Assembly: GCA_010015805.1 (NCBI GenBank)
Contig: ML978125.1
Span: 2,046,001 to 2,110,000, forward strand
Direction of reading: 5' to 3'
Source of the DNA: Rhizodiscina lignyota
Taxonomy: Eukaryota
DNA length: 64,000 nucleotides
The position numbers were made by a program, and so were the translations under genes. The notes under the pieces are model-generated. The model was not told where the DNA came from, did not search any database, and worked only from the letters and a program-made list of their open reading frames with translations. Shown here piece after piece: positions 1 through 64,000 of the stretch. Numbering within the stretch: position 1 is the stretch's first letter; every line of letters starts with the position of its first letter.

Positions 1-1
1 T

Positions 2-647
2 CAGCACATAGGCGATTCAGTACCACCATCGAAGAAGTTTATCATCGATGCTTTCGCTGGCGCCGGTGGAAACGCCATAGCTTTCGCCCTCTCTGGCCGC
101 TGGGAGCGAGTCTTCGCTGTGGAAAAAGACCCTGAAGAACTCAAGTGCGCCAAACAGAATGCGAAAGTGTATGGCGTGGAGAAGAAGATATCCTTTGTCA
201 ATGGAGATTGCTTCAATATCATCAAGAACCGGTATTCGCACATGAGAGAAGAGGCTGTAATTTTTGCAAGTCCGCCATGGGGAGGTACGTACAGTTGCTC
301 AACCATAATTGAAGGACCAGATTAATTAACGTCTAGCAGGCCCCACATATCAGGCTGAGGATATCTTCGACCTCTCCAAGATGGAGCCTTACACGTTGAA
401 GAAACTCCACACCAGTTTCTCGAAGTACTTCTCCGAAATGGTCTTCTACCTTCCTCGAACTTCCGATCTGAATCAACTAGCTGCACTGGTAAAAGATGGC
501 GACCAAATCCAGGCTATCCACTACTGCATGACCGGTTTCAGTAAGGTGAGTATTCTTCAACAAAATTACCGTGTCGGACCTTTGCTTACGACATGCTAGG
601 CCCTGTGCGCTTATTACGGAGACTTCGCGGACATCCAAAAACCTTGA
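2..647 (+). CDS. TGS1: Trimethylguanosine synthase (RNA cap methyltransferase), 3' part; 5' end lies outside the window
   Basis: Frame from nt 2 reads IIDAFAGAGGNAIAFA (SAM motif I)...FASPPWGG; GT-AG introns ~286-338 and ~547-599; downstream exons YLPRTSDLNQL...HYC and ALCAYYG; stop TGA at 645-647. Confidence 0.9.
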
Positions 648-1189
648 TTATGCGGATGTCACACATAATGTGAGCAAATCACCTTACATGGATGTGTCGC
701 ATCAGAAAGCCTATCTCTTCGAACAACGCATTTTCTGGGACATGTAATGCGCTCACACATCAACTGCTGAGCCGGCCTCGGGGTATCGACGGGAAAAATA
801 GGGCGAGCATAATTGCATTTGAGAGTCAAAGGGTATCGAGTGAATTGAAGAAGAATGCAGGCACGATGGCAAGCTGTGGGGATGTGGTCTCAAAAAAGGT
901 GGTACGGTTCCGCCTTCACCTTACTATGGTCTTGCGTAGCATGGTCTGTTTAGGAGAAGCCCTTCATGCAGCGGAAATTCAGCGAAATTCGAATATTCCG
1001 CTGTCCGTTTACTCTCTTGAACCTTGATCGCAGTGATGTTCCAAAATGTGTTCTCGAACAAAGCGAAGTTCTTCCGTCTGGGTGTCAGAGCCATTTGCGT
1101 GAGATGCGCTTTTGAGCAGCGAACGCCTTATATCCAAGACAAGCCCGATAACTGCCTCCAAAAATTACAATTGCTGCCCTCTAACGCTA

Positions 1190-1923
1190 CTAGCCCTCAA
1201 TCGGCTGGATAGGTATGGCGACCTTTGGCACATGCGAATTGGAGCCTGGATCGTGGCCAGCGGCAGTCTGCATCGGCCGGATATGCTCGTCGGTGTAGTC
1301 CGCAAGGTACCAGGACGTCGTCGGGGCGAGGTGCTTGGGCATGTGGTCGTTGCCGTGAGGCACGACAGGGGTAGCGTCCGGACCCGGGTCGACGAGAGGA
1401 CCTGAGTACGGCAGTGTTGCGGTCGCCGTGGCCGCTTGCAGCGAAGTCGAAACAGACCTCGAGACGCTCGTAGTTGGAGGGTCCTGGTGTACGTAGAACG
1501 ACTGGAAGACCGGAATATTGGTCACGTGTGCGACCGCGCCACTCGTGACGGTGACGAACGTCTGTGGAATATGAACGTCACCGCTCTGCCATTGAGGAGT
1601 GGCCCAGGACGCAGATGGTTCAATAGGGTGAGCGGCGCTACTGCTACATTAGTGCCGGAGCCAAGGAGGAGTCTCTGAACGCAAGTGCAAAGTTTGGTAG
1701 AGTGCATTGAAACAATACGAAATCCGTATTGCTTCTGTCGGCGAACAGCGCCAGACAGTTGATTTTTAAAGGCTAAGCAGTCTTCCATAGCTGCTCGACC
1801 ATGGCAGGAAAGCGCGTAATATATTGAAAGAAACATCTTCAATCGGAACTACTCACGCTGGGAGAACAAGTGCTGCAAAAGCAGACGCATAGGCCGTAGC
1901 CTTGGAGATGATTCGACTTTCAT
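1190..1923 (-). pseudogene. Small secreted-type Ser/Thr/Pro-rich protein with an apparent 1-nt frameshift just after the ATG (pseudogene or sequence error)
   Basis: TATATAA-like box at ~2056-2062 and CT-rich leader on the minus strand; ATG at 1923; GTGAGT donor at 1856; CTAAT branch and CAG acceptor at 1641; exon 2 open to 1190. The signal-peptide-like frame IISKATAYASAFAALVLPA matches the acceptor phase but is one base out of frame with the ATG. Confidence 0.45.
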
Positions 1924-3620
1924 ATTGAAGTGTTTGGAGTTGACTAGCTGTTGTAGCTTGTGATGTGTGATGTGGAGTGCGTAGAATGTCTGGCTGAGCT
2001 GATCGTGTTGGAGATGAGATGGAATTTGAGAATAGAAAGAGTGAAGGTTGCTAGGCTTATATACACCTAGCCCAGATCAAAATTGATGACCGTTGAAAAT
2101 ATGGTGACCACTCCATAGCGCATTGGTTCCTGGTTCAGATTGTCGAAGCCGCAACCGTTACCATTAACCGCGGAGTCAATGAAATATCACACAGAGTATT
2201 GGTCGAAACGATCCATCTGGAATATCTCTTCGAGTACTCCGGGTTTACATCTTCGTAATCAGAGATCTGCAAGTTGGAGTTCTCCATTGAACCCATCTCA
2301 AATCCAATTCGAGAACATCAAAGAGATCCGAGCACATCCACGCTACGATATGGGAAGGCAAATTGGAAATGTTTCTTGCTCTTCATGGCTCCATTGAACA
2401 GGTGAGGTTGATCTAAATCATCGAATGGTTGGTTCGATAAGCACAATACATGTACGCTGCAAAGGAAATTCCAACAAGCGTGAGACCTTGAGAAAATAGC
2501 AGCACGCAAAGCTAAACGATGGCTTGATGAGCATGACTGGTTGTCAAGTAAACAACAAAAAAGTACATCGAAAGAGCATAAACTGGGAAACATGAAGCCG
2601 AGCGTGAAGGTGTCTGGTATGTACTGAGAACGCTCCCCGCACGTCATTGTCAAGCCGGACATGGAGTGGTAATTTGCGAGCTCTAGAGTTCCTAGCTCTC
2701 GAGGTTTGTTCACACGCACTGTCGCGAATCAACTTAACCTGCTCGAGAAGTACTTTCCTGACGCCGTTTGGAGACACCGCGCGAGAAAAGCACAGCGTGT
2801 CTGGTTCAGCGCTAGCTCATGGTACACAATTTCATGTCGTTAGATTCGAGGTCGAGCAGGTCAGCTGTCCAGCAGATTTCAACGAGGGTGCCAGGCCATG
2901 AGCCAGTTCTTGGAGGATGTTCGTGGAGGAAGTACTGCAGTGAAGTGTCTGGACCCCATTAAGATCACACCACCAAGGGAACAAGGCCCGCGGTTCCAAG
3001 GTGAAACAGAGTCTAGCTTTGCAGGAACACTTCGCACACGACGAATCGTGAGTGCTTGAAAGAAAGAAAGGACGGTGTAACGATGGGGTTTTTCACCGCT
3101 TCCAGTTATCACGATGCGTCGTCAACACGTGTTCTGGTGCTCCGCGCTCCGCGCCACGGCGCCCTAAAGCAGTCTCATATGCCAGCAGTGATAGACGGCA
3201 TTTATCTGCGATGCCATTACTCTACTTTTGTAAACAAATGAAGCTGGATTTGATAGATTTGGAGAGCGCCGAGGGAAAAGAACTTGACTACGCTCTTGAG
3301 GAGACTATCCACCCCGAAAACGAGCCTTCCGATCGTTCTCAACAGAAATCAAATACGGATAAGGAAACAGCCTGTTAGACCGCCTGGATAAAAATGGAGG
3401 AAAGGAAGACTGGCATCAAAGCCAATCGGCCTGCAACAACGTCACCTCCCGCGGGCTTTCTTCTGCAGCGTCTCACATCCCGCACCCAAGCTAACCTGAG
3501 CTCCGAAATTTCCAACAAACACCGCCGAAAATTTCTCAATTGCAAACCTTCTCTCAAATATCTTCTCCTCAGTACTTCAATTGAGCTCCTTCACACCAAT
3601 TACAATACCAAACCTTCAAA

Positions 3621-4509
3621 ATGTCTCCGGTACGTGTCTCTGTAAAGCTGCACAGCGTCCCAACCCCACCAAACAAGCTCGAACAAAAGCTCACCGAAAG
3701 CCCTGCAGATCAAGTATGTCCTCCTCGACTGCGACAACACGCTCTGCTTGTCGGAGCGTCTCGCCTTCGAGGCCTGCGCCGACCTGACCAACGAGATCAT
3801 GGAGAAGAAGGGTCTCCCTGAGCGTTACACCACCGACTCTCTCCTCGAGGACTTCGTCGGCCAGAACTTCCGTGGCATGTGTCTCGGCCTGCAGAAGAAG
3901 CACAACTTCACAATGGCCCCTGAGGAGCTCGAGAGCTACGTCGGCCAGGAGCTCGACCGTGTCACGCAGAAGCTGGCCCAGAAGTGCCAGCCCTGCCCTG
4001 GCGCGCCCGAGAAGCTCGAGTGGCTCAAGCAGCAGGGCTACCCGATGAGCGTCGTCTCCACCAGCGCCAAGTCCCGTGTGCTCGCTTCCCTGGTCAAGAC
4101 GGACCAGATGAAGTACTTCACCGATGAGCACGTCTACAGCGCCGCCACCAGCTTGAACCCTCCCTCCAGCAAGCCTGACCCGAAGATCTACCTCTACGCC
4201 TGCGAGCAGCTCGGTGTCAAGCCCGAGGAGTGCGTCACCGTCGAGGATAGCAGGAGCGGTGCTACCGCGGCCATGCGCGCTGGCATCCCTCTCATTGGCT
4301 ACGTAAGTCTTCAATTGCCTCTCAATTGAGATGTTCCGCGGACAAGCACTAACAGGCACCAGGTTGGTGTCTACGGCATCGAGGAGGGCAAGGAGAAGAT
4401 GGACCAGATGGCCAAGATCCTCACCGAGCAGTGCAAGGCCGACGTCATCATGTACGACTGGAAGGAGTTCCCCGAGTGCCTGAAGAAGATTGAGGAAAGC
4501 ATGAAGTAG
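3621..4509 (+). CDS. HAD-superfamily hydrolase/phosphatase (CbbY/YieH-like)
   Basis: MSP|intron 3630-3708|IKYVLLDCDNTL (DxD motif I), VVSTS (motif II), SSKPDPKIY (motif III), VEDSRSG (motif IV); second intron ~4303-4362; very strong C/G third-position bias. Confidence 0.9.
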
Positions 4510-4849
4510 TTGTCGACACACTAAAAGTTTGCCTTACTTGAGGCCCTGAACGACATGAGGAAGACGACATGAGGCATGAACTTTCACGAGGCATGATAGA
4601 CTTGAAAGAAGCGGATACAGCAGACACAGCGGATACAGCGTTGCGGCAGCGGTCGTTACTCTCCTTTGTACTGGAACACTGAATGGAACTGCTATCTCTT
4701 GATCATCTTGCTTCTCAACTGCTCGTTGCTATGTGTCATGCCCTGAAGACAACGAAACCACAAGTCCTGGCACTAATCCTCATGCCCGTATTCCACATTC
4801 ATGGTTCGATGAGGCAACCATCGCCAGTAAACTCATCCAAGCCGCTACC

Positions 4850-6625
4850 TTAAAGAGTGAACTTGAATCCAGGCTGCCCTTCAATCGGCTTCTTGATCGT
4901 CCCATTGTCCACCTTTCTGTTATTCGTAATGAAATAGACGGTCATGCCAGAAACCATGAGCAGGATGAAGAACTGCAAGCCTGCCGTCGTCCACAGCCCA
5001 TTCACATACTTCGGCGCATCCTGCTCTCGAAACACCGTCGACGCGATAATACCTCCGACTGCACCAAAGCCAATCTGCAAGCCACTGCCGACGGCTCGCT
5101 TAGACTGCATGCGGATATTGTTGGACTGATATGCGAGGATAGCAGGGATATTGCCCTGACAGCTGGTGGTACCAAGGAAGATGCCAAAATAGCGGACGCC
5201 GTCGTTGTGATGATAGGCAACAATCATGAGTCCGGTAAGGCAAATGAGGGCTTGTATGGCGATAACAGGGGCTCTAATCCTATACTTGTCGCCTACCCAT
5301 GCAAAGGCCATGGACGTGAAGAAGGCTGCACAAGCAGGAGGAGCGGACAAGGCGTTCGAAGCTCCGGCACTATAGCCCATACCCTATGTAGTGTGAGCGG
5401 CAGAACATCGGTGATGATGGTTTTACACACCCTGAGAATGGTAGGCGTGAAGTAAGCAAACGCATATGCTGGCATGACGGTCGACATGAACATTAAAGCA
5501 CTAAAATAAGCGTGGTTAGCGAACTACAGTTTGAGAGTGATTCGGCCACATACAATACCCAAAGCTTAAAGTCCTTGAGATTATTAAAGAATTTTGGCCA
5601 CGTCAATGGGTCGGGCTCAGCATCCCCTCGGTCGATCTCAATCCGCTCTTGAATAAATGTGGCTTCTGCAGGCGTCAAGAATTTCTTCTCCGCGGCCTTG
5701 TCTGGGAAATCCATGATGAGCCACCATGCCACAATTGAAGTGACAATCGTTAAGAGACCTTCGATGATCTAGTTGCTGTGAGAAATCGGGGTCGACACAG
5801 TCGCATTACCACGCCGGACACTCTTGGAGCACTCACGAAGATCCACTGCCATCCTCGGAGTCCCCCGAGACCTTCCATTTGCATGAGTCCATAAGCCAGA
5901 ATGTTTGCCAATCCCCCAACAAACACGGACGTCAGATAGAACGCCGCAAGGCTATGGAACGTTAGCGGAAACGTTCCGCAGTATAGGGTGAAAGTATCAT
6001 GATTACCGCTTCTGGACGTCGTATCGGACGTGCCAGCAGGTAATTAGGTAAGCACAACCTGGAAAAAACCCAGACTCAAAGAGGCCCAGGAAAGCACGGC
6101 ACACTGCAAGTGATCTCCAGTCCTTCACAAAGCCCTGGCCAAGCATTACCAGACCCCACGCAAAGGCAATTGCAGACAGCCAGTTTGCGCTCCCGACCTT
6201 GCGGAGGATAATGTTGGATGGGATCTGAGAGAGGATCAGCTTCTGGGAGTTGGTCACGAATCGAGCAACGACTGACCTCAAAGATAAAATACCCAATGAA
6301 GAATACAACAAGAGCAGTCGTATATCTGTTTCCAACAGAGAGCTCGAGGTCTTCATCCATTCCAGCGACACGGGCATTGGAGATCTGCTCAGAATTAGCT
6401 CGCTTTCAGACAATAAGGGATACGGTTGCGGACATTGGTCCTGTCGATCAAAGCAATCGAATAGAGAGCTCCCAAGATTGGCAGGAGTCTGAGGTCGACC
6501 TTTCTAATCAACTTGTGCTCCTGGTGCTTATCAAACGCTGGAACATCGCTGAGTTCGTCGGGTTGCTTCTCCGTACGCGCAGCTTCAATGTGCTGAATGG
6601 AGGGTTTCTCTACTTCGATCTTCAT
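4850..6625 (-). CDS. MFS transporter, allantoate/nicotinate (Dal5/Tna1, ACS) family
   Basis: Exons read RKVDLRLLPILGALYSIALIDRTN, EIPSNIILRKVG, RAFLGLFESGFFPG, WQWIF-IIEGLLT, AYQSNNIRMQSKRAV; several GT-AG introns. Confidence 0.9.
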
Positions 6626-8746
6626 ACTACTATTTGTGATATTTAGAATGATGTTGAGAAAAGACAAGAAATCAGTAGAGTTGAAGGAGACGCAGAAGAT
6701 GGAATCAGAGGAAGCGAGAGGGCACAATAGCTTTGATGCCTAGATCGTTTCGATCGCCTCCATGATGGCAACATTTAAATGAAATCATGATACAAACCCA
6801 TCCCAAGCCTGATGTTCGTGACCTTGTCGCGCCCAGCTTCCGCCACGGAAAGCTGAGCTGCACCCCGCAATACCAAGAAACTTCGCATACTTTTACAATG
6901 AATCGTGGGTCTATATCGGGCCTTCTGCAGCCAGAGCGATTGTTTTCTGACACCATTGGGTTGTCTTGGGTCCATGGTTGCTCTTGGGATGGGCTCGACT
7001 CAGCTCTAGGCGAGCTCTTTATCGCGTTTCAGGCCTCATATATTGCATATGGAGAGTTTTTGTTGCGAACGATTCAAGTAATCTCTGCCTTGTAAGGCCC
7101 ATCCTTAGACTCTATTGACCGAACATTGGTGTTCAAATGGCCGAAATAGCAGCATAACTATGCTCGCGGTTTGGGGCAAAGTCTGGAAATATTTGAGACC
7201 CTAGTAAGAGTTCCAGCAGTTCCCGCTCATTTGCCTGTACCGAGCTATCATTGTTGCACTGTGAATGCGGGGCGCGAAGTTGCCCGAGTACATGTATTTG
7301 CCGGTCCAGACAAACAAGCGCAAGACTGCCAAATAATGGCCCAAGGTCGTCCCGACACGCGTATAGGTATTCATTGGCGCCGAGCGTTGTGAGTGGGCAC
7401 TCCGCGCAAGACGTATGCTGGCACATCGAGGTTGGCATATTGGCACTGATATCTCCCGCAACGTCTGGGTCGAAAGACTCCGGTAGATCCAGGCATATTT
7501 CGGCAGATTCGATTTGAAGTTTCCTGTCAAGCTAGCAACTCGAGGAAACTGTGAGAGGAGAAATTTTGCCCAAAGCGGAAATTTGTTGGGGGAGATGAGA
7601 CGATGTGAAAGGCCAATGGACTACGTCAACAACAAAGAGAATTAGCAGTCCCAGCGGAATTTGGTCCACTTACCTAGTAGTAGTATCCCCGCTATGTACC
7701 AAGAATGGAATCACTTAGCATTCTAGAGCGGCATTCTACGCTGAATTCGCTCGCTCAAGAATGGGCTCGTGACGCGTCTTTCCAAGTTTCTCTACCCGCA
7801 GATCATCACATCATGTGACACCACGGTTCACACAGCATACACACAGCATATTTGAAGTGCATGTGTTCGGTGCCCGTGAGCCTCAGACTCACGAAGAGAT
7901 GTAATGTGATAGAGGCTGTTTGCTGAGCCGGATATCCAAAATCCTGAAACAGATATGCCATGCGCTTGTACGATATGTGTAGCAGAAGAGCCACAGGATC
8001 ATCAGTCTGGCCAATGCGCCCACATTATCCGGTAATCAAGGATCGCCACAGGGACGGGGCCTTGTCTCCCTTCTGTTCCATCTCTTGTCGCGGCATCTTT
8101 CCATCTGAAGCCTAATCATCACCTGCTCGTCACCTGCGCCGCAAGGTGATGCTGATGCTATCATATGTGGCTCAGTGGCTGAGCAACTGCGGAGGTGAAC
8201 GAGTGGAGTGGAGAAGGGAGGGCGGCGTGAGAGTGGGTCGATTTACAATATTGGCTGGTGAGCTTCAGCGTCCATTCAGGAGCGTCGGAGTGGTCCACAA
8301 CAGGACTCGATCCTCGTCATCACTGGCGGGAAGGTAGGATCGGGTGGGACATGCGTGAAGAGCCTTTCCTTGCTGGAGTGACGTGCCGTGCGGAGAGAGG
8401 CTCCGTGCTGCACCTCGCAAATTTCCGCGCAAACTTGACGCTTCCGGCAGCGAGTGTGGCTTGTCCAGCACCAGCTTGCGTCAATGGTGCGTGCGCGAGC
8501 AGGGATCTGAGTGGAAGCGTGGATGACGTAGCGAGCAGCGGTCGTGCCTGCCAGGGAACTTAAGGTTGCAAGACATTGGAATCACGTCTCCTGTTTTTCG
8601 CCTCTCCTCTATTTTCGCCTATAACTCTACTGCCTGCTGCCGTCAGCAAACCATCGACATCTGCGAATCAATTCGGTTGTTCGCTCAACTTTTACTTCAC
8701 CCTTTCAGTCTCGAAATCATCGTCGTCCACCGATCCACTCGCCACT

Positions 8747-9658
8747 ATGGGTCGCCTTGGGGGCACCGCTCTTAAGCTCTGCCAAACAGTCCTCTATGCC
8801 ATCGAATTCTGCGCTGCAGGAATCGTTCTCGGCATCTACTCCTGGTTCCTTTGGTGGTTGCACCACAACCATGTCGGTATCCCAACGTGGGAGAAAGCAG
8901 TCGAGGGCCTTTCGGGCGCCGCGTGTCTCTACTTGATCTTCGCCGTCGTGCTCACGTGCTGCTTGGGTGGCATTACCTTCTTCGCTTTCCTTGCCATCCT
9001 CCTGGACGTGCTCTTCTGCGGCGCATTTATCGCAATTGCGGTGATGACTAGGGATGGCGCCGACAGCTGCTCGAAGAACACCTACGTCCATACCCCGATC
9101 GGTAATGGCCGTGGAAGCACCGACATCAAAGACGCGACAGACCTTTCCTTTGCATGCCGCCTGAACAAGGTTGCCTTCGCAGTGTCTATCATTGGAGCGT
9201 AAGTCTACCAGTTTGCGCCTGAAATCTTGCAATTGCTGACCCATCATAGTGGCCTGTTCGCCGTCTCCGCTCTCATCCAACTCGCCATCGGCCGCAACCA
9301 TCAGAAGGAGAAGCGCTTCGGTCCAAGCCCAAAGAACAACTACACTTCTGGCAGCGGTACACGTTGGTTCAGTCGCCGTCGGGGCCCGAAGACCACCCGC
9401 GACGCCTATGCCAAGGACGCCGAAACTGGAATTGTTGGCGATGGTGCTACTGGCCTTACCGCTCCAGATAATACGACTATGCGCCCCTCTGCTGACACTG
9501 GTTACACTGGCTCGACGATGGGAAACAACAACCCTTACGTTCATGACAAGTACAACACGCCAGCGATGCCAACCCACGGCGGTTATCACACTGCACCTAC
9601 CGGTACTGGTGTCAATCCCTACGGCTACGACAATACCGCCAGGCCTACCAACTTCTAA
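8747..9658 (+). CDS. MARVEL-like multi-pass membrane protein with cytosolic tail
   Basis: Four hydrophobic segments (AIEFCAAGIVLGIYSWFL; AACLYLIFAVVLTCCLG; FLAILLDVLFCGAFIAIAV; VAFAVSIIGA); intron 9199-9249; tail FGPSPKNNYTSG. Confidence 0.75.
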
Positions 9659-10277
9659 TTAGCTGAAGGATGTATCAGCTAGGCATTCCAATCTTCATGC
9701 GCATTCGCATTGAAGCTCAGTGGATAATGGACGGCGTTGATGACATCATTGGTTAAGAAGACCAGGATGATGTCAGGGACGGAGATGAATTTGATTTTAA
9801 CAGCACAAGATACCACGTCTCGTTCAATTGTATGATAAGCACGAGGGACAGTGGATATACCGCATAAGGGACGGAATGGGTTGGAGAGTCTTTACCTCGC
9901 CTTTACGACTGTATGATAAAACTCCATAACGAACTAAACAATTTAAATGCACTCTTCAATATCTTATAGCGTCATTGTTAGCCCATTGCAAGCTCCATGA
10001 AACGGTATCGTTTGTGGGCCCGAATTAAAGCCCTCGAATTCAAGTCTAATGCTTGACGAGTTTTCTTTTTTGAATCGTTGCATTATCACCTCGTTCGCGT
10101 ATCCCGTCCGTGCATGTGTGAAGCGTGGTGGCGGAGTCATGCGCGATCGCGGGCCCTGACAGATGAACATGGATGCGACTCCTCGACAGACCAGAGCTGA
10201 ACAGCACTTATAATCCCGCAAGATGTCCTTTGTCAGAGGCATTCCCCAGCTGCTGCACTCGAGCTCGTTTGCCCGAG

Positions 10278-11650
10278 ATGGTCGTCACAGTCATCGACAC
10301 CCGCTCATCTCGCCGTATCGGCTTCGAGAACATCGAGTCCAGAGACACCGCCGCATTGCGGAAGCGCCTGAGCGATGGCTTCCAGGGTGAACGCATTATC
10401 GATGCGCAGAGATGCTCAAAGGAAACATGCGAGGAACTCAGCAGGCAGTACATGTTCGACATTGAGCTTCTGGAATGGGCGCAGGGTCCGTCATCGTCTG
10501 ATTCTGCAAAGGGCCAGGCTGAGGTGATGGACAAGGTGTGGCACTTCCAGAACAATGTAAACAATGTCAGGGTGTTCTTGGGCTTCGACTGCTTGAGGAT
10601 ATTGTCAGAAGAGCTTCATCCTGAATTCGGCATCTTAGGCCGAATGAAGCCACGCTTCCAACTTGCGAGTGCGAGAGCACGGAAGCCACTCCCGGTCTTT
10701 ACGCGTCGATTTTCTTGCGGAATCATCGTAGAAAAACAGATGATATCAGAAAGGCCGCGGGAGTCACATGTCTTCCGGACGTTATTCATTTGCGAATCTC
10801 CTCAGGCAGGACTTCAAGACACCATGCCTTATCTCAGATACCAACTCTGGGACATGTCCATGTCTCCACTGAGCTTCCTCGAAGACGTCGTCGGAGCGCT
10901 CGTTAGCGACATAGAGGAAGTTGTTGATCATGCATCCATGCACGTCAGTATGGTGGTAAGTCTTCTCTGACGGCAATTGGTTCCTTCATTGACTGGAATC
11001 AGGAAGATGACATGCTTGGAAATGATAATCCAGCGAGCATGCACTACGCATCACGGTTAGTTCGCGATAGACTAGCGTGGGCATCGCTTGTGACTGTCAT
11101 CAAGTCGATGCTCCAGTACACGTCTCGGCTTGCAGAGACGCTTGGTGAATTCCTATCAGATACTCCGATCTTGATGACCGAACGAGACGACCTAACGAAG
11201 CTGCTGGAGCGTGTCGAGTCCGAATTAGTAACCAGGACTGAATTCCTTATTGGGCTTGTAAGAAGTGATTAATAAATAAGACTCGGGCAAAGCTAACCAT
11301 CACAGAACACGAATGTAGCGAACCTAGAAGAAGCAAGAGCAGCTGTCGAGCAAGGAGAAAGCTTGAAACGTATATCTTGGCTGACGTTTATCTTCCTGCC
11401 ACTGATGTTCATGGCAGTAAGACCACTACTGGTAGGACACAGTATGACGGGGCTAATTCGCAATTAGAGTATCTTCGGTATGAACGTCGATTGGTTTGCA
11501 AACAACCCTGAAGCAAAGTGGTATTTTGTCGCTGCTGCTGTACAACTTGTGGTTGTCCTTGCAGTGTATGTCGGCACAAAGTATTATATGCGGAGGAAGA
11601 AACGAGAAAACTACTCCGCTGAGTACTGGAGAGGGTTAGACGAAGTTTGA
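10278..11650 (+). CDS. CorA-like Mg2+ transporter-domain protein (start uncertain, 10173 or 10278)
   Basis: Spliced C-terminus ESLKRISWLTFIFLPLMFMA|SIFGMNV..WYFVAAV carries the CorA GMN motif between two TM helices; introns ~10956-11002, ~11258-11305, ~11417-11467. Confidence 0.7.
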
Positions 11651-11828
11651 ACAAAAGCGAATCGCCAGCGCCGGAATCGACAAGTGATGAAGGGGGACCC
11701 ATTCGACAGCAACAATCGCAGAGGACCTCTTGATGAACACCATTGCATCTCGCTCTTTCCCTCCAGAAAGCCAACCTGAATTGTATTATCAAGGAGCCTT
11801 TGTCGCATCACGACCCCGCCGAAAGTGG

Positions 11829-12348
11829 CTAAGTGGTATGGTCGTCATCCGATGAGGAATCCTCTTCGGCCATGGGAGTGGCTCTTGAAGATTGCGTCAT
11901 TCTTGAATCGATCGAATGAGAGGAGTGGTCGCGCCGGTGACGAAGTCGGGCACGTTCGAGCTCTTTGACTTGCTTCTTGAGTAGATTGTTCTTCGCCCGG
12001 ATCGTTACGCGCTTGCCGTAGTCCTTTCTAAGGAGCGTGTTCTCTTCGCGAAGCTTTTCGATCACTCTGTACAGACCGAGGATCTCTTCCTGTTGCTCTT
12101 TGAGCTCGAGCTTCAGACGAGCATTCTAATAACTCCATGTCAGCGAAAGAATCTAGTGCGCTCGCAGTGAGTCTCACCTCTTCTTGCAGCTCAATTTTGC
12201 CGTGTTCTGCTTCTGTTGGGTTCAAGATCGTCGGCTTTAGCTGCTCTACTTGCTGGATCTGTTCTTGCAGCTTTCGCGAGAGCTCTTGCAGTTGCGCACG
12301 GCGCTCAAGATTACGCCCCAACAATTCCGACGCCATTGTTGACGCCAT
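11829..12348 (-). CDS. Orphan coiled-coil protein A (paralog of 13579-14745)
   Basis: Two ORF fragments joined in frame by intron 12126-12177 (GTGAGA...GCTGAC...TAG); heptad-rich E/K/Q/L sequence. Confidence 0.65.
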
Positions 12349-13578
12349 TGTTGTTTCTGAGGGCCGTGGTGAGTGTGGGCAAAGATTGTTGGTTGTTGAT
12401 TGAGGGGAGATTTAATATCCGGGAAGAAAGAGTTGTTTACTTGAGGATCAATTCATCACGTGGCCTCAAGTGAAGTGACGTATCTGTCAATCACGATGAA
12501 AAGTATTGATTGAGGAAGGAATCTATCTGTGGTGGGGCGGAAATATATACACAACGGCAACTGACTCCAGAGCCTAGCTAACACCCTCCGATTCTCACCT
12601 TTAGCCTTTAAGACGGACAGGCGATGAAGATTTTTCTCTCTCTCCCACAATCACCTGCGCAAGGCAGATGAGATGCTGGAAAAAGACAAGGGGGGAGGGG
12701 AATCCAATGGCAGGAGCATTGTTATTCTGCCACGACAAGCGGGTGTGGTGTGTAAAAGACACCAACAAGAGTGCATACTAAAGAGAGAGAAGGCGAGGAC
12801 CTATAAAAGAAACTTCAATGGATTAACAAGTAGGCTTGCAAGCAAAGGCGAAAGAAGTGAACTGGAGAGAAGGAAAGGAGGAGAGAGCAGGAAGATCGGT
12901 GAGTATATATACCCAGAAAAATGCCAAGACTACAGCGACTCATAGGTATCAGCTTAGATTATGGTTGCGAGATCGGGTGTCAGAGGGTGTTGCAGCACCT
13001 GCTAGCAGCTCGATACACCTTTTTGTGCTATCTCGACGACGCCACTGGCGTCACAGCCTCAGAGTGTGCAGTACCACCCGATCCTCGGCCACTGATCTCT
13101 TTTCACTATGATATAGAACAAGGTGTTCCAGCGCTCGCGGAGGAGCTGAATCCATTGCCGCAGATCCTTCGCTGCAAATGAGTTGCTTCTGCGCAGACAC
13201 GCACGGTTTCAAGACATCATCACCAACCGATCCGAAAGTCTTCCAGAGAGTCAGGAAAATATCATATATTGTGCATATCTAGCCATTCGTAAATTTGCAA
13301 AAGGCTGCCGCCGCCACGATATATCAAACGCCGGAACCTTCAGTCCTCCCAGTCTCCTCGGGGCCTCCGGTAAAAGCAAGCTGCTATGTAATTGAGCATC
13401 CTCTTGGACCATAAGCTCATTATTCATTGCTCGGACGCTTCACTCGAGTCCGGGTAACCTGAAAACCACCAGCAAACGGTCTCTCTGCATCACTGTGAAA
13501 TGTGAAGGTTCTTTCCACTCCAGAACCCAGATTTCTAAGGCAACAAACATCTCCAGTAAGAGTTGGTCTGGCCATTAA

Positions 13579-14745
13579 TCATGACTCAGATGCTAAATTG
13601 TGAGTTGTCGGAGACTGATTGTCCTTCTGGCGCGGTTTTACCGGCTTCCGATTTGTGAGACTGCAACCCCCAAGGTAGGTTCCTTGCTGGGAAGCGTGGC
13701 GACAACGTGCACACTGAGCGCCTGGCCAGGGGATTTGCTCTACACCAGCTTCAGAATACCTCCAGCACTCGAACCCTTGTGTAACGCAATTGGTACAGCG
13801 CTCATCTCCCTCAAGCTTCTCGCCCAATTCTGTCTCCATGATTCTCCCAATATGAGAGAATCGTCTTCTCTTACTCTTCGACATGGCGTTTAACACTGCC
13901 TCAGTGCGGTACCACCACGTTCCACGTCTAGTAGGCGTATAGAGCGTGTTGGGGTTAATCCTCTGAGAGATTACCGGCGTGGGAGAACCCGCATTTGTTT
14001 CAGGTGTCTGCAATGCCTCGAGGGCAGGCGACCGTGTTGGGAGCGACGAATTCGACAATGGTGTAATGATGGGCGATAGAAGCAGAATCCGATTTTTTGC
14101 AGTGTGTCCGTTCGGTTCGCGACCTGGGTGGTCGAGCTCGACAGAGGGCCGCTCGGTATCCATTATCAGGCTGAAGCTCGAACTAAATGGATCGTCAACG
14201 TCGGGAGAATCTTCATCCAGACGTCGTTTCTTGATGAGAGGAGCTTGCTGCGACTGTTGTCTGTCGTTGGATTGCGAGGCATAACGGGACAGTTGGTGCT
14301 CGAGCTCTGCGACACGGTTGCGGAGAGCGTTGTTATTTGCCCGTACGGTAACCCGCACCTCGTAGTCTTCCCGGAAGACCCGATTCTCTTCACGGAGCTT
14401 CTTTATATCCTCTCTAAGCGAACGGACTTCTTCTTCGCGCTCGTTGAGCTCGAGTCTGAGGTCCTCGATCGTCTCTGCTTGAGTGTGCCTCTCCGCTTCT
14501 TGTTGCTCAAGTTCCGCCTTTTTCTCCTTCACAAGCACTTCCAAACAACGTATTTCACTCTTCAGAGACGCATCCGAACAGAGTGATACAACCCTTATCA
14601 GTTGCTCTTCAAGCTTCAGGATATGTTCTTCAAGCTTCAGGATCTGTGACTCTCTCTCGCGGAGAAGCTTTTTGACGCATTGATGATCATGTTTGATGGA
14701 CTCAAAGCACGATTCAAAATTTGCCCACAGAGGTGTCTGCGCCAT
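13579..14745 (-). CDS. Orphan coiled-coil protein B with basic NLS-like motif and C-terminal six-Cys (Zn2Cys6-like) motif
   Basis: Long intact ORF; N-terminal heptads, PLIKKRRL, C-x2-C-x6-C-x17-C-x2-C-x12-C near the C-terminus; ATG in CAACAATGG context at 14745. Confidence 0.75.
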   Translation of the reverse strand: MAQTPLWANFESCFESIKHDHQCVKKLLRERESQILKLEEHILKLEEQLIRVVSLCSDASLKSEIRCLEVLVKEKKAELEQQEAERHTQAETIEDLRLELNEREEEVRSLREDIKKLREENRVFREDYEVRVTVRANNNALRNRVAELEHQLSRYASQSNDRQQSQQAPLIKKRRLDEDSPDVDDPFSSSFSLIMDTERPSVELDHPGREPNGHTAKNRILLLSPIITPLSNSSLPTRSPALEALQTPETNAGSPTPVISQRINPNTLYTPTRRGTWWYRTEAVLNAMSKSKRRRFSHIGRIMETELGEKLEGDERCTNCVTQGFECWRYSEAGVEQIPWPGAQCARCRHASQQGTYLGGCSLTNRKPVKPRQKDNQSPTTHNLASES

Positions 14746-15123
14746 TGTTGAGCTTGAGTTTGGATTGAAGATGAGGAGAGTCAATATGTAGTGGTAATTG
14801 AGCTGACGCTGTCGTGAGAAGATGCTGGTTGCCTCATATCAGACAAGAATGGAAGTTGCGGCTCGCGTGACGCGACGACACGCGCACCTTCCCAAATCGT
14901 GCGCCTCAACTCTTCACATTCACAAGGTTCTTGAAATATTCGGCACTCATGGTAGACTTAATTCTGAGACAACTCGATTGCATTTGTGGTCTCAACGGCT
15001 TATCCGGTATCATACAATGTCAGCCCCTTTCACACTTCGCATAGTGCCAGTAACTTGTGAGCCACCAGCCCGCCCGATTCATCACACCTACGATTGACAA
15101 GTGCTTCGAATCACCCCTCAATG

Positions 15124-16149
15124 CTACGGTGAACCATAAGTAGCTGGAACAGGGCCATCACGCACCCAGAACTGCTCCTTCGATGGGTCATCACCCCTTC
15201 CGGTCCGAAACCTCGCGCGGATGTACACCACGTTATCGCGCTTGAAGGCACACAGGGTCCTATTGTATGCACATTTCGAGCATATGGCGTTGAGTCTTTC
15301 GGGCAACGTCCAACCAGGCGGACTGCCATGCGTGATGCAGCCTTCCTCGTCTCTTTTGACCCAGTTCGGATCCTTCTCGGTCCATTGGGAAAGCATTTTG
15401 TCAAGGAACTCGAACGAGAATGGGAGATCCTCTTCCTGCACTATGTGCCTCGTGCTGGGGTCCTTCTCGTCGTCGTAGTAGATGCCGTAGAACTTGATCT
15501 TGAGCGGATCTGCAGAAGGGATCAGATGCTCCTTCTTGGCCTCTGGCTTGCCGCCCGAGGTGATGTTGTCATCCAAACCACGGTTCTGAGATCGATGGAT
15601 TGATTGCGGAAGGGACGGCACTAAGTTGAGAGGGTTGACATGCGGCGGGGACATGGCTACTCCGGTCATAGGGGATGGAGGGTGGGAAGCAAGACTGCCA
15701 GTTGCCCAATGCGTAGAGGCGACCCGATTCTTCAAATCTTTCAACACATTGGTCTGTAAAAGTCAGTCATACGCATTCAAACCGTAATGATGTAATCAAG
15801 CCCTTACAAGTCTTTCCAACCCATTATGCAGCGCGGCGACTTGTGCGGTAGCAGCTTCCAGCTCCTGCTGATACTGCGCATAGGTCGTGTCGCGCTCTGA
15901 ACATTCGTGTTCGAGACTCTGCTTGAGCGTTTTGATGGTGGCTTTCTGGTTGTCGTTCTGCTCTTTGAGGCGCCTGTTTCTGCCCTTGGCCGTATCGTAA
16001 CTCTTTGTGAGCAAGCTAATGATCTCTTCGAGCCTCTTTACCTCTGTATTAAGCCGTTCCCTCTCGCTTTCGAGCGTCTGAACACGGCGGTCAGGCTCAG
16101 GAGCCCAGAGTTGGGGAGATGGCCGATGGATAGGAGATTCGGGATTCAT
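15124..16149 (-). CDS. Orphan coiled-coil protein C with C-terminal Cys/His-rich motif
   Basis: ORFs 15796-16170 and 15124-15747 join in phase 0 through intron 15754-15807 (GTAAGG...CTGAC...CAG); CITH...W...CSKC-x6-C motif. Confidence 0.7.
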
Positions 16150-17868
16150 GGTGCTCAATTGAGATGCCACAGTGATGGTGGGATATTAAGCGACCACAAC
16201 GACGGCGGTCACCGTTTGAGGAAGGGACGAGGCAGCAGTTGAACTGCGCATCAGTCCGAAGGGTTGAAGAAGTCAAGGAGATGAAAGAAGTTTGGTGTTC
16301 TTATACCCGTGGATGTTTGTTTACGCACCGCCGCGCGAGAATCTCCCTCCGTGTGTGGCCGCCCGACACAAAGCCTAAAATGGCGCTAACAGATGCCTAA
16401 CATCTCCTCCAACACGTGAATAGTTCCTCTTCTAGCGGAGGACCGTCATCAGGGCTTCCCGAATCTTCCATGAGGACCCCAATGGCGCTCCTCATTTCCG
16501 CTGATAGCCGTAATTCGCTATACACCACCATCTTCCAACGACGTACACTTTTCTGCATCATGTGAATGGATATGAAGGTTGGCTTGGGGCATCTTGATGC
16601 TTCACGCGGCCTTGCTCTTGTAGGGGTTTCGTGGACGGGATAGGAGTCGTGACATGTGGGAACATCGTGCGTAGTACCAAAGGGCGTTTTGATCTGTCTT
16701 GATTATCATTAGCCACCAGGGAACGATCAACGCTCGATCAAGCTTGAGCAGTCTTCACTTATCCCTCGGTATCCCTACGACGGTATCTTGGAATTGGTGA
16801 ACAGTTGGAAGAGGCCCGTTGGAACCAGCGGCTTTAGGAGATGTAAGAAAAGCACAAGGAACTTCTCAAGGTCATAATATGCAATCTCTCCCATCAATCT
16901 GGCCGTTGCTTTGCTCCAAGTACCATTAAACCCCAGTAGTAATCCAGCCCGTCAATTCACGATGATCTAGTGAATTTTGGAGTCAGTAGCTTTCCGGTAC
17001 GCTCCCACCAGAGTATACGTACGCTGAGCTGGACACCTCCTTCACCCTCCCCTTCGGCATCCTGCAGACTGGGAATGACCACCGACTGCCACACATTGTC
17101 CAACCGCATTACAGAGGTATTCGTCATGCAAACGGCCTCTTTGGAGCTGCGGAGGTAATCCTCAGTGGCGTCGTGACACCTGACCATCTCTTCTAGCATC
17201 ATGCGCAGCTGGACATATCTCTCTCTTCTACCAAGCCATCGTCGACGTACGCAGCATCAGGCCAATGCCATCTTGGAAACTTGGGCCTTCCTGACGAAAG
17301 ACATCACGACGGACAAGAGGGAACAGAAACACACACACGCATTTGCGCGAGCTCTTAAAGTGGAAGACAAACCGGCGGCAAAGGACATCCAACCTTCCAT
17401 TCAGGGTATAAGCTACCTACGTAGTACGAAGCCCAAGCTTCCTCCACGTTCATTAATATCCGCCCTCCTCATCCAATCATTATCATTAGCGCGCCAGCAA
17501 GCTGGGCCTGCGTCCACCAAGGACAAAAGCACAAATGGGTACGCCAGGGTGCCAGCTCAACGCAAAGAGCGGAGGTGCAAAGCGCGACATGAAAGTCGCT
17601 TCGGGGGTGAATGCTATGTTGAAAGAAAGACGTGAAACAACGCGGTGTATAGCGCTCGCGGCAGTGGTATCATCGAGGAAAAGTCATGAAGCGGAAAAAG
17701 CGAGAGCAAAAAACAAGTCGCAGGCGATGAGTTGATGCATTCCAGTCTGATTGGCGCCTTATGCAACCAGAAGCAAAATAACGATAACGGAAAGTGATCC
17801 AGTCTCTTTGGGTATCAAGTGATTAGGGTTTGTGAGAGGTAGGTGAACGTAGATGCGAGTAGGAAATT

Positions 17869-19961
17869 TTACGCAAGTGATTTCAGTTTGCGCGCATGTA
17901 CTCTCCGCTGTGCCCAGCCCTTGATGGCAATGCACGTCGTTGCCCACGCCATCAGGAATGCCGAGAATCCCACGACGACGTTGAAAACGAACATGGCATC
18001 GAGATTGTTGTACTCGAGGGCAGCAACAGTGTCCTTGTTGCTGAGCATGAAAAGCAGACCGCCTGCGACGAGGCAGAAGCTGCTCACAATCTCGGTAGGC
18101 GGGCGCTGTGGGAGATGCGATACGGGCAAGCGGATGTACAAGATGCCATAGGTTGCAATGCGCGCAATAGCGAAGCCGCCGAAGAGGTTCCCCCACTGCG
18201 CGTGTAGCATGGTGGAAACCATCGACTCCTGCTTATGCGAGCCCATCATGACGCCAAGGAGGAGGATGGTGAGCGCTGGCATAGGATTCATGGAGAATGA
18301 CCACTGTGTCGGCTGCCTGAACTCCTCCTCCATATTGTTTGAGTCGTCTCGGGCGAGTTGGATAGTAGACATAAGGAGGTCGCGGATAGTGGTCGACTCG
18401 ATAAGCATGCCGAGCTATTTGTCACGCATTAGCCGAACTAGCCTGAATGCACGCCATAACGGGCGACCCGCGCGGCTTGACTCGCAAATAGTGCGCAAAT
18501 ACGCCAAAAAGGAAGGAACATGAAACATAAAGACTTACCAATCCGCCACCAAAGAACATGAGCGTGATGGAAACATGCTCCAAATCGATGGGCGCCCATT
18601 CAGCACCGGAAGCCGCCAGATGTTCCAAACCGACGTTCGAAATGCCGTAGAAACAGATGACGGCGGATTCGATGAATTCTGCAGACGGCATCATGGCCGG
18701 CCATCGCCCGACGACCTCTTTCGACGGTTTTTTGTTCCATGCCCATCCAAAATCGGCGAAGCAGCCCATCCATCGACCGAATGTGAGCAGGCCGTACCAG
18801 AAGAAGATGCCGCCCTTGATGAAATGGGCCAGGCCGTTGAAGACGCTGTCACCGTGCTGTGCCAAGGGAAGCGGGTTAGCCGCCATTTCGGGAAGGTCCA
18901 GGCTCATTTGATAGACGCAGGTACGACCAACGCTCCAACCACGCGGGATGACGTCGGCCGCTCGTCCAAAATGAACCTTGAAAAAATATAATTCGGGAAG
19001 TACTTACGAAAATTCCGCTATATATCACTGCGCCTGTGAGGATGCCCAAGAAGCCCAAGCAGAGCAACGATTTCTCCAGGAGGACGTGTACGATGCGAAT
19101 GGCCAGCAGCGTGCGCCGAAAGCCACCCAGACGACCAACGTTGCGCGATAGGAACCGATCGACGGTGGTGCGGCGCAAGAAGCTGCGCTTCTCATGAGTG
19201 TCAAACTCGTCGTCCTCATCGTCGTGCTCGTAGCTGCGCGGCGGGTCGTGGAGCTGCTGGTTCTCGGATTGGATACTCGGCGAGCGCGATTGGCTGAACA
19301 ACGACGAAGAGTTACGCTCGCTGCCTTGGCCAGAGTCGCCTGACCACCGTCGCGGGTCCGAAATGGGCGTATCTTCAAAACGACCATATTCGGCCATAGC
19401 GGCAGCAGTCACAGCCTGTCCAGACCTGCGCCGCTTGTGGTTGCTCGCTGGGCTGTGGAGAGTAACCAAGCCCATGATGACCCAGGCAGACGCTATCCAG
19501 GTGATGACCCAGCCAACCGAGCTGTGCTTCTCACCCTCAAAGAAGTTAGGCGTGGAGTGGTTGTAGATGACGCCGGTGAGCAGTCCAAACGCGTTGACGA
19601 GGAGGAATGCCAATTGCGCCGGAAGCTTGAAGCGCGAACCCGCCACGCTTAGCATGACAGCTACAGAAGAAAATCAATTGCCTATTCCTATGCTAACTGA
19701 GGGTCCTGTTTGCTTACCAACAGGTAGTACGAATGCCCAACCAATACTCATAAGGGCAATGTGCGCCAAGATCATCTTGCCATGCTCTGTATGGCGGAAG
19801 TAGCTGGTAGGAATGGCCATCGGGGCTGGCGCCGCGTCTGACGGGGCTGGGCTCATGTCCATATCGACGGCCTCGCCATCATTCCCATGAGCGACTGCTA
19901 CAGGCAGAAGCTCGAGCAGAATCGCCGCGCCGGCAAGGACGAGCCCGCTCCACGTCTTCAT
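17869..19961 (-). CDS. Ytp1-like (DUF2427 + Ytp1 domain) integral membrane protein
   Basis: Signal-peptide-like N-terminus, AHIALMSIGWAFVLP, LAHFIKGGIFFWYGLLTFGRWMG, DLEHVSI, HAQWG, RPPTE; several introns. Confidence 0.85.
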
Positions 19962-21850
19962 GTGTCCCGACTAATCTCGGGTCGCAAAGAGAGTATGTAG
20001 GTATGAGGAGTATGGTTGGGCAGCGAGTGCTCCGCGGTGTGATGCTGCGCGTATTATGAGGGCGCGCACGCCTGTTGCTCGGTCGGTTCAAGGTGCGGTG
20101 AGAGGGTAGGTTTCGGTGTGCTCGCAGCTGTCGTTCGCGGAAGGGATGGAAAACGTTCGCAAACGGCAGGAAGAGTCAGCGCAAGCACAAACAAGAGGTT
20201 CGTGGAGGCAGTGTGTGCTGTGGCGGTGGGCCTGGTGAGGACTTTATTCATAGGTACTTTCGGAGTTTGCACACCCCATCTGCTTACAATTGGCATATTC
20301 GTCCGATGAGGTAAAGCAGTGCCAAGAGGGCCCTGGAGAGCGTGAGGGCGTGCGGATGGCGCCGGATATGCTAGCTAAGGAAGAGCCCACACCAGCCCCG
20401 TCCATCACGTCCTCACGCTCCACGAGGTCGTCAGCGGCACCGGTATGCCGCGCTCTTGGGACTGTCGTATCGCGGTGCATTGCCCGACGCGGGGAGCAAC
20501 GGTTGCACGCCATATCGCAGTAGCCGCAGACAAAACGTGGTGTTTGCGGGCGTGAAAGCAGCCCTCGAAAAAGTTCGATATCAACAAGCGAAGCTCGTCT
20601 GCTGCTGCTCCGGCTCGAAGTTCCAGCCAATGGCGAAATCATGTGGGCGACTCCCGCGGGCCCTGAGGTGTGCTCCCATGTGCATGATCCCGGGCGGGCC
20701 AACGCCATTCGACAGGCCCGTGCTTCCGCCCTGTGAGAGCCGCTTCACTTTCTGAGGACCGTCATCATTCCACCCTTCTTTGTCCTCGCCGCCCGAGGCA
20801 TGCGCCAGGCTCTTTCATGCTTACTACCGTACTACCTGCGTACTTCTGTAGCACATTCTCATGCCGAGCGCTCTGCCACCGCTGCATTCTGCCTCGCTGT
20901 CTTGCGTCGGCGAGCCCTCTGCCAGCAACGTCACCGAAAAATCGCAGCATAAAATTCCGACGGTGCGACTGACATGAATAAGCATGCGCTCCGAGCTAAG
21001 GCCGGCGGAAGTCGGCACAGTGGCACGATGTATGTGCTCAACACCAACTTCCTCATGTATTGCCGGCCACGGAGGGTCTTGCGAGGAGCGTTGGAGCGGA
21101 AAGACGACTGACCCAATAACCCCTGCCCACGCCAACCTCAACTGCTGCACGCTGTCCAGTCATCCAGCAACAGCTTCTCACATGCAAACATCCCCATGGC
21201 TGCCCGAAGTCATTGTTGTCTCATTCCCATGACAGCTGCATCCACGCTAAATCGGCGATGCTCGCCGCCTCTCATTCGGTCGTCACACCACTCACCACAG
21301 TCACCATGACCGAGCCCGGCATGAGCCGAGTGGCCGTTCGACCAGCCGCATTCCGCTCTAACTCCTCGCTCGGGCGGTGAGTTTCTTTAAAGCCGGACAG
21401 TCTGTCCGCTCTGCCGCGAAGGCAGCCTCAGCAGACTCCGCAGAGGCACCACGTACTCGTACGACAGCAGCTTAAGACTCTGCGGAGACTTTTTTAGGCA
21501 TCTGTCGTACCGCGCGCCTAATGCACCCGGCGGCTGGCCCCGTCGATATCGGGATGGCTGCCTTGGCCCTTTTGCGAGTAAGATAGATGGTTATCTACCT
21601 GTGACTCTACGTGGACAACTGCCTTCCGATCATAAAGTAGTGTACAGCTCGATCCCGAAAACCGCATCACAAAGCAGTTTGTCAATTCTCTCACTTGCCT
21701 CAAGCGAGACGCTAAATCCTAATCTCTGTTATCGTCCATCTCCATCCCCGCACTTTCAAGGTTTCTCGTCAGCCCCTCTTTCGGATCTCCAGCTTTCTTA
21801 CATCTCCAAAACGCCAAGCGCTACAACCAGGCTTGCGATTCGACACAATA

Positions 21851-22789
21851 ATGCGTACAGTCCAAATCCAGCAGTGGGGCGAAATTCCGAAGTACACCGA
21901 CGCCGACGATCTTCCCGTTCCATCACCTGACTCGAACCAGATCCAGCTGACCGTCAAAGCAACTGGTCTCCACCAATTGGTCAAGGGTCGTGCAAGTGGT
22001 GTTCACTACTCTGCCAAAACTCTACCACACACTCTCGGAGTCGATGGTGTCGGCACGGCTTCTGATGGCAAGGACTACTACTTCAACACTCTTATACCAG
22101 GAGCGTCGACTGGCTCCTACAGCGAAAAGGTCAATGTCTGGAAATCCGCCGCCGTTCCACTCCCGGAGAATGCGGACCCAATCCAGATTGCCGGCCTAGT
22201 AAATCCAGGAATGTCGAGCTGGATGGCCTTGACGGCACGCACGACGAATCTCCCACCGAACTTCACTGTTGTCATCATGGGCGCTACGAGCATGTCCGGC
22301 CGCGTCGCTGCACAGTTCTGCAGGTTCTACGGAGCAGGTAAGGTCATTGGCGTGGCACGAAATGCGAAAGCGCTTGCGGAGATTAGGGGCCTGGATGCTT
22401 CGATCCCGCTCGCGGACGACCCAGCTGCGACAGACTTCTCTTCTCTGGTTGAAGCCGGTGTGGACGTCGTGCTGGACTACATCTATGGCCCCGCCCTTGT
22501 CGCGCTTTTCAAGGCGCTGAAGCCGACTGTGGACAGGCCGCTGCAGTACGTGGAGATTGGAAGTATGGCCGCGAGGGAGACACCGCTCCCTGCCGATCTC
22601 CTTCGAAGTAAGGACATCACGATGCGAGGAGCGGGCCCGGGATCGTGGAGTATGCCGCAGCTGGGGAAGCAGATGCCGACGCTGATTGCGAATTTGTGCA
22701 AAGTGGGAGAGATGCCGATCAAGGTTATGAAGTTGTCGGAAGTCGCTGAAGGGTGGAAAGAGAAGGAGCGTGTGGTTTTTGTACCCTGA
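21851..22789 (+). CDS. Zinc-independent MDR / quinone oxidoreductase-like protein
   Basis: Intronless ORF; LPHTLGVDGVG, NPGMSSWMAL, IMGATSMSG nucleotide-binding turn, DVVLDYIYG. Confidence 0.85.
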   Translation: MRTVQIQQWGEIPKYTDADDLPVPSPDSNQIQLTVKATGLHQLVKGRASGVHYSAKTLPHTLGVDGVGTASDGKDYYFNTLIPGASTGSYSEKVNVWKSAAVPLPENADPIQIAGLVNPGMSSWMALTARTTNLPPNFTVVIMGATSMSGRVAAQFCRFYGAGKVIGVARNAKALAEIRGLDASIPLADDPAATDFSSLVEAGVDVVLDYIYGPALVALFKALKPTVDRPLQYVEIGSMAARETPLPADLLRSKDITMRGAGPGSWSMPQLGKQMPTLIANLCKVGEMPIKVMKLSEVAEGWKEKERVVFVP

Positions 22790-23199
22790 GGGACTCTGAG
22801 GAACGTGTTGTAAAGATTGCACCACGACAGAGATATTGGTTCGTTAGACGTCCTGCTACTTCCTTACCATACGAAGTCAACAATTAGACTCCAAATTTAT
22901 GCATGTGCGTTCTTTCATGTCTCGTCGATTGGCATCTTCTGCTAATGTATCTGTGGGAGATATCAACTATTGAGATCAGGTCATTCCTTCTGTCCTCCCA
23001 TGAGGTATCTCAAAACAATGTCAAATCCAGCTTAGAATACACAGGTGCCCGCCTCAATCCTGCATCTCGTCCTCCAGAAAATAAGATCCCCTCCAACCCC
23101 GGAGCGGTTTTTACTGTGTCGTCTGGACTCCACGAAACTCGTCAGCTGCAATTCCTGCATACTTTACCGTTATCTTTTCCAGCCTCGCCATTCTCCATC

Positions 23200-23927
23200 A
23201 TGAACAACGAACTTGATTGGCTCCTCGCGACCGACGAGGCTGAAGCAGCTTCAACCAGTCAGCCTGTCACAACAAACGACGTCGCTACGAGCTACATGCA
23301 GTTCCCTCCCGCTCTTACCCCGCCCTTCGATGCCTTCAGCACGAACTGGGCCGTTCCAGTTTCAGTGTTCGACCATCCAGAGCAGCCAAATGGCTTCGAT
23401 CCTCTCCCGAATTCCTTCAACGGGGCGTTCGGCCTATCGGAGGCCTCGCCCTTCCATATGCGACAACCGGGTTTCGATCGCCCTTCCAACGCCAGCGGCG
23501 CGCACGAAGTTTTCAACTGGATGGAGCCTGGCAATTCTTTGCCTGCCGTGGGCAGTTATATGCATCAAGATGCATTAATCCCCGCATACAGCAGTGCGTT
23601 AAACCCAAATGGGGAATTTAAGCGCGCTGTTGATGCCGGGTGAGTTTTTTTTTTAATCCCTAACTGATGGTTTGCCTTCTTGGGTTGCGCAGGGGGGAAT
23701 TAGCGTGCCCCTGGGGAGGCTGTCGCAGTACCTTTACCCGAGGTTCTGACCTCAACCGTCATCTCTACACCATTCATATGGCGACCGAACAACACTGGTG
23801 TGACGTGGCAGGCAGCCCACGAAGTGAGAGCTCCCCTGGAGTGGGGAAGCCATTCCCAAGGAAAGACAAGAGGGACGATCATATGAGGAAGGCTCATAAG
23901 CTTAATGCCGTGGCAGCTCGACGTTAA
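23200..23927 (+). CDS. C2H2 zinc-finger protein (one intact finger, one degenerate)
   Basis: Intron ~23640-23692; CPWGGCRSTFTRGSDLNRHLYTIH followed by WCDVAGS...FPRKDKRDDHMRKAH. Confidence 0.7.
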
Positions 23928-24164
23928 GTTGCTTGAGGCACAAGCGGTTAGGACTGTGATTGCTGCTGAGTCTTTGGACGAGAAGAACTCGGCATGGAAC
24001 AGTTAGGACCACCGGCAAGGAGAATGACAGTGCAGGCATTTGTTCGACTTTCGACATTACGGTCGTTACCAAAGTGCATCCGCTCCACTTCTTTTTGAAA
24101 TGACAAGTACTCTCATTGAATATAAAATATTGCTTTGGCTATCTCAGTGCGATTCTCATTTGCT

Positions 24165-26729
24165 CTATATATTCAATACCTCCTCCTCGCCGCCCACAGC
24201 CCCAATATCCCCCGTGCTTCCCCAACCGCCAACGAAGTACCCATCACTAGTTTGATTCTTCGCCTTCGGAGGCTGTGGCCACTTATCAAGCGTCACCAGC
24301 TCTCCTGTAAGCCGGAATGCTAGCTTTGCCATGGGCTGCACATCGATCAACATCTCATACTCGCCGGGATACAGCACTCTGTCTCCATTCTCCGCCACAC
24401 GTGACAGCGAGCCGAGAGTGATATTCAAAGTTGCCGTGGCGGTATCTCCCGGGGCGATATCGTGCAGGCGCTGGTATGAAACGAGCGTCTTCTTCGGATA
24501 CGGCCTGGGCCCGAAAGAGCCGGCCAGGAATCCAAGCGTCACGTAGTCTGAGGTCACGGAATCGCCAATGTTCTTGACGTGGACTGGGATCTGCGCAAAG
24601 GGGCACTGGTCCTTGTACTTGACTGACGACGAACCATAGCCATGATGGCCATTGCAGGAGCGCATGAGCTGCGCAATGTCGAAGGAGGAGCCGTGGATTG
24701 CTTTGCTCGGAATAGACACGCTGAAGTTGGTGTAGTGCAGTCCAAAGCCAAACTCGGCAATCGGCTTCCCCGTATACCAGCGGTATGTCCGACCAGGATT
24801 GTTCGGGCCGGGACGAAGGCTCATATCCGTCATGGGGACTTGCGCGATGTAATTTGCTGGATACTGCGTATACGGAAGTCGACCCGCAGGAGACTGCTTG
24901 CCAAGGATAAGATCGAACAGCGCAGTGCCACCATCTTGTCCAGGATATCCTCCCCACATCAGAGCACTGATGTTGGGATTTTGAAGAATCGGGCTGTTAT
25001 CCATAGATCCGGCACCCATCTGTAGTACGATCATCGGCTTTCCCATCATGGCGAGCTGGCCGATCATATCGAGCTGAGCGCCCTGCCACCCAATGACCAT
25101 GCGATCCATTCCCTCTCCTTCCTCACTATTATCGATACCACCAGCGAAAATGATAATGTCGGACTTGTTGGCAGCATCCCAAACAGGGAGCCAATTGTTC
25201 GTAGTTGGATCACGCCAGCGACCGAGGCCTGCAGCGTAGTTGATGGTCTTATTGAGTTGCTGAGCTGCGTATAGTGGACCATGCAGGAACTCGGCTATTC
25301 CTGCGTAGTTCCCCTGCATCTGAGTGGTTGCATTGGCCCAGTCATCGCCCAAGAGTGCAATTGAATCGTATGAATCAATGTTCAAAGGTAAGAGACCATC
25401 GTTCTTCAGCAGCACAATGCCCTCAACCGCGGCTTTGTACGCTACTTCCTGAGCATGTGGAGTCGCAACATCAGACCAGCCCAATGATCTATACGGCTGA
25501 TTTTCTGGTGGATCGAAGTAGCCAGCTCGGATAAGGGATGAATATTGCCGAATCAGCGCTTGCGTCACGGTCGTCTCATTGATCAGACCCTGCGCATAAG
25601 CCGCCGGTAGATGGTTCTGGTAATACGTTCCGCAATTCACGTCGCATCCGGCGTTGAGGGCGTCTGCCGCAGCCGCCTCCCGAGTCGACTCGTGCATATG
25701 TGGAAGGTAGATGTTCTGCACAGCATCACAATCAGAGACGACCCACTGCTGCTCCTTCGTCCAGCCCCAGTGCTCTCGTAAGACCGTTTGAAGGAGATAA
25801 GGGTCTGCGCAGGTAGGTGTCCCTCGCATGGCGCCGTATGAGCACATGATAGCTCCGACATTTGAATCCCGAGCGCAGCTTTGAAATGGAGGCAAAAAAA
25901 ATTCGACCATATCCTGCGTTGAAATTTCTGCATTGAACTGGAACCTATAATTTCCGGCCCATGTTTCCATGTCGTAACCGGCAAAATGCTTGCAGGTCGC
26001 AATGATACGCTTATACTTGGGATCATAGCCTCCTTGGAGTCCATCGATCAAGGCATGAACGTACGATGCTAGATGATAAGGATCTTCTCCGGGAGTCTCT
26101 TGGCCTCTGCCCCATCGCGGGTCCCGGAAGGGATTAATGTTGGGCGTCTGTTCATTCTCAGTAACCAACGAAGCCGTGACAAGAGCCATCGTACCCAGAA
26201 GTCCAGACCCGCACGCTTCGCATTATTGAACGCACGAGCCTCAATACTTATAACAGTGGCCACCGCATTGATTAGATCATCGTCAAATGCCGCGCCCATT
26301 GTAATTGGTTGTGGGAACGACGTTGCATAGCTGAAATCTCCCGAGGCACTGAAGTTGACTCCATGTCCGGAAGCGACGCCATGTAGTGCTTCCTGATGAA
26401 GTAAGTTAACGCAATTCAACAATGTAATAGTGTATTTACCTGCCACCACTGGTAGTCAGGTAGCCCGAGACGTGGTACACCGGGGCTGGTACTTCCAGTA
26501 TTGTTGATTTTCTCTTCGATCGTCAAGAGGTCGATCAATGCCGTAGCCCGCGCCAATGGGTCTATTTATGATCAGAAACGAGTAGTGCCACACGATCAGT
26601 GGCTCAATTACCTTTGTCTATGTCACAGACGGCATTGTTCTTCAGCGGACCATTTTTGCAATCTGGAAATCCAATGGACACTACTTGATGGACAAATGAA
26701 AGCACGACCACGCTCCAAAGAACTGCCAT
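24165..26729 (-). CDS. Secreted GH3 beta-xylosidase (XlnD/BxlB-like)
   Basis: Signal peptide MAVLWSVVVLSFVHQVVS, then FPDCKNGPLKNNAVCD, EALHGVA, TPNINPFRDPRWGRGQETPGED, CKHFAGYD, VSDCDAV (nucleophile Asp), IVLLKNDG, FGFGLHYT. Confidence 0.93.
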
Positions 26730-27602
26730 TGCAAGTTGATCACGAATGATTTCCAAAGGGTAAGCGAGGGACAAACGAAAGAGAATATGCCATAGTTATA
26801 ATCCCACAATACCGGTAATGCGGCATGCAGTTGCAGAGAACTACCGGTGCCAAGATGAAGGAACGATGAAATCGAACACGGTGAGTGACTGATCAACAGG
26901 AACGTATGCGGGGAGAAACTGCAGCGCGCAAGGTACACTACCATGGTGTCGACCCGGGATCTCGGGGTTATGGTGCAGATTTGCAGCCTGCGAACGATTG
27001 ACACGAGATGCTTCGGCATGCCCTCCGTTACTTAGAGCGAAGTTCCAACAGCTTAATTGACAATTACGTCGTGCGCATGTCCGGCATCATACAGCCGCGC
27101 TCTCCATGAGGAGAAGCAGTTTAACCGTGAAAGTGAGGGATGGAGTGAGGTTGATATTGAGTTTCTTAGGCGGGAGGCGGACCACAAGCCTTGGCAGCCC
27201 TCCGCTCATGCATTCAGGCTGAATACGAGCGGCTGCAAACATTATTTTGGCGAGAAATACTGTAATAGATTGCTGCTCGACGTACTCATGGGCATTGCTC
27301 CTTGACTCGTGGTTGACGCTGGACAGGTAGTGCAAAGGAGGAAATCCAGGCTGACCGGCTATTCAAGAATAAGCAATTCAGCCAGCGACCATCGTTGTTA
27401 TTAGAAGACTCGGTTTGGCATTGGTTCCATTTCTGCAAATACAGCGTTGAAGCAGCCGCAGGCTTCATCAAATTAAGAACAGATGCAAGGCTCTTCTGAG
27501 TATTGTACCTAAGACGAAAGGCAGTGAGCCTATGCCCAAAGAGGACTTAGGTTATAATGTGGCTTAGCGTGGCTCAGCAATGAGGCTTGCCATGTCCAAG
27601 CA

Positions 27603-27750
27603 CGAGGGTGACAAAATAGTTGAGTCCTGTGGAGTTCGTTTATCTAAAACACGCAGCTTCAGCGTGTATAACTTATATTAACTATCGAGGATATACATCC
27701 TCGCAGTTCTATATATTACAGTTATGACTTAACTATTTTATCACCCACTT
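27603..27750. mobile_element. MITE-like 148-bp insert with 21-bp terminal inverted repeats, flanked by 18-bp direct repeats
   Basis: GGGTGACAAAATAGTTGAGTC (27606-27626) versus GACTTAACTATTTTATCACCC (27726-27746), 19/21 complementary; GCTTGCCATGTCCAAGCA at 27585-27602 and 27751-27768. Confidence 0.65.
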
Positions 27751-27772
27751 GCTTGCCATGTCCAAGCAGCTC

Positions 27773-28507
27773 TCAGAAAACGTACGAAAGCCACCACACT
27801 GGTCCTGCTCTCTGCCGAATATGGGGAGTAGTAACCTTCGGGCGATTAATGCCGCTAATGATACCCTCATATGTTCGAGCGCGGCCGAACATACCGTGCG
27901 CCCTCTCATCCTTGGCAATGGAAGAGCCAACATAGCTGTCACCATCATCCATGCCGTCAGAAGTACGACGCACACGTTCCAGTACACACCCCAACTGGTA
28001 AGCGTACTCGGGAGCACCTAGGAATAGCGCAAATGTCATCGTATGTGAGGTAAGGTTGATCCAGTATTGCAGCAGCGTCCTCCGTGACTGCATCAACAAG
28101 CTCATCGGTGAGCCACTCGGTATTAACATCTTTGAAGAGACGACGGAATACAAGCGAGGCGGAGAAGTCTTCGTCGGGTATGGCCTCCTGAATAGTCCAT
28201 AAGATGATGGCGAAACCGCGACGAAGCTCCTTACGGTCACAGACTGATCTCTTGCCTTTGGTAACATTGCGCATGTCCAGCGAATTGAGCCGTAAAAAGA
28301 TAGAACCGGACGAGACTCTGCGGAGTCTCTTGAGTGGGTTGCGAGGTGGTCCACGTTGAGGTTGCGGCGGTCCATCGTGCTTGTCATCGTACTCTTCATC
28401 TAGCTCTTCACCCAGTCCGTCATATACACGATCGTATTCATCTTCAGAGTCGTCTTCGAGGGCATCATCGTAGAGAACATGATCATGATCATCCGCGACA
28501 ACAAAGG
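27773..28507 (-). pseudogene. Frameshifted GIY-YIG endonuclease-like pseudogene
   Basis: Acidic N-terminal frame open ~28507-27957; WGVY in a second frame (27993-27982); YVGSS...GMFGRARTYE in the third frame (from 27934). Confidence 0.5.
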
Positions 28508-28592
28508 CTTACTTGTAGACATTATGAGAGACCCTATAAAGACAGATAAAATCATCTCTTCGTCTGGTCGCAAGGCTTCAGTATTATACGCA

Positions 28593-30803
28593 TCATCCCA
28601 TGACCGTTTCCCATCCTCGATCTAGTACTACATCCAACCAAAACACCCCTTGACCACCCCCAAGCCCTGCTCCTAAATCCGAGCACATACCAAGGTCGTC
28701 TTCAGACCCTTCCGCACCTAAGAGTTCGTCAAATCGCCGCCAAACTTCTCGGACAATCTCTAACATCCTCCTCACGGGCTTGGCGGGTAGTCTTCGCGCA
28801 TGCTCCTCCAACCTCTGCTCTGCGAAGGTCCTGGCGTGGGCCACTTTCGCATCGTCACTCGAAGGGTCGAAGAAATCGAGGTTAATACCGTAAGGCGCAG
28901 CGGACGAGGTGAAGCGTAGCTCGGATGCGGTGATGACAATGAGCATCAGTTGCAAGAAGCGCGTTCCCGACTCAGACGGAAGGGATTCAATAAGCGAGAG
29001 AGTATGTGTGGCCAGGGAATTAAGGAATGCTATATTGCTCTTCGGAGTTGATATGGTGGCTTCAGAACTTCCGGGGTAGTTGGTGGTGGTATCGAGAGGC
29101 CAAGAGAAAGATGAAAATTCTTCAAACGACGATGAAGATGGAGAAGGATCTGATTCCGCTGCTTCCGGTCCGAGTCTCTTGGTGAGCATATCCGGGAAGA
29201 TCCTGTAGAGATCCAGCAGAGCTGCACAACGCGTTGCCTCTGCGATGATGAGAAAGTCCTTCTTCGAAGTTTTCTCATCACCGACGTCGACGAGAGACTC
29301 GGGATCTGGGGGTTCGATTGAGAGAAGCTCTTCTTCAAGAGCTTGAGCGACTGAAAACCGGCGTTGAGAGGCGGCCAGATGTGCCTCCAGATCCAAAAGT
29401 TCGGTACGGTACGACATTCGTTCTTCGCGGACCAGCCGACCGACTTCAGCGAGTAAGATCTGTGCACGAGGCGCCACACCTGTCCAAGGATGAGGCAAGA
29501 CCTTTGATTCAGAACTCTGGGGGCCTTGTTGTGGAAGAGGGAAGTGATGTTGTGTTGGCGGTGCGATAGGAGGTGCCCCAGTCTCCTCAACAGCTGGCGC
29601 AACATATCCCATCATCATTTCCCAGTATACGAGAGCTTCCTCGAAGAATTGATCTTGACGCTGTTGCTCTTTGGTCTCCATCGGTTTATCTTGCAGTAGC
29701 TTGTTGCACATTAGAGTTCTTGCTGCCCTGAGATACCCCAGGCCCAGGTCGTTTGGCCGATGCCAACATGCAGACAATCCCAGTAGTAGGAGTGTCAGTA
29801 AAGAACGGTCGGGCTTCGTCTCTCCGGAGACCGCCAGTTGAAGTTCTTGCTCCAAACTCTCCCCAGCCTTCTTCTGCATTTCAACACCAACTACGGACAT
29901 CTGCGGATAAGTATTCGCGAGATGAGCAGCTGCCATGCTTTGTATGGCATAATATATCGGCGCTGAATCGGTCCACAGACGTGATATGGTCATTCGAAAA
30001 GGATTCAGACTTGAATCAAACGAAGAAAAAATCGTACAAACGTCCTGAAAGTAATGTTGAATCAAATAACTGCCGGTATCCATCAACGCTGCTTGCGGTG
30101 TGGCTGGGGGCAACCGATAGAAAGTCCTGAGCAGTGCCTTAGACTGAGGTTCTGCACTAGCTTGATTCTGAGAAGCAGTCTGCAGGCCGCTATTTTGCAG
30201 GAGCGCGAATAGCGGACTTTCGTCGATTGATAAGAAGTCCTCGTCGGAGGACCGCGGAAGCTCGATTACATCGTCGTCTTCCTGCGTCCTTTGCTCAGTT
30301 GTTGCAGCTGCGGCATTTGTGATTTCAGGATCAATTTCAGTCGGTGGCGTCTTTCTTGCTCGCTTCGTCGCTCTCTCGTCAGGGAAATCTTCGGTCAGAC
30401 TCTCCGGAAACGGCAACGTTGGCGATGCATCTTTCGCTGCGGCTGAGGTTGTGGAAATTGGACTGGCAGAGAAGTTCGATGAATAATCCGATTGTTGAAA
30501 TGTTGCTCTAGACTTCCGAGGTTGTTTGTGAACCTCGTGCTTCGTCGACCACTTTAGCACTTTGGTATATCCTGGACAGTCGTTGCCTCGACGGATGCAG
30601 TTCTTGCATGCTGGTCTCGTCTCGTCGCACTTGAGCTATGATCTCCCTTAGTACTACTGCCCAATAAAGCCCGGTGGTTAACAAAGCGCATATAGTTCAC
30701 CTACCTTTCTAACTTTGCACTGCTGACAACCATTCCTCGATTTTGGAAGTCTCCGAGGGTTGACGGCAGGGGTGTCCGGTTTTGCGATAGCTGTTTCCGT
30801 CAT
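28593..30803 (-). CDS. Zn(II)2Cys6 transcription factor with fungal TF middle-homology domain
   Basis: KSRNGCQQCKVRK|intron 30636-30704|LKCDETRPACKNCIRRGNDCPGY; HYF...FDSSLNPFR; ends WLDVVLDRGWETVMG. Confidence 0.92.
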
Positions 30804-31555
30804 GCTTCCGAGTCTTCCAAGTGCAGTTAATGCAGCGGCCAAAGACTCTTCATTGCTTCTTTGATAGGAGGTCGTCCACGTGCTCGGCGCCGCAAGGTCT
30901 CATCACAATCGGAAGCGTGATAGAGGGGAAGAGTTCATGCGCATGGAACGGCGGGGCTTGGTGGCAGCGGAGCGGAAACATTCCCGCCTCAGCCCTACCG
31001 GAATAGCGTCAAGTTTTCTTCACCTAGCATCACGTGCCCTCGGTGAGCCCATGCCTTCAACCTCTCGTGTGAGACATACATGTGTTTCGCATGGATGACT
31101 ATGGCCGCGTCCTCGGACAGCCGACCGTCCGAAGATCGGGAAAATGATCTCGAAGGGACACGCGCGTAGCTGGGCTATTTTCAGAGACGACCAAGCCAGT
31201 AAGCAGCCACCCGGTCGAGGGACGTCCTCAGCCACTAAGCATCCCTCGCACTGCGCGTTAAGTTCGTGCTCATCCCAGTGCGCAATCTACCCTTCAGCTT
31301 GCAAACGCTCTTAACTCTTTAAGCATTTCCGCTGGATAGACTAGCCCCCATACGCTGGGGGATGCCTTCAGAAGGTGAAACGTACCTGTTCATTTAAAGT
31401 GTACCCCATCTCGTCTCTCCCGAAGTTCCTCACCTCACTTTTGCACCATATACGCGAGCGTATACCTCTATCTCTATCTCGTACAGTCTTCTCTACCTTC
31501 GATTCTTACCGTTCCTTTACGTTGCGATCGTCACGAGGCTCCGGAAGCTTTGAAG

Positions 31556-32524
31556 ATGGCATCCTTGTCCGCTCCTGAAGCACCCTACCAGCCTTTTCGG
31601 CCCGGATCTGGAAGCTCAAGCACTCCTCTGAAGGCCATGACGCTCGTCGATGCGCATGGCTATAGCCCTTCACATGCTGGACATTTCGAGGGTGATCGCG
31701 TGTACGACAATAACGAATTCCAGTTCCAGTACGAACAAGTCAGCAGAGATGATGCCGTAAGTTCTGTCTCCGCTTGGAAATGGGCACCCATGTCGGATAA
31801 GCGAGTCACTTACAAATTTACAGATCCTTAAGCACCGGATTCGCATTCTTAAGGTGACTTCCAGGACGATCGCGACATTGCTTAGTATTGGCTCTTTGAT
31901 CCCTGTGGCTCTCACTTTACATAAATTCCTCTCGACCCAAAACACGTTTAAGGATGTCAAAACCGCCAGCGGCAGTACAGTTCACCGCACCGCCTGGGCT
32001 TTCGGCACCAGGGCATGGCCAACGTTCATGTACGTGGCCGTGGCCGCAGTGTCGGTGACCCTAAATGCGGTAGTCATGATTTCGTACCTTCGAGGAATTA
32101 GGAATGCAAACAGAGCTGCAAAAGTTGCCTCAGTGTTCAGCTGGATCGTCATCCTTGGAAATCTCGGTGTATGGATTGCCGCAGCAGCGATATATCGGCA
32201 GCAGAAGGACTTCAAAGGCAAGAGCAACGACTTATGGGGCTGGACGTGCAGTGCTGGCGCCCAGGAAATCCAAAAGGTCTTCAAGGATCAGATTAACTTC
32301 AATCAATATTGCACAACACAGGTACGTGAATGAGAGGCGGATAATGTTTCAAGATCTTGTTGCTAAACTGTAAACAGTCCATTTCGTGGTACTTTGGCCT
32401 CGCACAAGGAGGAGCAGCTATCCTCTCTGTCATCATCTACATCATGGCGATTCAACGATTGCGGTCGAAGAAGCAGATGACCAAGGGTTACAACGCATCG
32501 GTCAGGTCATACGAGAGGATTTGA
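31556..32524 (+). CDS. Four-TM membrane protein, HAM-8-like family
   Basis: Introns ~31757-31823 and ~32322-32377; RTAWA..TRAWPT, NDLWGWTCS, INFNQYC motifs and hydrophobic helices. Family name is from recall only. Confidence 0.6.
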
Positions 32525-32695
32525 TTGGAATGACATGACTTTCATGATGCATGAATTAATACTGGAATTTTACGACATGCATAGCGTATGGTGCTTGGCT
32601 ATTGGGAATGCGCTTTTAAATTTTTACTCTTGTACACACTACCAACATACCCAACAAATATTATGATGTATTGTAATTCATCACATCTGGCCCTC

Positions 32696-33096
32696 TCAAA
32701 GATCTTCAATTTTGTAGACCTCGTACGCGGGTTCCTCGTATGGATGCGCACTAGTTGTAGTAAGTTCAGAATGTCGAAAGCATAGAGTGATATGGGATCA
32801 AGGCTACATTACCCCTTGAGCGCCTCCACCGCCTTTACAGCCACATCTCGTCCCACGCAGAGAGTCTCGCATTTCACCTCTCCGACCTCCTCGAGCTTTC
32901 CTCGTTCTCCGATGTTTGGATTCGCTGCATCGCCCGGTCGAAATTGGCCCACACCAGGCGTCGTGAAACAGCACTCTGTGTAGTTTCCAGGGCCGGGATA
33001 ACATCCTGCGCCAGCTGAGAATATGGCTGTCTTGATAGCCGGTAAAGCAGTAGGAGGGCAGAAGAAGACGAGCTTGTAGCGTGCGGGGAGCGCCAT
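32696..33096 (-). CDS. Small NIF3/YqfO PII-like domain protein
   Basis: YKLVFFCP...AGAG...GNYTECCF...GVGQFRP...ANPNIG; intron 32751-32812; AHPYEEPAYEVY. Confidence 0.85.
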
Positions 33097-33487
33097 GTCT
33101 GAAATTTTGCGTAATCAAACCAGTAGTATTCAATGGCCAGATCCGAATCGTCTAAGTATGACGTTGGAAAGGCGATGGGAAGTTCTACCGTGTCGGATGC
33201 TACCTCAATCCTACCGCTTGTATGATATGACTTTCCCCATTTATCCTCACCCAGCATTCGCGATTAAAATATCAAGGTGGGACAGAATACGCTCCTCGCA
33301 TTGGTCTATTCTACTCGACATCTTGAAAATATTAACGATTCGGATGCATTGTTTCTGCCCACAGAGCTTGTCTGGCATCTCGTTATTAAAACCTAACAAG
33401 ACAATGGATATATGCAGACGCTCAGAGCCTCATATGCAACCCCAGCTACTATTCCCGCTATCATAATCACTCAGATCCCAAAAATTA

Positions 33488-35385
33488 CTACGCTGCTCCA
33501 TTCACTCTCGTCACATCCATGCTCCTCTTCGCATCTAAGCTCTGTTTCATCGGCGTTGCCGGCGCCGTAGTAAACCTTTCATCTTCATCCATATCCGGAG
33601 CTCCGGTGAAGTCCTTCAACATCCCTGTCCTATCGTACAGACTCCTCGCTCTGACGTACGGATCCAACTGCCAGTAGTTGTCCCGCAAGTCCGCCGCGAT
33701 CTCGTTTCTTTCATTCGCGATTCGCAGTTGATCCTCCTTTGCTACGTTTTGTGACTTATCATATGCGTATACCCACTCCATAGTTTTTTCCTCATACTGC
33801 TTCACCATCTCCATCCTCTCGTCTTGAAGTTTCTCTCGCCTTGCACTATCCTTCATCGCATTGTTTTCACCGGGTACCGGTTCAACGTACTTGTAAGTCC
33901 AGTCTACCTCACCACCCAGTTCTTTAATGATATTCGACTTCGGAATAAACTGTTCCAGGTCGGACTGGGATTTAGTAAAGTGGATTTTGGACGCGACAAC
34001 GGGGTCGAGCCAGCCGCGGATAATAGACCAGATTGAGGAGAAAAGCCAGGGTGCACGGTGGACGAGTACGGCGCCTAGAGACTCTGGATAGTTTGCTTCG
34101 AAACATTTGATCATGAATTTGACTGGTGTATAGTCCTGTTATCGGTGTTAGCATTAAATCTGCTTTTCAACAAATGACTTTACGATTAACGCACCATGTT
34201 TGACAGTGAAAAATCCGTCATATCGAAAATGATCGTCGCCGTATCGACCGGTGGTTTCAGGAACATCCTAGCTGTTTCGATCGTGTACACTGTGAATCTT
34301 TCCAAACTCGCCTCGCTCTGCTCGCCTTGTCTGTGCAAGCGCACCCTCACAAAGCACATCGGTCTTCCTTCCTTATCCACGCCTCTTAAAAAGCTCTTGC
34401 CCATCCGGATCTGCGTCATGAAGTCTTCTCCGTCCTTTGGGGACGCTGCGCTTTCCTCGCCTTTGGCTGCTTTTATCATGCCCTCCTCGCCTTCCAACAT
34501 TATGTCCGAGTCCACCTTAGCTTCCGATAATCGCCAATGCATGGTTGAAATCATCATTACAAGCGCAGCTTGTACATCCCACTTTCGAGCGCGGAGAAAT
34601 CTGAGGAGGAGGCCGTCAGGATGATCGTGCTTGGTCATGTCCCACATAGCCTTGCGGATGTCCTCTCCCGAGAGCGACGCCATCGCTACTTTGAAAGCCT
34701 TTGTCTGACCATGCTTGTCATTCTCGCCAACATGCGAGACAATGTCGTTGACGCTTGGCGTCGCCGTTCCAGACGTTGGCACCGAGCTTGCGTCTGAGCC
34801 GCGCCTCTTCTTGTCCTTATCCTTATCCTTATCTTTCTTGAAGACACTAAAGCGCTTCTTCTTTTTGATTGTGTCGGCGGACTCGCCTGTTGTGCTTGTC
34901 CTTGAGAGCGGCTTCATCATGCCATTGGGGCTAGACGTCAGTGAATCTTTCGGAGGATATAATGCTGCAACCCCGAAGAGCTTCAGGGTCATTGACCACA
35001 TCTCCCGCAGTCTTGCTTCCTGCTCAGGAGTGAGGTTGCCGGGCCGGCCGGGCTGTATTTGCGAAGGCATGCCGAGAAGATCTGTTAAGAAGAGGTCGCT
35101 TTCAAGAATGGAGGATGTCTGCTGCGTATCAACTTCGCGCTCGCTGCGCAAATCGGCGAAGCTGTGATATTGAGAGTATATAGCAACGCAGCCAATTGCT
35201 AGGCCGAAAGTAATTGCAACAGCTGTTGGGCCTACTGTGCTCTGTCGGACAACTCTAGGACTTGCGACGCGGCTAAACTGTGCGCTTCGATGGATAGTCG
35301 CGAAGGATGTATAATTGATTTGAGGTCGAGTGGAAGAAAATATGGTCTTCAGCGCAGTATGTTTCGGCGGATAGCGTAGGAACAT
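33488..35385 (-). CDS. CRAL-TRIO (Sec14-like, Csr1-type) lipid transfer protein; alternative start at 35070
   Basis: PGRPGNLTPEQE, HDHPDGLLLRFLRARKWDV, FDMTDFSLSNM|DY, CFEANYPESLG, WLDPVVASKIHF; intron ~34136-34193. Confidence 0.92.
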
Positions 35386-35779
35386 CTACGAGAGCAATCT
35401 TCTGGCGCGGCGCTCCGATTTCATATGTGACGCTTGCTCAGAAATTCTTGGTGGAGCGGAAGCGGCGGAGGGGCTCATGCGACACATGCAAGATGACGGC
35501 TTTCGCGTCGATTGGAAGGTCCGTTGGATACGGCGGCGACGGAATCGGCGTGGGAGTATATGTTGGAGAATTGAGGATGGAGGCTCGCTCGTGCAATCTG
35601 GGGAAACGCTGTCATTCCTACGCTCCTGCCCCGTAATCAGCGTCGTGAAGATGAAACCGTCAAATCGCATCCATGGACGCCACTAAGCTGCATTCAGTGA
35701 AGGAGCAGGCGACCCCGGAAGCAACCAGCATGTGCTTGGACGCGTCCAAATAAACACCACATCTTTCAACGACCCAACA

Positions 35780-36533
35780 ATGGCCTCGACGACGCCGACA
35801 GGAGATCCAATCCGCCGGGGATCGCGTAATCGCTCCACGAGCCGTGGCCGAAATCCCCCATCGCGACCCACTACGCCGCTTCGACCTGTTTCGAGGACGA
35901 GTTTACGCGACTCTTCTGGCGCCAATGTCTCGTCGCCGCTGGACGCGTTGGAGCCCGCCTTTGCAGAGCTCTCGGACGGCATGGTGGACTTGGAGGCGAA
36001 TTTTATGCACTTACAATTGATGCATGAGAGCTTGGCGCGGTTCAGTGAAAGCTTCGCGGCGTTTCTGTACGGCATGAACATGAACGCGTTTTGCGTTGAT
36101 TTCCCTGAGGTGAGCATCTCGCCCGGTTCGAGACTGGTTACTCACTGCAGTGGGTGGTGATGGCTTTGCTAACGTTCGTCATAGGCGCCGATTCCAGAAT
36201 CTTTCAAACGCGCTCGACAAGCCGAGCAGCTCAACGAGAATCTCAAGAGTTCGATGAACCAACCAGAACCTGAAATTGAGGCCACATTCCTGTGTGTCCA
36301 TCCTTATTCATCACCTTAGAAATCCGAATGCTCACAATCACCGTAGCACGACAGATTCCTTCGTCGAGAACCCGCCATCATCCAAAGCACCATCGAAGTT
36401 CTCAACCCCAGCTCCACCATCCAAAGCTGGAAGAGGTGGATCTGCAAAAGGTGCGACAGCTGGTAGGGGATCAAGAGGAACTACGAGAGGCAGTGGTTTG
36501 GCGCGAGCAACAAGTCGAGGGCGAGGGCGCTGA
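35780..36533 (+). CDS. DAM1: DASH complex subunit Dam1
   Basis: SRPTTPLRP, LEPAFAELSD...LEANFMHLQLMHESLARFSESFAAFLYGMNMNAFCVDFPE|AP; RG-rich tail; two introns. Confidence 0.93.
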
Positions 36534-37147
36534 GACCTGCAGACGACAAGTTCAACTGCGGTATGCAACGGTCGACCATGACTTGATCAGGCATTGCAAC
36601 TGCAATAAGGACAACACAACACCGCATCCGAAACACCAGGCATACCTTTGGCAAGGATCTTCTGAAGAGGACCGATCGACCAACGAATCGGTTGGCGACG
36701 ACCCACTGACCGCTCGAGGTTGGCTGGCTAGATGGACCGATAATGCACATAAAGCATTGCAATAGGCTGGATATTCGGCTTCGCTATGTCGAGCGATGTT
36801 GTCCTGTCAATCAGCTCTCCTTTCCGAACGACCCAAGCCTGTTGAGGGATCTACGGCGCACGAGCAGCGGGGATCCGTGATCATTGTGTAGCCATCCAGG
36901 AAACAAGTGTCACGGCAGCTAGATCCTGCGATATGATGCAAGAGTTATCAAAGACTTAAAGAGACATATTGTAGTATAATGGTAGCACTTTCAAATACTC
37001 GTCTCCTCTGCTATACCAGGAAGCTAAATTTATCTCGATTCCTGTTTCATAATCGTTAGGCCCTCTAACTTTTCTTGTGCGATACCCTCTTCTCTGCTTC
37101 AATAATATTCTTCAGCCTTTATCTACCATTTCACTTGTCATTGAAAG

Positions 37148-38771
37148 ATGGATAGAAAGTCCGATTTCTCTAGACAAACAAGTTCCTTGGGCTATGCGAC
37201 TAATGAGCCTCCCGTTACATTCGATCAGAGTACAGAGAGAAAGGTCGTTCGAAAATGCGATCTGCGTATTGTCCCCATTATGTCATGGTTATTCTTCCTG
37301 GCCTACATGGATCGCTTCAACATCAGCAATGCGAGCACAATGGGATTGCCTAAGGAGTTGCGCCTAAGCAGTGCAAAGTACAACGCTACGTTCTACATAT
37401 TTCTAGTTTCATACGTCTTGTTCCCCACCCCACAGAACCTGATGTTGCGACATTGTCGGCCATCCGTTTGGATCTCCTTGAACGCGTTTATGCTCGGTAA
37501 GGCGGAGTTGTACCCATGCTATGCGGATAGTATCTCTAACCATCGTAGGAATTATCACCCTGTGCACAGGCTTCGTGCAGACATCTACGCAACTCCTTCT
37601 CTGTCGATTTCTGCTCGGCATCTTTGAGTGCATCATAGTACCTGGTAAGGTATTACTTCCCAAGCTGAAGAGGTTTAGCTTACGATTTTTTGAGGATGCC
37701 TGTACATCATGTCCATGTATTTCAAGCCGTATGAACTGCAACGCCGATTCAATTTCTTCTTCTCTTTTGCACCATTCGCTGGAGCTTTTGGAGGTGTACG
37801 TATTCTACTACTGTTACTGATCGTCCGCACTCACGGTATGATAGCTCTTTGCATTTGCATGCGGAAAACTTGGTGGTACGGCCGGCATCTCTGGGTGGCG
37901 ATGGTAGAGGCACCTCCGTATCTGTTTCTCATCCTTCTGCTCATGTGTGCGTAGGATTTTTATCATCGAGGGCATCATCACGACCGTCTGCGCTGTGCTT
38001 GCGAAACCGCTCCTTGTCGACTGGCCCGAAAAAGCGCGATTCCTCACTGACCACGAACGCACGCTACTCGCGCAGCGTCTCACCGGTCCTGTGTACGACG
38101 AGGATAGCGACGTGTCGACAGGACTCGGCAGTACTTTCTCGGCGGTCCTTCGAGACTGGAAGTTCTACCTCGGAATATTGATGTTCTTTCCAGCTTCCAA
38201 TGCTGGCTACGCGGTCTCGTATTTTCTGCCTACCATAATCCAGGGACTAGGAAACTATGACGCAGTTGCAGTTCAAGTGCATACAATTCCAGTCTGGATG
38301 ACAGCATGGGCGATGTGTCTCCTCACTGCCTTTCTATCAGACAAGTTGCAGACGCGATATCCGTTTCTCTTGCTCGGCATCACTATTGGCTGCGTCGGTT
38401 ATATCATTCTCCTTGTTCCAGGATTGGCCATCGGTGCCAGATACGCAGCGACATTCTTTTGCGCTTCGTCCTTTACCATGATCCAGCCCATGATTATGAC
38501 ATGGGTGGTGCAAAATGTATCCGGATATGAGAAAAGAGCTATCGTAGTAGGCCTGACTACTGGGTTCGGAAATTGCGGAGGGTTCGTCGCTTCAAATATA
38601 TTTACTGTGGACGAAGCACCAAACTATGTGAGGGGCTTGTCTGTGACTCTGGGTCTCTTGGCATGTTGCGGACTTATGTGCACAGTATACTTTGCGGGAC
38701 TTGTGTGGGAGAATCGGAGAATGAGCAGGCTCGGAATGGGACAAGAAGGTCGTTCCAGATATGGTTATTGA
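37148..38771 (+). CDS. MFS transporter, Dal5/Tna1 (ACS) family
   Basis: RKCDLRIVP...AYMDRFNISNA, RPSVWI, RFLLGIFE, GWRW-IFIIEG, GNCGGFVASNIF; four introns. Confidence 0.88.
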
Positions 38772-39140
38772 AAGACTGGCAAGGGGAGGGGATTGGCTTG
38801 AGTCACGTCTGGGTAGACAGCAGATGTGAAAACTATGCACTATGTGCAGTTAGATATCGATCCAGCCAATAATAAATCAAATTACTTTCTCTTCGCATTC
38901 ACAATATATGTGTAAAGCAACAAATGAGACGATCACGCTGATATTTGGGCGCAAGTAGTGTGACCCTATTGGTGAGGTTCAAGTTGAAAAAACCATTCCT
39001 GGAAGTTCTTGAGGCATAGGCAGCGACGCGACATTTCTACCTAACAGCTGCCTACAACACCAGCGTGCTTATAAATCGAAAGGTCTATTTAACTTCCATC
39101 AAATCCATCTTCTTCCACACTGTACAATAACTCCACTACT

Positions 39141-39838
39141 ATGTCTTCATTCGTCTCTACAGAGCTGTTTGGTGGCGCGATTGTTGTAGATCTGCCTGCT
39201 GGCTTCGGTGACGCCAGGTGAGTTTGTTCAACCCTTCACCCGGTCTCATTTCTAATGCTAATGCCGCCAAAGCTCGATCCGACAAGTCCCCGATAATCAA
39301 GAGGTCTACCTGGATGCAAATGGCCTCACCAGTATCATCTTCGACATCCTCGAACGCGTGGATGAGAGTACCGCTGCAACCGATCAGGACGCTCTGAAAT
39401 ACCATTTCCACGATATCGCGTCCGGAACAAACGACACTACCCGGTTCTGGCATTTTGGATCTGCTACTTTGACGAAACTTCCGTACGTTCACTAAATGAC
39501 CACAAATCTAATGCTACCATCGCTAACACATCATTTCCAGTAACACGCCAGCGTATGTTCTTTTCGCCACTCAGGAGCCATCCAGAGATGCACCTCAACG
39601 CGGGCCTCAACCCGACTTCACTGGGATTCTATTGACTCTCGTACGACTGGCCAAAGAGAAGACAGACATTGTTATCGCTGTCAATGTGCCGCATGTGCCT
39701 GGCGAATACCGCCCAGAGGATGTGGACCTACCCGCCCAGAAACTGAGCCCGCATCTTGAGGCTGCTACTGCCGCACGACAGAAGATCCTCGAGACTTTTG
39801 AGATCAAGGACTGGTCTCTTTTCGTCAACGAGGAATAG
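39141..39838 (+). CDS. MOG1: Ran guanine nucleotide release factor Mog1
   Basis: ELFGGAIVVDLP..FGDA|S.IRQVPDNQEVYLDANGLTSIIFDILERV, YHFHDI, LVRL...TDIVIAVNVP, FEIKDWSLF. Confidence 0.9.
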
Positions 39839-39896
39839 ATAGAAGTTCACAGACATTTACAGAATCTTCAAGAGGTGGGAGGAAATGGAACTGGAT

Positions 39897-41906
39897 TTAG
39901 TCGTCTAAACAAATCACTCCAATGGCCTTCACAACATCGTCCAGCTCCTGCTCACTCCCCCTAGTACTATCTGGAGGACTCTTATTGCCGTCTTTTCGCG
40001 CTCTGTACATCTTTCCAATCATTTCCATGACGGCACCGTGATTTGCGCTGGGATTGGCCTTCTTTACGGTCTGGAAATGCTCCTTCACAAAAAGTTGGTA
40101 CTCGGAAGTCTTTATGTTTCTGACAGGAGGCTTTGTCTGCACAAGCTTTGCCTTGCATTTCCCACACGAATGGCGCGCTGGATCGATGGATTTCGAATGC
40201 CGCTTATACGCACAACCACACACGATACATTCCCAGATGTACTTGTACTCGATTTCGTAATGGTGCTTGGTTGTCACCTCAACTCCACGGCTTGAAAAGG
40301 CTCCCTCAACTTTGCGACCCCACTCCTTGAACTCTTTTCCGTGCGGGTTGCCTCTCACGCCGCTGATCATGTAATTCGCAAGATGGCAGAATTCGTGCGC
40401 CAGCGTATTCAACAATCTCTGCTCATCATCAATGACCTTCTCGGCAAACTCGATCGATGCGTGATGGCGTTGAATCACGCTCTGGCTTCCATCTTCAGCA
40501 GTCTTTCGGATCGTCTCACGTTTCCAGTTCGCTCGCCCGGCCGTGGTATTTAGCTTCTTACTCCATACAATCTTTACACCACCGGTAGCTGCGGTTAGCT
40601 CTGCGATCTTTCCGCCTGTGATCTTTTCATCGAGATCCTTGAGAAAGATGTCGGCAAGGTTGTGTTTCCCGGCTTCGAAATCCTTCCGCGCCTTAACAAC
40701 GGCCGGATCTTTCTTCGTCGGACTCTTCCGCGGCGACTTCGTCGGCGAAGGAGACTCGCCATCTGAGCCGCTAGATGAGGACTTCTTCACAAGGCCGCCA
40801 AAGTTCTTCTTGCGTGGAGATGTCAGGGTGTCTTTCGTTGGCGAATACTGATCATTCCACTCGTTTATTACTGTTGCACTCCAGAAAGCATCAATGCTAG
40901 GGCGGAATGGGGCATGTGGAATCCTATTCTTCTTCGAGGGTGATGTGAGGCGCGAGTTGGAGGGGCTTGGGGGAGGGGTTGTAGCTGGTGGAGTGACGGG
41001 TCGCGCCAACGGAGGAGCCTTGTGGGGAGAGCGAGACTTTGGAGGGTCGAAGGTTAAGATTGCCGCACGATCATTATCTGAGGAGCTAGAAGGCCGAGAA
41101 GCTGTAACATCGGATGGCAACTGTAGAGGTCTCTCTGGTAACTTCTTTGGATTCGGAGACACCAAATCGACGACCTCCCTGCCTGGCTCTTGGAGATTTA
41201 CGATCGGTCTTTTCACAGCTCTTCTTCGCGGAGATGGGGACGGCGGAGGTGATTGGCTTTCCGATTTCTTCCTCCGGCCTGGAGCCTTGGAAGGAGACGG
41301 ATTCCTCCCTGACCAGAAATTTATGAGTGCTATGGAGTCGTCCTCTTCCGTGCTGCTTTCAGAGTCTTCCCCTTCGTCTCCACTCCGTGCTTTTACCACT
41401 CGTGACAATTCCATCTCTTGTACCTCATCCAGCACTTCCTGTTCATATTTCGCTGTTCGCTTCGCCCGCCTGCTCGGAGTTTGCCTCACCGACTGCTCTC
41501 CCTTTCGCAGTATTGTATCCTCTTGGGCGTGCCCAAGCGAGTTCTTCTCTTCGCCTCTGCTCGTGATATGTTCGAGTGGAAGAAGGACTGAGTTTCCTTG
41601 TATGCCTTTCAACGCTCGTTGCCGGCGCACTTGACCCTCTTCATTTGCCCGAGCCTTCACGGTGACCTTCGGAATCAATCTCGTCGAGGGGTGTTTGTTG
41701 CGACCGTTTCTTTCGTGCTCCGAGGAGCTTTCCGTGTTTGAACTGCCATTCAGTTCCTGCTGTCCATTTGCAGTTGATTTAATCGTGACTGTCTGTAGTC
41801 GCGGCTTAGACTTTACGGATACGGCCCTTTGCGATGGCTTATTGAGGAGGTCCGCAATCGATGGGAGATCATCTTCGGAATCGGAAGGAGATGTTGGACG
41901 AGCCAT
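39897..41906 (-). CDS. SprT-like metalloprotease with disordered N-terminus, Zn ribbon and HMG-box-like tail (GCNA/ACRC-like)
   Basis: WSKKLNTTAGRA, LAHEFCH (HExxH), PHGKEFKEW, CIVC...RHSKSID...CGKC, SEYQLFVKEHF. Confidence 0.9.
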   Translation of the reverse strand: MARPTSPSDSEDDLPSIADLLNKPSQRAVSVKSKPRLQTVTIKSTANGQQELNGSSNTESSSEHERNGRNKHPSTRLIPKVTVKARANEEGQVRRQRALKGIQGNSVLLPLEHITSRGEEKNSLGHAQEDTILRKGEQSVRQTPSRRAKRTAKYEQEVLDEVQEMELSRVVKARSGDEGEDSESSTEEDDSIALINFWSGRNPSPSKAPGRRKKSESQSPPPSPSPRRRAVKRPIVNLQEPGREVVDLVSPNPKKLPERPLQLPSDVTASRPSSSSDNDRAAILTFDPPKSRSPHKAPPLARPVTPPATTPPPSPSNSRLTSPSKKNRIPHAPFRPSIDAFWSATVINEWNDQYSPTKDTLTSPRKKNFGGLVKKSSSSGSDGESPSPTKSPRKSPTKKDPAVVKARKDFEAGKHNLADIFLKDLDEKITGGKIAELTAATGGVKIVWSKKLNTTAGRANWKRETIRKTAEDGSQSVIQRHHASIEFAEKVIDDEQRLLNTLAHEFCHLANYMISGVRGNPHGKEFKEWGRKVEGAFSSRGVEVTTKHHYEIEYKYIWECIVCGCAYKRHSKSIDPARHSCGKCKAKLVQTKPPVRNIKTSEYQLFVKEHFQTVKKANPSANHGAVMEMIGKMYRARKDGNKSPPDSTRGSEQELDDVVKAIGVICLDD

Positions 41907-42349
41907 GTGAATTAATATGAGTTAATGGTATGAATCTACTAATAATTCGATTGTGAAAGAGAAGAGAATTTGGTTCTCGATGTGGCGTTTTAGGAACCTT
42001 GTTGTGGCGCCGTTGCTACGGGCAACGATATGCACTTTTGACCAGGCTACCTATCATAAGGGCCTACAGGTGCTCTGTACTCGGGAACGCGGATAATAGA
42101 ATGGTCATGTATGAGCATCGACAATCTATGGTTTCAAGCTGGCCTAATAACACTAGGACCATACATATTTTCCCAGCACCTAATACAAGCTGAAATTCAA
42201 AAAGAAAATGCCCAAAATCCATTTCAATGTGCAAGTCGCCATTAGACAAGACGACTCTACCGAACGCCGTGCTCAGAAACCATCTGCCATTGCCTCGTTT
42301 TGCGTATTCGTACATGTCTCCCGGAATCGTTGACACGCATCCTCAATGC

Positions 42350-43645
42350 TCAATCAGCTGCAAGCATACTCTCGACGAGATCGCCAAGCGGGCCGTAAAA
42401 GTCCTTGTTGTTCTGCGCCAAGTCGTGTTCATCTACGAAGAGGACGTAATGTTTGAAGCTCGTGTTCAAATGTGGCTCGAGGCCCAGGTGACGGATGATC
42501 TGATAGTGATGGCAGTAGATGTGGGCGTAGACGCGGTAGAGCCTCTTGAACAGCTGCGCGATGAGCGGACGAAAGGTTTTGGGGAACGGAACGCCAATAC
42601 GGCTGGGAAATACGGCCTCGTTGTCGATGTTACTCTGCACCCAGGCCATGAGATGCTCGACGTATTCTGGCGCAGGCATTTTGGTGGGACGCTTGTAGTT
42701 TTCGTTGTCTTGCCAGAGGTACTCAAACTCGTCGGTTGCCTTCATCTCAGGACAGGACTGGGGAGAGCAAAACTCTGTTATTGAGCCATAGAGAAGGTTG
42801 ATCTGGTTGTAGAAATCCACAACTATACTAGTATTAGCAAAACTAGCTGTGTCTGACAGAGGCAATTCATGTACCATTGACAGCGAGCCACTCATCTTCC
42901 GACTCTCCCTCTGGAGTCTTGACTGCCTTCTTCAAGCTTCCGCTACCCAAGGTCGCCTCGGCATATTGCTTCAGCTGGTAAGAACTCGTGCCTTTGTTCG
43001 TTTTCTGTGGCTTGAATCGATCGGCGCGGGTGGTACGGGAGTTGCTTCTAGTGAGACCAAAGCTGTTAACATGAGACCATTCCGCAAATACATACTTCAG
43101 ACTCTGTGAAATTTGAACGGCGCAACACATAGTCAATGATGATACAGGATTTGGGAAGGGACAGGTACAATAGTTCTTCGAAACACCATCCAGTTCGTGC
43201 CGCATTTGGGGGGCGATGAATGGCTCGAGGGCTCGCACTTCCTCGCAAAGCTGCCTGGAACGCACGCTGAACCGGACTGGCGTAAGCAGTCTCTGGCTGT
43301 TGAGGGCTACCTATGCTCCTCGGCGTCTCAACTCCCCACATCTGGCTGGCCGGGCTTCCCCAGATAAACATTGAGGCAGGTGAGTTGCTGCCCAGATGTA
43401 TGCAACTGCTGGACTCCACAAGCGAGTGGATTGGTTCCAACACTTTCCCGCGAGTTGGACAAAGACGGGCCGGAGGAGACACGCTCTGGCAGAAGCGGGC
43501 TGGGGGAGATGGTAGGGAATATGAGGATGGCATGCGATGCGAGGAGAACTCAAAAGGTGTGTGCGAGGGTGGTGTGCTCAAAGCGATGCTGCTGCATAGG
43601 GATAGGAATCGGCGTGACTGACATGGAGTTTATGAACGAAGACAT
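42350..43645 (-). CDS. MOB1: Mob1 kinase activator
   Basis: MSSFINSI|575-nt intron 43048-43622|...[61 protein letters not shown]. First-exon assignment is inferred. Confidence 0.9.
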
Positions 43646-44597
43646 CTTGCCTTCAACTGCAAGTAGACGATCGTCTTATTCGAGGGACTCGAAATTGCAG
43701 TTCTCGCGGAGGGGCACTGCAGAACATTCTTCGCGTTAGCTAGGTGATCTCAAAGCTGGAGAATGCAACCCATCCTCCTTTTCGGTGGTAATTGTCATAA
43801 CTTACAATACGTTCCAACAAACAAAGTGCTTTGGGACAGAGGAGCGCTGGTGAACTATATTGCTGGACTCTTGCTGAGAGCAATTGAAGAGTGGTGTGGA
43901 GAAGAGGTAGAGATGTAAACAAGCGTGGCGTGGCCTTATCGATAGCGCTAGCCGAGCAACAGCACCAAACACCTTGGGCCTGGCTATAATGTCCAACCTT
44001 ACTCCGTATACGGAATAGTGGCATCGAATCATCTTTGCCGTTAGACATCAAAATGTTCAATTTTCATCATGATATGCGACTACTGTAAGCCATGTCCAGA
44101 GGAAGCTGATGCGAAAAATTGCGGCTCGAGCTGTAATTCCTCCGTCATTCTCTCCAATCTTAAGCAGGCTACTTCGCCTTGCTAATTTCTTCGGCTTAAT
44201 TTCACTCAGTATCCCCTCTCTAAACACGCCATTCCAGCTTGAGTAGGTGGCACAAGCGCAAGGCGAAGGTGTAGGAGGGTCCCGCGGAAAATTGAGAGCC
44301 AGACCTCACTTCTTCAGCAAGTCCGCAGCGACACCGCTGTGGTCGGTTGGAGATCTTCGAGTGGAGATGGACACTCCGCTCGGCCCTTAACCGAGCAGTA
44401 CGGGGATCTCTTGTCGAGTCATCACCAATCTTTCGTAAGACATTCGCAGAATGTTCGGCGAAGAGATGCTGAAAGAAGTCGGAGGCACCGAGATCGGCTC
44501 GTGCATCACCCTGATCTATTACTCGTTCGTTGTGTTTATATACGAGACCATTTGCGGTTGAACAACAAACCATCGACTTGTTAATCTACATCCCATA

Positions 44598-45371
44598 ATG
44601 GCCGACAACAAGAGCAGCAATATTTCAGATATTGAGGGCACTGGCCCAAACATCGACCCTATCGCGGACGCCAAACGAGTCTTTGCTGTCCTACAGAAAG
44701 GCGGGCTCGCCATAATACCGGTCGACGTTGGATACGCAGTCTGCGCCATGCACAACGAGGCCTTGGAGCGAGCGTTTACGACAAAGCAACGCAAGCCTCA
44801 CAAGCGGCACGCTATGATGGGGAGCTGGGCGACGCACCAAGCTATCCATGTTCTACCACCGCGGGAAGCAAGAATGGCGAAGCTTATAGTGAAGGACCTT
44901 GACTTGCCTCTTGGCTTGGTTGCTCCATTCAAAGAGGACCATCCCGTCATCCAAAAGCTCGGTGTGGAAACTCTGGAGCGGAGCTCAGTTGAGGGGACAC
45001 TAGCGATGCTGGTGAACGTTGGCCCGCTGGTAGATGAGCTCACAAGGCTGGCGCTCGAAGCCAATGTTCCGATCATGGGCTCTTCGGCGAACCTGACTGG
45101 GAAAGGGACCAAACCGCTTGTTGCAGATATTGAGCCGGAGATCCTTGCGGCAGCTGATATCGTGATCGATTATGGGCGGATTAAATATTCGAATCCCCGT
45201 ACTTCGTCGACGATGTATGACTTCAAGAATATGCGTTTGATACGTTATGGCGCTTGCTATGACGTGATTAAGGATGCCCTTAACAGATTTTACGGCATCG
45301 ATCTGCCAGATGATCCGGGCAAGGACGTCTTGTTTTCTGGGCATGCAGTAGCGCAGCAGAATCAATACTGA
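44598..45371 (+). CDS. Stand-alone YrdC/Sua5-like domain protein (non-canonical paralog)
   Basis: Intronless; GGLAIIPVDVGY, KQR, SSANLTG, SST, IRYGA resemble YrdC-fold motifs; no C-terminal SUA5 domain. Confidence 0.8.
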   Translation: MADNKSSNISDIEGTGPNIDPIADAKRVFAVLQKGGLAIIPVDVGYAVCAMHNEALERAFTTKQRKPHKRHAMMGSWATHQAIHVLPPREARMAKLIVKDLDLPLGLVAPFKEDHPVIQKLGVETLERSSVEGTLAMLVNVGPLVDELTRLALEANVPIMGSSANLTGKGTKPLVADIEPEILAAADIVIDYGRIKYSNPRTSSTMYDFKNMRLIRYGACYDVIKDALNRFYGIDLPDDPGKDVLFSGHAVAQQNQY

Positions 45372-45413
45372 ATAGGAGACGAGACTAAATTGGTAAAGGG
45401 AGACGGTGATAGA

Positions 45414-46836
45414 TCAAACAGTTTGCGATTTCTCCCATACCTTCTTGCCGGCCACCCATGTCTCCCTCAAATTCCCGTCATCATCCAAGACCACAAAATC
45501 CGCTCTTCTGCCCTCCTCCAGCTTCCCTCTATCTTCCAATGACATGAAGCTTGCGACATTCTCAGTCACACATCGCACGGCCTGTGCAACATCGCATCCA
45601 GACCACTTCATCAGGTTCCGCACGCCTTCTTGAAGACTACAACATCCACCGATCAGGGTGTCTGTACCTTCGATGACAACCTTCGTGCCCATCTTCGTTT
45701 GATTGAAAGGAATCTGCGCATGTCCAGGGTATGTACCATCAGGAAGCCCAAGCAGCTCAATGCTGTCCGTGATCAATATGGCCTTTTGAGGTCCTGAACG
45801 GGCCAGAAGTGACACGACGTTTGGATGAATGTGATGCCCGTCAGGGATAATAGAGTAGTACGGAGGCTCTGTTCCAGGAGTCGCTGGTGGATGCGATGAC
45901 ACCGTTGACAAAGGCAGTCCAACGAGGCCTGGAAGGCCTGGATCGCGGTGGTGGAGAGCAGACATTGCGTTCAGAACGTGAGTCAAGCCAGTTGCTCCAG
46001 CCTTTAGTCCTTCGACACCTTGGGCGTAGGTGGCATTACTATGTCCAAGACTGACGCGTATGCCTCGACTCGAAAGGTTCTGAATCAGCGCGCTCGATTG
46101 TGGAAGCTCAGGTGCAAGAGTCACTAGTTTGATATTCGACAAGTTTGGCTCCCCATATGTCGATTCAGGCGATTGTGACGGATCTAGAAATAGCGAGGCA
46201 TTATGCGCACCCTTCTTAGAAGGATGAAGGTAAGGTCCTTCACAATGTGCACCGAGCAGAGATGCCCCGGCAGAGAACTCCCAGGGTGACAAGTTGGGGA
46301 TGATCTGTGGTGGAAGAAGTACGTCAACTCACCACGCACTTAAGCAATGAAGGCGAGTGCCTTTCCGTGATTGAGATGGATATATGAGAAATCCAGCGAA
46401 CGTGGTCACAGCTCTGTAACAGCAGGGCAATGATGAGAGTCGGGAACAATAATTCAAACCCGATGTAAGAATTTGATTCCTTATCGAAAATGCTTGTTAC
46501 CTTTTGAAACTGTCCAGCCGTTACAGTTGGAATTGTCGCCCAGAATCCCGTTATGCCTTGAGAGACATAATACTTGGAGATGTGCTCCAGTTTTTGGCGG
46601 TACGACTCAGAGTCGTCGAAGTGCGTATAATGGAAGCCGTGCACGCCATTGGTATGTAGCTCAAGGAATCCTGGCGCTATGATTCCGCCTTCGAGGTCTA
46701 CAGTTCTTCCGCCAGCTTCTCCCGTGCTCTTTTCGATCAGGGCGGTGTCACCAGATACCACCAACTGATCCTCGACAAGCTCGCCATTGATGCATTGACG
46801 ACAATTGATAAATGTAGTAACGTGACGAGGGCTCAT
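45414..46836 (-). CDS. N-acetylglucosamine-6-phosphate deacetylase-like amidohydrolase
   Basis: APGFLELHTNG, GAHCEGPYL..KKGAH, VTLAPE, SLGHS, THVLNAM, DGHH, ITDS, GRRADFVVLD; intron 46305-46500. Confidence 0.9.
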
Positions 46837-47489
46837 AGTAAACAATATTTGCAATGAAAAGGGGCATAGACTAGAAAGTGGCCTAAAGAAAGCTACATGG
46901 ATTACGCCATACCTACACACCTGGAGGTTAGAGGCTGGAGGGTACCGATCGATCGGGCGGTGACGTGGGACGCCTGTCGTCGTTTGCGGCGGGGGAAACC
47001 GAATGTGCACCCATGCATTGGCAGGTGTCAGGGTAGATGCAACTGACCCTGACAGATCCGAGCTTGAGCATCTAAAACGTCACAGGAAGCAGCCCCAGGG
47101 AAGATCAGTGTAGATGTTGAATTGCTTCAATAGATCACCAACTGAGCAATTGTGCAAGAGCAGATTTCTGGGACGCGTTCCCGACGCGTGGGCGCGCTAC
47201 GGCTTTATTGGAGGATCTAGTGGCTGCTTATGACGTAACCGTGTGAGCGCCGCCCGAGAAGGTCAAAACCAGCAAGCTCAAGTGGGAACACATGCACCCC
47301 TTCACAGACCGATCTACCGCGCAAGGTCAGGCGAAGTTGGAAGCGGGAACGCACTATACATCATCAATTCCTGCTTCTTGGAGGCACTTATCTCCTGTCC
47401 TCCCCACAAGTCCCTCTTGGTTCTCTCCACCCCTCTCCTGGTTTTGTCACTGAAAAGAGCTCCCAAGAGCTCCGTGTCCCTTGAGCACA

Positions 47490-50400
47490 ATGGCGGAACA
47501 GCAGCAGCAGACCTATCCTGGTCACTATTCAGGAGCGAATCCAGTCCCAACCGTCAAGAAATTCATCCAGAGCCTTGACAAGGATAAGGCAGAGCGGGAC
47601 AAGCAGATTGACCAACAGTCCAAAGCAACTAAGGCTAACAAGAATGCTCCTCGGGGTGGAGATGCGAAACCACATGAAGCTCAGAGTGCCGGTGTCGAAG
47701 GCACTCAGCAGAGGGTCACGGATCCTGTGACAGGGCGGGAAGTCGTCATCGAGGATGTCAACAAGGAGATGATGAAGAATGTGGAAAATCCTATTCTCTC
47801 GGTGCCAAACGCCAATCTCGGGAAAGACACAGTAAGTTCAAAGCAAATTTAATGACAGCTTTTAGCTAACATCATCCAAGCCAATCAAGACAGATGCATC
47901 ACAACCGTATGCGGAATACAAACAAAACCAAGATGTCACTGCACCTCCAGATCCCGTCGCCGAAGGCACCACCTCAGATGTGCCCATCCACGGCGAAAAG
48001 ACAAACATCCTCTTTCACCCTACACCTTCCGTTAGTTACGAGCCTACATTTGCTGCATTGGAGAAGAGAGCCGGTGGGCTCTGCCTTGGTGTCCTCGTTG
48101 CAATCATAATAGTGGGCAAAATGTTTGGTGGAAGGCTCATTGGACTCATTCCATTGGCAATGTGCATTACGTCTGGCATATGGCTGTGGATGAAGGAGGT
48201 CGTCCGTAGCGGCCGGGAGGTAGAATGGGAGAGCGAAAAGACCAGGGGCCAAACAGTTTGTGGAATCTCGCATCATGACATTGGCTCCATGCTGACTATT
48301 TTCAGGCTACCGCGAATCTCTTACCGGAATCCGTAGAGTGGATGAATACCCTCCTTGGAATTGTCTGGGGCCTGGTCAATCCTGACATGTTTCAGGCTGT
48401 GGCCGATACCCTAGAGGACGTCATGCAAGCTTCTGTACCAGGCGTGATTGAGAATGTAAGGGTTGCCGAGATCAATCAAGGCAGCAACCCCATTCGCATT
48501 TTGAGTCTACGAGCACTGCCGGATGATCACATGAAAGAGATGAAGCAGGCGATCCATGAGGAAAACAAAAAGACCAAGGATCCACAAGAAGCAGCAGCTG
48601 ACGAAGAAGGCGGTGATTACTACAATCTGGAATGCTCTTTTGCCTACCATGCTCAGCCGAGCGGGAAGCGAGCATCAGACAAGGCCAGAAATATGCATAT
48701 GCAATTGGTCTTTTATCTGGGTATCAAGGGTCTCTTTGGAGTACCTCTCCCCATTTTCGTCGAACTCCAGGGCCTGGTCGGCACGGTTCGTCTTCGACTC
48801 GCGATGACGCCAGAACCGCCGTTCTTGAAGACGTTGACATTTACTCTCATGGGTGTGCCTCAAGTTCAAGCTGGCTGCATCCCAATGCTCGAAAAAGGCG
48901 TCAACATTCTCAATTTACCACTTATTTCGAACTTTGTCAACTACGCCATTGGTGCTGCGGCAAGCATGTATGTTGCCCCCAAATCTATGTCGATCGACAT
49001 GCGGGCGATTCTCCAAGGCGACGACATTACGAAGGATGTCCATGCTCTGGGTATTATGTGGATCCGGATACACCGTGCTGTAGGACTCAGCAAGCAGGAC
49101 AAGCGAGGCAGCAAGCATGGCGGCAGCGACCCATACATCACGCTGACATTCTCGAAGTACGGAAAGCCGATGTACTGCACCAGGGTTATTACGGATGATC
49201 TGAACCCAATTTGGGAGGAATGCTGTGCTCTGTTGGTTACTCCTGAGCTCATCAAAGCTGATGAGAATCTCAGCGTGGAGCTGTGGGATTCCGATCGCCA
49301 CAGTGCCGACGACATCGTTGGAAAGGTGGAACTGTCGATGCAGAAGATGATTCAGCATCCTGGCAAAATGTATCCTCAAGTGTCGAAACTCGCCGGAATG
49401 GATGCCGACAGTGAGATGCCGGGTGAGTTGCACTGGGAAGTTGGTTACTTTGGCAAACCCAAATTCCGCTCGGCTATGCGCACCGATGGCAAGAACAAGG
49501 CTCTTCCCGACGCGCTCAAAGATCATCCTGACTTACAGGATGAGAAAGGCGTTACAAACACAGAAGCAGACGATGCAGTGCAGCACACGCCCCCGGATCC
49601 ACTCTGGCCCAGCGGAGTCTGTAGCGTCATAGTCCACCAGGTCGTCAACCTTGAGCTCGAGAATGTCAAAGGCAGCGATGGTAACCGTGGGGGCCGAGAA
49701 TACGAACCTGCGAAGCCATATGGCGAGAACACTCGAGAGGAAGGAAACACTCTTCCGACAAGCTATTGCACAATTCTTTACAACGACGAGCTTGTGTATC
49801 GCACACGTTCCAAGGCAGTCTCCAGTCAGCCAATCTTCAACGCTGGAACCGAACGTTTCATCCGTGATTGGCGCTCTGCTATCGTCACGGTTACCGTACG
49901 CGACCAACGCAACAGGGAACACGATCCTATCCTCGGCGTAGTTCCACTGAAGCTAACAGACGTCTTGGAAACGAGTTCGCAAGTCACTCGATGGTACCCT
50001 CTAGACGGAGGTATTGGCTTTGGTCGAATCCGTATCTCACTCCTCTTCCGGAGTATCGAGACCCGTCTCCCTCCGAATCTTCTTGGATGGGATGTAGGCA
50101 CATTCGAGTTCTGCTCCGAACGCATTCTCGCTGTTGGCTATCAGCATACTGCGAAGCTCAAGATGCGTACCGGTGGCAGTATTGGCCGTATTCCGCGATC
50201 AGCAGCAAAGAAACTTGAGGAGGGTGATGGATATTACTGGGACCTCGCAGGAGACACCAAGAACTCTATCCGCCTGCCCGTCAAGTATCGCTACCGCTCA
50301 CCAATCGTATTCGAATTCCATGTGGCTCAGAAACGAAAGGCGGATGCATACGCTGTGATTTGGTTACACCACCTCATCGACAACGAAGACACGCCCATCA

Positions 50401-51291
50401 ACATCCCCATCTGGACGACTAATGCACCGGCGAGGCTCACACAAAACTACATTACCGAGCAGAACTCCCATAGCGAACCTGGTCTTGACGATCTCAAAGA
50501 GGTTGGCCGTTTGCAGTTCCGTGCGAGGTTCAAGGCTGGTATGGACGAGAGCCACGAATCATTTATCACTAATGACGACTCTCGCGAGACATACGAGACA
50601 TGGGAGGCCTGTCTAGCGGAGGGCGTGCGCCAGAGGATAGTTGACAAGGAGCTTCCAGATATGGTACAGCAACTTCATGACCAGAGTCTTACGGAGGGAC
50701 GAGACATACTGAAGGAAGCGGGTGAAGATGAGAAGCAGAAGTGGCTGGCCAAGGATGGAACAGATTGGAGCGGCGCCTTTGGGCACGATCCTGCGGCTTA
50801 TTTGGACAGCAAGGGCAAGAAGAAGAGAGAGCCTGGTGTGGATGAGCCGTTGAGGGATCCGCATCACCCTGATCAAAACGGCGATGTTCAAGACGACGAC
50901 GATGACGATGATGATGACGATTCGAGCGAAGACCTGGGTATCCAAGATGCAGATACTGCTGGCGATGTGTCTTCGAGCCAACCACGCCAGAGCATGGACA
51001 CCATGAATACCTCCAAGACTAGTGGGAGTACATTCTCCAACGGTTCCGTTAATCGGCAAAATAAGAGGACGGAGGAGAGAAAGGAGCGCGGCATGATGCA
51101 GTGGAAGCCAGCGAGGAATATCAAGTTTGCGAAAGACGAAGGCAAGATCGGACTGAAGAAGCTGAAGAGTAGACTTACTGGAGGATTGGATGGCCGACAG
51201 CCTGGTGTTGAGACTGGTGAGTTCATTGAGGGGTTCATACGTCCCTTGCATTGCAACGTTGCTGACTTCGCCTACAGAAACTGGATCATGA
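47490..51291 (+). CDS. SMP + C2 domain membrane protein (Mug190/tricalbin-like)
   Basis: TM hairpin, PESVEWMN, GTVRLRL, SDPYITL, LNPIWEE, ELWDSDR..ADDIVG, second C2 with HDPILG; three introns; terminal micro-exon ending TGA at 51289-51291. Confidence 0.88.
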
Positions 51292-52143
51292 GCACTACAT
51301 TTACCTTTGCGGCCTTTCTCCCCTAGTCCTCTGGCATACATTTGGAAGTTGGTATGAAGTCGGTCATCACTCGGAAAAGAATGAGACTAATCCCTTTCCT
51401 CTGTCATGTCTTTACGGGTTGATAGCGTTTGAAGCACATGTACACTACACTCCAGCAATAGCTGATATCAAAAAGTAATGGCCGACATTAAGCAAGTGTA
51501 CAATACAAGTTTCGCAAGTGCCTCTTATGCTAGCATGCCTTCACCATGAACCAAGTATCACGTTTCCTCAACACACTACCTCAAGATTTAGGAGAGCATA
51601 CAAATTTTCAAAAGCTGCCTCGTCAATGTCGTACTATGCACCGAGCCCAACGAATCAAATTCTTGTTCTGTTGACATATATACACACTTGGCGCACGAAG
51701 CTCTCGCTACATCACCACCTCAGTTGAACTAACCGGGTTTGGAAAGCGACCCGTTCGGGCAAAAGCTGCGAGCAAAGCTAGCCGAACATCATATTTCTGG
51801 ACTCCGTCAGCAACTAATAAGCAGAATTCGGGGTTCGCTTCGACTTTGGAGCTCTGCAGGAGCCGATTCCGATAGTAATCGTTGTCCGGGCCGTGGGACA
51901 CGAGCATTGATCGAACTGAAATAGGCTGAGTAATTTGCGGTGAACACGGTGAACGCGGCCCCCTTGGTCCGCTCATGGGTTGGCAAAAGAGGTAGTTGTT
52001 AAGGCTCACAAGCCAATCCATCGGAGAATCGCTGGTATCTCATCACCACTGTAGTACATCTGGTCTGACAGGCAGTTTCTGAGCCCTTCGATCAATATCT
52101 ACCTCCGATAGTCACATGTTTCTCGCTCTGTCAACTTTCCAAA

Positions 52144-54080
52144 ATGTCACTCTTTGACTTGTTTAGCTCCATATCACTCCTTGGCTCATTACTAGTTGCT
52201 ATAAGCCTCTGGACGGTGGTGGGCATTCTACGGAGAGCCTACTTCAGTCCACTGAGCAATATCCCGGGACCAGGTCTGGCAGCTCTCACACCGCTGTACG
52301 AGTTTTATTTCGACGTCATCAGACAAGGTCAATATACGTGGCAGATAGCCAAACTACACGAGCAGTATGGTGAGCGATTCCATATGTCAAGCTTTGCGCT
52401 GCCGCATCATGTCTTGAAATCAGCTTCGCCCCTGGAGCTGGAGTAATTTCACTCTCCCTTCCCCTCAAGTACCCATATTCGATTATTCTTGACCCGCAGT
52501 TTGGTTCTAGTCCTCACAACTCTAAACAGGCTTGAAGTTATTATCTTACTTGTACCAAAGTGTATCTTTTTGTCCTTTTTTCTCATATCTCACCACCAGA
52601 TCCTAACGGTCTCCATCTGCCAGCTCTCTAAGGGGGTTGAAACCGATTATGAGATTTGCTGCGTACAGTCACTAAGTAGAGAACAGGGCCAATTATTCGA
52701 ATCAGCCCCTACGAAGTCCACATCAATGATCCGGAGTTCATTGACGAGGTATACCGCGGGAACTCGGAGAAGTGGAAGCCAGCAGCAGAGATCTTTGGCA
52801 CTGGAAAATCAGTATTCGGTCAGCCATTCGGCGCATTGAACAGTACTCCAAACCAGAATCGTCAAACTGACATAGTCAGGAACTGTGCCGCATGAACTGC
52901 ATCGCATACGTCGAGCACCACTGAACGGTTACTTCTCCAAGCAAGCAGTGAACCGCCTGGCACCAGTGATCCAGTCTTCCATCGAGGCCCTCTGCAAGCG
53001 GATGAGCGAAGCAAAAAGTTCGGGACAGCCGTTTGAGCTAGGCATCGCCTACATCGGACTCACTGTCGACATCATTACCGAATACTCGTTTGCGGAGCCC
53101 TATGGATGCCTGAAGCGGGAAGATCTCGGGAAGGAATGGTACGATATGATGACGGAGGCAACCAAGATCGTTCCGCTTTCCTTCCAGTCTGGATGGGTCA
53201 TGAAAACGCTGGAGGCAATGCCTGTTTCGATGGTCAAGGTTATGAATCCCCAGCTGATGTGCATGATCGACTATCAATCAGTTAGGTTTCCCTCCCGAGC
53301 GTGAACCATCCTCTTCTAATCCCGCAATAGGACATCGAACAACGCCTTCGAAAGCTGAAGGACGTGAACGAAAGGAGCAAGACGACGATCTTCCAGAGCC
53401 TTCTCAACGGCGATCTTCCCCCGCAAGAAAAGGAAATCCCTCGTCTTGTGGATGAAGGCATGGGGCTCGTCGCTGCCGGAGCGAATACGACAGCACACAC
53501 GCTGAAATATGTCACATTCCAGCTTCTGAACAATCCTGATATTCTTCACAAGCTTATGGAGGAGCTAGTTGACGCCATCCCGGATCCTAGCGTAATCCCG
53601 CCTGTTTCAAGCCTTGAGCAGTTGCCGTATCTCAGTGCCATCATTCAAGAAGCCCTCCGGACTGCTAATTCCGTTCCACATCGACTGCAGAGGGTCTCAA
53701 CGAACAGCACGGTGAGATACAGAGGGTACGATATTCCACCAGGAACGCCTGTGGGCATGAGTCCCACCCTCATTCATGAGAATGCCGACCTATTCCCCAA
53801 CCCAAAGACGTTCAAACCAGAGCGCTGGCTTGACGCCGATGGTAAACGAACAGTGGAGCTGACCAGGTACTTGATGCCATTCGGACGGGGCACAAGACAG
53901 TGTATTGGGATGAATCTGGCTTGGGCGGAGCTGTATATGACTCTGGGGACGGTCTTTCGAAGGTTTGATATGAAACTGTACCAGACGAACCTGGAGGATG
54001 TTGAGGTTGTTCATGATTTCTTCAACGGTCTGCCAAAGGACGGTGCAAAGGGCTTGCGAGTCCTCATTGCTCAAAAGTAA
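52144..54080 (+). CDS. Cytochrome P450 (CYP58/trichodiene-oxygenase-like group)
   Basis: [27 protein letters not shown] (I helix), EALR (ExxR), [14 protein letters not shown] (heme Cys); introns 52370-52686, ~52819-52879, ~53281-53330. Confidence 0.93.
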
Positions 54081-55036
54081 TGCTCAATCTGCCTTTGCGC
54101 ATCTTGTTTCTGCAGAGTAGCACAGCGCAAATGAAAATACCTTGAATGCTCCGTACTGTTGAACTACTGTACGCGGGTAGAATCCAATGTTCAATGTCAA
54201 GTTACTCGCGCAGTTGTAAATGACCTGCATCAATAGAACAGCTATGATCGATCGCCCCTCTGAAGAATATAGAACTAAACTTTCAGACATAGTCTCGCTG
54301 ACCTTGAAGTGCGAGAGCTGGACACCCTTATGTGTGTTACTTCTTGTCCGTCTGCCAGCTATTTTGTCACGATCGGAGGGCGCCAACATCACGACGCTTC
54401 CCGATGCGGATATTTTCACGTGCAGCAGCCAAAGTACAACAGTCCGCCCGCGCTTTCCCATCCAATGCAAACAACATTTAAAGCAATAATACGCACAGGC
54501 ATCTGAGATTGGTACAGTTGAGTCAGTAGGTCTCGGTATGCGCAGTCCTTTCACCATGTGCTCCGTAGATTAGACCAGAACAATGTTTTCGTCGGAAGCT
54601 AAAGCTCTCAAATTAGAGAATTCCAACTGTTTCAAGCTAATGAGAGTGTGAGGGCTCTGGGAGCGATGCGTGTGGACGTTCTGCACCAGCTCCGGCCGTT
54701 ATCTCGCGAGCTTTGCGCATTGACCATTTGGTAGCATGCTGCATGACAAGTGGAGTATGGCCCTACTACCTAGTAACCTAGATGAACAATGCCGGGTGGA
54801 CTTGGGTGCGCTGCATATGCGCCGAAGAACTGATCGGATTCTCTCGATGTAAAGTTGCGCGCTGACGCGGTGGACAAGGGATAGATGCGCATTTGTTGCC
54901 ATGGATCTGCATTCAAAAAACACCATTTTCACGTTCAATCAGGCAAGCACTCTCAGACTAAACAATCTCTAAAGATTGATAGCTATGTTAGGCATCTAAA
55001 GAACATTTACATGGCAGGCGTGGACGCTCCCCGTGA

Positions 55037-57325
55037 TCAGTTCCTCAACTTATCTATAATGTTGGCGAAGAATCCTAGCTTCTTCCCCTCTGGCTCCTCA
55101 ATCTTAACTAGACGGTCTGAGAAGTCCATTTCATCGAGACGTACCCTACGCGCAGTTAGCGATAAGAACTTTGGGCTACTGTGAATCTCGTGTATGCGGG
55201 CTCACCATCGGGTCTTGTGATACCACTTGTAGCCCACGAAGAGGATGATGGCAGTTGGGATCATGATATAAGACGAGATAAAGAGCCTCCAGTCGAATGG
55301 ATTTTCGAAGGAGACGAAACCTTGAATGAACAGGATGAAGACGGTCAGGAAAAGGTTGAACCGGTAGATCCAGATGCTTCCGAAACTTTTGAAAGGATAG
55401 GTATCAGGATGGATCCCTTGTTTTTCCAACCCAGAGCGGACACGGAGGTGAGTGAAGATGATGCCAGCCCAGGCGAGGTAGGCAGCTGAGCCACCCACCG
55501 AGGTGATGTATGCGAAGACTTGACCAGCTGTGATTCCGAGGTTCATCAAGGCGAGGAAGCCCCAACAGCAGGAGGTCAGAATTGAGACGTAAGGAACTTT
55601 GAGATTATCAGCATGTCATTGGGGGACGGTCGTACGTCAAGGATACTCACCTCCTTTCTTTGAAGTGATTGCAAAGCATCTCGGAGCTCGACCGGTGAGC
55701 GCAAGCGAGTAGAGGGCTCGCGACTGAACATATATGCAACCATTGACTGCTGAGATGAATGCAACGACAATCAAGGCGTTGATAAAGTGTCCAGATGACT
55801 TCCATCCAGCTTGTGTGAATCCGATTGTGAATGGAGAAGATGCGACAGTCGATGAGGCATTGATTAGCAAAGGGGAGTCGGATGGACAGATAAGTCCTTG
55901 GAAGAATATCAGCCCCATGTAGACGAACAAGATTCGATATACGACAGTGTTGACACCCTATTAGAGTCAGCTCGACGCTCTCAGTTTGGGAGTTGATCAG
56001 TCATACCCTAGGGATTGAACGTCTTGGATCCTTAGTTTCACCAGCAGCCAGGGAAATGATTTCTGTTCCGACATAATATGCAGATGCAAGGACGAACACT
56101 TGGCCAAAACCGTTGATGCCATTGAGGATCGGCCCTATATCGTCAGCTGAGCTCTCTCAAAGGGAGGTACTGTGACTGCATATCTCAGCACCGACTTCAA
56201 CTGTGAAAGCAAGAGTGATGGAGGTATTGGCATTGAGTCTTGTCGCGAAGTTTTCGAGGTCGAAAATATCGGCTGCCCGCAGTTTTGATACCGTCGGGAG
56301 TTGGGTCAACTCCAAACCTGCCGGAATATACCCACGCACTCGTGCCGAGGGTGGAGCGGATACGAATCTCGCTGTGTCTTTCATAGCATGGCCGTAGCCG
56401 AACAGCCTCCATCCTCCTTGCCCTCAAAGTGAAGCCAGTGGGTAGATATGCAGTACATATGACCAACTTACCTGTTGGATGGCCCCAATACTTAAATCCA
56501 ATATATCCATTTCCAAATGCACCAGCGTCGACGAGGATAGAGATGAAGAAGCAGACGGCGAGTGAAATGATCTTAAACCATCCCATATAGTATTCGATTT
56601 CGCCGTACACGACAACACCCAGTGTCGTGATGATCATGAAGAACACCCAAAAGACGAGCACCCAGCCGTACATTGGCATTTTGGATTCGGGTACCCAAAA
56701 CTGGAGGATAAGAATAGCGCCATTCCATTCTGTCGGGAGGAAACATTTAGTGATCACAAACTAATTGATGATTCAGTGATCGGAAGCTTACCACTCCCGA
56801 GGAAGACACTCCACATCAGATAATAGAGCCATGCCATCGAGAAGCTGAAAGCAGGATCGACAAAGCGTGTAGCATGCTGCAATTATGTCAGTTTGGTGAC
56901 TGAGGCCGAAGTGGAGCATCTCACTTCAATGAAGCCCCCAGCTATCGGGAACATCGTTGTCACCTCTCCAATACTCTGCATGAGCGCCCAGATGATGAAG
57001 CCTGCTCGAATTTCAGTCCCATCATTGCCTTACAGCATCAGGATCAGAACCTACCAACGATGCCGAACCCCAGAAGAGCACCAAGTGGCCCAGATAGGTA
57101 CAATGCATATCCAAAGCCATAAAAACAGCTCGCTCCAATGACACTGGCGAGGGAAATGAGCGAGACATGTCTGCCCAAGAGGCCTCGTCTTAGACCGTCT
57201 TCGATGATGATGCCATCACCAATCTCAATTGGTCCAATTATCTCGGAAACCTGCTTCTCGTCTACAGAGGCGTCTTTGGACAGCTCGACTGATGCCGGCG
57301 ACTTGAAATCCTTGGCTTCGGCCAT
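55037..57325 (-). CDS. Amino acid permease (APC/YAT family)
   Basis: LRRGLLGRHVSLISLASVIG, SGPLG, GGFIE-HATRFVDPAFSF, YGEIEY, YVGTEII, SSPFTI, SRALY; multiple introns including a 337-nt intron at 56135-56471. Confidence 0.9.
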
Positions 57326-58024
57326 TGTTGAGATGCAGAGGTACGAATCGTACCTGAATAGCAGTACAATCTCCAATTTCTAGGCATTGCTTAACCAAAG
57401 GCTTTTATTGAGCGACTATAGTCAAAGTTGCGGCAAACGTCCCCCGATATCCGTCTCTTACAGTGTTCCGCGCAGAGTATAGATAAGTCGAGATAGCAGA
57501 GATAACAAGGTCCTAAGGGATCCCTTGTGAGGATATGGCAGGTATCTGCCATGATAACACACCCCAGACTATTAGCCTGATTCAAACCACATAAATTCCC
57601 GCAAGTTGACCAGTGGGGGGAGGTTGATCTCCGCAAAGAATCTGGTCTTGTTTCGACCCAGGTTCACGTCCGGGTCCAGATCATGCATGATCCTCGCATG
57701 GCCTTACCAAATCGTGCAAGACGACTGTGAAATGGAAAGGGGAATTTGCCCCATAACCGGCAAATGCATGTGGTAGAGTACAATCGGTGCGACTGATGGA
57801 TAGTCACTTCGTGGGCGTCCTCGCTAGCCCCCAGCCGTCAACCTGGGTTCTGGCTGCGATAGGGTTTGAGCGACCGATGTTCTCTGTACATTGCGCCATC
57901 ATTGGCGAAGTGAAGCGAACGAGTCGGTTCTGCGCTTGTGCTTGTGGGCTCGGATGTGTAGGTTGAAATAATGTAAAGAGGACAGAGTACCGACGGGAAA
58001 TGCGTCGTGGTTATTAATAGCCCC

Positions 58025-58042
58025 AGGGTTAGGGTTAGGGTT
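58025..58042 (+). repeat. Short interstitial telomere-like repeat (AGGGTT)3
   Basis: AGGGTTAGGGTTAGGGTT directly visible. Confidence 0.8.
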
Positions 58043-58587
58043 GACGTTGATGTATATATTTTTCGATATTCGACCACGTTGTCATTCGTATGTTACTGGA
58101 AGCTTATATTGTTATATTTGAACGCTACAGGTGTGGTTTGGCTCTTTTTATGGTCAATTTAGGTTGATGTTGACTGGCTGTACGATGGTTGCCTGTTCTC
58201 ATCTGTTTCTTATGAAAATGTATCAACGAATTATTAACATTTGAGGTGACGACGATTAGCACCCAGCCACACAAAAGGACCAAGCCAAATACGCAGGAAA
58301 GAACGATATCGAAGCATAAATACAACCGTATTCGTCATTTACGTGACAATAGCACAGGCGTCGTGCCCTGAAAACACAGTCGAATTTATGTCACCAGCAG
58401 GCACGTGGAATTGACATGGTCACGCAAGAGGACAGTACTTCCCCAGCGCCCAATGACGGGACTGCACAGTAGAACTTGGCTCATGTGCAAGGACATTAAC
58501 TCTTTTGACTCATACTATACATATGTGCTACGGTATCCACCCCTTATTGAAAACCATGAGACTAATTCACGTCCAACAAAATCGCAT

Positions 58588-60420
58588 TCATCCCAGAAGC
58601 ATTTTCCTTGGGTCCTCAATGTAGTCCTTGATCTTCACGAGGAAAGTCACCGCTTCTCGTCCATCCAGCAACCGATGGTCATATGTCAGAGCGAGATACA
58701 TCATCTGGATTGGTCAGCGACAAGAATCCGAATTGATTACACGACTTACAGGCCGAATTTCGATTTTACCGTTGACAACAACGGCCTTGTCCTTAATGGC
58801 GTGTAATCCAAGTACAGCCGTCTGCGGGAGATTGATGATTGGTGTTCCCATAAGTGATCCAAAGACACCGCCCTGCGGGTGTGAGAAGCATATCGATATA
58901 CACAGAAAGGGAGACTTACATTGCTGATGGTGAAAGTGCCACCAGCCATGTCCTCGATAGTAAGCTTGTTATCACGAGCCTTCTTACCGAGACCAGCAAT
59001 CGCAGCTTCGATGCCAACCAAATCCAATGATTCAGCGTTCCGAACCACTGGCGTGACAAGGCCCTTCTCGGTAGCAACTGCCACACTAATGTCGACATAA
59101 TCACGATAGACGATAGTATCTCCGCCGTTTGGCCCCTCGATAGACGCGTTGACTGCGGGGATCTCCTTCGCTGCTAGGACGCAGGCTCTTGAGAAAGCGC
59201 TCATGAAGCCAAGCTTCACGCCCGTCTTCTTCAGGATTTCGTCCTTGTACAACTTGCGGAACTCCATGAGCGATGACATGTCCACTTCGTTGAAGGTGGT
59301 CAGGGATGCGGCGGTATTCTGAGACTGCTTCAGACGTTCGGCAATTCGTAAGCGCATGCGGTTCATTTTGACCTGGCGCAAGGTAAGCATCCTATTCATA
59401 AGCAGGCCAGTAGAACCATACTCTTCTCTCTTCGCGACTACCAATAGGCGAGTCCGAGACTCTAGGTGTGGGTTCCTCCTTCTTCTTTGAAGGTTCAGGC
59501 TTCTTCTGCTGTGGCGGGGGTGATGGAGGTGGCGTTGGCTTTTTCTCCTCTTTAGGTGGCTCTGGTTTTGTCTCTTGCTTGGGCGGTTCGGGCGCTTTTT
59601 CTTCTTTTGGCGGCTCTGGCTTTGCCTCCTCCTGACCGCCCTTGGGTTGTGAGGGCGTCTCCTGTTTCTCAGAGGCTGGCTGCTTTGGCTCCTCCTTCGC
59701 AGTATCCTTTTTCTCACCTGAAGGCTCGCCACCACTCTCCATCTTTATCAGATCTTGCCCGACTGACACTGTGTCCTCTTCTTTGACAAGGAATTCTTTT
59801 ATGGTACCAGCTTCAGGCGCGTTGACGGCAACATCGATCTGCAAGAGGTCAGAGAGGGAGTTATATGGTGTTGGATGTACTGACCTTGTCGGTTTCGATG
59901 GTCGCAAGTTCATCATCTTGTTCAACGTAGTCGCCGACCTCTTTCCAAAACATTAGTCGTTTGCATGGACAGCAGGTAACCGCTTGTCTCGAGGCGCCTT
60001 AAACGTACGCTTGTTGAATTGTTTTAATGTTCCCTCCGTAATAGACTCTGCCATTTGTGGCACTTTGACAATGGTATCGGCTACGGCCAATTATTAGCGA
60101 CCCGTCTGCTGTGACTTGTAGTGCGACCTCACCATAATAGCGCGTCTGTATGCTGGTAATGGGATGAAACAACGACGGAGACGTCAGCGAGCCACGACTG
60201 CTTCTAGTCAGCACAGCAGATCGCAAAGTCTTTGAACATATACTTACTCCGCAGAAGACGCAAGGAGAAAGGATCTGGCATTGCTCGTTCGGCTTGAGAA
60301 GCTTCTTGACGTAGCTGTGGCTGGAGCTCTCGACAGTTGCGGAGTAAAACGAGCTCGACGAAGCGTTCGCAATGCGCTCCTAGAGGCGGGCAGCCTACAG
60401 AGACACTGTTGGCCTGCCAT
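58588..60420 (-). CDS. KGD2: Dihydrolipoamide succinyltransferase (E2 of 2-oxoglutarate dehydrogenase), mitochondrial
   Basis: Arg/Ser-rich presequence, [16 protein letters not shown] (lipoyl Lys), P/E/K linker, [45 protein letters not shown]. Confidence 0.96.
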
Positions 60421-60750
60421 TGTAGCTCTCTGAAGTACAACTCCTGCGTTTCCACGTCTGAACGGCCAGGATAGAGAAAAGATGCGCGAATAACGTAGGC
60501 TGGAAGAAAACGGCATCATTGTTCGGCGGGAAGCTCTCGGGTCGCCGCTGACATAACCCACGCTAGTGCAGGTTCGGCTTGGCCATCGACCTCATCCATC
60601 AATGGAGCTTGCATCTCATCTTGAAGTGCCGATATCGACGCAGAGCAATCCGGAATAGGCCATTTCCAAAGCACGGCGAGTAGATGCTGTGGTTAGCGAG
60701 CGATTGAACTCGACCAAGCAGTGCTCGACCGTTCTCTCCACCGCTACAAC

Positions 60751-61214
60751 ATGGCATCACGCGAAGCAATCCAGTATGATCATCCCCTTGATGCGACCAG
60801 TTTCAAGATCAATCTACTTATTCTTAGTTTCTAGGAGCCTTTATCGGCGATCGCTCAAGCTCTCACTCGATTGGTGTGTGCACAGGTACCTCTGGCGCGG
60901 ACAGGCGATGTATATCCGATCACTCTTCGAAGCGAACAAGCACGTCAGAGAACCAAGACAACAACGAGTAGGCAATGCCTCCGACTATATGTATACTCTA
61001 GCTGATGTCGCATAGCTACTTATGGAGGAAACGGAAGCCTTGTTGCAGAAATGGAAGCACCCAGACCCATACCGACCGCCGACCGCACCAGGAGGTTCGA
61101 AATACGAACGTAACCTGCCTGCTCCTATTCTTGACCGTACGTACATCCATTTGCAGGCAATTGCGAGATCGCTGACTGACAAACTCTCTAGCTCCGCCAC
61201 CAATGCATGTATAA
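60751..61214 (+). CDS. NDUFB9: NADH:ubiquinone oxidoreductase B22 subunit (LYR family)
   Basis: SLYRRSLKLSLDWCVHR..WRGQA.YIRSLFEAN, WKHPDPYRPPTAPGGSKYERN; three introns. Confidence 0.9.
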
Positions 61215-61996
61215 TAGAGCGGGCAGTGACAGAAGCTTCCTGGGCACATATCCTCGCACTATGGCGTTTGAACCCCCATGTATATATCATCGCACAGAGC
61301 ATAGTCGAGAGTGACAATGGAAAAATGAATGGGAATATGTGTTTCCTTATTGACGAGAGACAAATATTTACATATGCCGGGCTTCCAATGCCATCAAACG
61401 CATCCTTAAGAAGAGCAAACTCTGCCCATCATTGAGATCTTGAGAGCTTACCTGACGGTAACGGATAGACTGCTCGGTAGCCCAATCGTTCCATTTCAAC
61501 AAAGGGCTCCATTGGAAATGAAATTGTCCCGTAGTGTACTGCTCGCTGATTGGCGCCTCTCAAATATCATGACCAAATTTTGGATACATGCATGTGTATA
61601 AATCGTCATCAAATGTGGACTGGAAAGTGAGTGTTGGACAACGAGGATTGGATAAAACATATCCTGGAGTTTATAAAGGTGATTTAATTTTCGTGTTTAC
61701 CGGACAGTGTTGTCTCGGGCGCGTTGAGCGCGTTAAGACGCGTCATCCATTGTTTCGATTTAAGAAACCGGACTCTAATCACGTAGATGTTTGAATTTGG
61801 ACAGAAAATTGAAGTGTGCAAGTTCATGAATTCCCATCCATGTCAGAATGACTGGAAGTAATGTACAACCCGAATGTACTGCCTCAGTGGGAATATGCCA
61901 TTATCCCATAAGCCGGAAACCCCATGATCATCTCAAATGAGCCACACCCATAGCCGCGCCGTGAAAAAGCAAGAGAAAGAAACCGTAACAATGCCT

Positions 61997-62519
<523 letters not shown>

Positions 62520-62548
62520 TTTGAATGGGTTTGTTGTTGTGATGGGAT

Positions 62549-62646
62549 CTGCGCGCCAAAAGTGACGTTAGAAACTGCGAGATAAGGAATTCGAGACCAA
62601 CAGGCCCAAAAACGCGTCCAAAGCGCGTAAAAAGCAGGTGACTTAC
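62549..62646 (-). other. Intron in the H2A 5' UTR
   Basis: GTAAGT donor at 62646, TCTAAC branch, CAG acceptor at 62549, upstream of ATG 62519. Confidence 0.75.
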
Positions 62647-62699
62647 GACTTGAAATGTGTTATGTGAGTTGAGATGTGGTTTGAGAGCGGTTTGGAAGA

Positions 62700-62930
62700 C
62701 GGACGATGGATGCAGCGGTTGTGGATGAAGAGAAAGAGGAGAGGAAGCTCGCTGGCGATGGGCGAGCAGGCTTATATACTAGCGCGGCGGGCCCCTCATC
62801 ACCATTCGCCCGCTGTGTTTTGATGTTGCGCGTGTCGGCCGTGCACCACTTCCCGAAGCGGCATGGCGCGTTGATGAGCTCGCCCTCCATCAGGTATAAG
62901 ATCGTTCCCTCCCACCTTCGCCGACTTTCT
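62700..62930. promoter_or_regulatory. Divergent H2A/H2B promoter
   Basis: TATATAAG on the minus strand (~62772-62779) and TATAAG on the plus strand (~62895), each followed by a CT-rich leader. Confidence 0.65.
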
Positions 62931-63052
62931 CTTCTCCTTCATCATCCACAACCGCTGCATCTCACGTCGCGCATCCACACCAGCTTACACAACTCAGCCC
63001 ACTCACACAGTCTTCTAATCTAACCACTTCACAACTCTCTCAAATCGTCCAA

Positions 63053-63655
63053 ATGGCTCCAAAGGCACAGAAGACTCCCACGACGGCCGGCAAGGCCCCA
63101 GCAGGCAAGGCGCCTGCTGAGAAGAAGGAAGCCGGAAAGAAGACCGCAGCTGCTGCCGGTGGTGAGAAGAAGAAGCGCACCAAGACCAGAAAGGAGACCT
63201 ACTCCTCCTACATCTACAAGGGTGAGTTTCACGCGTCTTCGCCTTGTTTTGACCCTACCCGACGCGCCTTATCGCGTGTTTTTTTCACGGTCAAAACAAG
63301 CTGCACTCTCACTCAATGAGGTCTGGATCCAGCTGACGCGTTTTGTTTTCTAGTCCTCAAGCAGGTGCACCCCGACACTGGTATCTCCAACCGCGCAATG
63401 TCGATTCTCAACTCTTTTGTCAACGATATCTTCGAGCGCGTCGCCACTGAGGCCTCCAAGCTCGCTGCCTACAACAAGAAGTCGACCATCTCATCCAGGG
63501 AGATTCAGACCTCGTATGTTCATTGCCTCTCCATTAGCTATCGCATTATCTGACCCAATCACAGTGTCCGTCTGATCCTGCCTGGTGAACTCGCCAAGCA
63601 CGCCGTGTCTGAAGGCACAAAGGCCGTCACCAAGTACTCTTCTTCATCCAAGTAA
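63053..63655 (+). CDS. H2B: Histone H2B
   Basis: MAPKAQKTP...[42 protein letters not shown]...[30 protein letters not shown]; introns 63222-63353 and ~63514-63564. Confidence 0.98.
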
Positions 63656-64000
63656 ACGGGCTTTCTTCCGTTTGCTTTCACTTTTCATCGACTCTCATCA
63701 GGCAGAACGGGTACGAGGATTGCTTGATATGAGCATGGGCAGGCTTCATGGGTGTTCACGGTTTTCTCTAATGCGTCATGGATGGGTGTCTCTTTGCTGA
63801 CCGCAACCGGGTTTTCATGATATCCCGCTGGTCTTCTGGAACGGATGTACAGTACATCGGGATAAAGAGGAAGGAATCCCAAGATTTGAACATCACTTTA
63901 CGCTTTCCAGCTTTGCATTCAAACATGAACTGTGATATCTTGCGAGTTCAGTGCGATTGAACAATCGTACTTCTCTGCCTATAAGAAGCTGGAGGCGGCG

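Follow-up and report, generated by a model that had tools for sequence, protein, structure and literature searches.

In the genome of the fungus Rhizodiscina lignyota, the fourth intron of an amino-acid permease gene is 337 nt long, and its extra length lies within an inverted repeat whose two arms are predicted to pair in the pre-mRNA. The best reading of these data, to which we give a probability of about 0.55, is that an inverted-repeat element inserted into an old, short intron and that its hairpin masks the added length. According to this scenario, an original intron of about 47-57 nt would have received, in the lineage of this Dothideomycete, some 280-288 bp of DNA bounded by inverted repeats, most likely an old and now solitary remnant of a MITE- or foldback-type transposon. 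The ends of the insert would pair in the pre-mRNA as a bulged stem of about 50 bp, by which the oversized intron would come to resemble a normal short one to a splicing machinery adapted to about 50-60 nt. The hairpin would thus have acted as a filter, at first on which insertions survived and afterwards on which arm mutations survived, and would not itself have been built by selection.

Inverted-repeat insertions in introns are in themselves nothing unusual. Filamentous fungi keep their introns within a narrow range of lengths, and the fate of extra DNA in them has rarely been documented case by case. What makes this locus useful is the combination of an ancestral short intron that can be inferred, a clearly bounded insert, and a stem geometry that matches the limits of yeast zipper stems; owing to these three properties it offers a ready-made construct for testing the RNA masking of intron length in an intron-definition system.

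The permease gene and its oversized intron

The gene lies on the minus strand of the window, by which we mean the whole stretch of 64,000 nt that was analysed, and consists of 8 exons separated by 7 GT..AG introns. Its spliced model reproduces exactly the 541-aa protein P0011, assigned to the Pfam families PF00324 and PF13520, for which the source gives the name AAT-family amino-acid transporter and the organism R. lignyota, a Dothideomycete of the order Aulographales. In this model introns 1-7 measure 53, 48, 62, 337, 49, 54, and 60 nt, the fourth being about six times longer than its neighbours (337 nt vs. 48-62 nt in the six others). The closest named homologues of the permease exon belong to Leotiomycetes (Hyaloscypha 83%, Coleophoma 81%, Phialocephala 76%) and Chaetothyriales (72-76%), with no other Dothideomycetes among its 21 protein matches, a distribution due perhaps to the sampling of the databases or to an unusual history of the gene. 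The parts of the gene that concern us are the following.

55037..57325, minus strand: AAT-family amino-acid permease gene (PF00324/PF13520), whose spliced model equals P0011
56472..56729, minus strand: exon 4, from the spliced model
56135..56471, minus strand: intron 4, 337 nt, phase 1 within a Gly codon, from the spliced model
56466..56471, minus strand: 5′ splice site GTAAGT, read from the sequence
56142..56147, minus strand: branch motif (G)CTGAC with the branch A at 56143, read from the sequence
56007..56134, minus strand: exon 5, from the spliced model

An earlier, sequence-only reading of this DNA had placed a 337-nt permease intron at 56135..56471, and the protein bears it out: P0011 is encoded letter for letter only when exactly 56471..56135 is removed, with exon 4 ending at 56472, exon 5 starting at 56134, and the Gly codon split between them. 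The resulting reading across the exon 4/exon 5 junction is matched by 16 of the 23 listed homologues, and because these run on through it with identical residues, an intact protein requires removal of the 337 nt. As the length of intron 4 is not divisible by three, a transcript that kept it would be frame-shifted. The branch motif, at intron positions 325-330, contains the sole CTRAY of the intron (at nt 326), and the branch A stands 8 nt before the last base of the intron, which ends in the acceptor AG; this spacing equals that of the close relative described below. The frame of exon 4 stays open for 90 codons into intron 4, as part of a 187-aa stop-to-stop ORF (56197-56760, minus strand), and a protein search with this ORF gave 5 matches among 41 candidates, none of which spans the intron-derived half. 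A nested, stwintron-like intron was considered and rejected: the insert starts with GT and ends near AGs, but, judged by eye, no CTRAY precedes those AGs.

The same site was compared in relatives by two routes. A scan of metagenome contigs with exon 4 yielded 18 loci, among which L001 is the sole close relative, with 74% amino-acid identity over 84 residues of exon 4 and exon flanks that align with the window. Its intron interrupts the same base of the same Gly codon, is 47 nt long, and has CTGAC 8 nt before the AG. The loci L002-L016, 32-39% identical, were left out of the intron 4 comparison, and L017 and L018 (62-64% over short segments) were set aside as other permease paralogues with a different structure at the intron 4 site. 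The second route led through protein databases, in which ORFs from unannotated fungal contigs also occur: of 23 homologues with the junction motif, six are genomic ORFs that run into an intron here (P0001, P0002, P0004, P0021, P0024, and P0028). P0004, P0021, P0024, and P0028 pass 16-19 codons before they resume exon 5 in a shifted frame, a re-entry that makes their introns short, probably about 47-60 nt; P0001 ends after 15 codons and P0002 after 12. The L001 intron translates to the same residues as P0028, and the exact length of 47 nt comes from L001 alone. Two further genomic ORFs, P0003 and P0005, are intron-free at the site, and P0019, an annotated model, skips part of exon 5.

Judged from these sequences, the intron 4 site is old and normally short. 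In the window, the parts of intron 4 outside the repeat, 17 nt before it and 40 nt after it, come to 57 nt, which is the local norm. The short intron of the relatives at the same site, taken together with these 57 nt, makes insertion the most economical reading, the relatives with a short intron being distant (59-74% amino-acid identity over exon 4) and the insertion point therefore only approximate.

The inverted repeat and its folding on the two strands

56406..56457, minus strand: 5′ arm of the inverted repeat on the pre-mRNA (intron nt 15/18 to 66), from the repeat search, arm alignment, and MFE structure
56225..56405, minus strand: 181-nt interior (loop), subject of folding against shuffles, Rfam, and ORF searches
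56171..56224, minus strand: 3′ arm of the inverted repeat on the pre-mRNA (intron nt 248 to 297/301), from the repeat search, arm alignment, and MFE structure

The inverted repeat is beyond chance. Its inverted-alignment score, 5′ half against 3′ half, is 56, compared with a mean of 23.6 and a maximum of 51 in dinucleotide shuffles, none of 5000 reaching 56, and the sense strand of intron 4 folds at -127.0 kcal/mol against -99.05 +/- 5.55 in shuffles (z -5.04, 0 of 100 as good). An inverted-repeat search joins 56175-56199 to 56430-56454 (25 nt, 80% complementary) and 56200-56224 to 56406-56430 (25 nt, 76%), which describes imperfect arms of about 50 nt with an overall complementarity of about 78%; aligned at the DNA level, the arms have 43 Watson-Crick positions, 4 G:U on the sense strand, 0 A:C, 4 other mismatches, and 4 gap columns. 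In the sense MFE structure the stem is delimited by pairs 15/301 and 71/244 in intron numbering and holds 44 Watson-Crick and 6 G-U pairs. The sequence-only reading had proposed a long stem closing the intron, and its arms are where it had put them, the 11-bp perfect helix and the other helices it quoted all being found in the sense MFE structure.

The hairpins that had been seen inside the loop are likewise present in the MFE structure, but the 181-nt interior as a whole folds no better than shuffles, on the sense strand (z -0.87, 40 of 200 shuffles as good) or the antisense strand (z -0.35, 69 of 200). An exhaustive search of 1.84 billion representatives with an 88-aa internal ORF returned 5 weak matches, the best at E = 1.6e-6 and none at or below 1e-10; the two looked at more closely, P0006 and P0009, are repetitive proteins. 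With a stem of about 50 bp, long and almost unbroken, in a transcribed intron, one may ask whether the hairpin RNA has a function of its own, as a substrate of Dicer (milRNA or siRNA precursor) or as another kind of non-coding RNA. Such a role is highly improbable in our judgement: the element is absent from the introns of relatives, its interior is not structured, and an Rfam search with 4227 models found no family, returning one sub-threshold match (ALIL, 12.5 bits where the gathering score is 50, E = 1.3).

The stem had also been called specific to the sense strand, a claim that goes too far. The sense stem is indeed the stronger, the arms alone giving -66.7 kcal/mol against -53.5 on the antisense strand, a difference of 13 kcal/mol, and the ensemble holding 46.2 expected arm-arm pairs against 41.6; this is because the transition mismatches (4-5) are all G-U on the sense strand. 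However, the antisense strand of intron 4, at -121.6 kcal/mol, also beats all 100 shuffles (z -3.81, 0 of 100 as good), as the sense strand does. Since both strands fold significantly, the structure is a property of the DNA-level repeat and does not belong to one strand, and the advantage of the sense strand is real but small.

With respect to the G-U pairs themselves, the original count of at least five is not confirmed as it was worded: the sense MFE structure places 5 in the arms and 6 in the stem as a whole, and the DNA-level arm alignment gives 4. The antisense stem has a single G-U pair, so that with each strand folded separately the figures are 6 on the sense and 1 on the antisense strand. 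Under a binomial test the G-U-only pattern has a probability of 0.0625 when counted as 4 of 4 and of 0.031 when counted as 5 of 5, and at p of about 0.03-0.06 the asymmetry is suggestive only, a hint that falls short of significance. Transcription-linked mutation bias was considered as a source of the G-U excess and set aside on a weak test, G+T on the sense strand of the element being 0.489, with no excess.

These figures bear on the main rival of our reading, in which the same insertion occurred, the hairpin has no effect on splicing, one 337-nt intron is simply tolerated, and the G-U pairs are due to chance or mutational bias. The marginal p-value of the G-U asymmetry speaks for it, as do the significant folding of the antisense strand and the state of the arms, whose complementarity of about 78%, 4 non-pairing mismatches, and 4 gap columns are what neutral decay would give. 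Against this, the six neighbouring introns, all of 48-62 nt, suggest a tight length optimum, the stem still amounts to -66.7 kcal/mol, and the sense strand is without the G+T excess that would point to transcription-linked mutation bias. On balance we regard a hairpin of no consequence as unlikely, though it deserves serious attention.

A second alternative keeps the function and discards the insertion: the stem would have evolved by selection as an RNA structure shortening the effective intron, with no transposon involved. This is close to what the sequence-only reading had favoured, and the 13 kcal/mol advantage of the sense stem, the restriction of transition mismatches to G-U, and the zipper-like geometry are all in its favour. 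It leaves unexplained, however, why an intron that measures 47 to about 60 nt in relatives became longer here; a 50-nt DNA-level repeat present on both strands resembles a single duplication or insertion and not pairing acquired stepwise; and the interior is unstructured. We therefore consider it improbable. Of the original proposal of selection for a structure that shortens the intron, the geometry fits, but selection is only hinted at, given that both strands fold and that the G-U pattern is of borderline probability.

Probable origin of the extra DNA

56170..56457, no strand assigned: presumed inserted inverted-repeat element at its largest extent (about 280-288 bp), from the extent of the repeat and its absence from the 47-nt L001 intron
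56458..56459, no strand assigned: TA abutting the 5′ end of the element, possible target-site duplication (weak), from sequence reading
56168..56169, no strand assigned: TA one base past the 3′ end of the element, possible second copy of the duplication (weak), from sequence reading

MITEs and foldback elements are class II non-autonomous transposons. The presumed insert in intron 4 has inverted ends of about 50 nt (76-80% complementary), is small (280-288 bp) and non-coding, and corresponds to an empty site in relatives, all of which are traits of MITEs. Removal of the element with one TA leaves 47 nt; the flanking TA match is a dinucleotide with a 1-nt offset, noticed post hoc, and hence weak. 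We infer that the extra DNA is transposon-derived.

Further copies of the element were sought and not found. Within the 64-kb window there is no second copy of the element, the next best matches having E >= 0.21, and in the whole public DNA run containing the locus (15,746 contigs, 34.2 Mb) the only sequence at least 80% alike is the contig of the locus itself. This contig shows no differences from the window, an agreement that does not amount to independent confirmation of the sequence, as the run may be the source of the window assembly. Translated copies of the element in protein space, sought with the 187-aa and 88-aa ORFs, yielded none that is real. The multiplicity of copies that characterises MITEs is thus not seen at a sensitivity of at least 80% likeness. 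In the portions of the literature consulted on MITEs in introns of Dothideomycetes, no account of such a case was found. A domesticated MITE had been offered by the sequence-only reading as an alternative to selected structure, and by the short intron of relatives and the 57 nt outside the repeat it is now favoured over a structure evolved for splicing, but with no second copy. We accordingly call the element MITE-like and assign it to no family, its membership of a transposon family being unproven.

Two other repeats in the window may be recorded here. A second MITE-like element of about 150 nt, at 27586-27768, has 30-nt inverted repeats that are 87% complementary (27597-27626 and 27726-27755) and is bracketed by a 17-nt direct repeat (27586-27602 and 27752-27768); it is unrelated in sequence to the intron 4 element, and its presence indicates that such elements occur in this genome. 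The other is a 54-nt inverted repeat, 76% complementary, at 62689-62742 and 62928-62981, with arms 185 nt apart, located in the intergenic space of two divergent histone genes, H2A on the minus strand and H2B on the plus strand with its ATG near 63054; it may represent symmetric promoter/5′-UTR architecture or another inserted palindrome.

Introner-like elements have been described in Dothideomycetes, the class to which the host belongs, and intron 4 could be taken for a degenerate member of these, or for a symmetrical proliferating intron of the Hypoxylaceae type, which copies itself and has terminal inverted repeats. In the passages of PMC3609843 that characterise them, the introner-like elements of Dothideomycetes are long, stably folded introns with up to hundreds of near-identical copies that mark intron gains. 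Intron 4 is likewise longer and more stably folded than regular introns and comes from the same fungal class; it differs in standing at an ancestral intron site, with only its inner 280 nt extra and no copies found. Introners are expected where relatives have no intron, whereas here an intron is present at the site in L001 and in 6 of the 23 homologues and lacking in two genomic ORFs; the position is old and common to relatives, so that no intron was gained.

The likeness in form to the Hypoxylaceae introns is striking. As the relevant sections of PMC8469720 describe them, sister (stw)introns of this family have inverted repeats of 45-55 nt with about 73% identity, about 100 nt apart and with no clear flanking duplication, in which the repeats form the intron termini, the copies have proliferated, and a 10-nt palindrome is common to them; section 3.5 of the same paper mentions the Capnodiales. 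Intron 4 resembles them in having intronic inverted repeats of similar length and identity and no clear flanking duplication. Unlike theirs, its repeat is internal (14-17 nt inside the intron) and excludes the splice sites, it is solitary, with no other copy at least 80% alike in the 34.2-Mb run, and it is without that palindrome, the 8-nt core of which has 0 matches in the whole window. Descent from either kind of self-copying intron consequently seems very improbable to us.

Zipper-like geometry and known systems

If the extra DNA is an insertion, the question becomes how a 337-nt intron would pass for a short one. In Saccharomyces cerevisiae, zipper stems are known from RPS17B/RP51B and from other introns, and that of RPS17B aids splicing (PMC2536676). 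The portion of PMC12350175 on zipper stems sets the flanking distances at 10 nt or more and 20 nt or more, with a total linker of 42-85 nt, and states that zipper stems aid splicing in RPS17B and that not every zipper stem does so. The spacing given by the sequence-only reading for intron 4 is confirmed, the stem starting 14-17 nt after the first intron base and ending 23-27 nt before the branch motif, and both flanks lie within the yeast limits. The total linker is 44-48 nt with the stem taken as 18/297 and 37-41 nt, just below 42, when pairs 15-17/299-301 are counted, so that the positional rules of yeast would be satisfied at their lower edge, the total being borderline. Counted to the branch A, the linker totals 41-48 nt; in the four short introns of the gene with a clear CTRAY, the distance from the 5′ end to the branch A is 36, 39, 42, and 49 nt.

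The sense MFE structure also pairs the 5′ splice site (nt 1-10; 56462-56471) with the branch region (nt 320-330; 56142-56152) through 9 pairs, 2 of them G-U. Much of this pairing is what the consensus sequences of fungal donors and branch sites, complementary in general, would give anyway, and if the helix were real it would mask both signals, hindering splicing rather than helping it.

From the predicted structures, then, the stem presumably forms in vivo and the hairpin probably keeps the splice signals close together. By doing so it may make the insertion tolerable, with mutations that preserve pairing, such as those leaving G-U, preferentially surviving. Selection on the RNA stem is only suggested. 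A stricter version of our preferred reading, in which the 280-nt insertion persisted solely through being looped out by its inverted ends, and a transposon-derived zipper stem has been under purifying selection, allowing since the insertion only those arm mutations that preserve sense pairing as G-U, is possible but doubtful. Were it true, what is known in budding yeast, the shortening of introns by structure, would extend to intron-definition splicing in Pezizomycotina, and the locus would show mobile DNA lengthening introns without cost.

Viewed beside known systems, the presumed insertion in intron 4 agrees with a MITE or foldback element within an intron in being shorter than 300 bp and non-coding, with terminal inverted repeats, absence from the site in relatives, and possibly a flanking TA; it departs from one in that no other family member was found, the complementarity of its arms is no higher than about 78%, and its target-site duplication is equivocal. 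Compared with the zipper stems of Saccharomyces cerevisiae, it belongs to a filamentous Dothideomycete whose introns measure about 50-60 nt, and its stem is of about 50 bp where a yeast zipper stem has 6 bp or more. Unlike the yeast stem, it seems to have been inherited ready-made from an inverted-repeat insertion. The yeast zipper stem is the closest functional analogue of the structure in intron 4, and a MITE residing in an intron is its closest structural one.
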